In this document: positions 1 to 64,000 of the stretch, one piece after another
Position numbering within the stretch: position 1 is the first letter of the stretch
Layout: each line of letters starts with the position of its first letter
Origin: Mobula hypostoma
Taxonomy: Eukaryota
Direction of reading: 5' to 3'
NCBI RefSeq assembly: GCF_963921235.1
Contig: NC_086106.1
Span: 18,600,001-18,664,000 of the forward strand
DNA: 64,000 nucleotides
The notes under the pieces: generated by a model
Seen by the model: only the letters and a program-made list of their open reading frames with translations
The model's database searches: none
Told to the model about the DNA's origin: nothing
Program-made: the position numbers and the translations under genes

Positions 1-1710
1 TAAACATTTCATCTTTCATCCTTAATGCATGATCTCTAGTTGTGCACTCAGCCAACCTCAGCGGAAAAAGCCTACTTGCATTTATGCTGTCTATACCCCC
101 TGATAATTTTGTATATCACTATCAAATCTTCCCCCCAATCTTCTATGCTCCAAGGAATAAAGTCTTTACCTATGCAATCTTTCCTTATAACTCAAGTTCT
201 CCAGTCCTGGTAGCATACTTTTAAACTTTCTCTGTACTCTTTCAACCTTATTTACATCTTTCCAGTAGGTAAGTGACCAAAACTGCATATAATACTGCAA
301 ATTATGCCTCACCAATGTCTTGTACAACTTAAACATAACATCCACCTCCCAAGTAAATACAGATGCAAAAAAATCCATTGAAGATTTCCCCATCCCTTTT
401 GTCTCCATGCATAGATTACCATTCTGATCTTCGAGAGAACCAATTTTGTCCTTTGCAACCATTATGCTCTTAACGTATCTGTAGAATCCCTTAGGATTCT
501 CCTTCATTTTGTCTGCTCGGGCAACCTCGTCCATTCTTTTAGCCCTTCTTATTTCTTTTTAGGTATTTTCTTGCATTTTTTACACTCCATAAGTACCTCA
601 TTTGTTCATACCTGCCTATACCTGCTGTTCACTTCCTTTTTCTTCTTAATCAGGGCTTCACTATCTCTTGAAGACCAAGACTCCCTAAACCTGTCATCAT
701 TGCCTTTTATTCTGACAGGCACATACAAGCAATGTGCTCTCAAAATTTCACTTTTGAAGGCTTCTCACTTACCAAGTACACCTTTGCCAGAAAACAGCCT
801 GTCCCAATTCACGCTTACCAGATCCTTTCTGATACCATCAAAATTGGCCTTTCTCCAATTTAGAATCTGAACCTGGGAACCAGATCTATCTTTTTCCCTA
901 TTTATTTTGGAACTAATGGCATTATGATCAGTAGATGCAAAGTGTTCCCGTATACAATCTTCTGTCACCTGCCCTGTCTCATTCCTGAATAAGAAATCAA
1001 GTATTGCACACACTCTGTTGGAATTTCTGTGTACTGATTAATGAAACTTTCTTGAATACGTTTGATAGACTCCATCCCTTTTGTAGTCTGGATGTCCAAG
1101 TCAATATGTGGAAAGTTGAAATCACCTACTATCACCACCTTATTGTTTCTTGCAAAAGTCTGTGATCTCCCGACAAATTTGTACCTCTGAATCCTGCAGA
1201 CTGTTGGGTGGTCTATAATATAGCCCCATTAATGTGGTCATACCTTTCTTATTCCTCATTTCCACCCATAAAGCCTCACTAGAGGAGTTCTCCAGTCTCT
1301 CCTGACTGAACACTGCCGTGACGATTTCTCTGACTGGTTACACCATCCCTCCCCTCTTTAATCCCTCCTGCACTGACGTGTCTAAAACAATGGAACCCTG
1401 GAACATTGAGCTGCCAGTCCTGCCTCTCCTGCAACCAAGTCTCACTAATGACTACAATATCATAATTCCATGCGTTGATCTGTGACATGAGCTCATTTGG
1501 CTTTCCTACAATACTTCTTGCATTGAAATATACACAGCTCAAAACATTACTCACACCATGCTCAACTTTTTAATTCCTACCATCTGATTCCACAACCTCT
1601 CCACTATTTGTCCTAACACTCTGGTTCTCATCCCCTGTAACTCTAGTTTAACCGACCCCCACCCCCGCCATGCAGAATGAGCAACCTGCCCGTGAGGATA
1701 TTAGTCCCCT
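1..1710 (-). mobile_element. Degenerate CR1-clade LINE (endonuclease/RT fragments)
   Basis: Broken ORFs 1279-1554 (CVYFNARSI...YDIVVISETWLQ, APE-like), 765-1013 and 166-534 resemble CR1 ORF2; frameshifts and stops. Confidence 0.8.
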
Positions 1711-2129
1711 TCTGTACAAATGCAAACAGTCTGCCCTGACAAACAGATGTTTAACTGCGCCATTGCAACAGAACAGTTCCCAACAATGATATGTTTCGTT
1801 TAGTTAGCGACACACATGCACCAGATGAGGAGCAGCAATGTTAGTGGGGACAAGGAGCCCTCAAACAGTGATCCGACATCTTTGACACAAAGATATTGTC
1901 TGGTCAGTGGTTTCAACTCTCAACTCCTTGTCAGATAGCCGTAGGTTCTAATTTCTCTGACCATTAGTTGACAGCTGATCATTGGGACACCCTAAGTGGG
2001 AAGGGTTTAGATACCAGAGATACAAAGATTACTATTTCTCCCTGAGTGTGCGTCGTATGCCACGCTACATGTTGAAAGTTCCTTATTTCCCATCACCAAA
2101 TGTCACAACAAAGACATATTCATGTCATA

Positions 2130-2135
2130 TTTATT
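2130..2135 (-). terminator. Poly(A) signal of the long secreted IgW mRNA
   Basis: AATAAA on the minus strand ~295 nt after the C6 stop, followed by a GT-rich tract (tctttgttgtgac). Confidence 0.7.
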
Positions 2136-2429
2136 GAACTGGGATCGGTACATTGACACATACAAAGATTTAATACATTGTGCAGTCCCACACAGGGTTG
2201 AAATCCATTCAAATGTGGCACAGGAAGGTCTGAGAATGTACACACAAACTCAGAGATTTGTGCTGAATCATGTTTGTTGTTTAATTTGGTTCTTGACTTT
2301 AATTTCATTTTTAATTATTTTAAAAGGCCTCAGCTTTTATCATGTTTTAATCAGTTAAATAATCCTCTCTGATAATTAACAATCGTAAGACTAACAAAAC
2401 TAGAGTTTCATGGATTGAATCACACAGTA

Positions 2430-2815
2430 TTACACACAAGATTTAAAACTATCAGTCAGAACGAGTGAGACATTGACCAGGGTGGGTTTGCTGTGAGATT
2501 TATTGATGCTTCGGAACAGGTTGGTTGTGAACGACTCATGACCCACCACACAGGAGAAAGTGGTGCCGCTATTCCACTCCTCAGGAGAAACCTTCAGCTG
2601 ACTGGTCATTGTGTTCCAGCCATTCCTGGGGTCTTTGGTCACCGGCTGGTTCACAAACCCTGTCTTCAGAAGGGTGTCATTGGCCATCCAGGCCACATAG
2701 ATCTCTGCGGGAGAGAACTTGGTGACCAGACACATCAAGGTCACAGTCTGATCGGTGTCTACCTCATCCGATGAAGGGGGGAGGAGGTAGACATGAGGAC
2801 GAGTCACAACAGCAT
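2430..2815 (-). CDS. IgW: IgW terminal constant exon (C6) with secretory tailpiece
   Basis: Acceptor ttccag|AT, phase 1; DAVVTRPHVYLLPP...LMCLV...W...FSCVVGHE...KPTLVNVSLVLTDSFKSCV*; C1-set Cys/Trp/Cys; tailpiece with NVS sequon and penultimate Cys. Confidence 0.95.
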
Positions 2816-3465
2816 CTGGAACAGAGAGAATCTCAGTTAAAATGAATCTTCCAATAATTCCCTACTTACCCGGCACATTGTGGTCTTGTACCAACATGAA
2901 CAATTTCTGAATCTGAGAGGCTTCACTTGATCTGAAACTAAAGGCTTTTCCCTTTCTGCTCATTGTTGGGAGTTGTGGAGTGGAAATCTTAGACCTGCTG
3001 CATTTTACAACTTCCAGCGAGGTTAGTCTATTCAGTTAAATCAATGGGAGTCGCTGAACACAGTAACTCAACAGAAAGTGGAACTCAGCCCCTGGACTTG
3101 CATCATCCTGTGCTGTTTGTTCCATCTCCCCTGGAGCAGGGGTGGCAGTCTAAGCTGTGTACGTGTGAGAGGGAGTGAGAGCCTGTGGAACTCTCTCCCA
3201 CAGAAAGCACTTGAAGACATCATCTAATATATTCAAGAATGGGTTGTATATACTTCTTTGGGTGAATGGTTCAAAGGATATCTGGGGAAAACAGGAACAG
3301 GGATTGAATTTCGATGATCAGCCGAGATCAGATTGAATGGTTGAGCAGATCGAGAGACCCAATGGCCTGCTCCTGTTCACACTTTCTATAGTCTATCACA
3401 GTGCTGGATTTTGATAAATCTGTCAAATTGCTATCAGACTCACACTGAATTCTGTCCACACGTAC

Positions 3466-3786
3466 CTGTGTTCTTCCTGATTGATTCCTTCACCGGTGTT
3501 GGCAAACTCTTGTCCTGTATCACACACGAGTACTCAGCCCCACTGTTCCACTCTGCAGCAGGGACTGTCAGTCTGCTGGTGATTATGTCTTCACCTCCGT
3601 TACCGTCTGGACCCAGAGTCCTCACCCCATCTTCCCTCTTCCTTCCGTCCACTTGCCAGGTTACAGTGAATCCCTGTAAATCACGGTGAACCACCTCACA
3701 CAGAATGGTCGCTGTCCTCTTTGTCCAGATCTCTTCGAAGGGAGGTTTGCTTAAAGTCACTGAGGGGCGGGTATCTGAACAGTCAT
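3466..3786 (-). CDS. IgW: IgW constant exon C5 (intact)
   Basis: ctcccag|AT GAC TGT ... AAC ACA G|gtacgt; 321 nt, phase 1/1; DDCSDTRPSVTLSKPPFEEIW...ILCEVV...W...YSCVIQ. Confidence 0.95.
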
Positions 3787-4646
3787 CTGGGAGAAACATC
3801 ACAATTATTATTTCACCATTCCCCAATGGATGAGTTTGTCACTGACAAGACCAGCATTTCCTGTTCATCTCTGGTCAATGATTTGCCAGTCCCATCAAGA
3901 TGAGATGAGACCAATCTACGTTGGTGAAGAAAGGAACCTCCCTTATTGAGCGGACAGGGTAAACACCCTGAGGGAGCGTGAATGAACAAGATCGACCCTT
4001 AGATTGTTTTTGTAGTTCCATGGTCACTTAAAGTGTTACCAGCAACTTATTAAAACAAATACAGAAAATATGCAGTCTTTCAGAGAGTGTCTGTGGAACA
4101 GAAAACAGAGCAAAGTTTTCCATAAAAATATTGCAGAAAATACACTTCATATTTCAAAAATTTAAGTATGAGAAATATTTAGTTTCAGTCACAAATATGA
4201 AAAAGCACTCTTTTTCTCTATTAGGTGTACCAAAAATTTGCTGCTGCTTTGTCAGAATGGTGTGTGTTCAGGCCGCCCTCCAGAGGCTTCTACACATTGT
4301 CCAGGCTGACTATTCCCACACAGGAGCAGAGGGAGAGCTGCTCTGCTGGAAATTCAGTCACATCTGAGGCACGAATCAGAGGCTGGGATTAGGTTCAAAG
4401 GCAGAGGGAGAGAACATTTTGAAGACAAGTATCAGGGATCTCTAGAGTACCTGCCCAATGAAATGATCTGGATTCCCCTCAAGTTGTTAAAACATTTTCT
4501 TAATACAATTATTTCTGTGGTGAAGTTCTGAACGATGTCGGTTGAGAGCAGAAAACAAACAATAATTGGCCGATTTAAGTGCCAAGAGAGATTAAAAAGG
4601 TGAAGACGTTGAGGCTCAGGCAATGGAAGTTCCGGTATTCAGCTCA

Positions 4647-5005
4647 CTTCTCGATGTGGCTTCACTCGCCTCAGCACTGAACTGACTCTGCAGCTGCGGC
4701 CTGCAGCCATCGGCACTCACCTCAGCACTGAGCCTGGCTCCACGGCCGTGGCCTGCAGCCATCGGTCTCCTGCACCGGTTGCAGTGCTGAACTGGCAACG
4801 TGGCTGTGGATTTGTTTGAATTTTTTTATTGTTTACACAATTTGTTCTTTCCTTTTCACACATTGGATGTTTGACTCTGTATTCTATTGTGTTTCTTTGT
4901 TTTGTGGCTGCCTGCAAGAAGAGAATCTCAAGGTTGTATCTGCCTGCAAGAAGAGAATCTCAAGGTGCACATACTTTGATAATAAATGTACTCTGTACTT
5001 TGAAA
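4647..5005 (+). mobile_element. Non-autonomous retroposon with Rex1/Babar-type 3' tail (unit 5 copy)
   Basis: Ends in actttgataataaatgtactctgtactttga, like the tail of the LINE at ~49800; same element follows each C4 copy; 5' edge uncertain. Confidence 0.6.
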
Positions 5006-5119
5006 TTTATCAGTTCACTCACATAACTAAACCAGGGCTGCACCATGATTCAGTGCTGACCTTGAATTAATAGCACAATGTAAACAATTTCAATAATGGG
5101 GTGGGTCTCAGGAACCTAC

Positions 5120-5437
5120 CTTGGACATTCTTCACTTGCTTCTTGATACGGGTGTTGGATGGGGGATGAATCACTGTACAGCTGAAGACTGATTCTGACT
5201 TCCACTCCTGTAAACTCACGGTCAGGAAGTGTCTGGCACTGAAAGTCCACTCCTGCTCCAGAGCGGTCGGTGTAGCGCTGGTGTTGGAGGTGATCACGGT
5301 GCTGTCTTTCTCCCAGGTGACACTTATTTCATCTGGGTAGAATCCAGAGACCACACACTCCAGTGTGGCTGTTTTCCTATTCTTGGTCTCTTCCTGAGCT
5401 GGAGGCAGCAGACTGACTTTGGGACTTTTTATCTCAA
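5120..5437 (-). CDS. IgW: IgW C4-type exon, unit 5
   Basis: ctccag|TT GAG ... GTC CAA G|gtaggt; 318 nt, open; VEIKSPKVSLLPP...LECVVSGFYP...W...FSCTVIH. Confidence 0.93.
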
Positions 5438-5525
5438 CTGGAGTAGACAAGAAAATAAAGGAAATGTCAAACATTTTGACTCAGGTAACTAATGCTGGCC
5501 ATTTAATCGTTGGTCTCTTGCCCAC

Positions 5526-5828
5526 CTTTGGTACTATTGGTCCGTGCTGACACTGGGGAAGATGAAGGAGATTCCTGAGCAGAGCACTCGTACTCCACCC
5601 CACTGAACCACTCCTCCACACTGATCTGGAGTTCACTGAGCACTTTGTAACGGGACCCGTCCCTCTCCGCTTTGTGGGTGAGAATTCCTTTAGTTTTCTC
5701 CTTCCCGCCCACGTGCCAAGAGATGTGGATATCTTCGGGATCTGTACAGATAATTGTACACTTCACGGTAGCAGTCTTGTCGATCCACATCTTTTCAATG
5801 TCGGGATTTTGAATAAAGACACACAATT
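5526..5828 (-). CDS. IgW: IgW C3-type exon, unit 5
   Basis: ccacag|AA TTG ... ACC AAA G|gtgggc; 303 nt, open; ELCVFIQNPDIEKMW...VKCTIIC...W...YECSAQ. Confidence 0.92.
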
Positions 5829-6822
5829 CTGTGGGTTAGAAATGGAAATGCTCAGAATCTTACTGGAGATATTTCCATTGGTTGTGTTAGGTCCAGGAAT
5901 ATCATCAGTACTTGACAGCTGCATTTAATGCAAACAGAATAACAGAAACACCCAGGGCTGAATCATATTCCTATAAGTTTTGATTGAGAGAAGAAATTCA
6001 GAACAAAGGATGTGCTAACGAGGTTTCGAATCCCTTTCTAATAACTGTACCAATCGGTTCACTGTGAGACGGAGCTCTGTGAGACAGAGAAGCATGCAGA
6101 TTTCTCAGCAGAGACACAGCTCAGTAGATTCTATGCTTGGAGACTCAGTGCCATTGATTAGTAACAATGAACACTGTGAATCAATGCAAATCCCTTTCTC
6201 CATCTGGCCTGAGCCTGGGGTTCACTCAGTTTAATAACTTCACATCCCGACATTCCAGTCTCACTGTGGCTGCACCTCTCCTCATCTCTGCAACCTTCAC
6301 AACTCATACAAACTTCAGAAACCATCATATTCTTTCAACTCTGCTCACTCATACACCTGCACTACTTCTGCTGGTGCCTGTGGTTTTAGCATTCTTGCTG
6401 ACAAACACTGAAACCTCTGTCTCACTTGAAATGAGCAGCCATGGTCAGAGTGTATCCATAAGTTAGGGACTGATGAACTGGCAAATGGTTTCAAGTCCCA
6501 ACCCGGTGGATGGGAGTTTAAATTCAATTCATCAATGCTTTTTGGAATAAAATGAAGACTCTGGAAGAATTTGTAGTGATATTTGCTGTGGTAACTTCTG
6601 AAAAGAAATCTCATCTGGGCTGACTGCTATGTGATTCCAGACCTGCAGCAATACAGCTGAACCTGAATCACCATCAGGAATGAGCCAGCAAGTCCCACCG
6701 TTCGAGAGCAATCAGTGATTGATAGGAAATGGTAAATTAAATAAATAGCCCTTTGTTCAGGTTAGTGTCACTTTTGTGTGATTACACTCAAGTGAAGTTG
6801 TTGAGGTCGTCTCCCAATGCAC

Positions 6823-7440
6823 TGTTGGCCAGAAAGAACTACCATCTCTAGATCAGTGAATTTGGACCAGGGATCATTTCCAAATAAGAAGACACATGCG
6901 AGATGTCCTTTGGTTGGATATAACATGCAGGTCTGTGACTGTTGGGGTCTGTCTCTGCCTTGTGTGATCAAGCTGATTGCCGATTGAGAACAAAGAGCCA
7001 TAGATTATTAGATGTCATTCCTCGATCAGAGCCAATAAGAAGGTGTTAGAGGTCAATCAGGTGACTATAGCCAATATCACTGGAATGTAACATTTGAATT
7101 AGTAAGGAATGAATTTAAAAGCAGGTGCTTCAAGTGTGCTGGCAGCAGTGGCTCTGTAGGAGATTCACTATCGTGGATATGAGGTGCCTCACGGATGTGG
7201 AGATTCAAAACGGGGCACCAAGGAACACGTGGCTAGCAGTAAAGTCTCCTTTTTAACTGGTATAATCTTTTTAATATTTGACTGTTCATGGAAGGTCAGG
7301 GAAACTCAGCAGGTGTGCACACAGGTATTGGTTGTGTAAGTTCACATGTTCTTGCATTGAGACAATAAAGGTATTTGTCGGTAAATCCAATTCTCTCTGT
7401 GCCTCCCTGATCATTATTACAAGAGGTGATATTTGTAACA
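6823..7440 (+). mobile_element. Solo LTR (618 bp), antisense to IgW
   Basis: TGTT...AACA termini; 4-bp near-TSD gcac/tcac; empty site in the paralog at ~21570; CCAAT motifs, TTTAAAA and AATAAA (7364-7369) on +. Confidence 0.75.
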
Positions 7441-8469
7441 TCACCATCATCTGTTCACTTACATTGCAGCTCTCTGCACTTTGTGTTCACCATTTACACA
7501 CTTGGTCACCTTCAGGCATGTGGGATGTTTTTGCTCTTTGACATTTAGTGTGGAGCTGATTGTGTTTGTGTCACAGTTGAGACCTTCAATGAGACTGTGA
7601 GTCAGTGTCTTTGTCTGAAGAAAGAGCAGATGTAACACACACGGTTCCAGTCTGACTGGGACGGATCATCTGACAAAGTATGATGTGTATTTCTCAACAT
7701 TCCTCATTTCATAAAGATTATGAGCAATTTTCTTTTAAAACAGAAAATCTGTGGGTGTAGTCTAGATGATCATTGTTGTCGTGTAATATCATAAATATGC
7801 AAACCTAGGTGTACACTGAAGGGTTACTGAATTATGAACCTCAGTTTAATCAGCACTGTGATGTTGTTAAGCATGTTTTCTGCAGTTTTCTCAGTTGTGT
7901 CCAATATCAGCACAGTCTTGAGGTTCAGCAGTCCCTGGGAAATGTGATCCCCACATAAAACCTGACAGAGGCAGGATCGCTCCCCTTATTGCTGAATGCT
8001 GGCATTATTCCACAAGAAGCATATAATTCTATCAATGCTTGGGTAGTTATAACAAAACATTCTCCTTTCTGACATTCCTTGGGATCACTGAGTTTTCCTC
8101 TTGGACTGAATTCAGTGTCCGGCACGTGGATCAATGTAACTTTAGCAATTTGTCTGGTCCAGGATTTACACACAGAGCATGCCAGATTGGACAGGAGACT
8201 GGTCGGACCCCAGTGTCTTGTCTCACCAATTTGTCTTGTGCACAACATTTTCAAAGGGTCATGGTCCTTTGACTGAGCAAATTTGGAATTTCAGCCCTGT
8301 TCACCTTCATCACCTCATGCCTCACAGCCATTGGGTGAAAAACAGGTTCCAGTTCTTGCTGACTGGAGTCAGACGGGAGGGAATCTGGCCAAGGAAACTG
8401 GAATTGGGATCTGAGTCACACTGAAGCAACAATGTACACAAATGAATGAGTGTATGGACAACCAGAAAC

Positions 8470-9085
8470 ACAAGAGATTCTACAGATGCTGGAAATCTTG
8501 AACAACACACACAAAGCGCTGGAGGAACTTGTCAAGTCAAGGCAGCATCTATGGAGGAGAATGAGCTGCTGATCTTTCAGACCAAGTGGCTTCACCGGTA
8601 CTGGAAAGGAAGTGGGCAGAAGCCAGAGTAAGAAGGTGGGTGGAGTAGAAAGGAATACATTCTGTCAGATGAGAGGTGAGACCAGGTGAGGGGGAAAGTG
8701 TGTGGACGGGGGAGGCAGTATGAAGTAAGAAGCTGGTAGGGATAAGTGGAAGAGATAAATGGCTGAAGCAGAAGGAGTCTGACAGGATAGTGGACCATGG
8801 AGGAAAGTGCAGGAGGAAGGGAACCAAATGGAGATGATGGGCAGGTGAGGAGAACTGAATGAATGAGGGTGTATCTAGTATGGGAATGAGAAAAAAATGG
8901 GAGAATAAAGGAGCGGGGTGGATACTGCTGGAAGTTGCAGAAATAAGTATTCGTGCCATCAGGTAGGCAGGTATCTGGATGGAATATGAGGTCCTGACTT
9001 TGGCCTCACCCTGGCAGTAGAGAAGGAAATGGACAGACATGTCAGAATGGGAATGGGAAGTCAAATTGAAATAGCTGGTCACAAG
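8470..9085 (-). mobile_element. Penelope-like element fragment
   Basis: ORF 8549-9082 begins with the degenerate endonuclease tail (FNLTSHSHSDMSVH); terminal acacacacaaa..gctggaggaact motif; paralog at ~22600-23180. Confidence 0.6.
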
Positions 9086-9253
9086 GATATTGAAAAGTCA
9101 AATTGAAATGTGGAGGGGAGAGGTAGTCATTTTAAATAACGTATTTTCATCACTGTCTGTGAAACTTCCATCCCAATGGATACCAGAGGCAGGTCTGGAA
9201 TCCAGTAAGTGGATTGTAAAAGAATTCATTGATGAATTGTATATACAGCCAAT

Positions 9254-9380
9254 CACTTTATTTCACACTTTCCTGCTGAACAATGATACTGTTGGATAGA
9301 ACCATCGGAGAATGTTGCATTGAGATTACTCTGGTAAAAGAACATTGGCACAGGCTCCGAAAAGCAGCTGGGACATTTTC
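9254..9380 (-). pseudogene. 5'-truncated duplicate of the short secretory-tail exon
   Basis: KCPSCFSEPVPMFFYQSNLNATFSDGSIQQYHCSAGKCEIK* is open, but there is no in-phase AG acceptor upstream. Confidence 0.75.
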
Positions 9381-9619
9381 TCATCATGTCAGCAGAGGAG
9401 GCCATCGACAGACATGTCAGAATGGGACTGGGAAGTCAAATTGAAATAGATGGCCATGAGGATATTGGAAAGTCAAATTGAATTTTGGAGGGGAGAGACA
9501 GTTTAAATCATGCGTTTTCTTCTCTATCAAATGTCCATTCCAAAGGATTCCAGTGGCAGGTCTGGAACCCTGTAAATGGATTGTAATGAAATTCATTGAC
9601 GAATTTTATAGAGAACCAA

Positions 9620-9750
9620 TCACTTTATTTCACACTTTCCTGCCGAACAATGGTACTGTCGGGTAGAACCATCTGAGAATGTTGCATTGAGATTACTCTG
9701 GTAAAAGAACATTGGCACACTCTCTGAAAAACAGCGGGGACAATCTCCAC
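9620..9750 (-). CDS. IgW: Cys-rich short-form secretory tail exon, intact, downstream of unit-4 C4
   Basis: tatttccag|GT GGA, phase 1; GGDCPRCFSESVPMFFYQSNLNATFSDGSTRQYHCSAGKCEIK*; four Cys; AATAAA overlaps the last codons (9624-9629). Matches my recollection of the IgW short-form tail. Confidence 0.82.
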
Positions 9751-10280
9751 CTGGAAATAGAAAATTCATTAATGTCAGCATTAAATATTTTCACCTCTTT
9801 TCCTGTGCTTGGAAAAAAGAGAGCCCCACATATTCCCACTCTCTATTCTCTGTATTGCATCCTATTGGGATGAGGTTGTGTCAGCCATGATAAATGAATG
9901 TGCTCTCTGAACCTGGCCGAGGATCTGAGGACACAAGATCACAATATTCACTCGAGGATTGGGCATCAATTCAAAAATAATCCAGGCACCGACATTTCAG
10001 TGAGTGGACAATCAACAGAAGAGTCTCTCAGGAAACACTGGAAACAAGACTCTGGGGACTGAAGCAAATACAAAATTGCAATGATATGTTTTTGAGGAAC
10101 TGACACTGAAGAGACAGTGAAAAGGGAAAATGGAGATTTTCTCCAGATAGCAAAGCATGGGCGTGAGCTTTGCTCACTAACTTATTTTCATTATAACTGC
10201 AGAGATAACTAAAATTATTGAGACAGAATGGACAGGTGACCTAATCTTACACCTTTCCTGCCCAGTAGATGGGGTTAAAA

Positions 10281-10655
10281 CTTCTCGATGAGGCTTCACT
10301 CGCCTCAACACTGAACTGACTCTGCGGCTGCGGCCTGCAGCCATCGGCACTCACCTCAGCACTGAGCCTGGCTCCACGGCCGTGGCCTGCAGCCATCGGT
10401 CTCCTGCACCGGTTGCAGTGCTGAACTGGCAACGTGGCTGTGGATTTACTTCAGGGGGCTCTGCGGTTCAGTTTCTGTGGATTGTTTGTTTGAATTTTTT
10501 TATTGTTTGCACAATTTGTTTTTTTCACACATTGGATGTTTGACTCTGAATTCTATTGTATTTCGTTGTTTTGTGGCTGCCTACAAGAAGAGAATCTCAA
10601 GGTTGCATATGGTGCACATACTTTGATAATAAATGTACTTTGTACTTTGAACTTT
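10281..10655 (+). mobile_element. Non-autonomous retroposon (unit 4 copy), left edge at a duplication junction
   Basis: Same element as 4647-5005; flank switches to C2-intron sequence at ~10280. Confidence 0.6.
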
Positions 10656-10766
10656 AATAGTTCACTCACATAACTAAACCAGGACTGCACCGTGATTCAG
10701 TGTTGACCTTAAATTCATTGCACAATGTAAACAATTTCAATAATGGGTTGAGTCCCAGGACCCTAC

Positions 10767-11084
10767 CTTGGACGTACTCCACTTGCTTCTTGATATGGGT
10801 GTTGGAAGGGGGATGAGTCACTGTACAGCTGAAGACTGATTCTGTCTTCCAATCCTGTAAACTCACGGTCAGGAAGTGTCTGACACTGAAAGTCCACCCC
10901 TGCTCCAGAGCGGTCGGTGTAGCGCTGGTGTTGGAGGTGATCATGGTGTTCCCTTTCTCCCAGATGACATTTATTTGGTCTGGGTAGAATCCAGAGACCA
11001 CACACTCCAGTGTGGCCGTTTTCCAATTCTTCATCTCTTCCTGAGCTGGAGGCAGCAGAGTGACCTTGGGACTTCTTATCATGA
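10767..11084 (-). CDS. IgW: IgW C4-type exon, unit 4
   Basis: ttccag|TC ATG ... GTC CAA G|gtaggg; 318 nt, open. Confidence 0.93.
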
Positions 11085-11172
11085 CTGGAATAGAAAAGAA
11101 AACAAAGGAAATGTCAAACATTTTGACTCAGGTAACTAATGCTGGCCATTTAATCGCTGGTCTTTTACCCAC

Positions 11173-11475
11173 CTTTGGTACTATTGGTCCGTGCTGACAC
11201 TGGGGAAGATGAAGGAGATTCCTGAGCAGAGCACTCGTATTCCACCCCACTGAACCACTCCTCCACACTGATCTGGAGTTCGCTGAGGACTCTGTATCGA
11301 GCTCCGTCCATCTGCGGTGGTTGTTCGACAATTCCTTTAGTTTTCTCCTTCCTGCCAACATGCCAAGAGATGTGGATATCTTCGGGATCTGTACAGATAA
11401 CTGTGCACTTCACCGTAGCGGTCCTGTGGATCCACATCTCTTCAATGTTGGGATTTTGAATAAAGACAGACAATT
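11173..11475 (-). CDS. IgW: IgW C3-type exon, unit 4
   Basis: tcacag|AA TTG ... ACC AAA G|gtgggt; 303 nt, open. Confidence 0.92.
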
Positions 11476-11617
11476 CTGTGAATTAGAAATGGAAATGCTC
11501 AGAATCTTACTGGAGATATTTCCATTGGTTGTGTTAGGTCGAGGCAGATCATCAGTACTTGACAGCTGCATTTAATGCAAACAGAATAACAGAAACACCC
11601 AGGGCTGAATCACTTGG

Positions 11618-11834
11618 CAGTCTGCTGGTGATCATGTCTTCACCTCTGTTGCTGACTGGACCCAGAGTCCTCACCCCATCTTCCCTCTTCCTCTGTCCAC
11701 CTGCTGGGTTACTCAGAATCCCTGTAAATCACTGTGAACCACCTCATACAGAATGGCTGTTGTCCTCTTCGTCCAGGTCTCTTTGAATGAAGGCTTACTT
11801 AAAGTGACTGAGGGGCAGGTATCTGAACAGTCAT
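11618..11834 (-). pseudogene. Truncated pseudo-C5 exon
   Basis: Acceptor AG>GG; first Cys>Tyr; in-frame TGA; homology stops after ITSRL, so the second Cys and donor are missing. Confidence 0.9.
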
Positions 11835-12290
11835 CCGGGAGAAATTATTATTTCACCATTCCCCATTGGCTGACTTTGTCACTGACAAGACCAGCATTTC
11901 CTGTTCATCTCTGGTCAACGATATGCCAGTCCCAAGAAGATGAGATGAGAATAATGTACATTGGTGAAGAAATGAATCTCCCCTGTTGAGCAGACAGGGT
12001 AAACACCCTGAGGGAAAGTAAATGAACAAGATTGGCTGTCACATTGTTTTTTCAGTTTCATGGTGACTAAACTGTTACCAGACACTTTTTAAAACAAATA
12101 CAGAAAATACCCAGCATTTCAGTGTGTGTCTGTGGAAATGGAAAAGGAGTAAATTTCATGTAAAAAATTCCACAAAATTCACTTCTTATTTCAAGTTTTA
12201 AGTATGAGAAATATTTAGTTTTTGTTACAAATATTAAAATGCACTTTTTTTCTCTATTAGGTGTAAGTAAAATTTGCTGCTGCTTTGTCA

Positions 12291-14235
12291 TCGGGCCAAC
12301 CCAGAGCAAGACAGCACCATTGAAAACTATAACAGGCGAGACCATCAATGACAAAGGCAAGTAGATGGAGAGATGGGTGGAGCATTACTTTGAACTCTTC
12401 TCCAGAGAAAACAGCATCTCGGACAGCACGCTAGATGCTGTGGAATGCCTGCCTGTCATGGAGGAACTTGATGCATTGCCGACTGCTGAAGAGTTGAGTA
12501 AAGCCATTGACAGCCTGCCCACTGGGATGGCACCAGGATTGGGTGGCATTCCAGCAGAGGCCATCAAATGTGCAAAGGGTGTCCTGCTAAACCACCTGCA
12601 TAAACTACTGTGCCAGTGCTGGATAGAGGGAACAGTGCCACAAGACATGGGAGACTGCAACATTGTCACCATATATGGGGACAAAGGGGACAGAAGAGAC
12701 TATAACAACTTCAGGGGAATCTCCTTGCTGAGCACTGTTGGGAAGGTCTTCGCCCGTGTGGTCCTGAACAGACTGCAGAAAATAGCCAAAAGGGTATATC
12801 CCGAGTCTCAGTGCAGTTTCAAGTCAGAACGCCCCACAATCAACAGGATCTTCTCCCTTTGACAATAACAAGAGAAATTGCAGAGAGCAAAGACAAACAC
12901 TCTACGTCGCTTTCATTGACCTTACGAAGGCCTTCGACCTTGTGAGCAGAGACGGCCTGTTCAAAATCCTTGCCAGGATTGGTTGTCCCCCGAGGCTCCT
13001 CAGGATAGTTCAGTCATTCCACACAGACATGAAGAGCATCATTCAGTTCGACGGCTCTTCTTCGGAGGCCTTCAACATCCACAGCGGTGCGAAACAAGGC
13101 TGTGTGCTTGCCCCCACCCTGTTTGGCATCTTCTTCGTAGTCATGCTGAAGCACGCCTTTGGAACATCAACTGATGGTGTCTACCTCCACACCAGATCAG
13201 ACTGGAGGCTGTTCAGCCTGTCCCGGCTGAGGGCGAAAGCCAAGGTTTGTGAAGTACTCATCAGGGACATGTTGTTTGCAGACGACGCAGCACTGGCAAC
13301 ACACTCTGAAGAGCAATTGCAACGCCTCATGGACAGCTTCTCAACAGCTGCCAGGATTTCAGCTTGACCATCAGCCTGAAGAAGACCAACATGTTGGGCC
13401 AAGGCGTTGAGCACTCCTTGCCATTACCATCAACAACTACGAGCTGGAGGTAGTTCACAAGTTTACATTTCTAGGCTCCACCATCACGGACAGTCTCTCC
13501 CTAGACCCCGAGATCAACAGATGGATTGGACAAGCAGCCTCAACATTCACCAGGCTGACAAAGGGAGTCTGAAAGAACAGAAAGCTGACGACGCACACCA
13601 AGGTTGCAGTCTACAGGGCCTACATCCTCAGCACACTGCTTTATGGCAGCGAGACCTGGAGCCTCTACTACAGACGAAAGAGGCGTCTCAATGCCTTCCA
13701 CCTTCGCAGCCTGAGATCCATCCTGGAGATCAAGTGGACTGACCTAGTCACCAACAATTAGGTCCTGGCCCACGCCCAGATACCCAGCCTCTTCACCCTG
13801 CTCCAACAACGCCGTCTCCGCTGGCTGGGCCACGTACACCGCATGTCAGACGGGAGGATCCCGAAAGACCTGCTGTACGGGGAACTGGCCTCCGGCAAGA
13901 GAGCACAAGGGTGACCCCATCTTCGTTTCAAAGATGTCTGCAAGAGAGACATGAAATCACTGAACATGAACATCGAGAGGTGGGAAATCTACGCAGAGGT
14001 CTAAAAAGAGGAGAGAGAAGCTGAGGCTTGCTGTTGAAGAAAAGCGTACTCGTCGGAAAAACAGCACCAAGACAACACTGGAGGACAGTGCCTTCAAGTG
14101 CAGTCGCTGCCGCTGAGACTGTCACTCCTGTGTGGGCCTCTACAGCCACAACAGACACTGCTCTACCAACACAGACTGAAGCAATACTTTCCGGGCACAG
14201 ATCCAAGGTCTCGCGAGACTAACGGATGCCACCAA
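12291..14235 (+). mobile_element. 5'-truncated RTE-clade LINE with 6-bp TSD
   Basis: RT ORF pieces 12365-12862 (RGISLLSTVGKVFARV) and 12942-13367 (MLFADDAAL); TSD ttgtca at 12285-12290 and 14236-14241; empty site in paralogs (e.g. ~16641). Confidence 0.9.
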
Positions 14236-14629
14236 TTGTCAGAATGTTGTGTGTTCAAGCCGCCCTCCAGAGACACATTGACCAGGCTGACTATTCCCAC
14301 ACAGGAGCAGAGGGAGAGCTGCTGTGCTGGAAATTCAGTCACATCTGAGGCACTGATCGGAGGCTGGGATTATGTTCAAAGGTAGAGGGAGGGAGCATTT
14401 TGAAGACAAGTATCAGGAGTCTCCAGAGTGCCTGCCAGTGAAATGATCCGGATTCCCCTCAAGTTATGAAAGTATTTTCCGGGATACAATTATTTCTGTG
14501 GTGAAAGTCTGGATTATGTTGGCTGAAAGTGGAGAACAAACCTAAGATGGGATAATCTTATCACCTAGGCAGATTAAAAAGATGAAGACTTGACACCAAA
14601 AGTGAAGGCCAAACTGCCGTTCATCTTAC

Positions 14630-15010
14630 TACTCTATGAGGCTTCACTCGCCTCAGCACTGAACTGACTCTGCAGCTGCGGCCTGCAGCCATTGGCACTC
14701 ACCTCAGCACTGAGCCTGGCTCCACGGCCGTGGCCTGCAGCCATCGGTCTCCTGCACTGGTTGCAGTGCTGAACTGGCAACGTGGCTGTGGATTTACTTC
14801 AGGGGGCTCTGTGGTTCAGGTTCTGTCGATTGCTTTTTTGAATATTTTTATTGTTTGCACAATTTGTTCTTTTTTTTTCACACACTGGATGTTTGACCCT
14901 GAATTCTAGTGTATTTCGTTGTTTTGTGGCTGCCTGCAAGAAGAGAATCTCAAGGTTGTATATGGTGCACAGACTTTGATAATAAATGTACTTTGTACTT
15001 TGAACTTTAT
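14630..15010 (+). mobile_element. Non-autonomous retroposon (unit 3 copy)
   Basis: Same element and tail as 4647-5005. Confidence 0.6.
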
Positions 15011-15120
15011 CAGTTCACCCACATAACTAAACCAGAACTACACTGTGAATTTAGTGTTGACCTTGACTTCATAGCACAATGTAAACAATTTCAATAATGG
15101 GCTGAGTCCCAGGACCCTAC

Positions 15121-15438
15121 CTTGGATGTTTTTCACTTGCTTCTTGATACGGGTGTTGGAGGGGGGATGAGTCACTGTACAGCTGAAGACTGATTCTGTC
15201 TTCCAATCCTGTAAACTCACGGTCAGGAAGTGTCTGGCACTGAAAGTCCACCCCTGCTCCAGAGCGGTCGGTGTAGCGCTGGTGTTGGAGGTGATCACGG
15301 TGCTGCCTTTCTCCCAGATGACATTTATTTGGTCCGGGTAGAATCCAGAGACCACACACTCCAGTGTGACCGTTTTCCTATTCTTGGTCTCTTCCTGAGG
15401 TGGAGGCAGCAGACTGACCTTGGGACCTTTTATCTCGA
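15121..15438 (-). CDS. IgW: IgW C4-type exon, unit 3
   Basis: ttccag|TC GAG ... ATC CAA G|gtaggg; 318 nt, open. Confidence 0.93.
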
Positions 15439-15525
15439 CTGGAATAGACAAGAAAAGAAAGGAAATGTCAACATTTTTGCCCAGGTAACTAATGCTGGCC
15501 ATTTAATCACTGGTCTCTTGCCCAC

Positions 15526-15828
15526 CTTTGGTAGTATTGGTGCGTGCTGACACTCGGGAAGATGAAGGAGATCCCAGAGCAGAGCACTCGTACTCCACCC
15601 CACTGAACCACTCCTCCACACTGATCTGGAGTTCACTGAGGACTCTGTATCGAGTCCCGTCCGTCTGCGGTGGTTGTTCGAAAACTCCTTTAGTTTTCTC
15701 CTTCCCGCCCACGTGCCAAGAGATGTGGATATCTTCTGGATCTGTACAGATAACTGTGCACTTCATGGTAGCGGTCCTGTGGATCCACATCTCTTCAATG
15801 TCGGGATTTTGAATAAAGACAGACAATT
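15526..15828 (-). CDS. IgW: IgW C3-type exon, unit 3
   Basis: ccacag|AA TTG ... ACC AAA G|gtgggc; 303 nt, open. Confidence 0.92.
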
Positions 15829-15970
15829 CTGTGGGTTAGAAATGGAAATGCTCAGAATCTTACTGGAGATATTTCCATTGGTTGTGTTAGGTCCAGGCAG
15901 ATCATCAGTACTTGACAGCTGCATTTAAGGCAAACAGAATAACAGAAACCCCCAGGGCTGAATCATTTGG

Positions 15971-16187
15971 CAGTCTGCTGGTGATCATGTCTTCACCTCT
16001 GTTGCTGACTGGACCCAGAATCCTCACCCCATCTTCCCTCTTCCTCTGTCCACCTGCCGGGTTACTCAGAATCCCTGTAAATCACTGTGAACCACCTCAT
16101 ACAGAATGGCTGTTGTCCTCTTCGTCCAGATCTCTTCGAATGAAGGCTTACTTAAAGTGACTGAGGGGCAGGTATCTGAACAGTCAT
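15971..16187 (-). pseudogene. Truncated pseudo-C5 exon
   Basis: Same lesions as 11618-11834 (GG acceptor, Cys>Tyr, TGA, same truncation point). Confidence 0.9.
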
Positions 16188-17040
16188 CCGGGAGAAATTA
16201 TTATTTCACCATTCCCCAATGGCTGAGTTTGTCACTGACAAGACCAGCATTTCCTGTTCATCTCTGGTCAATGATATGCCAGTCCCAAGAAGATGAGATG
16301 AGATGAGAATAATGTACATTGGTGAAGAAATGAATCTCCCCTGTTGAGCAGACAGGGTAAACACCCTGAGGGAAAGTAGATGAACAAGATTGGCTGTCAC
16401 ATTGTTTTTTCAGTTTCATGGTGACTGAACTGTTACCAGACACTTTTTAAAACAAATACAGAAAATAGCATTTCAGAGTGTGTCTGTGGAATTGGAAATG
16501 GAGCAAATTTTCACGGAAAAAAATCCCACAAAATACACTTCATATTTCAAATTTTAAGTATGAGAAATATTTAGTTTTTGTCCTAAATAATAAAATGCAC
16601 TCTTTTTGTCTATCAGGTGTAACTAACATTTGCTGCTGCTTTGTCAGAATGTAGTGTGTTCAGGCCGCCCTCCAGAGGCTTCTACACATTGTCCAGGCTG
16701 ACTATTCCCACACAGGAGCAGAGGGAGAGCTGCTCTGCTGGAAATTCAGTCACATCTGAGACACTGATCGGAGGCTGTGATTAGGTTCAAAGGTAGAGGG
16801 AGGGAGCATTTTAAAGACAAATATCAGGGATCTCCAGAGTGCCTGTCCAGTGAAATGATCCGGATTCCCCTTAAGTTATGAAAGTATTTTCTGGGATACT
16901 CTTATTTCTATGGTAAAAGTGTGGATTATGTTGGTTGAGAGTGGAAAACAAACCGATGATTGGCCGATTTAAGTGCCAAGAGAGATGAAAAAGATGAAGG
17001 CATTGAGGCTGAGTCAATGGACAAACCGGTATTCAGCTCA

Positions 17041-17415
17041 CTTCTCGATGAGGCTTCACTCGCCTCAGCACTGAACTGACTCTGCAGCTGCGGCCTGCAG
17101 CCATCGGCACTCACCTCAGCACTGAGCCTGGCTCCACGGCCGTGGCCTGCAGCCATCGGTCTCCTGCACCGGTTGCAGTGCTGAACTGGCAACGTGGCTG
17201 TGGATTTACTTCAGGGGGCTCTGCGGTTCAGTTTCCGTGGATTGTTTGTTTGAATTTTTTTATTGTTTGCACAATCTTTTTTCACACATTGGAAGTTTGA
17301 CTCTGAATTCTATTGTGTTTCTTTGTTTTGTGACTGCCTGGAAGAAGAGAATCTCAAGGTTGTATATGGTGCTCATACTTTGATAATAAATGTACTTTGT
17401 ATTTTGAACTTTATC
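17041..17415 (+). mobile_element. Non-autonomous retroposon (unit 2 copy)
   Basis: Same element and tail as 4647-5005. Confidence 0.6.
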
Positions 17416-17523
17416 AGTTCACTCACAAAACTAAACCAGAGCTGCACCATGATTCAGTGCTGACCTTGAATTCATATCACAATGTAAACAATTTCATGAA
17501 TGGGCTGAGTTCCAGGACCCTAC

Positions 17524-17841
17524 CTTGGACATTCTTCACCTGCTTCTTGATACGAGTGTTGGAGGGGGGATGAATCACTGTACAGCTGAAGACTGATTCT
17601 GACTTCCACTCCTGTGAACTCACGGTCAGGAAGTGTCTGGACCTGAAAGTCCACCCCTGCTCCAGAGCGGTCGGTATAGCCCTGGTGTTGGAGGTGATCA
17701 CGGTGCTGCCCTTCTCCCAGATGACATTTATTTGGTCCGGGTAGAATCCGAAGATCACACACTCCAGTGTGGCCGTTTTCCTATTCTTGGTCTCTTCCTG
17801 TGATGGAGGCAGTAGAGTGACCTTGGGACTTTTTATCTCGA
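17524..17841 (-). CDS. IgW: IgW C4-type exon, unit 2
   Basis: tgccag|TC GAG ... GTC CAA G|gtaggg; 318 nt, open. Confidence 0.93.
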
Positions 17842-17928
17842 CTGGCATAGACAAGAAAAGAAAGGAAATGTCAACATTTTTACCCAGGTCACTAATGCTG
17901 GCCATTTAATCGCTGGTCTCTTACCCAC

Positions 17929-18231
17929 CTTTGGTAGTATTGGTCCGTGCTGACACTCGGGAAGATGAAGGAGATTCCTGAGCAGAGCACTCGTATTCCA
18001 CCCCACTGAACCACTCTTCCACACTGATCTGGAGTTCACTGAGCACTCTGTATCGGGACCCGTCCCTCTCCGCTTGATGGGTGTGAATTCCTTTAGTTTT
18101 CTCCTTCCCACCCACGTGCCACGAGATGCGGATATTTTCGGGATCTGTACAGATAACCGTGCACTTCACGGTAGTGGTCTTGTGGATCCACATCTCTTCA
18201 ATGTTGGGATTTTGAATAAAGACAGCCAATT
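17929..18231 (-). CDS. IgW: IgW C3-type exon, unit 2
   Basis: caacag|AA TTG ... ACC AAA G|gtgggt; 303 nt, open. Confidence 0.92.
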
Positions 18232-18371
18232 CTGTTGATTAGAAATTGAAATGCTCAGAATCTTACTGGAGATATTTCTATTGGTTGTGTTAGGTCCAGG
18301 CAGATCATCAGTACATGTCAGCTGCATTTAATGCAAACAGAATAACAGAAACACCCAGGGCTGAATCGTTA

Positions 18372-18590
18372 GTCAGTCTGCTGGTGATCATGTCTTCACC
18401 TCTTGCTGACTGGATGAGAGTCCTCATCCCACCTTCCCTCTTCTTTCCGTTCATCTGCCCAGGTGACACTGAGTCCCTGTAATTCACTGTGAACCACTTC
18501 ACACAGAATGGTCACTGTCCTCTTTGTCCAGATCTCTTCGAAGGGAGGTTTGCTTAAAGTAACTGAGGGGTTTCGTATCTGAACAGTCAT
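18372..18590 (-). pseudogene. Truncated pseudo-C5 exon with intact acceptor and frameshifts
   Basis: ctcccag acceptor kept; +1 insertion near the start (GATACGAAACCCC vs GATACCCGCCCC); second +1 after the Trp codon; truncated after ITSRLT. Confidence 0.88.
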
Positions 18591-19404
18591 CTGGGAGAAA
18601 CGGCTCAATTATTATTTCACCATTTCCCAATGGACAAGTTTGTCACTGACAAGATCAGCATTTGCTGTTCATCTCTGGCCAATGATCTGCCAGTCCCATC
18701 AAGACGAGATGAGACCAATCTACATTGGTGAAGAAAGGAATCTCCCCTACTGAGCAGACAGGGTAAATACCCTGAGCAAACGTAAATGAACAAGATTGGC
18801 CCTTACATTGTTTTCGCAGTTACATGGTCACAAACTGTTACCAGCCACTTATTAAAACAAATACAGGAAATACCCAGCATTTCAAAGTCTGTCTGTGGAA
18901 CGGGAAATGGAGCCAAGTTTCACATGAATATCTTCCAGAAAATACACTTCATATTTCAAAAATAAGTATTAGAAATATTTATTTTTTTGTCACAAATATT
19001 TAAATGCACCTTTTTCTCTTTTAGGTGTAACTAAAATTTGGTGCTGCTTTGTCAGAATGTTGTGTGTTCAGGCTGCCCTCCAGAGGCTTCTACACATTGT
19101 CCAGGCTGACTATTCCCACACAGGAGCAGAGGGCGAGCTGCTCTGCTGGAAATTCCGTCACGACTGAGGCACTGACCGGAGGCTGGAATATTGTTCAAAG
19201 ACAGACTGTCCAGTAAAATGGTCTAGATTCTCTTCAAGTGATGAGCCATTTTCAGAGATGCAATTGTTTCTATGGTGAAGCTTCTGGATTATGTTGGTTG
19301 AGAGCAGAAAACAAACCAAAGATTGGCTGATTTTATTACTGAGCCAGATTAAAAAGATTAATGCGTTGAGGGTGAAGGTGAAGTAGGAGCCAGTATTCAG
19401 CTCA

Positions 19405-19730
19405 CTGCTCTATGAGGCTTCACTCACCTCAGCACTGAGCCTGGCTCCACGGCCGTGGCCTGCAGCCATCGGTCTCCTGCACCGGTTGCAGTGCTGAACT
19501 GGCAACGTGGCTGTGGATTTACTTCAGGGGACTCGGAGTTCAGTTTCTGTGAATTGTTTGTTTGCATTTTTTTATTGTTTGCACAATTTGTTTTTTTCAC
19601 ACATTGGATGGTTGACTCTGAATTCTATTGTATTTCTTTGTTTTGTGACTGCCTGCAAGAAGAGAATCTCAAGGTTGTATATGGTGCACATACTTCGATA
19701 ACAAATGTACTTTGTACTCTGAACTTTAAT
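19405..19730 (+). mobile_element. Non-autonomous retroposon (unit 1 copy, shorter 5' part)
   Basis: Same element and tail as 4647-5005. Confidence 0.55.
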
Positions 19731-19838
19731 AGTTCACTCACAAAACTAAACCAGAACCACACCGTGATTTAGTGTTTACTTTGAATTCATAGCACAATGT
19801 AAACAATTTGAATAATGGGATGCGTCCCAGGACCCTAC

Positions 19839-20156
19839 CTTGGACATTCTTCACTTGCTTCTTGATACGGGTGTTGGAGGGGGGATGAGTCACTGTACAG
19901 CTGAAGACTGATTCTGACTTCCATTCCTGTAAACTCACGGTCAGGAAGTGTCTGGCACTGAAAGTCCACCCCTGCTCCAGAGCGGTCGGTGTAGCCCTGG
20001 TGTTGGAGGTGATCACGGTGTTGCCTTTCTCCCAGATGACATTTATTTGGTCCGGGTAGAATCCGAAGATCACACACTCCAGTGTGGCCGTTTTCCTATT
20101 CTTGGTCTCTTCCTGTGATGGAGGCAGCAGAGTGACCTTGGGACTTTTTATCTCGA
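19839..20156 (-). CDS. IgW: IgW C4-type exon, unit 1
   Basis: ttccag|TC GAG ... GTC CAA G|gtaggg; 318 nt, open. Confidence 0.93.
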
Positions 20157-20243
20157 CTGGAATAGACAAGAAAAGAAAGGAAATGTCAACATTTTTGCCC
20201 AGGTCACGAATGCTGGCCACTTAACCGCTGGTCTCTTACCCAC

Positions 20244-20546
20244 CTTTGGTACTATTGGTGCGTGCTGACACTCGGGAAGATGAAGGAGATTCCTGAGCAG
20301 AGCACTCGTACTCCACCCCACTGAACCACTCCTCCACACTGATCTGGAGTTCACTGAGCACTCTGTATCGGGACCCGTCCCTCTCCGCTTGATGGGTGTG
20401 AACCCCTTTAGTTTTCTCCTTCCCGCCCACATGCCAAGAGATGCGGATATTTTCAGGATCTGTACAGATAACTGTGCACTTCACGGTAGCAGTCTTGTCG
20501 ATCCACATCTCTTCAATATTGGGATTTTGAATAAAGACAGCCAATT
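20244..20546 (-). CDS. IgW: IgW C3-type exon, unit 1
   Basis: ccacag|AA TTG ... ACC AAA G|gtgggt; 303 nt, open. Confidence 0.92.
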
Positions 20547-22599
20547 CTGTGGATTAGAAATGGAAATGCTCAGAATCTTACTGGAGATATTTCCATTGGT
20601 TGTGTCAGGTCCAGGCAGATCATCAGTACAGGACAGCTGCATTTAATGCAAACAGAATAACAGAAACACCCAGGGCTGAATCACGTGCCTCATATTCCTA
20701 TAAGTTTGATTGAGAAAAGAAATTCAGAACAAAGGATGTGCTAACGAGGTTTCGAATCCCTTTCTAATAACTGTACCAATCGGTTCACTGTGAGATGGAG
20801 CTCTGTGAGACAGAGAAGCATGCAGATTTCTCAGCAGAGACACAGCTCAGTATATTCTTTGCTTGGAGACTCAGTGCCATTGATTAGTAACAATGAACAC
20901 TGTGAATCAATGAGAATCCCTTTCTCCATCTGGGCTGAGCCTGGGATTCACTCAGTTTAATAACTTCACATCCCGACATTCCAGTCTCACTGTGGCTGTG
21001 CCTCTCCTCATCTCTGCAACCTTCACCACCCACACGAGCTTCAGACAACATCGTATCCTTTCAACTCTGCTCACTCATACACCTGCACTACTTCTGCTGG
21101 TGCCTGTGGTTTTAGCATTCTTGCTGACAAACACTGAAACCTCTGTCTCACTTGAAATGAGCAGCCATATGGTCAGAGTGTATCCATAAGTTAGGGACTG
21201 ATGAACTGGCAAAGTGGGTTCAAATCCCAACCCGGTGGATGGGAGTTTAAATTCAATTCATCAATGCTCTCTGGAATAAAAAGAAGACTACGGAGGTATT
21301 TGTAGTGTTATTCTCTGTGGTAATTTCCGGAGAGAAGTCTGGTCTGGTCTGGCTGGTTTGTGACTCCAGACCTGCAGCAACACGGCTGGAGCTGAATCAC
21401 CATCAGGAATGAGGTAGCAAGTCCCTCAGTTCCAGAGAGATCAGTGATTGACGGGAAATGATAAATGAATAAAACAACTCTTTGATCAAGTGTTGAGTCA
21501 CCTGCCCTCTGGGTTAGTGTCAGTTTTGTGTGATTGCACTCAAGTGAAGTTGTTGAGGTCGTCTCCCAATGCACGATCGTCAGTTCACTTACATTGCAGC
21601 TCTCTGCACTTTGTGTTCACCATTTACACACTCGGTCACCTTCAGGCACGTGGGGTGTTTTTGCTCTTTGACATTTAGTGTAGAGGCTGATTGTGTTTGT
21701 GTCATGGCTGAGACCTTCAATGAGACTGTGAGTCAGTGTCTTTGTCTGAAGAAAGAGCAGACGTAACACACACAGTTCCAGTCTAACTGGGCCGGATCAT
21801 CCGACAAGGTATGATGTGTATTTCTTCACCTTTCTCATTTCAGTAAGATTATGAGCAATTTTCTTTCAAAACAGAAAGTCCGTGGGTGTAGTCCAGATGA
21901 TCATTGTTGTCGTGTAATATACAAATATGCAAATCTAGGTGTACACTGAAGGGTCATTGAACTGTGAATCTCAGTTTAATGAGCACTGTGATGTTGTTAA
22001 ACATGTTTTCTGCAGGTTTCCCAGTTATGTCCCATATCAGCACGGTCTTGATGTTCATCAGTCTCTGGGAAATGCGATCCCCTCATAAAACCTGACAGAG
22101 TCAGAATTGCTCCGCTTATTGCTGAATGCTGGTGTAATTCCACAAGAAGCGTATAATCCCTCAATGCTTGGGCAATTTGAACAAAACATTCTCCTTTCTA
22201 ACATTCCTTGCAGTCACTGAGTTTCCCTTTTGGACTGAATTCAGTGTCCGGTACATGGATCAATGTAACTTTAGCAATTTGTCTGGTCCAGGATTTACAC
22301 ACAAAGCATGTCAGATTGGACAGGAGATTGGTTAGACCCCTGTGTCTTGTCTCACCAACTTGTCTTGTGCCCAACATTATCAAAAGGTCATCCATCCTTT
22401 GGCTGAGTCAATTTGGAATTTCAAACCTGTTCACCTTCATCACCTCGTGCCTCACAGTCATTGGGTGAAAAACAGGTTCCAGTTCTTGCTGACGGGAGTC
22501 AGACAGGGGGGAATCTGGCTAAGGAAACTGGAATTGGGATCTGAGTCACACTGAAGCAACAATGTACACAAATGAATGAGTGTATGGACAACCAGAAAC

Positions 22600-23180
22600 A
22601 CAAGAGATTCTACAGATGCTGGAAATCTTGAACAACACACACAAAGTGCTGGAGGAACCTGGCAAGTCAGGCAGCATCTGTGGGGGGAATAAACAGCCAA
22701 TCTTTTGTGCCAAGTGGTTTAACCGTACTGAAAGGAAGTGAGCAGAAGCCAGAATAAGAAGATGGGAGGAGTAGAGAGGAATACATTCTGTCAGATGAGA
22801 GGTGATACCAGGTGAGGGGGAAAGTGTGTGGATGGAGGAGGGGTATGAATTAAGAAGCTGGTCGGGGATAAGTGGAAGAGATAAATGGCTGAAACAGAAG
22901 GTATCTGAGAGGACAGTGGACCATGGAGGAATGTGCAGGAGCAGGGGAACCAAATGGAGATGATGGGCAGGTGAGGAGAAGTGAATGAATGAGGGTGTAT
23001 CTAGTATGGGAATGAGAAAAAAATGGGAGAATAAAGGAGCGGGGTGGATACTGCTGGAAGTTGCAGAAATAAGTATTCATGCCATCAGGTTGGCAGGTAT
23101 CTGGATGGAATATGAGGTCCTGACTTTGGCCTCACCCTGGCAGTAGAGAAGGAAATGGACAGACATATCAGAATGGGAAT
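22600..23180 (-). mobile_element. Penelope-like element fragment (paralog of 8470-9085)
   Basis: Colinear with 8470-9085; same terminal motif. Confidence 0.6.
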
Positions 23181-23332
23181 GGGAAGTCAAATTGAAATGT
23201 GGAGAGGAGAGATAGTCATTTTAAATAACATATTTTCATCACTGTCTGTTAAACCTGTATCCCAATGGATACCAGAGACAGGTCAAGAATCCAGTAAATG
23301 GATTGTAAAAGAATTCATTGATGAATTGTATT

Positions 23333-23460
23333 CTTTATTTCACACTTTCCTGCTGAACAATGATACTGTTAGGTAGAAGCATCGGAAAATGTTGCATTGA
23401 GATTACTCTGGTAAAAGAACATTGGCACAGGCTCCAAAACACAGCTGAGACAGCTTCCAC
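23333..23460 (-). CDS. IgW: Short-form secretory tail exon after C2, with premature stop
   Basis: catttccag|GT GGA; GGSCLSCVLEPVPMFFYQSNLNATFSDAST*(TAA 23371-23369), then QYHCSAGKCEIK; paralogs have CAA or CGA at this codon. Confidence 0.8.
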
Positions 23461-24066
23461 CTGGAAATGGAAGATTCATAGATCTGTACATAACATCCTA
23501 TTGGGATGGGGTTGTGTCAGCCATGATAAATGCATGTTGTCTCTGAACCTGGCTGAGGATCTGAGGACACAAGGTCACAACATTCACTCGAGGATTGGGC
23601 ATTAATTCAAAAATAATCCAGGTACCTACATTTCAGTGAGCGGACAATCAACAGGAGAGTCTCTCAGGAAACACTGGAAACAGACTCTTGAGACTGAAGC
23701 AAATACAAAATATGCAGAGATATTTTTTGAGGAACTAACACTAAGCAGACAGTGAAAAGGGAACAGGGAGATTTTCTCCAGATGGTAAAGCATGGGACGT
23801 GAGCTTTGCTCAGTAACTTATTTTCATTATAACTACAAACAAAGACAACTAAAATTATTGAGACAGAATGGACAGGTGACCTGATCTTACACCTTTCCTG
23901 CCCAGTAGATGGGGTTAAAGCTGCTGGTGATCTGAACTGATTCAAAGTGCAAAGATCAGCTGTACATCACTCAACAAGATTGACAGTAGGGACAGGAATT
24001 TGTGGGAGTGTCAGTTAATTAGTTTAGTGCTGTAAGATAATAAATTTTTCTTCAGCCATCACTCAC

Positions 24067-24366
24067 CCCCTTCATACATCATGTTGACCTGCCCACTGAA
24101 ACCGGAAGGTGTGTGATTCACTTCACAAGTATATTTCTGTTTCTTGGTCCATTCCTGCACAGGCACTGTCAGGTAAGAGATTGTTTCAAATCCACCATCA
24201 GATCTCGGAGTGGAAGGGAGAATGATGCCTTTTTGGGCAGATCCAGCTTTTTTCCAGGATACTTTAACGTTGTCAGGAGCGAATCCAGATATCACACAGC
24301 CCAGAACAGCATTTGCTTGACTGTGGATTGCCTCCCGGGATGGAACAAGGGAGCTGAGCTTCGGAG
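24067..24366 (-). CDS. IgW: IgW constant exon C2
   Basis: gttacag|CT CCG ... GAA GGG G|gtgagt; 300 nt; SPKLSSLVPS...LGCVISGFAPD...W...YTCEVNH. Confidence 0.93.
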
Positions 24367-25248
24367 CTGTAACACATTTAATATCTGTCAGTACATGATT
24401 GCTTTACCCATGTTTTGGACTTCATTCCCCCTCATCCCGGGCAAGTTCCCCAATTCCAGCCCTCTCAAGAATGATGTTAATTTACAGCTGATCTGATGAT
24501 CTGATGGCTCACACCAGTGAGTGGGAGGGCTGGGTGTATAACTTGGGCCTCCCAGCAGTGTGTCCCACTGTGCTATGATAATGCAGAGAGGTGGGTCATG
24601 GGGTTGAGGTGCAGACCTGCCATGATCTAATTGTTTAATGGAGAATGACTGATACCAGCTCCTGTGAGCAGGAGTACATGGTGTGGGACTGTTTCCACTG
24701 ACAAGTTTGGGAAACACAATTTTACTTTCAATGAGAAAGAAGAACAGATGGACAGGAAGAAATTATTTTGTTGTAACGGCAAAGGCTTGTTCAGATCTGT
24801 GAGAAAGTTGTTAAACAAGGGCAGTAGAGTGGATTCCTTCATCACATTCACAAGGGATTGTTTTTACCAGAAGAGGGGGAAGCTGCAGGGTGGGGGGGGA
24901 AAGTGCAGGAGGAGTGGGGTAAAGTTTAAATTGTTGTTCTGTGTGCAGGGGCACGATGGGCCAGCGGTCTCTGTATGTGTACAGGAGCTGATCTGTAGGG
25001 AGTGTTTAGTGGGAGGGGGTGGTGGAGAGGCTCCTGAAATTAGCCAATGGAGCGGATACAATGGAGGCCGATCCTAATACTGAGTTTCACTGCCCATATT
25101 GACTTTTATACATTTTCTCGCTGCTGTTGTAAGAGCAGAAGAAAGGAGTTAGTTGCCATGCTCCTGCATTATCTGACAAAGCTTCCTGCTCCAGTTTTAT
25201 GCTCTGACATCAGTGCAACTTTAAATATAAATTATTTCTGATACTAAC

Positions 25249-25548
25249 ATTGAGGTTGAGGTTTCTGCCACTGCGATGTCACACTCCCTGCCTTGCAGGA
25301 GTAGACTTTATTCTTCTTCCAGTCCACCGCAGAGACTTCGAGCAAGCTGGACATCGTGTACTTTGAATTTTTCCCCAACACCGCTGGGTATTTCTTGATT
25401 CCAGTGGTGATGACCCCACTGTTAGTGGACCATGTCTGACTGATGCTCTCAGGCTGATAGTCCTTGACCAGACAGAGGAGGCTGATCTTTTGGTCAGATT
25501 CTGTGTTGCAGGAAGGAGTGATGTAGACTGATGGCAATGACTTGACCT
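25249..25548 (-). CDS. IgW: IgW constant exon C1
   Basis: tttcag|AG GTC ... CAA T|gttagt; 300 nt; [14 protein letters not shown] (candidate light-chain-bonding Cys)...[11 protein letters not shown]...W...YSCKAG. Confidence 0.92.
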
Positions 25549-28500
25549 CTGAAATGGAAAGAAAATCACAGATGGTTCTCTGAATAAATGCATTACTGGT
25601 AGAGAAAGGAGATGTAATATAAAGCAGTAATTTTTAAAATTATTCACCCGATTGTACAAAGCCGATATCACTTTTAACACTCAGCTGTGAGTCTGTGTCG
25701 CTGAGGCAGGAGGGTGTGGATCAATCCCACAGTGGCAACTTGGACTCACAATCCAGGCCAACACTCCAGTGCAGGACTCAGGCAGGGACCCAATGTCCGA
25801 TCGGTGGGATTTCAGTCAAATACCAAAGTGACAATCTGTCTCTCATCCAAATACAATTCCTGATTCTGAGAAGTCTGTTAGCACTTGATCAACGAAGTTT
25901 ACAAAAAAAGTAAGATTTAGAAGTAACTTATTGGAATAATTCTGACGTGTTCAGTGTTGCTGGTGATGAGAGGAGTGAGTGGTGTGGATATAGTGGTACC
26001 AAGTCTCCAGCACCATGTGTGCAATATAGTGGAGGTTGGGAAATGGACTCTGCTTCTGAAATTAAACTCAACAGACTACATGATGCAGCTGACACTGCCT
26101 CACATATTTACCGTGTGTGACTGAGCAAGAATTACAACCCCACTGAGTCTGTGGAAACTTCTGGCTAACCGGGAGGGAATGGTAACTTGCATCAGAAAGG
26201 ACAGAGGAACTGTGGAAATACATTAGCCCAGACTCTGTGGAGAAGTGTTGGCTAACACAACCGACAGTGACGATGAGACTCCTGGGCAGATGCAGAAATC
26301 TCAAAATGTCATTAGATGTAGGTGATATTCTTAGTGAAAAACCAGCCCAGAGAGTCCAGTGAGGAAATGCAGGTTGTGGCAATTCCCAAACACTTAACAT
26401 GCAAAATACACTTGAAAGCACTGGTTCCCAATTCATTTCACTAGAAAAGGAGAAGTGTTGACTTACCACGGTAAGTAAAAGTGTGAAGATCAATTAACTA
26501 ATTGACCAATTGACAGTTTTGACAGGTGGATACGTTGAGGGGATGTGGTTTGACCAGTTGTCAGAATTACCTTGAACAGTGTTGCGTCATGATTGACACT
26601 GTCAATGACAGATTGTTACTGGTGGATGAGGTTAAAATCACCCAAAAAGACTGTGTGGACACAGCAGAACATGCAGGAAGTCTGGGAGTAGGACACTCGT
26701 GGGAGAGTATGTGTCAGACAGTGTGAATTGCAGTAGATGAGGGCTTTGTTATCCAACAGTAAGATGGTCAACTGACACACACACAGGTTTCAGATTGATT
26801 CTGGTATCGGCAGGGCAGCAAACTCAACATTTGGAGTGGAAGTGGAGTGGTCACAATTTCAATCAGGAGCAAAATAATGAAATTTTCACCTCACAGTCAT
26901 CACTCTGGGATGAAGGGCATAAAATATTGAAATCTGGGTTTCAAACAGAATAAATATAAATCAATAAATATAACAAGTAAATAGGAATCGATATAATGTA
27001 ACTGGTCAGTAATGACAGCTGCATTGTTTTGAAACATTTCCAGGTGACACTGGGGACTGTGAACTCAGAACATTTGCCTTCCTGAGCAAACACAGGTGAT
27101 TCAGGTTGACAGGACAGGCAGGGCAGAGAAATGGTCCCTTTCTCATTCCTTTCAGACTGAGCCTGAAACAACCAGTGAAATGCTGACAACAGACTCCCCA
27201 TCGGGGACACAACTTCTGTCAAACAGCGGGACAAGCCGACCCGTGCTGTGGGTGAAGTGTCACAGGAGAGAAAGTACAGGGCACGGTGCCAACTGGCCCA
27301 TGTCCACACAGACCGGGCTGAATGGTGCTGGTTTAACCTGCTGGGACTCTCCCCACACTCCTACACAGGGAAAGCTGCAACCTTACTGGGCCTCTGGATT
27401 CTGAAGACCTGGGGTGAGATGTATCGAGGCCTCAGCATCAAGTAGCCTCAGACACAAAGTAAACAAGGGGTGGAGGCTGTCTTGTGTCAAAGCTGTCATG
27501 TAATTAACAGGTTTTAAACATCTTGGAGACATTGAGGTAAATTTCTGTAGAACAGATAATTTCTTTTATTTAAAATAATAAATCTATATGACATTTAAAA
27601 CACAGAAATAACTCGTAACTAATTACTTTCCCGACAGCTGAGAATCCTCAGTCATTTGGATGGGAGCTGTGATCCTTGCCAGGTCCGGCCTGTGAGGGAA
27701 TTGTTGAGGTGGATTTCCCAGTGTTACCCTGGGGAGTCCAACAGGGTCCAGTACCACGTGTTAGAGTGTGGTGACAGCTCTGGTGGCATCTGTCACTCAG
27801 TAAATCCCGGGGTACAGTGGTCTGTGGAACTGTGAGACTGACTCCAGTGTAAGTGACTGAACACTGGTGATTCCCTTTGGAATTGCCAGTCACAGCCAGC
27901 ACCATTTCATCCACACCATCCTCAGCCTCCCGGATTCACAGGGATGGGCTGGTCAGCTGTGGTATGAGGAACCTCACTGCTCTTTATCAATGTTCACTCC
28001 TGACAACTGGGGAATTACTGAGCCAAAGACCTGTGACCATTTGGACGACCTACAACCAAATAGCATCTGTCTATTCATCTACTGCACAATCAAGATTCAG
28101 ATGAGGAGTTCCCAGTGGTGTGGAGTTTTAGGAATTGTAGGGTAAAAGAGACCATTCCCTTCCAACATCACCCAAACAGACTAGATTGTCATGTTGTAGT
28201 TCAGATTGTGGGAACAAGATGCAGAGAAGTTGGATGTTTAGTCCCCCCATATGAAGTGACACACTGCAGAAGTACTTGCTGGGTTGGGAAAGGCTCTGGG
28301 ATGTTCTGGGGTTGCAGAAGTCAGTGAAAAACAAATTGTTTTCATCAAAATAAATTCAGTAAAATAAAACTGGAAACAGTGTAGTGGCCAGAAATCAGAC
28401 TGACAGAGTTTGGTGAAGGATCACTGATGTGAAACATTAACTCTGTTTCTCACCCACAGATGTTCCCTGAGCTGCTCAGTGTTGGCAGTGCAGGAGGCAC

Positions 28501-28633
28501 AATAATGTCAGCCGGTGAGATTTGCAGCTGAGGATCTTTTACATCCCGGGACCAGCAGGTGGTAAGTACAGTTCTGTCTGGATCAGTGTTCCTCTGGGTC
28601 TTTATAAAAACACCCTTCAAACTGACAGCAGGA

Positions 28634-28748
28634 TGCTGGTGTGAAGAGGGAAACTGGATCTGGGTGGGTCACAGTGTGCTGGTGTGAAGAGGGAAACTGG
28701 ATCTGATCCAGGTGGGTCACAGGGTGCTGGCATGAAGAGGGGAACTAC
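28634..28748. repeat. Short tandem repeat, ~2.5 copies of a 43-48 bp unit
   Basis: tgctggtgtgaagagggaaactggatctg...ggtgggtcacag repeated. Confidence 0.8.
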
Positions 28749-29075
28749 ATTTGGGTAGAGGGCATTTGGAGACAAACACATTGATGGGTCAGGAGTCATA
28801 AATAGGCTCGAAAGGTAAGGATGAAGAATCTCCTTCTCTGAGGGACATCAGTAAAACTGGAGGGTCATCATTACTAATGATTAGATTTAAAAACAATACC
28901 AATTGTTAAGATGTTGGAAATCTGACCACAGATCCAAATCTGTTGCAGATTATTATGAACTGAGTTTAAATTTGTCAGTTTTGTTGTGGTGGTATCCGTG
29001 GACTGTTCATCCATCCCTCTGCACTACTCATCTGCTTTGATGTACTCTCGAGGAAATCTGCAGATGCTGGAATTT

Positions 29076-29234
29076 CAAGCAACACACATAAAAGTTGCTG
29101 GTGAATGCAGCAGGCCAGGCAGCATCTATTGGAAGAAGTACAGTCCTGATGAAGGGTCTCGGCCCGAAACGTCGACTTCCAGTAGATGCTGCCTGGCCTG
29201 CTAAGTTCACCAGCAACTTTTATGTGTGTTGCTT
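29076..29234. mobile_element. Hairpin formed by inverted Penelope-like termini
   Basis: agcaacacacataaaagttgctggtgaa..gcaggccaggcagcatcta and its reverse complement flank a ~55-bp core. Confidence 0.7.
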
Positions 29235-29619
29235 TGATGTACTGCTCTGTTTCCCATCACTCTGAATCCAGTCTTGTGCCTGTCCATTGGATCACTGTGT
29301 CCACAGTGTCCTGGACAATATTTCTCCTTCAGTAACATCACCAGAACAGACTGTCTGATCGTTCTCGCCTTGCAGTTTGTGGATTCTGCTGTGTGCAGAG
29401 TGGCTTCATATTCCTGACTCTACAACAGGGCTGTACTTTGAAACTACTTCATTGCCTGTGAAGAGCTCAGGGACACCATGAAAGGTGCTCTGTAAATGTC
29501 ATCACTTTATCTCACAACCACTTTTACTGAATCACCAGCAACACTGGTTAATGCAGGAAAGCGCTTGTTAAACAAACCCAGTCGGGGGATGGAGGAGGAC
29601 AAGAAATTAGAGCAGTTGC

Positions 29620-30830
29620 TCACAAACTAGAAAATTTGCAGCTGCTGGAAATCCAAACAACACACACAGAATGCTGGAGGAACTCAGCAGGCCAGGCAGC
29701 ATCCATGGAAAACTGTACAGTCAATGTTTCACACCAAGACCCTTCATCAGGACTGGAGAAAAAAGATGAGGTCAGAGGACGAAGATGGGGAAGGGACAAG
29801 AGGAAGAACCACACGGTGATCGGTGGAACCAGGAGGGGGGAGGATGTGAAGTAAAGAGCTGGGAAGTCATTTGGTGAAGAAGAGGAAGGGCTGGAGAATG
29901 GGGAATCTGATAGGTGAGGACAGAAGGTGATGGAAGAAAGGGAAGGAGGAGTACCAGATGGAGGTGATGGGCAGATAAGGAGATAAAGAAGAGAGGAAAT
30001 GAGATTGGGAAATGGTGAAGGGGGGTGGGCATTATCAGATGTTTGAGAAATCGATGCTCATACCATCGGGTTGGAGACTACCCTGATGGAATATAAGGGT
30101 GTTGCTGCACCAACCTGAGCGTGTCTTCATTGTGGCAGTAGAGCAGTCCATGGATTGACATGTTGGAAAGGGATGGGAAGTGGAATTAAAAGGGTGGCCA
30201 CTGGGAGATCATGCTTTTTCTGTTGGACGGAACGTAGGTGCTCGGCGAAGCACCTGGAAGGACTGTTTAGGGCCTCGAATAGTAGTGAGGGAGCAGGTGT
30301 AGTGGCAGGTGCCGTAGTTGTTCCACTTGCAAGGATAAGTGCCAGGAGGGAGATCAGTTGGGAGGGATGAATGGACAAGGGAGTTGCGTTGGAAGTGAAC
30401 CCTGCAGAAAGCAGAAAGTGGGGAGTGGGGGGTGTAGAGGGAAAGGTGTGCTTGGTGTTGGGATCCCCCTGCAGATGCAGAAGGTGCAAAGAATTATGTA
30501 CTGGACAGGGAGGCTGGTGGGGTGGCAGGTGAGGACAAGAGGAACCCTATCCCTGGTGGGGTGGTGGGAGGACGAAGTGAAAGCAGACGTGTGTGAAATG
30601 GAAGAGATGCGGTTGAGGGCAGTGTAGCTGGTGGAAGAAGGGAAGCCGCTTTCATTGAAGAAGGAGAACATCTCCTTAGTTCTGGAATGAAAAGCCTCAT
30701 CCTGAGAGCAGATGCAACGTAGACAGATGAATTGAGAGAAGGGGATGGCATTTTTATAAGAAACAGGGTGGGAAGAGATTTAATTCAGGTAGACATGAGA
30801 GCCAGTGGGTTCATAAAAAACATCAGTAGA
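29620..30830 (-). mobile_element. Penelope-like element fragment
   Basis: ORF 30127-30489 includes CFAEHLRSV...DLPVAT (GIY-YIG-like C-terminus); characteristic terminal motif at ~29650. Confidence 0.65.
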
Positions 30831-32204
30831 TAATCTGTCTCCAGAACTCAGGGTGTGAACTGAGAATAAGCAGCTCATTAGAACAGTAAAGCTCAACTCA
30901 TGTCCCATGAGTGTGTGATGGGACAGGTTGGGGGAAGCTTCACTCTGTGTCTAATCTCTGCTGCCCCTGCCCTGGGAGGGATGGAACAGTGCAGAAGGAT
31001 ATTTATGTCTAATCCATGGCTGCCAGCACACGACATGGGATCTGTAATCTGCATCTAACTCATGCTCTGTGTACTCTGGGGTGCTTGATGGAATCCCTTT
31101 GAGGAAAAAATTCCCAGATTTACAAGATAAATACTGAATCCATTGAATGACAGAGCAGAGAGTGAGGCCATTCATCTGACAGTGTCTGTGCTTCCCTTTA
31201 GCTGAGCAAACCTAATAAACCCATTGGTCTCTCTGCTCTTCCCTGTATCCCGACAAAAGGCGGATCTCCTCCTGTTCCCTCTCTATACTCACTATTGGCC
31301 AATACCATCATTCAGGCAGTGTGTTCCAGATCACAAACGTTCATCAACAAACCTTCCCTTAAATGCTCCCCTATTACACATTATTGACTTGAACGCTTCC
31401 CTCCCCACCCCACCTGCACCACTCCCCACTCCCCCACCCACCAATGCAAGGCTGCCCGGAATGTGTGAAGAAATTGTGATTTCAATTCCCTGCCTTACCT
31501 TTCCTGCACCAATTCCTCACTGCCTTCCCAACTCCAAAATTCGCCCCCTCCTCATCCATCAGGGAATAAAACTGAAACCTTAATCCCATCAATTAATCCT
31601 GGGATATCGCCGATACTTTTGCTGTATCCCGGGACGGACCTCACGCCGGACATTACATGATGGGACTGACATCCACCTGTATCCTGGGGATATTGAGCCA
31701 TCAACCAGATCATACATGTGTACACCATTCCCTCAGATTATGTCTGAATTCCATTACCTTCAACATGAAAGCAGCCGACAGTAAAACCCGATCCCAATAA
31801 CTAGACACTGAACAGATCCATTGTCGTCACTGACAGGGAACAAGTTCAACTGCACTGAAACGCTCAGCCCCTGAACGTGACTTCAGTTGGTGCTGAGGAT
31901 CAGAAGCCAGACTTGAACCAAACACTGAGCTCACTCAGCACAATCGGCCGGTGTCAAGACACAGTCTGGTGACAAGATCCGACCCCATTCCCCTGAGCCT
32001 GTTCCCGGTCTGTGGACAGTTCACTGGTGGGTGGGGTGTGTACCCTTGTACTGTTACTGGGCTCCAGAGAAACCCGCCGGTTCGGGGAGATTCCTGTACT
32101 TTCTCTAAATATCTCACTGATTTCAGGTGAATCACCGAATTCACCAGAACCGTAAATAAATAAAATACTAGCGCGTGAAGATACAATTGAGAAGTTGGTC
32201 TTAC

Positions 32205-32252
32205 CTGAAGTCACTGTCAGCGAGGTTCCTCCACCCCAGTAGTCAAGATCGT
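32205..32252 (-). CDS. JH segment
   Basis: DLDYWGGGTSLTVTS (WGxG motif); donor TCAG|gtaag. Confidence 0.95.
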
Positions 32253-32291
32253 CACAGTGCTCCGTCTCCCCATTCACCCAGTGCGGTAACT
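32253..32291 (-). other. JH recombination signal (23-bp spacer); perfect heptamer, degenerate nonamer
   Basis: CACAGTG at 32253-32259, 23-bp spacer, then GCGGTAACT (4/9 match to ACAAAAACC). Confidence 0.75.
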
Positions 32292-32633
32292 TCACTTGCC
32301 CGTCACATCCAATAATCTCAGCAAAATGTCAACATGATCCCTGTCCGGACCGGGAGCCACCTCTTCCTGGATTTCCATCCCAAACTCCGTCCTTGTCTCT
32401 TGTTGGTGTGTGAATAAAGGCATTTTTACAATTTTCCCGTCTGTGGACAACGGCTCCCGCCGGCTCCCGCCATCTCCGGGAATCAGAGTCGAATCCTTTT
32501 GGGCTTTTAATTGTCCAGAAATGGACATTTGCGCCCAGCAGTCCGGGTGAGGCTTCTGGGATTTGACTCTGGGAAGCAGCAATGCGGAATCCGAGGAGAC
32601 AGACTGCGCTGCAGACGCTCCTTTGTGGGGACC

Positions 32634-32661
32634 AGTTTCTGTTCAGCTCCCCATCAGCGTG
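32634..32661 (-). other. 12-bp-spacer RSS directly 3' of the V-D segment
   Basis: CACGCTG - ATGGGGAGCTGA (12 nt) - ACAGAAACT. Confidence 0.85.
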
Positions 32662-32967
32662 GTCCATAGTATCTCGCACAGTAATAGGTGGCCGTGTCGT
32701 CCAGTCTCAGGTTGTTCATTTGCAGATAGACGGTGCTGCTGCCCTTGAAAACCTCGAATCGGCTCTGGACTCCAGTCGCGTAATTTTTGCTACCACCACC
32801 CCATACAACGGCCAGCCACTCCAGCCCTTTCCCGGGGACCTGTTTCACCCAGTACATGGCATTGCCGCTGAGGCTGAACCCACTGACCGCACAGGTCAGT
32901 CTGTGGGACTGTCCGGGATTTACCACCGCTGACTCGGGCTGTGTCAGTACGACGGCGGACCGCACGC
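32662..32967 (-). CDS. VH exon fused to a D-like segment (VD)
   Basis: attgacag|GC GTG; AVVLTQPES...LTCAVSGFSLSGNAMYWVKQVPGKGLEWL...DTATYYCAR plus YYG; canonical Cys, Trp, Cys; CDR2 present, so not IgNAR. Confidence 0.95.
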
Positions 32968-33075
32968 CTGTCAATAAAAAAGAGCAGAAATTAATAAAAT
33001 GTTCCACCGTCAGAGGTTCACAAAGCCTCCGAGAACAGCCGGTCCAGGTTGGGCGACAAGCCGCGGGACACCCAC

Positions 33076-33121
33076 CTGCCAGACAAGACAGGAGGAGACA
33101 GAGATAAGGAACGACCCCCAT
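33076..33121 (-). CDS. VH leader exon
   Basis: MGVVPYLCLLLSCLA(G); 46 nt; donor GCAG|gtggg; 108-nt intron. Confidence 0.9.
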
Positions 33122-33499
33122 CGCCCTGAACACTGAGCCGGACTTGGACACTTTTGAGATCGGCGACAGCAGCTCAGGCCGGCTTTGTCCGGAGCCGCAG
33201 TGAGCGCTGTTTAGATAGGAACGTGGGCTGTGAGTGAGAGAGGGAGCCGCGGTTTGAACAGGCTCTCACACACTGAAACCAGAGGCGCAGCTTCCTGTCC
33301 CCACCCACAGCAGCGATTTCAATTCCCCAAAAGATGTTTGTCCCTGCAATAGGCGGCAGGTCAGCGGCAGTGACCAGATCCGGATTAAAGATCTGTCACA
33401 CTCTGCTCGATTCATCAATTTCAGCGATGAACAGTTTGTGTAAACTGAAACACACAGAATCCCAGCGAGAGAGAGAGATTGAGAGACATAAGCTCCCGG

Positions 33500-36400
33500 T
33501 CTGGACATACAGAGTGGGGAAGAGGGGAGAAATGTGGTAATTGGGGATAGTATAATCAGGGAAATAGACAGTTCCCTGTCGTGAGCGTCCCTTAGGCTGT
33601 GCTGCCTGCCTGGTGCCCGAGTTTGGGACATCTTTATCTGACCTACAGAGGAATTTGCAGTGGAGAGAAAAGATCCAGTTGTTGATGTCCATGTGGGTAC
33701 CAAAGACATAGGTAGAACGAGGAAAGAGGTTCTGCGGAAGAATTTGAACAGTTTGGGACTAAATTAAAGGACAGAACTAAAAAGGTGGTAATCTCTGGAT
33801 TGCTACCTGAGCCACATGCAAATTGGCATAGGGTCAAGAAGAATGGAGAGTTAATGTGTAGCTCAAGGATTGGTGTGGGAGAAGTAGGTTTGAATTAATG
33901 GGAAATTGGCAGCAGAATTGGGAAAGGAGGGAACTGTACCAATGGGATGGGCTCCACCTGAACCATGGTGCGACCTGGATCCCAGCAAGTCACATAACCA
34001 GGGCTGTGGATTGGGCTTTAACCTAAATATTAGGGAGAGGGTGGGTTCAACAGATTGGAGAAGTATGGATAAAGTAAAAGAAAAAAAGTGTCGATAAGAT
34101 AAAGTAAAAGCAAAAGATAAAAAAGAGGAAAGTAAGAGTGGAGTGAAGAGAAGTCAGGTGCAAAAGAGAAAAAGATTACAAGATTTTAAAAACACAATGA
34201 GTGTAAGGTCACTTTATTTGAATGCCTGTAGTATTCAAAACAAGGTCAGTGAACTTGTGGCACAAATCACTACAAAAGGGTATGATTTAGTGGCCATTAC
34301 AGAGGTTGCAGGTGGAGAGGATTGGGAATTAAATATCCAAGGATATCAAGTAATACGGAAAGATAGGCAGGAAGGTAAGGGAAGTGGGATAGCACTCTTA
34401 ATTAAAGATGAGATCGGGGCATTAGTGAGAGATGATATAAGATCTAAGGAGCTGAATGTTGAACCCATCTGGGTAGAGATTAGGAATAGTAAAGGGAAGA
34501 AATTACTGGAGTTGTTTATCGGCCAGTGAATAATAACATTACAGTGGCTTAGGCAATCTTATATATCTGAGGTACATAAGAATGGAACAGCAGTTGTCAT
34601 GGGGGACTTTAACTTGCACATCGATTGGGTAAATCAAGGTGGTCGAGGCAGTCTTGAGGAGGACTTCAGAGAATACATCCATGATTGCTTTCTTGAACAG
34701 CATGTTACTGAACCTACAAGGGAACATGCTATCTTAGATACGGCCCTGTGCAATGAGACAGGTAAAATTAGTGATCTTGTTGTTAGGGATCCTCTTCGAA
34801 AAAGTGATCACAGTATGATTGAATTTTTCATACAAATGGAGGGTTCAGTAGTTCATCTGAAAACAGTGTATTATGCCTGAACAATGGAGACTACAATGGG
34901 ATGAAAGGAGATTTGGCTAGTGTAGATTGGGAACACAGGCTATATGATGGGATGGTTTAAGAACAGTGGGAGACTTTCCAAGATATTTTTCACTTGCTCA
35001 ACAGAAGTATATTCCAGTTAAAAGCAAGGATAGTAAGGGTGGGAAGAGCCAGGCTTGGATACTAAGGAAATAAAAGAAGGTATCAAACTAAAAGCTTGTT
35101 TGTACAGTCACCAAGAGTAGTGGGAACATGGAAGATTGGGAAAACTTAAAAAAGCAACAAACAACCACTAGGCGAGCAATAAAGAGAGGGAAGCTGGATT
35201 ATGAAAATAAAATAGCACAAAATATAAAAAAAGGATGGTAAAAGTGTTTTATAATTATATAAAGTGGAAAGGGGTGGCTAAAGTGAATGTAGATCCCTTG
35301 GAGGATGAGAAGGGGGAATTGATATTGGTTAATGAGGAAATGGCCGAGGCTTTAAATGACTATTCTGTGTTGGTCATCATGGTGGAGGACACGTCTAACC
35401 TGCCAAAGAGAGATGTTATGGATGCTATGGGAGGTGAAGACCTCGATACAATAACTATCACTGAAGAGGTAGTGCTGAGCAAACTTGTGGGCCTGAAGAT
35501 AGATAAGTCCCCTGGTCCTGATGGAATGCATCCCAGGATACTGAAAGAAATGGCAGAAGCTACAGTAGAGGCTTTGGTGATAATTTGCCAAAATTCTGTG
35601 GACTCGAGGCAGGTCCCGGCGGAATGAAAGATGGCAAAAATCACATCACTGTTCAAAAAAGGATGTAGGCAAAAGGCAAGTAACTACAGGCCAGTTAGTT
35701 TAACATCTGTAGTTAGGAAAACGCTTGAAGCTATCATTAAAGAAGAATTGGCAAGGCACCTGGAAAGAAATGGATCCATCAGGCAGATGCAATATGGATT
35801 CAGCAAAGACAAGTCCTGTTTAACAAACTTACTGGAGTTCTTTTACGATATAGCCAGCAATATAGCAATAGAGGGGAGCAGATGGATGTTATTTACTTGG
35901 ATTTACAGAAGGTGTTCAATAAGGTGCTGCATGAAAGAATAATTCATAAGATAGGGATGCATAGAGTGGGGGAGGGAGCGGTGATGTATTAGCATTGATA
36001 GAGGATTGGTTAAATAATAGAAAGCAGACAGTTGGGATACATGGGTGTTATTCTGGTTGGCAATCAGTGGTGAGCAGTGTGATGCAGGGGTCGGTCCACG
36101 ATATACATTAACGATTTGGAAGAGGGGACCGAGTGTAGAGTACCTAAGTTTGCTGGTGGTACTAAATTGAGTGGAATAGCAAATTGTGCAGAAGATACGA
36201 AGAGTCTGCAGTGATATATAGATAGTTTAAATGAATGGGCAAGGGTCTGGCAAATGGAGTACAATGTTGGTAGATGCGAGGTAATCCACTTTGGAAGAAA
36301 ACATGGAAGATCAGATTTCTACTTAAATGGTAAAAAATTGCAGCACGCTGTTGTGCAAAGTGACTTGGGAGTGCTTATACATGAATCGCAGAAGGTTGGT

Positions 36401-37080
36401 TTGCAGGTGCAGCAGGCTATTGAGAAGTTAAATGGAATGTTGGCCTTCATTGCTGGAGGGATTGAATTTAAGAGCAGGGAGGTTATGCTGTAACTGTACA
36501 GGGTACTGGTGAGGCTGCATCTGGAGGACTGTGAGCACTCTGGTCTCCTTACTTGAGGAAGCATATACTGGCTTTGGAGGTGGTGCAGAGGAGATTCACT
36601 AGGTTGATTCCAGAGGTGAGGGGATAAGACTATGAGGAGAGATTGAGTCACCTGGGATTTTACTTTCTGGAATTCTAAGAATGAGAGGAGATCTTAGAGA
36701 AACATATAACGTTATGAAAGGGATAGGTAAGAAAGAGACAGGAAAGTTGTTTCGACTGGTAGGTGAGACTAGAACTAGGGGACATAACCTCAGGATATGG
36801 GGGAAGTAGATTTAGGATGGAGATGAGGAGCAACTGCTTTTCCCAGACAGTAGTGAATCTGTGGAATTCTCTGCCTAATGAAGCAGTGGAGGCTACCTCA
36901 GTAAATATATTTAAGACAAGGTTGGATAGATTTTTGCATAGTAGGGGAATTAAGGGTTATGAGGAAAAAGCACGTAGGTGGAGATGAGTTCATGGTCAGA
37001 TCAGCCATGATCTTATTGAATGGTGGAGTATGCTCAATGGGCCAGATGGCCTACCCCTGCTCCTTATGTTTTTATGTTCT
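33500..37080 (+). mobile_element. Near full-length degenerate CR1-clade LINE
   Basis: ORF1-like GDSIIR/CLPGARV region (~33540), APE (34143-34880), RT (35235-36700), (ttatg)n-like tail at ~37065. Confidence 0.85.
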
Positions 37081-37184
37081 TACGTCAGTGGACAAATATC
37101 CCACTGAGAAGCAGGGACTGAGATACACCAGTCAGTGGTCAGATATCCCCCAGAGAGACAGGGACTGAGAGACACCAATCAGTC

Positions 37185-40100
37185 CATAAACCATAAGACC
37201 ATAAGATATAGGAGCAGAACTGGGCCATTTGGTCCATCAAGTCTGTTCCAACATTTCATCACGGCTGATCCAATTTTCCTCTCAGCCCCAAGCATCTGCT
37301 CCTCCCCTTATCCCTTCATTCCCCGACCAGTCAAGAAACTATCAACCTCTACCTTAAATATACAAAAAGAATTGGCTTTCACAGTTGCCTATGACAAAGA
37401 ATTCCCCAGAATCTTCATTTTCTGGCTCAAGAAATTCCCCTCCATCTCCATTCTAAAAGGACAGCTCTCTATATCCTCTCTACATCCACTCTATCAAGGC
37501 CTTTCACCATTTGATTGGAATCGATGAGGTCACATCTCATTCTTCTGAATTCTAGTGAATATAGGCCTAGATCCATCAAATGTTCTTCATATGACAAGCC
37601 AGTCAATCCTGGAATCATTTTCATGAACCTCCTTTGAACTCTCTCCAGTTTCAGCACATCTTTTCTAAGAAAAGGGACACAAAACTGCTCACAATACTCC
37701 AAATGATGCCCCACGATTGCTTTATAGAGTTTCAATGTTACATCCTTGATTTTAGATTCCAGTCCTCTTGAAATGAATGCTAACATTGTATTTTCATGTA
37801 GTTTCATTTCTTCTGCCTCTCTCCCTTCTTGAAGAGTGGAATGACATTCACAATTTTCCATTCTTCCAGATCCAGTCCAGAATCTAGTGATTCTTGAAAG
37901 ATCATCACTAATGTCTCCGCGATCTTTTCAGCCACCTCTTTCAGAAAGCCTGTTTGTGTACATCATCCAGTCCAGGTGACTTATCTACCTTCAGACCTTT
38001 CAGTTTCCCAAAAACCTTCTCTCTAATTGTGGTAACTTTACACACTTCATGACCCCTGACACCTGGAACTTCCACCATACTGCTAGAATCTTCCACAGTG
38101 AAGACTGATGCAAAATACTTATTCAGTTCATCTGCCATTTCCTTGGCCCCCATTACTACCTCATCGTTTTCCAGTGGTCCAATATCCACTCTCACCTTCT
38201 TTTACACTTTATGTATCTGAAGAAATTTTGATATCCTCTTTAAAAATGTTGGTTGGCTTACTTTTGTATTCCATCTTTACCTCCTTAATGACTTCTTTAG
38301 TTTCCTTCTGTTGCTTTTTAAAAGCTTCTAAATCCTTTAACTTCCCACTAATTTTTGCTCTATTATATGCCCTCTCATTGGATTTTATGTTGGCTTTGAC
38401 TTCTCTTGTTAGCCATGGTCATGTCATCTTTCCTTTGGCAGACTTCTTCCTCTTTGGGAAGAATATCTCCTGTGCCTTTCGAATTGCTTCCAGAAATCCC
38501 AGCCATCGCTGCTCTGCCGTCATCCCTGCCAATGTTCTTTTCCAATCAGTTCTGCCCAGCTCCCCTCTCATGCCTCTGTAATTCCCTTTGCTCCACTGTA
38601 ATACTGATACATCGGACTTTAGCTTCTCCTTCTCAAATTTCATGTTGAATTTCATCATATTACGATCACTAAACAATTCTGGTTTATTGCATAAAACCCA
38701 ATCCAAAATATCCGATCCCTTCATGGGCTCAACTACAAGCTGCTTTAAAAAGCCATCTCATAGGCACTCTTGAAATCCCTTCTCCTGGAATCCAGCACCA
38801 ACTTGATTTTCCCAGTCCACCTACATATTGATATGCCCCATGACTATTGTAACATTGCTCTTCTGGCATGCATTTTCTATCTCCCTTTGTAATTTGTAGG
38901 CGACATCCTTACTGCTGTTTGGGGGCCTGTACACAACTCCCATCAAGGTCTTTTTATCCTTACAGTTCCTTAGTTCTATCCACAATGATTCAACACCTTC
39001 CAACCCTTCATCATCTCTCGCTAATGATTTGATTTCATTTTTTACCAACAGAGCAAAGTCCCTCCATCTGCCTTTCTGTCTGTCCTTACGATACAATGTG
39101 TATCCTTGGATATTACGCATCTAGCTAGAATCTTCTTTCAGCCATGATTCCATGACGTCTACAACGTTATTCCTACCAATCTGCAAATGTGCTGCAAGTT
39201 CATCTACCTTATTCCATAAACTGCACATATTTGAATATAACACCTTCAGTCCTGTATTCACCCTTTTTGATTTTGTCTGCATTTCTGTTGCAACTCATCC
39301 TTTTGACTGAAAGTTTGCCCTATCAAGAGCCTCTCCTCACTACACATTGTCTCTGTTTGTAAACCAACTACCTCATCTGCAGCACTATTATCCACCTTTT
39401 GTATGATACTTCTTGCATTTAAATATAGGCAGCCTAGGACACTAGTTGCACCATGCTCAACCTCTTGATTCCTAATTACGTCTGAGGTCTTACCAACATC
39501 TGCCTTCACAACCTTTCCATTAACTGTTTTGGCACTCTGGTTCCCATCATCTGCAGCTTGGGTTGAAACCCCACACTGCAGCATTAACAGACCTTCACAC
39601 TAGGATATTAGTCCCCCTCCAGTTCAGGTGCAAGCCATCCCTTCTATTCAGGTCCCACCCTCCCTGGAAGAGTGCCGAATGATCCAAAACTCCTACCTCT
39701 CTCCTACACCAACTCCTTAATCTTCCTAGCTCTGGCCTCACTTGCATGTGGCATGGGTAGCAATCCTGAGATCACAACCCTGAAGGTCCTGCTATTTAAC
39801 TTAGCACCTAACTCCCTGAACTCCCTATGCAGAACTTTGCCATTTGTCCTTCCCATGTCATTGGACCACGACTTCTGGCTGTTCACCCTCTCACTTAAGA
39901 ATGCTGAGGACTCGGTCCAAGATATCCCAGACCCTGGCACCCAGGAGGCAACATAACATCCTCGAATCTCGTTCTCGCTCACAGAACCTACTGTCCATTC
40001 CCCTGACTAATGAATCCCCTATCACCACAGCGTGTCTCTTCTGCCCCCTTCCCTTCTCAGTCACAGAGACAGGCACAATACCAGAGAACTGATCACCATA

Positions 40101-40400
40101 ATTTTCCTCTGTTAAGTCTCCCCCCCCACCCCCACCCAACAGGATCTAAAGTGATATACCTGTTGATGAGGGGGATGGCCACTGGGGTACTCCATACTGG
40201 TTCCTTAGCTCCTTTCCCCTTCCTGACTGTCACCCAGTTTCCTGTGTCATGCACCTTGACTGTAACTACCTCTCTGTATGTCTTATCTTTCAGCCTCTCA
40301 GCCTCCTGAAGGATTCAGAGTTCATCCAGTTCCAGCTCGGACTCTTTAACGTGAATTGTTAGAAGCTGCAGCTGGATTGACTTTTCACAATTGTAGTCAT
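37185..40400 (-). mobile_element. Degenerate CR1-clade LINE(s)
   Basis: ORF pieces 39891-40139 (VIGDSLVRG), 38821-39120 (APE), 37941-38195, 37469-37861. Confidence 0.8.
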
Positions 40401-40599
40401 CAGGAACATCCCTGCCTTTCCACATCCCACATGAGGAGCATTCAGCTTCAGCCTGGCTTCTCTACTGTCCTAGCTGAACAGATATAAAGAAGGGAAGGAA
40501 AAAAACCTAGATTTTTTCTTTTCTTTGCCTTCTTTGTCTGAAGCCTCCCTTCGTAGAAGCCTCAAAGAGTTAAAGCCTCCAGATCACCACTTTGACTCT

Positions 40600-41330
40600 G
40601 TCCACTCCAATGATGGCCATTGATCTTCCACCTGCCTTCCTTTAATTTGGTTTTGCTAATCAAACCCAAATGCTGACTGGTCACTGTTAGGGTCATATAC
40701 TGTGTTCGGTGCTCCCGGTTTGGTCTCCTGTACACCAGTAAGACTCTACGTAGATTGGGAGAGCACTTCGCTGAGCACTTATGCTTCATCCAGCAGAAAA
40801 AGTGGGATCTCCTAGTGGCCACCCATTTTAATACCACTTCCCATTCCCATCTGTCCATCCATGGCATCCTCCACCATCATGATGAGGCCACACTTGGGCT
40901 GGAGGAACAACACCTTATATTCTGTTTGGGTAGCCTCCATCCTGATGGCATGAACATCAATTTCTCAGACTTCTGGTAATGCCCCCACACCCCCTTCACT
41001 ATCTCACACCCCCTTTTCTATCTATCGCCTCCCTCTGCTATCCTCGCCACTTTTCTTTCTTCTATATCCTTCTGTCTCTTTCACCAATCAGCTTCCCAGC
41101 TCTTTACTTCATCCTTCCCATTCCAAGTTTCACCGATCACCTCGTGTTTCTTTCTCGCCTCCCCCACCTTTTATATCTGCTCCTCAGCTTTTTTTTCTCT
41201 AGTCCTGCTGACTGAATCGTCAACTGAATTCTTTTCCATAGATGCTGCCTGGCCTGCTGAGTTCCTCCAGCATTTTGTGTGTGTTGCTCGGATTTCCGGC
41301 ATCTGAAGATCTTCTCTTGTTTGTGATCAA
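40600..41330 (+). mobile_element. Penelope-like element 3' fragment
   Basis: ORF 40755-40979: HFAEHL...VATHFN...LEEQHLIFCLGSLHPDGMNI. Confidence 0.7.
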
Positions 41331-41421
41331 ATAATGATTTTAAAATCTAACACAAAACTACTGGTCTATCAGCTACAGTGATCTCTGTCCTCCTGTTTGC
41401 TTCTGAGACTTGGACTACCTG

Positions 41422-42452
41422 TACTCAGTGGTCACTTAATTCGGTACACCTGTACACCTGCTTGTTAATCGAGGGAGTTAGATATGGCCCTTGTGGCTAA
41501 AGGGATCGTGGGTATGGAGGGAAAGCTGGTACAGGGTTCTGAGTTGGATGATCAGCCATGATCATATTGAATGGTGGTGCAGGGTCAAAGGGCCGAATGG
41601 CCTACTCCTGCACCTATTTTCTATGTTTATATGTTAATGCAAATATATAATCAGCCAATCATGTGGCAGCAAGTCAATGCATAAAAGCATGCAGGCATGG
41701 TCAAGAGGTTCAGTTGTTGTTCTGACCAAACATCAGAATGGCGAAGAAATGTGATCTAAGTTGTAACGAGAGAGCTATGGATGGTGGTGAATCCAAGTGC
41801 AGAGTAACGTCTAGAATTAACTCAGACTAGAAATAAACAAGACAAAACAAATAAAATCCAAAGGCGAATTCACAAACAGTGGAACTAGAAATAGTACTCT
41901 TATGATTGAGCACTGAGTGCTCAACATGAGGCCCTTAAGTACAGACTTTCCATGGTGGAATGCGGCAGGCAATAATTGGCAGTCTAACTCTAAAAGGGAC
42001 AGCGGCAGCTACCCATGTTCCGGGGAACTGGAGTGCCAAAACTTGGATGCCTGCTGCTGCTCATCTGGATCATGACACAAAGTGATTTTGTCGATGGAAT
42101 GATTGTTGGTGCCAGACAGGATGGTTTAAGCATCTCAGAAACTGCTGATCTCCTGGGATATTCGTGCAGAACAGTCTCTAGAGTTTATAAGAAATGGTGT
42201 GAAAAACAAGAAACATCCAGTGAGTGGAAGTTCTGTGGGTGAAAACACCTTGTTAATGAGAGAGGTCAGAGGAAAATGGCCAGAGTGGTTCGAACTGACA
42301 GGAAGACTCAAATAACCATGTGTTTCAACAGTGGTGTGCAGAAGAGCATCTTTGAATGCACAACATGTTGAATCTTGAAGTGGATGGGCTACAGCAGCAG
42401 AAAACCACACCAGGTTTCACTCCTGTACTTAACAAAGTGGCCACTGAATGTA
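41422..42452 (+). mobile_element. Internally deleted Tc1/mariner-like DNA transposon
   Basis: Imperfect TIRs (tactcagtggtcacttaatt.. / ..aacaaagtggccactgaatgta); transposase N-terminal fragment GMIVGARQDGLSISETADLLG. Confidence 0.75.
41762..42079. mobile_element. Solo LTR (318 bp) nested in the Tc1-like element
   Basis: TGT...ACA termini; 4-bp TSD aagt; host sequence resumes in register. Confidence 0.75.
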
Positions 42453-43454
42453 CATCACACACTGTTTGTTTATTCAGTTTTGGGATCTGGGGATTGTTGG
42501 GAAGGCCAGTGTTAATTGTCCATTCAGGGATGTTCTGGAGGTGGTGGCAAGTGGTGTTATTGAACTACGGTAGTCCTTCAGGAGAAAGTGCTCTCACACT
42601 GCTGTTGGACAGGGAATTTCTGATTTAGACCCAGTCATTACAAAGTATTGATAGAGTATTTCCAACTCTGGATAATGAATGATGTGCTGTTGGTGATGTT
42701 CTTATGTACTTTGCCTTTGCTAGTTCAGCTGTCCCTTGGCGGAGAGGCCTATTGCCATGATTTGTCAAAGGCAGTCAGTCAGTCTGATCTCATCTCTGGA
42801 ATTCAGCTCTTTGGCCTGTGCTTGTACCAAGGCTGTGATCAACAAAGAACCAAATGGTCCTGGCAAAACCTGAACTGGTCACTGGTGATAAGGTTATTTT
42901 GTGAGTAAGTGCCACTTGCCAACACTGTCAGCTATGGTTCCCACCACATTACCGAAGATTGTGTAGACTTGTTTTGCAATTATTGGCTGATTAGATTTGT
43001 CCCTTATATTGAGAGTGGGCATACAGTGCAATTTTTCCGATTCTTGTGTAGATGTCAGTCTTGTATCTGTACTGGAGCAGTTCAGCTGGAGCAACCCGTC
43101 TAATGGGATTGGGCCAGAGCACAAATGTTCTGCTTTCAGCAGAAATAAGCACTAACTTGAATCTGAGCCCAATTCTGCTTTATTCCCAAGAGATACCAAT
43201 ATTAAATTTTGGTTCACGACAGCTTTGTGCTGTTTCTCTCCAGAGGACATATGTCTCCATGGTTGCATGGACCCTTTTTCTCTTCAGACTTTCAGCCCCA
43301 TTAGTCAATCCTCTTTTACAAGGATGTTGCCTGAGCTTGAGGATCTGAGTTATAGGGAAAGGCTGAATAGGTCAGGACTTTATTCACTGGAGGGGAGGAG
43401 AATGAGGGGAGATTTGACAGAGGTATACAAAATTATGAGGAGTATAGATTACGA

Positions 43455-43830
43455 AGACATGCAGTCCTCCTTTATTGTCATTTAGTAATGCATGCATTAA
43501 GAAATGATACAATATTTCCTCCGGTGTGATATCACAAAACACAGGACAGACCAAGACTGAAAAAACTAACAAAACCACTTAATTATAACATATAGTTACA
43601 ACAGTGCTATGATACCATAACTTGATGAAGAAGTCCATGAGCACAGCAAAAAGTTCAAAGTCTCTCAAATGTCCCACACCTCACTCAGACGGGAGAAGGA
43701 AGAAAAACTCTCCCTGCCATACCCGACCACAGTCCGACTCTGAGTCATCCGAAAACTTCGAGCCTCCGATCAGCTCTCCGACACCGAGTACTGAGTGCCA
43801 TCTCTATCTGAACGATTCGACCTCAATCTC
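43455..43830 (-). mobile_element. Non-autonomous retroposon inside a CR1 3' end (same family as 61245-61885)
   Basis: Reverse complement of the ...atgcatgcatt..aaatgacaataaa..aggact tail at ~61830. Confidence 0.55.
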
Positions 43831-45449
43831 GGGCAAATATAAGCAGACTTTTTCCACTGAAGTTTGGTGAGACTAGAACTAGAGGTCATGGGTTAAGGAT
43901 GAAAGGTGAAATGTTTAAGGGAAACAATAGGGGGAACTTCTCCACTCAGATGGTGGCGATAGTGCGGAATGTGCTGCCAGTGGAACTGGTGGATGTGGGT
44001 TCAATTTCAACATTTAAGAGAAATTTGGATCGGTACATGGTGAGCTGTGGTCTGGGTACGGGTCAATGGGACTAGGCAGATTAATAGTCTGGCATGGACT
44101 AGATGGGCTGAAGCATCTGTTTCTGTGTTGCAGTGTTCTAGTTTCTATGACTCTACAAGAATTGCTTATTGGTATTATCTTCAGTAGCATGATTTTTCTT
44201 TTTAAAAAGTCCTTTTCCTCTGGAATATCCCTTGTTCAGATTAAGTCAAACTGATATCTCCTACAGGAAGCCTGAGAAGGAAATATCCCCGATATCACTG
44301 CCCAGTTTTGCCCACCTGTGAAGAATGAAAATATGAAATGTGTTTCTGGTAAATCAACAGCTGCACACAGAGATTCTGTTCAAATTTATCCCGTGCACTG
44401 TGTCAGAAGGAGGTTGCTCAGCCCTCCAGTCTTGACCATTTCCACGGAGAATTCCAAATATCCAATGCCCTGAATATCCTGGCACTGGAATAAACAGAAG
44501 AAGCAACAGATTCTCTCTGTTATTCTTCTGCACCATTCTTCAAGGATTTTAAACTTCCCAATTACATTAGCCTTCAATTTTCCACACTTCAGGGACCAAA
44601 AACCAGACCTAATATTCCATCCCAATCCCAATTGCACTTCACTGTGCCTCATCTACAAAACCCCTTCTCCAAGGAAGACATATTCTTCCTGAGGGTTGAT
44701 GCCAAGAATCACAGCCAGTGCTCCACATATGGTCTAATTCGATCTCTACTCCATAGCAGTGTAATATCCACCCCCCCCTGTATCCCTGTTTTCCCCATTA
44801 ACTGCAGCACATTGAGACCTTTAGCTTAAATTCATCCTTAGGATTAATTGAAACCCAAACCTGCCAGTGGTCTCTCACCAAAAGTAAACCTTCCACATTC
44901 CCTCTCTGTCTGCTGGGATTGGTTATTCCCTTATGGAATCTGTGTCAGTCAGCTGACACAGCAGAAACAAGACCTGTCCAAACAACAACCTCTGTGACTG
45001 TGGGTCGTTTACTTCCGTATGTTTCTCACCACACATTAGTATTTTCGTATGTCCCTGACTCAGTCTACCGTTGGCTTGTATTCATTACAGGTTGTTTAAA
45101 CTTAGAATCATAGAAACTGACCCTTTGGCCCATTTAGTCTATGCTGAACCATTTAAATTGACTCCCGTTGACTTGCGCTGGGACTATAGCTTTGCATACC
45201 CCCACCATCCATGTACCTATCCAAACTTCTCTTAAGTGTAGAAATTGAGCTTTGAATGCACCACTTGTGCTCGCAACTCATTCCACACTCTCTCAACCCT
45301 CTGAGTGAAGAAGTTTCCCCTCATGTTCTCTTTAAACTTTTCACCTTTCACCTTTAACCCATGGCTTCTTGCATTTACCCTATCTATAGCCCTCAAAATG
45401 TTGTTTATCTTTCTAGGCTTATGGCTGTAGGATAAAAATCTCACAGCTT

Positions 45450-45950
45450 TGTCTGAATTGGGACATGGGCCATGCTCTGCTCTACTTTACACCATTGACT
45501 ATGTGGCAAGGCACAGCTCAAATTCCATTTACAGATTTGTCAATGACTCAACTGTTGTTGGCAGAAGCTCAGATTGTGAAGAGGAGGCGTACAGGAGTGA
45601 AATAGATCAACTAGTTGAGTGATGTCACAATAACAACCTTGCACTCAACGTCAGTAAGACCAAGGAATTGAATGTAGACTAGGAAGAGGACGTCGAGGGA
45701 CTACACACCACTCATAGTCAGGGGAGCAGCAGTGGAAAGGCTTAGCAGTTTCAAGTTCCCATATGTCAGCATCTCTAAGGGTCTCCCCCGGGCCCAACAT
45801 ATTGATGCAGTTACAAAGAAGTCACGTCAGTGGCTATATTTCATTTGGAGTTTGAGATAATTTGTGATATCACCAAAGAGTCTGGTAAATTTGAAAAGAT
45901 GTAATGTTGAGGGCATTCTAACTGGTTGCATCAATATCTGGTCCCAGGAA
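45450..45950 (+). mobile_element. Rex1/Babar-like LINE RT fragment
   Basis: Degenerate xADD region and LNVSKTKEL motif, similar to 48952+. Confidence 0.6.
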
Positions 45951-48659
45951 GAGATAAAGAGAGTGGGAGAGGAAGATGGTGAAGGAAAGGAAACTCAATA
46001 GATTTTGTTAATCTCTCGTGACTCTGGTACTGCACAGAGTTAAATGAAACGTACAACACAGGAGCAGATTCTGACCAATTATTTCATGTCATTGTTTATT
46101 TTCCACATGAACCTCCAGTCACTCCACCTTTGTGCAACTGGGTTAACTTCTCCTTCTGTTCCCTTTCCCTACATTCACATCTGTTGGAGAGATCTATATT
46201 CTCCCCAACCTCTGGATGAAAAATCCAAATTGGATGATCAGTGATTATTTACAATAGTTTTGTTCCCCACCACCCCCACCCCTGCAGATGGAAGCATTTT
46301 TGTCCTCCACCCAATCAAGTATTTTTATTTGAGCACCTAAACCTTTCATATATTACTAATAAAATCAAAATTTCCCTGTTTGCACAAGAAAAAGCCCAGA
46401 AGTTGAATCCTGTACATTCCAGCATCAAGAAGACAGTGTCCCTGCTGGGAGAATTTCGTGGGACCGGGTAAGGGGAGAGTACAGATTGCTTTTTGTCCAA
46501 GTTAAAGCATAGATTTTCATGTCTGTATTAACCTGGGTGAAACTTCATGAACCCTCAGTTCTGGTTGCTCCATTGTAAGGATGTGGAGGCTTTGCAGAGG
46601 GTGTAAAAGACGTTCATGAGCATGTTGCCTAAATTGAAGAATATTGGCTGTAAGGAGAGTTTGAACAATATTTGACTGTTTACTCTGGAGTGTCGGCTGA
46701 GGGGCAACCTGATAGAGGCTTATAAAAGTAGGACAGTCATCCATAAGGTTGGCAGTCAGAGTCATTTTCCCAGAGTAAAATGTTATATCCAAAAGGACAG
46801 AGATTTAAGGTGAGGGTGTAACATTTAAAGGAGATGTGCGGTGTAAGCTTTTTCTTTAAACATGGAGAGTGGTAGGTGTCTGTAACACACTGCCAGGGGT
46901 AATGGTGGAAGCAGCATGACAGGATCTTTAAGATACATTTGAAAAAGCACATGACCATTCAGGATATGGAGGAATATGGATTATGTGCAGATAGTTCAGT
47001 TTAGATTAATTTGGTGTTCTGGTTGTCACAGTCATCATGGGCTGAAAGGCCTGTTCCTGTGCTGTACTGTTTTGTGTTGTAGGTTTACTTGAAGCTCAGT
47101 AACTATGTGTTATTAATAGCTGACAGATGTCTGAAACTCTGCGATAACATTAACACTCAGTCCTTACACTTCCTCTCGGGTTTCACAGGCAGGTTTAATT
47201 TGAGCAGGGGGCCCTCCCAGTGGAGCTGTGTTACTAAAAAGAATAAACACACTGCTTTACACATGGAAATACAATTCTAACATTGTGCTTTGCACCAACA
47301 AACAGGTTGACGTTTACTACACAGAATGAGACAAAATGAATCAAAACTAAAGGGCAAAAGATGCAGAGACAACAAGACCCTCTCCTCGGTACAGAGCATT
47401 TGCCACATGTCAGAAACAGGCTCACTGTAATGACGATTGGCTGTTACTGATTGATTTATTGATTATGTAATGGGAATGAACAGTTCAAATGTAGGTACAC
47501 CTGCATTTTATGTTCTGAAGCAGTTGAGAGAATCCCACCAACAACTGAAAGTGTGTTTGCTCAGACTGAGCACAGAAGTCCATCCTGATGTCTGTAATTC
47601 AGGTGATCAGATAATTGTGAATTGGCAGCAATAAAATGGAACATAAGGACAAATCACAAGATGCCATGGACTGCCTTATGAACATTCCATTGATGGGCAG
47701 AATCCCGGTGTGACATGCTGGATGGAGCAGGTGTTTCCTGATGAGAACGAAGGCTGCCTGGTGAATCAAGTTTAGACTGAAACAGCAACACAGACCACAA
47801 TCACTATGGATCACTGTGGGAGCTGGGGGTTATCATTGGCCTGGAAGCTCTCAGGCTCTGAAGATCAAGGATAACAAATGGGTATTCAGAGAGAACCAAT
47901 AATCTGTTATCCAATTGTCATTGAAATATTGTCAGCTGATGAGGTGTGCAAGTATAGATATCAACTAAACTTTTCTTTCTGACATCTGGACAGTAAACTG
48001 TGTAGATTTACTCTTGTAAGGGCCTTGGACCCAGTACCTTGCTATTTGATTTTTGTGTTCACCTTGAATAAAATAAAATCACCTGAACTGATCCGCCTTA
48101 ACAAGATTCAGCCCAGGTTTAAATTTTGAACAATGAATCCATCAGACAGGCTGGGCAACCCTAGATAAACTCAGTTAAAATCTACACGAACCGTTAACCA
48201 CTGAGTCTGTACTAACCATTACCCACCTATTTACATTAATCCTAGTGTTTTAATTCCCTCCCATGTTATCATCAATTCCCACATCCAACCCCCTCCCACA
48301 GAAGATTCTACTCTTCACTTGCACTGATATTTGCTTCATCATTAGTTATGGATGAGATGCTGGAAGACTGGATGGTAGTGAACGTCATGCCTTTATTTAA
48401 TGGCTGCAGAGAAAAAGATTGTGAACCATACAGCAGTAAGTCTAACCTGTCTGTGGTAGGTAAGTTACTGGAGAGGATTCTGATGGATAAAATATACATG
48501 CACCTGGAAAGATGGGTTGACTAGTAGACACCACAGCTTTGTGCATGGGAGATCATGTCTTATGAATTTGATTGAGTTCCACAAGTTCAATGAGAGCAGG
48601 GCAGTGGACAAGGTCCATACGGATGTTGGTAAAGCCTCGGATAAAGATCCCATATTGTT

Positions 48660-49850
48660 GGTTGCTCAGAAAGATTCCATTATGTGGAATCCATGGCAAG
48701 CTGGCTTGTGCAATTGGATCCTGGAATTCCTTACCTGTAGACGCCAGTCTGTTCGGATTGGCCACTACATCACCTCCACGGTTTCCACTACACAGGTGCA
48801 CCATAGGGCAGTGTGCTTAGCCCCTTTTCACTCACTTTACTCCTCTGTGTGGCGAAACACAGCTCCAATTCCATTTTGAAGTTTGCTGATGACACTTGCG
48901 GGCTGAATCAAACGTGGCAATGAATAGGCATACAGGAGGGAGAGTGAAAACTTGGGTGAGTGGTGCCAGAAAGGCAAACTCTCACTTAATGTCAGCACAA
49001 CCAAGGAACTGATTGTAGACTTCAGGAGAGGGAAACAAGAGGTCCATGAGCCAGTTCTTATCGAAGGATCAGAGGTGGAGAAGGTTAGCAACTTTAAATT
49101 CTTGGGTGCTATTATTTCAGAAACCCAGTCCTGGACCCAGCACACAAGTGCAATTCCAAACAAAGCACGACAGTGCCTCTACTTCCTTTGGAGTCTGTGG
49201 AGATTTGGCATGAGATCTAAAACCGTGACAAACTTCTATGGATGTGTGATGAAGACTGTATTGACTGGTTGCATCATGGCCTGCTATGGAATGACCATTG
49301 TCTTCAAATGGAAAATCGTCCTAAAGGTAGTGGATTGGGCCCAGTACATCACAGGTAAAGCTCTTCCAACCATTGAGCACATCTACATGAAACACTGTTG
49401 TAGGAAAGCAACATCTGTCATCAAAGATCCTCACCACCCAGGCCATGCTCTTATCATGCTGTTGCTACCAGGCAGAAAGTACACATGCCTCAGGACTCAC
49501 ACCACCAGGTTCAAGAACAGTTACTACCCTTCAACCATCAGGCTCTTGGACAAAGGGGATAGCTACATTCACTTGCCCATCCACTGAGATGTTCCAATAA
49601 TCAATGATCCCACCCTAAGGCCTTTATCTTTTATCTCATGTTCTCGTCATTCATTGCTATCTATTTATATTTGTATTTGCAGTTTGCTTGTTTTCTGCAC
49701 TCTAGTTGATCTTCCATTGATCCTGTTGTAGTTACTAATCTATTGATTTGCTGAGTATGCCCACAGGAAAATGAGTATTAGGATTATACATGTTGACATA
49801 TCTGTACTTTGATAATAAAATTTTCTTTGACTTTACTTTGATTGGATACA
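48660..49850 (+). mobile_element. Rex1/Babar-like LINE 3' part
   Basis: ORF 48952-49587 (LNVSTTKELIVDFRR...RFKNSYYPSTIRLL), preceded by KFADD; tail actttgataataaa..ctttga. Confidence 0.75.
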
Positions 49851-51239
49851 GAATTGGCTCCATGGTAGGAAACAGAGTGATGGTGTCAGGTTGTTTCTCA
49901 GACTGGAGGCCTGTGATAAATCGTGCACTTCAGGGGTCAGTGATATGCCCTTTGCTGGTTGTCATCTACATCAATCACCTTGAAAAGAATATACAAGGCT
50001 TGGTTACTAAGCTGGCAGATGACTTTTAAATAAGACCATCAGACACACGAGCAGAATTAGTCTATTTGGCCCATTCATTCTCCTCCATTATCCCGATCAA
50101 CCCCATTCTCCTGCCATCTCTCCATAACCATTGACACCCTGATTAATCAACCTCCAGCTGAAATATACCGAATGACTTGGCCTACATAGCCATTTGTGGG
50201 AATGATTGCCACAGATTCATTGTCTTCTGGCTAAAAAAAAATTTCCTTGTCTCTGTTCTAAATGGATGTTCCTCTATTTTGAGTCTATACCCTCTGGTCC
50301 TAGACTCTCGAACTGTTGGAAACATTCTCTCCACATCCACTCTGTCTAAGCTGTTCCGTATTGGATAGGTTTCATTGAGATTCCCCCTCATTCTTCTAAA
50401 CATGCAAGTACAGGCCCAGTGCCATAAAATACTCCTCATATTAAAACCCTTTCATCCCTGGGATTATTCTTGTGAACCTCCTCTGAACTCTCTCCAATGC
50501 CAGCACATTTTTTCTTAAATAAGGAGCCCAATACTCTAGCTGCTGTCTGACCAATTGCTTATAAAGCTTCAGCATTATATCATTGTCTTTGTGTTCTAGT
50601 CCTCTCAAAATGAGTGCTAACATTGCATTTGCGTTCCTTACCACCAACTCAACCTGCTTGTTAACCTTTAGTAAATCCTGCACGAAGACTCTCAAGCCCC
50701 TTTGTACCTGTGATTTTGGAATTTTCTCCCGCATGGAAAATAGACCATATTTTTATCCCTTCCACTCTGCATGCATTAAGGTTATTGCATGAACTTGAAG
50801 TAGGAGACAAAAAGATGCTTGTAAAGTAGTTACAAAGACCAAAGCCCAACTAGATGAGTGGAGAGACAAAAATAAAGGAATCAATGGAGAAATGAAAACA
50901 GAGGATCTGTCAGATATTGTGGATAAGGAAACTAAGACAGATCAGATTGTGAAGGGAGCAATAGAAGGATTAATAAAAGATTACTCCAGTGAACTAAATG
51001 TACCTTCCCAAGATCAAAATGCACAAACTAGAAAGAAGAAAGAGAGGACAAAAGTGCTATGGAAATGGAAGAGGATAAACATGACTGAATTTCTTGAGAA
51101 ATTAGCAAATTCAGAGATACTCACAAACTAGAGGAAGAAATAGGAAGGTGAGTAAAAGAAAGTCTGAAGTTGAAAAGGAGAGAAGCAAGGATTGAAGTAG
51201 ATCCAGAGAAAAGGTGGGAAAAGGAGAAGAAAGGTGTCC

Positions 51240-51800
51240 AGAGATAACAGAACAGTCTCCTGCAGTCTCAGAGTCAGCTCCTAAAACCACCATAGTGGAG
51301 GCCCCTGAATCTGAGATTGTTTCACAGCCTGCCAAGCAGAGTGATCCCCCGACATCCCCATCCCATGTCAGGAAAGCCATTATCTCACAAGTGTAAGAAA
51401 TCCTCCACAATGATTAAATCTGGGACAATTTAAAATTGTCTATGTTGTGGATGTCTGTATATAGTAGTTGTATTATACAGTATACTCTGGATATAGTTGA
51501 GATGCATCCTCTGTTGAGTTAGAATTTATAGCTATGCAGGGAGGAGTACAGCATGTTTAATATTTCAGTAATATTTGATTAATCTTATATACATATCATT
51601 TGCTTTAGCATTCTTGTTTGTTTAAATAAGTCATTATGGATTACATGTACAAATATGTGAACTGCAAACATCATCATGCTACCGGGCGATATGTGTACAA
51701 CTCACTTAAAGTAAAGAACAAACTAAGACTCTGAGATATTTCAAACTCCAGTATCTTCCTTTGAATTAGTTTAATGTTTTCAAGTTACGAAACATAACAG
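51240..51800 (+). mobile_element. LTR retrotransposon (Gypsy-like) 3' remnant
   Basis: Pro/Ser-rich integrase-tail-like frame, polypurine tract cagggaggag at ~51537, then an AT-rich LTR-like stretch ending cataaca. Confidence 0.5.
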
Positions 51801-52039
51801 TAGCACAGAGTTACTGACAGCCAACCGAAAAGGCACCTTTATTCTCACTCTTTGCTTCTGGCCAGTCAGCCAATCATCTATCCATGCTAGTATCTTTCCT
51901 GTAATACCATGGGCTCTTATCTGTTAAGCAGCTTCATGTTCTGCAACTTGTCAAAAGTCATCTGAGAATCCATGTACACTACATCCACCAATTCACCTTT
52001 GTCTATCCTGCCCATTATTTCCTCAAAAAATTCCAACAG

Positions 52040-55000
52040 ATTTGTCAGGCAAAATGTCATGGCTGTGCTCCATCGGAACAGACTGGAGAACTCGTCTTGT
52101 GAGACGTTATGGGTGGAACTGAGAAATGTGAAAGGTATGACCATATTAATTGGCACTATTATAGACCACACAACAATCCCAGAGATTTAAAGGAACAAAT
52201 TTGTAAAGAGATCGCAGACTGTTGCAAGAAACAGAAGGTTGTTATAGTAGGTGATTTTAACTTTCTACATATTGACTGTGAATCCCATACTGTAAAAGGA
52301 CTAGATGGGATAAAATTTGTCAAATGTGCTCAGGAAAGTTTCCTTCATCGGTATGTAGAACTCTCAATGGGAGAGTGTGCAATACTGGATCTGCTACTAA
52401 GGAATGAGATGGGGCAGATGACATAAGTTTGTGTATGGGAATTCTTTGTGTTACGTACCCCGTAACTGGGTTGCCAAACCAGAAGAAATGGATCACTCAG
52501 TTGGAGTCTGGAGTACTAGAACTAAGAAAGTTTTATTAAAGAAACAAGCAACACAGTAATCGAAAGGATAATAAATGCAACAGTTCAGCAATGATAAACA
52601 CACATGTGCACAGAATTAAGATAACAGCATCAATCAAGCTCTATCGTTGTCTAGGGGTAAATGACCAAATTTCAAAGTGACTCAAAGTTCAGTCCAGTTT
52701 AGTAGTTCAGTTTGCAGTAATCGTTGCCATGGCGATGGACAACGTGGGGGAAGAGAGAGAGAGGGAACAGGAACAACTGATCATTCAGACACGGCTTCAC
52801 TCACAGACCGGCGATTTTGGGCGGGTCCTTGGTGATGTCACCTGAGGTCACCGACTGTGACCCCTCCTCCAGATGCGGTCGATCCTCTGCAGTGAACCCG
52901 GCACCCAGGCAAGGGCGGACACACACCGGGTTCCTGCTGATCGTACCTTTCCACCCTGGCCGTTGTCTGATACTTCTCACCGACTCGTGAGAGGCGTACC
53001 GCTTCCAGGGTCTCGTTACCTCGGGTGTCGTGTGTCCTGCCTTAGCGAACCTGTCCCTTTTTATCCCCCTGCTGGGGCATCGCCTGTCCACCACTTCAAA
53101 CAGTTCAGGGTTCAAAGGGGGAGCCGCTCCAGACAGCTCTCTCTCCCACGTCCCTTCATTACACATCTCCAGACGCTGCTCCATTGTTCCTTATCTCTCC
53201 TTCCCCTGAGGGCAGGTGGCAGACCACTTGCTGATGTCACTGATGCTAACCCAGGCCAGCAAACATCTTAATTTTATGTGTATTCTCGTCACATTTGCAT
53301 CTAGTGACCACCATGCCATTAGTTTCAATGTAAATATGTGAAAAGACAGATCTGGTCCATGGGTTGAGATTCTAAATTGGAGAAAGGCCAATTTTGATGG
53401 TATCAGAAATGTGGACTGGGACCGGCTGTTTTCTGGCAAAGGTGTACTTGGTAAGTGGGAGGCATAGAAAGCGAAATTTTGAGAGTGCAAAGCTTGTATG
53501 TGCCTGTCAGAATAATAGGTAAAGATAACGAGTGTAGGGGACTTTGGTTTTCAAGTGATTAAGAGAAAAAAAGAGGTGCATCAACAGGTATAGGCAGGTA
53601 GGAAAAAATGAGGTGCTATGGAGTATAAGAAATGCAAGAGAACACTTCAGAAAGAAATCGAGAGAGCTAAAAGAAGGCATAAAGTTGATCGAGCAGACAA
53701 GCTGAAGGAGAATCCTAAAGCATTCTACTGATATTTTAAGAGCAAAAGAATTGCAAAGGACAAAATTGATTCCTCTGGAAGACCAGAATGGTAATTCATG
53801 TGTGGAGCCAAAACAGATGGGGGAGATCTTAAATACTTTATTTGCATCTGTATTTACACAGAATCTATAGAAATGAAACTAAGGGGCATCAGCTTCATGG
53901 ACCCTGCACAGATTACAGAGGTGGAAGTGTTTGTTTTGAGGTAAATCAAGGTTGATAAATCCTCAGGGCCAGATAAGGTGTTTCCTTGGACCCTATGTGA
54001 GGCAAGTGCAGAAATTGCCTGGGCCCTAGCAGAGATATTTAAGTCATCCTTAGCATCAGGAGAGGTACCAGAGGATTGGAAGTATGCCGTAGGGCTTGAA
54101 GCATAAACCAGGAAGTTATAGCCTGGTGAGTCTGACATCATTGTGGGAAAATCATTGGAAGGTATTCTGATGGACTCAGTATATACGTATTTGGATAGAC
54201 ACGGACTGATTAAAGATAGTTGGTATGGCTTCATGTGTGGTAGGTCATCTCTAACCAATCTTTTGAGGACGTTATCAGAAAAATGGATGAAGTCAAGGAA
54301 GTGGATGCTGTCTATATGGACTTTAGCAAGGTATTTGACAAGGTCCCACATCGAAGATTGTTCAAGAAGGTTCAGTCGCTTGGCGTTCAAGATGAGGTAG
54401 TAAATTGGATTAGACATTGGCTTTGTGGAAGAATCCAGAGAGTGGTAGTAGATGGTTGTCTCTCTGACTGAAGGCCCGTGACTAGAGGTGTACCACGGAG
54501 ATCAGTGCTAGGTCCTTTGTTGTTTGTTATCTACATCAGTGATCTGGATGATAATACGGTTAATTGGATCAGCAAATGTGCAGATGACACTTATTGGGGA
54601 TGTAGTAGACAGTGAGGACCCCTCTCATGCCTTGCAGAAGGATCTGCATCAACTGGAGAAATGGGCTGATAAATGGCAGATGAAATTTAACTCAGACAAG
54701 TGTGAGGTTGGTCCAACCAGTGGAGGTCTTGCAGAGTGAACAGTAGAGCACTAAGGAGTGCGATAGAACAGAGGGATCTGGGAATAAAGTTACATAATTC
54801 ATTGAAAGTGGGGCCAGATGTACTGTAGATAGGGTTGTAAAGAAAGCTTTTGTCACATTGGCCTTCATAAATCAAAATTTTGAGGACAGGAGATGAGATG
54901 TTATATTGAAATTTTATAAGATTTTGGTGAGGCCTGACGTGGAGTATTGTGTGTTGTTTTGGCCACCTGCCTACAGGAAAGATGTAAACAAGGTTGAAAG

Positions 55001-55490
55001 AGTGCAGAGAAAATCTACAATGATGTTGCCAGTTCTGGAGGATCTGAGGTACAAGGAAAGATTGAATTGGTTCAGTCTGTATTCATTAGAACAGAAAAAA
55101 TTGAAAGGAGATTTGATAGAGGTATACAAAATTATGAGGGGTATTGATAGGGTAAATGCAAGCAGACTTTTCACACTGAAGTTGGTTGGGACTACACCTA
55201 GAGGTCATGGGTTGAGGGTGAAAGATGTAAAGTTTAAGGTGAACATGAGGGGAAACTTCTTCCCTCCGAGTGTGGAATTAGCTGCCAGCACACATGGTGC
55301 CTCTGAGCTCGATTTCAACATTTAAGAGTAGTTTGGATATATATATATTGATGATAGGGGGTATGGAGGGCAACAGGCTATAGTCCAGGTGCAGGTCAAT
55401 GGGTATAGGGAGTTTAAATGGTTTCAGCATGGACTAGATGGGCTGAAGGTCCTGTTTCTGTACTGTACATCTCTCATCTCTATGATTTAA
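52040..55490 (+). mobile_element. CR1-clade LINE ORF2 remnant interrupted by a solo LTR
   Basis: APE (VVIVGDFN) at 52109-52426; RT pieces 54143-54739 and 54906-55325. Confidence 0.8.
52449..53293 (-). mobile_element. Solo LTR (845 bp) with 4-bp TSD
   Basis: tgttacg...cgtcaca termini; TSD tttg at 52445-52448 and 53294-53297; AATAAA on the minus strand at ~52532. Confidence 0.85.
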
Positions 55491-58400
55491 GGAAACCATG
55501 CTGACTTTGCCCTATATTTTCTTGTGCCTCCAGGTACACTGAAACCTCATCTTTAATAATATATTCCATCATTTTTCCAACCACTGATATCAAGGTAAAT
55601 GGCCTATAATTTCCTTTTTCTGCCTCTGTCCCTTCTTAAAGAATGGGGTGACATTTGTAATGTTCCAGTCCTCCGGAATTATTTCAGAATCCAGTGTTTA
55701 TTTAAAAATCTTTTCTAATGCTTCAACAATCTCTTCAGCTACTTCTTTCAGAACCCTGGACTGTAGCCCACCTGATCAAGATGCCTTAATTACCTTCATA
55801 CCTTTCAACTTCCCAAAACACCTTCTTCTTAGTAAGAGCAACTAAACTCACACTGGCATTCTGCTGTTGTCTTCCACATTCAAAACTGACACAAAAAACT
55901 TATTATGTTTGGCTGTCATTTTTTGTCCCCCATTACTACCTCTCCAGCATCATTTCCCAGTGGTCCAATATCCACTTACCCCACATTTACTCTTTCTCTA
56001 TCTGAAAAACAACTTTTTGCATCCTCATATTTTTGGCTAGCTTACCTTCATATGTCTCTCTATTGATTTTTTACTTGCCATCTGTTATCTTTTAAAAGAT
56101 TCCCAGTCCTCTAAATTCCCAGTAATTCTTGTTCTGCTGTATGCTCTCTCTTTTCTTTTCAGGTTGTCTTTGACTTTCCTTGTCAGCCACGGTTGCCTCA
56201 TCATCCCTTGAGAATACTTCATCTTTGGGATGTATATTTCCTGTGCCTTCCAAATTGCTACTAGAAACTCCAGCCATTGCTGTTCTGATGTCATCCCTGC
56301 TCATGTTCCCTTCAAATCAGCTTTGCCCAGCTTCTCCCTCTTGCCTCTGTGTTCCCTTTACTCTACTGTAATACTGATACATCCAATTTTAGTTTCTCTT
56401 TCTCAAACTAAAGAGTGAATTCTATCATATTATTAACACTACCTCCTACGGGTTCCTTTACTTCATGCTCCCTAATCAAATCTGGGGTCATTGGATAACA
56501 CCCAATCTAGAATTGAATCCCCCCTGGTAGGCTCAACCACAAGCTGATCTAAAAAAACAATCTGAGGCATTTGGCAAATTCCCTCACTTGGGATACTGCA
56601 CCAGTCCAATTTTCTCAATCTACCTGGATATTAAAATCCCTCATGACTATCACAACATTGCCATTTTTGCATGCCATTTCTATTTCCCATTGTAATTTGT
56701 AGGACATATCCCGGTTAATGTTTGGAGGCCTGTATAAAACTCCCATGAGGGTCGTTTTACACTTGCGATTTCTTAACTTTACCCACAATAATTCTACACT
56801 TCCAATACTTTGTAACGTCTTTCTAAGGATTTGATTTCATTTTTTTTTACCAACAGAGCCTCCACATCCCCTCTGCCTACCTACCTATCCTTTCAATACT
56901 TTGTGTACCTTTGGATGTTAAGCTCCCAACTATGATCTTCTTTCAGCCATGACTCTACGATGCCCACACCATCATACCTGCCCATCTCGAACTGCGCTAC
57001 AAGATCAGCAACCTGATTCTGCATGCTGCGTGTATTCAAATATACTGCCTTCAGTCCTGCGTTCATCACCCTTTCTGATATTGGCCCCCTGTTGCAATTT
57101 AGCTCATCCCACTGACTGCAATTCTGCCCTATTATCTGCCTGCCATTCCTCAGAGTCTCACTACATACTGCATCTAGTTGTATACCAACTGCCCCACCCT
57201 CAGCCCTATCACTCTAGTTCCCTCCTCCCTGCCAAATTTGTTTAAAATCTCCCCAACTTCTCTAGCAAACCTTTCTGCAAGGACACTGGTCCCCCTCAGG
57301 TTCAGGTGCAAAACCGTCTTCTTTGACAGATCATAGAGCATAGACCGGTACAGCACAGGAACAAGCCCTTCAGCCCAAAATGCTGTGCTGATCCAACTAA
57401 AATGTAAATGAAAAAATACCCCAAAAACTAACCCCTCATACCTATATAATGCCCATATCCCTTCATCTTCCTCAAACTCATGTGCCCATCTAAACATCTC
57501 TTAGACATCTCTAATGTATTTGCTTCTTGCACCATACCTGGCAGCGCATTCCAGGCATCCACCACTCTGAGTAAACAACTTACCCCTCAATTCTCCTTTG
57601 AACCTACCCTCTCTCACCTTCAATGTATGTCCATGTCCTCTGGTATGAGACATTTCTACCCTGGGGAGAAGATGTTCCCTGTCTACTTTATCTATGCCTG
57701 TCATAATCATATAAACCTCCATCAGATTTTCCCCCAGTCTCCGCCATTCTAAAGCAACCCATGTTTGTCCAGCCTCTGATGATAGTACATGTCCTCTACA
57801 CCAGGCAACATCTTGGTAAACCTCTTCTGCACCCTCTCCAAAGCCTCAAATTCCTTCCTATAGTGGGACAACCAGAAGTGTACGCAATACTCCAGATGTG
57901 GCCGAACCAGAGTTTTATAAAGTTGCAACATAATTGCTTGACTTTTGAGCTCAATGCCTCAACTAATAAAAGCAAGCATTTCATAAGCCTTCTTAACTAC
58001 CTGAATGACCCGTGTAGCCTTCTTAAATAGTGGTACAACATTAGCTAATCGCCAGTCCTCCAGGACCTCACCTGTGCCTAGAGATGACATGGAGATACTG
58101 GTCAAGACTCCAGCAATCTCATTTTTTACCTCCTTCAATAACCTGGGGTAAATTGCATCAGGCTGTGGGAACCTACCTATCCACCTTAATACTCATTGGG
58201 AGGTCCAACATTTCCTCCTGCTTGACTGCTCTGAATGCCCTCACATATTTATACACTGAACACTGATCTCCTGGTCCTCCATATCCTTTTCCTTGGTAAA
58301 CTCTGAAGCAAAGTACTCACTAAGTACCTCACTCACATTCTCTGCATCCAAGCAAATGTTCCCCCTTTATCATTGAGTGATCCCACCTCTCCCTAGTTAT

Positions 58401-59000
58401 GTTTTTACTCTTGATGTATGTATAGAATGCCTTTGGATTCACCTTAATTCTACTCACCAAGGATGTTTCATGACCCTTCCTGATTTTCCTAATTTCCTGC
58501 TGAAGGCCGTGCTTTTCAACTTTCAATCAAACTCCCTATATTCTCTCTTCAGGACCTCCTCCCTTTTCCTACCTATCCCATTGATACCAATAACTACCAA
58601 GTGTTCCAGTTGTTCATCGTCCCCCTTTCGAACACTGTGGACTCATTCTGAAACATCCCTGACCCTGGCACCTGTGAGGCAACATACCATCCTGGCAACA
58701 CACACAAATTGCTGGAGGAACTGAACAGGCCAGGAAGCATCTATGGAAAAAGTACAGTCAACACTTTAGGCCGAGACCCTTCAGCAGTCTCTTTCATGTT
58801 CACAAAATCTGCTGTCTGCTTCTCTAATTACAGTACCTGCTTCCTGCTACTTCAGAGTGACTACCTCCCTGTAGCTCCTATTGATCATCTCTTCATTTTC
58901 CCGAATGAGCCATAGGTCTGCCAGCTAGAGCTGCAGTTCCTCAACACAATCTCTAAGGAGCTGCAGCTCAGTGTAATTATCAGGGAGACTAAAGGTCTCC
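55490..59000 (-). mobile_element. Stacked degenerate CR1-clade LINE fragments
   Basis: ORF pieces 56085-56294, 57174-57497, 57749-57931 (MLQLYKTLVRPHLEYC), 58329-58526. Confidence 0.75.
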
Positions 59001-61244
59001 AAAAGTTCCCAAATCTCATACATAGTGCAATTAGCTATGTACTAACAGAGAAAAAAAAACTTACAAGAAACTTACTGAGAACACCCGCCTGTGCTTCCTC
59101 AGCCTGTTTTCGAGGAAGCCTGTTGATCTAAACCCTGAGCACTCAAACAGTGCCCACTCACACAATGGTCGCTTTGCTTACACCTCATTTCTTGTCATTG
59201 GCTCCTGATGAGTGTCTAATCAATCATTATGATTGCAGTCTACTGACAATTCCCAAAAACATGCAAGTTCTTTTTTAACCTCATGTAGCGTCACCAATGA
59301 ATGACCTCTCACTCTGATTGCAGCCTGCACAAAGATAAGTGGTAAAGTGAAGGGTGAATGTGAGCAAAATTACAGTGGAATTTGTTTAGTTGAATAAGTG
59401 GGCTGAAGAGTGTCAAATGCTGTTCTTTTTAAGGAAGTGTAAGGTGTAATGCTTTAGAAAGTTAAACCAAGGTAGGACTTTCAAAGAGAACAAAGGGCCC
59501 TGGAGAGCATTGTGGAACAGAGAGATCTTGGAGTTCAAGTACATGGTTCACTGAATGTGAAGTGGTGAAAGGTTTTTTATTATGTTGGCCTTTATCAGTC
59601 AGAACATAACGACAAAAATCTGAGACCACACGGTGAGAATGTACAAGGCGCTGATGAGGTTGCATTTGGAATGTTGTGCTCAGTTTTTATTCATCCTGCT
59701 GGTGAAAGGATGCTATTAATCTGCAAAGAGTGCAGAAAAGATTCACTAGAATGTTGCCATGACTGAGTTAAAGGGAGAGCTTGTCTCGGCTAGGACCTTC
59801 CTTGGCATGAATATACAAATTAATTAACATATAATTTGCAGCTTAACCACAGTCACTGTGGAGAGTCAACATAGGAATGAGAAGGGATGTTTTCTTGATA
59901 CTGTGCTTGTTTATTAAATCTCTTAAAAATTAACTTCCTCAGCTCCGATGAAACACTCTGGCTTGCAGGAGATTGGTGATTTTATAGAGATGCATAAAAT
60001 CAAGAGGGCCATGGGTAGGAAAAGTTTCCTCAAAATGCTGTCAATGTGACTAGCTTGGATGGGCATCTTGGTCAACATGGAAGAGTTGGGCCGAAAGGCC
60101 AGTTTCCATGCACTTTGACCCTCTGACTCTACAAATGCCAGTGCAATTTAAAGTGGCAATTAACCTATCAACAAGCATGTATTTAGGATACAGAAGGACA
60201 CCCACATTTTCCACCCTCTCAGTCTGACTGATACACTGACACCCAGAGGCTGTCGGTTAGTATTACAACAGTCAGTTTGACTGAAGCCTGAATATTGGGA
60301 GGTGTTCCTCTGAACCCAGTGGCTGCAGTTTATCACTGCAAAGTTACAAATGCTTCCGGTCAAATTGACTTCAATCCAGACCCAAGAGTCTGCAGACCCT
60401 GGGATCTGGAGCTACACACAATCTACTGGAGGAACTCAGCGGGCTGAGCAACATCGATGGAAAGAAACTGTCGAATCCCTGAATGAGGACAGTCCACATG
60501 AGCATCTGGGTTGTAACAGACAGAATGAAATTACCAAAGTAAAGAAAACCTGCTCATGTTGCATATCAGAAGTAAAACCTCTTGCCAGCACTGGATAGAC
60601 AATATACATTGTACATCAGTGGTGGAGGGAATGAAATCGAGTGTCGGTGAGTAGACTATATACATCACCAAATGTGCCATGGATTTCAATATTCAAGTTA
60701 ACACAACTGTAATATTGTAAAAACAGAGTCCAATGAACGAGAGCTCATGTCAAAGGTCTAATGAAGACACCCTATAAATGCAAATTACACTGGACAAACA
60801 ATTTTTTCAGAAGTGTTGCTTCCTCAGAATTTTTTTTTTGTAGACTGCTTGAAGATGAACACGAATATAATTTCAGACTACTTGTATCACGTAGGAATTT
60901 GGAAATACAACAAATTAACTTTTATTGAATTTAATATGTTTAATTGCATAATGGTGCTGATGCTTTGCAATAGTTCAACTAAGTTAAAAATACTTTGTTA
61001 ATGATTTTCATTTGTACTCAGTGTCTGAGGCTTCTTACTTAAGTGTCCAACAATAATTCACTAGCATTGATGGATTCCAGTTGCCCTGGTATCTTTTCTC
61101 CATACCGCAACATCCCGGTGAAACCTTTCACCATGCTCGTCACTAATAGTACCAAGATTTGCAGGGAAGAAGTCTAAATGGGAATGGAGAAAATGAATCT
61201 TTAGCGATATGTTGCATTTCATGGTTTTATGAGGTGAGAGGAGA

Positions 61245-61885
61245 AGATGACGGTGCGACGCAGCTCACAGTGGCCATTCCGGTGGTGATATCTGTTATCT
61301 GTCAAGTAGGGTGCTGTGCACAGTCCTGATTTGATGGAGACAGACGTGAGAGCATGGAGGAACATCTGGTGAAACTTCTGAAATGCCTGCTACTGTGTGA
61401 TCCAGAATCTCCAGAGGGCAAGGCCCCGAGTCCTCGGCTCTGCTTGTTGCTTGGCAGCCAGGGCGGGTTCGAAGTGCTCGGTGCTTGGTGTCAGAGGGCT
61501 GGTCGGAGGCTCGAAGTTTTCGGACGGACTCAGAGTCCACTGCGGTCGGGTGCTTCCAATGGTGCTGCATCAGCAAGTTTGCGGCGCTTGGAGGTTCATG
61601 GCAGGGAGAGTTTCTCCCTTCTACCGTCTGCGTGAGATGATGAGGCTATCGGGACTTGAGACTTTTTTTTTTACCGTGCCCATGGTCTGCTCTTTATCAA
61701 ATTACTGTATTGCTTTCCACTGTTGTAACTATATGTTATAATTATGTGGTTTTGTCAGTTTTAGTCTTGGTTTGTCCTGTGTTTCTGTGATATCACTCTG
61801 GAGGAACATTGTATTAATTTTTAATGCATGCATTTCTAAATGACAATAAATGAGGACTGAGTGTCCTCAGAATCTAATCTAATCT
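61245..61885 (+). mobile_element. Non-autonomous retroposon with (aatct)n tail
   Basis: CpG-rich 5' part; ends tgacaataaa..aatctaatctaatcta; sister copy at ~43455-43830. Confidence 0.55.
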
Positions 61886-62889
61886 ATATGCTTAAAGCAT
61901 GCTTTCCACTAGCTGCATGTAGTTTGGTGCTATGTAAATGCCGAGAAAAAATTCAACAACTTCCATGTGATTTTCTCTGGTCCTACTAGAAATTCTTCAA
62001 ACTGCCTGTCATTAATGACCTGTTTGATTTGTGGACCAACAAAATTTTTTTTCTTAATCTTGGCATCATTTATTCTGGGAAGCATCTGTCTCAAATATCA
62101 AAATCATTCATAGAAATTTTTGTGCCTGGTGATAGCAAATTCCATCCTTACGGTCCTGAACCCAATAATTATTTCAACCTGTCCTGCCGTGCCACCTAAG
62201 CGTGCCCAAGCATGCCCGGACAAGATAGGAATCTTTCTAGCTTACATTGTAGGCAACATTTTAATTGACTTGAATTATGAATTGAAATAATAAACATAAG
62301 TTTATTTTAAAAATGGTGCATGGTAGGGAAATTTCATGGTGATTTTCATGATCAGTAGCCCAAAATTCATAAGATACACCTAAAGGTATTCAGGAAGCAA
62401 ATTTGTTGTCCAGTGTTATTGCAAGGTAATAATGCATTGCCAGAAAAAGACAACAAGAGATAGCAGGGATTGTATAAACTGTCCTATCAGTGAGATACTA
62501 ACTGATGAGTGAAAACCCTGCCCTTCCCCTATCTGTCACTTTCAATGTAGTCTCAGGACCTCTTGGTACAATGAAATCCTCCTGTACACTGTTTCACCCA
62601 CACCATCCAGCAGTGTCTTTGTGCCTGACTGTTACCCTGACACCCAAAGACTGTCAGTTACGATTACAGCAGCCAGTTTAACTGAAGGCTCAGTATTTGG
62701 AGGTGTTGGAGTTATTATTGCAGGGTAACAAATTATTTGAATCAAAATGGCTTCGGACAAAATTGACATCTGAACTCCAACAGGAAGAATGAAAGCATCA
62801 CTGAGGGACAAATAACTACACATATTGCAAATAAGAGATAAAAACTCCAGAAATTACAGGACAGGCAGTATCTGTGGAGAGAGGAACAA

Positions 62890-63268
62890 ACTATTATTGC
62901 AAGTCTTTCACACGAATGCTCCGGATGGCTCTTGACATGAGTTGGCACATGATGAACATCAAGCTCTCTGACAATCTACCGATGCTCACCACTAAAATTG
63001 AGGTGAGAAGACTGAAACTAGTGGGGCACTGTCGATGCCACCCCGAGCTACGTGTCAGCCTAGTCATCATATGGGAGCCCAAGCATGGGAGGATGAAACC
63101 TGGGCGCCCTCCCAAGACTATGGTCAACACGCTCCTAGAAGACAGTGGTGCAGCTAATGTAGATGAACTGAATACACTGATGAGGGAGAGGGAGAAGTGG
63201 AGAGTCCATCATTGTGGCTGACACTGGACCCCTAGGCCTGAGTCAATGTAGTAGTAGTAGTAGTAGTA
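62890..63268 (+). mobile_element. 3' end of an RTE-like LINE with (gta)n tail
   Basis: ORF 62874-63221 (RRLKLVGHCRCH...GRMKPGRPPKT), followed by gtagtagtagtagtagta. Confidence 0.7.
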
Positions 63269-64000
63269 TTGCAGATAACTCAGTTAGAAAATGAGATTCT
63301 ATTCCTCCAGCTTGCTTTTGGCCTCACCATGGTACTAAATGATGCCAAGACCGGACAGTTTGCTGTGGAAATGGGGAGAGGAATTGAAATGGCTGCAAGT
63401 GGGAGCTATCGATGGCCATTGTGGCTGGAGTGCAGATGTTTGTTAATGTGGTTCCCTAGTCCACACTTGGGTCACCTTGAGAGCACTGAATGCAATAGTC
63501 AACAATGGATGAGGTGCATGGAAATCTGAGCCTCACTGCAAAGACTGTTTAGGTGATTGAATGGTGGTCAGGAGGTGTAGGGAAGGGTGTTACACCATCA
63601 CCAATTGCAGAGGAAATTCCTGGGGAGGGTGAGTTATCAACAAACTAGTGAATCACGGAGAGGGTGGTCCCCGTGGAAAGCAAACAGGTGGGGGGGGGTT
63701 TAGAAGATGTGGGATTGCGAAGAATGAATTGCTGAATGTGAAGGCTGGTGGGATGAAATGTGAGAAAATTCTCTCCCTGTTCTGTCTGAGGGAGATGGAT
63801 TCAGTGCAGAATTGTTGGAAATGGAGGAGATGTGGGTCAGGTCTCTATCAACCACAGCATGAGAGCACTGAAACTTGCTGCTCTTTCCGAAAAGACGACG
63901 TTTCAGATGTCCTGTATAGAAGGCCATTTCTCAATTACAGATGCCGCAGAGATGGAGAAACTGAGAGAAAGGAACGGCAGCCCTACATAAAAGAATTTGA

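What the first reader, a model, noticed from the sequence alone, without database searches (positions are those of the whole stretch)
9254..9750. Intact Cys-rich secretory tail relocated deep into the array: predicted 10-domain secreted isoform
Seen: the only fully intact tail exon (four Cys, NAT sequon, stop, AATAAA) lies after unit-4 C4, in phase with its donor; a second, acceptor-less copy follows. Known: this tail type normally caps the 2-domain short IgW. Inference: the gene can end after 10 C domains with this tail (~1,200 aa) or after 14 with the tailpiece, giving a length ladder from alternative terminal exons.
Basis: partly seen in the sequence, partly recalled or inferred. Interest (0 to 1): 0.75.

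Follow-up and report, generated by a model that had tools for sequence, protein, structure and literature searches.

The report
Spare secretory tail exon in ray IgW
A devil-ray antibody gene (IgW) carries an intact extra copy of the cysteine-rich "short-form" end exon deep inside its repeated constant-domain exons, but the RNA available shows the gene splicing past it, so the predicted 10-domain secreted antibody remains unproven.

Summary
On the minus strand, 9750-9620 is a complete terminal exon. It has a branch point, a pyrimidine tract and an AG. It is in phase 1 with the donor of the fourth C4 exon (10767). It encodes 43 codons with four Cys and an NAT sequon, ends in TGA, and AATAAA overlaps the stop. 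A 5'-truncated copy without an acceptor follows at 9375-9253. The canonical copy after C2 (23460-23368) is cut short by a TAA. All ten upstream C exons are intact, giving 1071 aa of constant region plus tail.

The tail sits there because the block 10285-3566 is a paralogue of the block after C2 (23925-18372).

Assembled RNA contigs from two runs of what is probably the same species join 10767 to 5828, which skips the tail. No 10767-to-9750 join was listed. Coverage specific to tail A is zero or at intron level.

In favour of use: tail A differs from its sister copies with pN/pS of about 0.25, a red-stingray gene model joins C3-C4 to the same tail, and nurse-shark IgW makes secreted forms with 2, 4, 6 or 8 C domains.

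Verdict: a real and competent spare terminal exon whose use is unproven. It is a new member of a known kind. The scan noted this same stretch once before (s1-142680).

The parts
10767..11084 (-). C4 exon of the fourth C3-C4 pair. Its phase-1 donor (CAA G|gtaggg) is at 10767/10766.
   Evidence: RNA contigs end or join exactly at 10767.
9858..10285 (-). Intron segment upstream of tail A. It is 91% identical to the C2-tail intron (23494-23925). The segmental-duplication junction with the C4-C5-type intron lies at about 10280-10285.
9620..9750 (-). Tail A, a complete Cys-rich secretory terminal exon. It has a phase-1 acceptor, 43 codons, 4 Cys, an NAT sequon, a TGA stop at 9622-9620 and AATAAA at 9629-9624.
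   Evidence: It is 83% identical to the tail of Hemitrygon akajei XP_072884910.1.
9380..9619 (-). 3' flank of tail A, with the predicted cleavage region near 9600. It is the upstream member of a local tandem duplication of about 370 nt.
   Evidence: A contig in run X10 runs through it, covering 9420-9705.
9253..9375 (-). Tail B, a 5'-truncated copy that starts about 6-8 nt into the exon. It has no acceptor. Its ORF, stop and AATAAA (9262-9257) are kept.
5526..5828 (-). C3 exon of the fifth pair. It is the acceptor that the C4u4 donor actually uses in the RNA contigs.
   Evidence: Join 5828-10767 (CT..AC on the plus strand, which is GT..AG on the minus strand) in runs X12 and X14. Exon checked.
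23368..23460 (-). Tail C, the canonical tail exon after C2. It is truncated by a TAA at codon 31 and has lost the conserved QYHCSAGKCEIK end. A further 12 nt are missing after AATAAAG.
3566..10285 (-). Distal paralogous block: partial C2-tail intron, tails A and B, the tail-C3 intron, C3u5, C4u5 and the 5' part of C5. It is 85-91% identical to 18372-23925.

Best explanation
The stretch holds a genuine, structurally complete extra copy (tail A) of the cysteine-rich terminal exon that normally ends the two-domain short IgW. A copy that was truncated from the start (tail B) follows it. Both lie in the 4.9-kb intron between the fourth and fifth C3-C4 exon pairs of one IgW heavy-chain gene. They are there because a block of about 6 kb was duplicated. 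That block runs from part of the C2-tail intron through the tail, the tail-C3 intron, C3 and C4 to the start of C5. If tail A is used, it would act as an alternative 3'-terminal exon. Splicing of a phase-1 C donor to its acceptor, followed by cleavage at its AATAAA, would compete with splicing on to the next C3 exon. In the RNA available, the gene splices past it (C4u4 to C3u5). Tail A is therefore best read as a spare terminal exon, created by duplication, that is skipped by default. The 10-domain secreted chain is at most a minor or cell-type-restricted product. Shown: the anatomy, the duplication and the skipping join. Inferred: the competition mechanism and any use at all.
For: - Exon anatomy and phase.
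- Only three tail copies in the window.
- Paralogous blocks 10285-3566 and 23925-18372, and the A/B tandem duplication with its junction inside the exon.
- The join 10767 to 5828 appears in two RNA-like runs of organism A. No 10767-to-9750 join is among those listed.
- Depth on 9500-9899 is 0 in X12 and X14, while the neighbouring exons have depth 13-60.
- In X10 the depth there is about 10, the same as in the introns. Its contigs cover 9420-9705 continuously, through the predicted poly(A) site.
Against: - Tail A looks maintained. Against the inferred ancestor of B and C it has pS 0.168 and pN 0.042, a ratio of 0.25.
- Under neutral substitution of 8-16% per site, the chance of keeping the AG, ORF, stop, 4 Cys, sequon and AATAAA together is only 0.115-0.016.
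- A RefSeq model in the stingray Hemitrygon akajei joins C3-C4 to the same tail with the same junction, VQGGKCPR.
- Contigs drop rare forms. The tissues are unknown, two weak joins were not displayed, and this cluster is only weakly expressed in those runs.
Confidence: 0.5

Rival explanations
1. Tail A is a regularly used alternative terminal exon. In some cells, for example plasma cells with high cleavage/polyadenylation activity, the C4u4 donor splices to 9750 and the transcript ends near 9600. This would give a secreted chain of V plus 10 C domains with the four-Cys tail. Every C exon is in phase 1, so exon skipping could also give 2-, 4-, 6- and 8-domain versions. One of these is a C2-to-tail-A short form, which would replace the disabled tail C.
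For: - All signals are intact and in phase.
- There are signs of purifying selection.
- The invariant C-terminal QY.C...KCEIK, shared from sawshark to rays, is kept in A but lost in tail C.
- The H. akajei model XP_072884910.1 is C3-C4-tail.
- Nurse-shark IgW makes secreted forms with 2, 4, 6 or 8 C domains by alternative RNA processing (PMC5192425 and PMC4279169, citing Zhang et al. 2013).
Against: - No junction contig appears in four RNA-like runs.
- Coverage specific to tail A is zero in the two runs that show the skipping join.
- No protein fragment or gene model with this junction from Mobula is in the protein collections.
- The stingray model may rest on protein homology only.
Confidence: 0.35
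2. Tail A owes its intactness to recent import, not to use at this position. Its exon and 3' flank would have been overwritten by gene conversion, or by unequal exchange, from the functional tail of another IgW cluster. Its good condition would then say nothing about function here, and it is silent.
For: - A is about twice as far from B and C as they are from each other. Flank identities are 79-83% against 93.6%. Yet the intron just upstream of A is 91% like the intron upstream of C.
- An X10 contig matches A's coding part exactly but differs at 5 places within 9579-9612. This suggests a second A-type copy or allele.
- The genome holds many IgW clusters (unchecked notes).
Against: No donor locus could be examined. 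The same pattern is explained by an old A/B duplication followed by loss of one copy near C2.
Confidence: 0.1
3. The arrangement is an assembly artefact, a mis-joined repeat array.
For: The array is highly repetitive: its units are 90-96% identical.
Against: RNA contigs join the u4-specific C4 end to the u5-type C3 start, as the assembly predicts. X10 contigs match 9420-9562 without any difference. The duplication junctions are clean and unique.
Confidence: 0.03

Closest known systems
Cys-rich secretory tail of the short (2 C domain) IgW/IgX of sharks and skates ('splenic IgW, short secretory form')
   Same: The sequences are homologous: 76-83% identity to ray tails and 50% to the sawshark tail, with the QY.C...KCEIK end invariant. 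Both are separate phase-1 terminal exons with their own stop and poly(A) signal.
   Different: Here the intact copy follows the fourth C3-C4 pair, ten C domains in, rather than C2. The copy after C2 is truncated.
Nurse-shark IgW clusters with six to eight C exons and interspersed secretory exons (Zhang, Du Pasquier and Hsu 2013, J Immunol 191:3410). I know this from reviews PMC5192425 and PMC4279169 and from my memory of the abstract. The paper itself was not held.
   Same: Both show duplication of a C-exon pair, with terminal exons lying between C exons. In nurse shark, alternative RNA processing gives secreted forms of 2, 4, 6 or 8 C domains.
   Different: Here there are five C3-C4 pairs, and the second tail lies after pair four. 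Its use is not shown. I could not check whether the nurse-shark post-C4 exon is homologous to this Cys-rich tail.
Hemitrygon akajei gene model XP_072884910.1 (C3-C4-tail)
   Same: It has the same junction, C4 ...VQ|GG.CPR..., and the same tail.
   Different: It is a computed partial model and I could not see its RNA support. Its genomic DNA was not retrievable, so I do not know whether the two positions are orthologous.
Tandem C-exon amplification in teleost and sturgeon IgD and in coelacanth IgW
   Same: Blocks of C exons are amplified in tandem within one gene (PMC5192425).
   Different: Those arrays are not reported to carry a copied secretory terminal exon inside them.

Membership tests
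IgW short-form Cys-rich secretory tail exon | Sequence homology to the tails of IgW short secretory forms | tested here: met
   phmmer gives E 8e-16 to H. akajei, 6e-12 to M. birostris and 1.5e-4 to P. japonicus models, all named 'splenic IgW, short secretory form-like'. Alignment.
IgW short-form Cys-rich secretory tail exon | A separate exon with a phase-1 acceptor, an in-frame stop and its own poly(A) signal | tested here: met
IgW short-form Cys-rich secretory tail exon | Lies directly downstream of C2 and ends a two-C-domain chain | tested here: not met
   Tail A lies after the fourth C4. Only the truncated tail C lies after C2.
IgW short-form Cys-rich secretory tail exon | Spliced onto a C exon in mRNA | tested here: inconclusive
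   No 10767-to-9750 join is among the listed joins, but only assembled contigs of small runs were available and two weak joins were not displayed.
Interspersed secretory exons of elasmobranch IgW (nurse-shark type) | A terminal exon located between C-domain exons of one cluster | tested here: met
   Tail A and tail B lie between C4u4 and C3u5. Tail C lies between C2 and C3u1.
Interspersed secretory exons of elasmobranch IgW (nurse-shark type) | Alternative RNA processing yields secreted isoforms of different length | tested here: inconclusive
   Only the skipping join was seen.
Tandemly amplified IgW/IgD C-exon arrays | Repeated, intact, in-phase copies of a C-exon block | tested here: met
   There are five C3-C4 pairs, 90-96% identical and all open with AG/GT.

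The most novel reading that the evidence does not exclude
Rays keep a second secretory programme. A Cys-rich terminal exon placed behind C4-type exons is maintained by selection and shared with stingrays. In this devil-ray gene it would end a giant secreted IgW of ten C domains, or a ladder of 2 to 10 domains, that carries the effector tail otherwise known only on the two-domain form.
Probability: 0.25. Interest if true: 0.5.

Novelty: new member of a known kind. Interest (0 to 1): 0.3.

Why it matters
IgW/IgD is the least understood ancient antibody class, and the function of the Cys-rich short-form tail is unknown. If tail A is used, one gene could put the same effector tail on stalks from 2 to 10 domains, which would be a natural experiment on how antibody reach and tail function combine. 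If it is not used, the locus still shows how segmental duplication scatters ready-made terminal exons through an antibody gene. That process is the raw material for the isoform diversity described in nurse shark.

Tried and rejected
- **Short junction fragments.** A search with the C4-end plus tail part of the stingray model (P0001:195-276) found no candidates. The whole model found only three proteins, and no Mobula C4-tail model was among them.
- **Genomic DNA from relatives.** DNA around the H. akajei and M. birostris models could not be fetched because the files were too large. The sawshark protein is not on record. Synteny of a post-C4 tail could therefore not be tested.
- **Other phmmer hits.** The remaining hits (ankyrin-repeat, PKD, VSP and similar proteins) are spurious matches to repetitive proteins.
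- **Primary literature.** Zhang et al. 2013 was not held, whether asked for by DOI or by PMC id. Paper searches for 'secretory exons' and for Mobula IgW found nothing relevant.
- **History of the C3-C4 units.** Pairwise identities are a mosaic of 90-96%, probably because of gene conversion, so the order of duplications could not be resolved.
- **Selection on the 41-nt core.** All three copies are identical over this core. That is expected from protein-level constraint plus the close B-C relationship, so I do not count it as separate evidence.

Full report
**What is there.** The window has no N. It holds one IgW heavy-chain cluster on the minus strand:

| Feature | Coordinates | Note |
|---|---|---|
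| V | about 33151-32654 | |
| J | about 32200 | |
| C1 | 25548-25249 | |
| C2 | 24366-24067 | |
| tail C | 23460-23368 | |
| C3-C4 pair u1 | 20546-19839 | |
| C3-C4 pair u2 | 18231-17524 | |
| C3-C4 pair u3 | 15828-15121 | |
| C3-C4 pair u4 | 11475-10767 | |
| C3-C4 pair u5 | 5828-5120 | |
| C5 | 3786-3466 | |
| C6 with tailpiece | 2815-2430 | |

- Three frameshifted C5 fragments (18630-18359, 16197-15971, 11844-11603) precede u2, u3 and u4 respectively.
- All three fragments end at the equivalent of 3566, inside the true C5 exon. They were therefore truncated when they arose, at the junction of a C3-C4-C5 tandem duplication.
- Every listed C exon is open, flanked by AG and GT, and in phase 1.
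- An earlier, unchecked note of this scan names the genome as the devil ray Mobula hypostoma. My closest protein matches come from Mobula birostris and a stingray.

**Checking the observation.**
- Tail A (9750-9620) follows the acceptor ctgacattaatgaattttctatttccag.
- It completes the codon G|GT left open by the C4u4 donor (CAA G|gtaggg at 10767).
- It reads GDCPRCFSESVPMFFYQSNLNATFSDGSTRQYHCSAGKCEIK, then TGA. AATAAA (9629-9624) overlaps the last codons and a GU-rich stretch follows.
The 14-domain constant region is 1470 aa.
- Tail B (about 9375-9253) keeps the frame, stop and AATAAA but begins 6-8 nt into the exon. What lies upstream of it is the end of the tail-A block, so it never had an acceptor.
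- Tail C has a good acceptor but a TAA at codon 31, and 12 nt are missing after AATAAAG.
- There are no further copies in the window.

**How the tail got there.** A self-comparison shows continuous paralogy between two blocks:

| Distal segment | Proximal segment | Identity | Content |
|---|---|---|---|
| 9858-10285 | 23494-23925 | 91% | part of the C2-tail intron |
| 7442-9375 | 21572-23452 | 89% | tail and the tail-C3 intron |
| 3567-6822 | 18372-21574 | 85% | C3, C4 and the 5' part of C5 |

- At 10280-10285 this block abuts the normal C4-C5-type intron of unit 4.
- The tail was therefore not moved. It was copied together with its introns and the following exons.
- A local tandem duplication of about 370 nt (9380-9742 and 9005-9375, 84% identical) made tails A and B.

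One point stays unexplained. In the 3' flank, B and C are 93.6% alike, but A is only 82.6% like B and 79.4% like C. There are two possible readings. The A/B duplication may be older than the large duplication, with the block near C2 later losing one copy. Alternatively, A was overwritten from another IgW cluster.

**RNA evidence.** I laid contigs of four RNA-like runs on 5500-11499 at 96% likeness.
- X10, X12 and X14 come from organism A, which is probably the source species. X9 comes from organism B.
- X12 and X14 each contain a contig joining 10767 to 5828, with GT..AG on the minus strand. This is C4u4 spliced directly to C3u5, which skips both tails.
- The u4-specific exon end is matched without differences (record 14).
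- No join from 10767 to 9750 is among the 15 listed. Two weaker joins were not displayed.
- In X12 and X14 the depth on 9500-9899 is zero, while the neighbouring exons have depth 13-60.
- In X10, tail A is covered at depth about 10, the same as the introns of this gene in that run. The contigs run on from 9705 to 9420, through the predicted cleavage site.
- X9 shows very high depth on B/C-type tail sequence, with the Thr codon at 9296 that the M. birostris model also has. Tail-bearing transcripts are therefore abundant in that sample. They are closest to tail B/C, and their source gene could not be identified.
- Contigs cannot prove absence, and the tissues are unknown.

**Evidence that leaves use open.**
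- Between A and the inferred ancestor of B and C, pS is 0.168, about the divergence of the flanks. pN is 0.042, a ratio of 0.25.
- Neutral simulation gives a chance of 0.115 (at 8% substitutions per site) to 0.016 (at 15.8%) that the AG, ORF, stop, four Cys, sequon and AATAAA all survive.
- A phmmer search of 1.8 billion representative proteins found the tail in only three real clusters:
  - a M. birostris model, C1-C2-tail;
  - a sawshark model, leader-C1-C2-tail;
  - a Hemitrygon akajei model (XP_072884910.1) that is C3-C4-tail, with the junction ...KNVQGGKCPRGFS, the same join as predicted here.
- The C-terminal QY.C...KCEIK is invariant in all of these tails. Tail A has it and tail C has lost it.
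- I could not see whether the stingray model rests on RNA, and I could not fetch its DNA.

**Comparison with what is known.**
- Reviews state that nurse-shark IgW clusters have six to eight C exons. They make secreted forms with 2, 4, 6 or 8 C domains by alternative RNA processing. [quoted passage not shown]
- From memory, the abstract of Zhang et al. 2013 speaks of two interspersed secretory exons. The paper was not held.
- Tandem amplification of C-exon blocks is known from teleost and sturgeon IgD and from coelacanth IgW (PMC5192425).
- The present locus combines both habits: five C3-C4 pairs, with a copied terminal exon behind the fourth.
- That makes it a new member of a known kind, not a new kind.

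**Verdict.**
- The anatomy is real and exactly as described.
- The most likely reading is that tail A is a spare terminal exon created by duplication, which the gene normally splices past (0.5).
- Regular use as an alternative terminal exon remains a live rival (0.35), supported by signs of constraint and by the stingray model. It would give a 10-domain chain, or 2- to 8-domain chains by exon skipping, including a rescue of the short form that tail C can no longer end properly.
- Recent import from another cluster without use here (0.1) and an assembly error (0.03) are less likely.
- Raw-read or long-read RNA from lymphoid tissues would settle it.

**Earlier notes of this scan.** Notes on this window about the five C3-C4 pairs (s1-141830) and the truncated tail C (s1-144540) agree with what I tested.

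Noticed in passing
window 23368-23460 (-): The canonical tail exon after C2 has a TAA at codon 31, which removes the QYHCSAGKCEIK end that is invariant from sawshark to rays. It also lacks 12 nt after AATAAAG. This gene's ordinary short form would therefore carry an atypical two-Cys tail.
   Followed up: partly
window 18359-18630, 15971-16197, 11603-11844 (-): Three C5 pseudo-exons are all cut at the equivalent of 3566 inside the true C5 exon, and all are frameshifted. They mark the junction of the C3-C4-C5 tandem duplication and lack a donor, so they must be skipped.
   Followed up: partly
window 12290-14236: A retroelement fragment with reverse-transcriptase-like ORFs on the plus strand is inserted between C4 of unit 3 and the next C5 pseudo-exon.
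   Followed up: no
window 27648-27914 (-): An ORF in the J-C1 intron is 75% identical over 60 aa to an internal piece of a Hemitrygon akajei predicted protein (P0010: V domain, this piece, then the start of C3). It could be a conserved intronic element, a cryptic exon or a shared repeat.
   Followed up: partly
window 9311-9351, 9678-9718, 23388-23428 (-): A 41-nt core of the tail (VPMFFYQSNLNAT) is identical in all three copies, although the flanks differ by 6-20%.
   Followed up: partly
window 9380-9750 versus 9005-9375 and 23090-23460: Tail A is about twice as divergent from tails B and C as they are from each other, although the intron upstream of A is 91% like the one upstream of C. The order of events, or a gene conversion from another cluster, is unresolved.
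   Followed up: partly
window 9100-9499 in run X9 (organism B): Depth on B/C-type tail sequence is extremely high, comparable to the C3 and C4 exons. The A>G change at 9296 gives the Thr seen in the M. birostris model. Cys-rich-tail transcripts appear to be a dominant IgW form in that sample.
   Followed up: no
window 8300-8500, 8900-9100, 10300-10700: Intronic stretches have high RNA depth and many small 'skips' in all runs. They are probably dispersed repeat fragments that are transcribed elsewhere.
   Followed up: no
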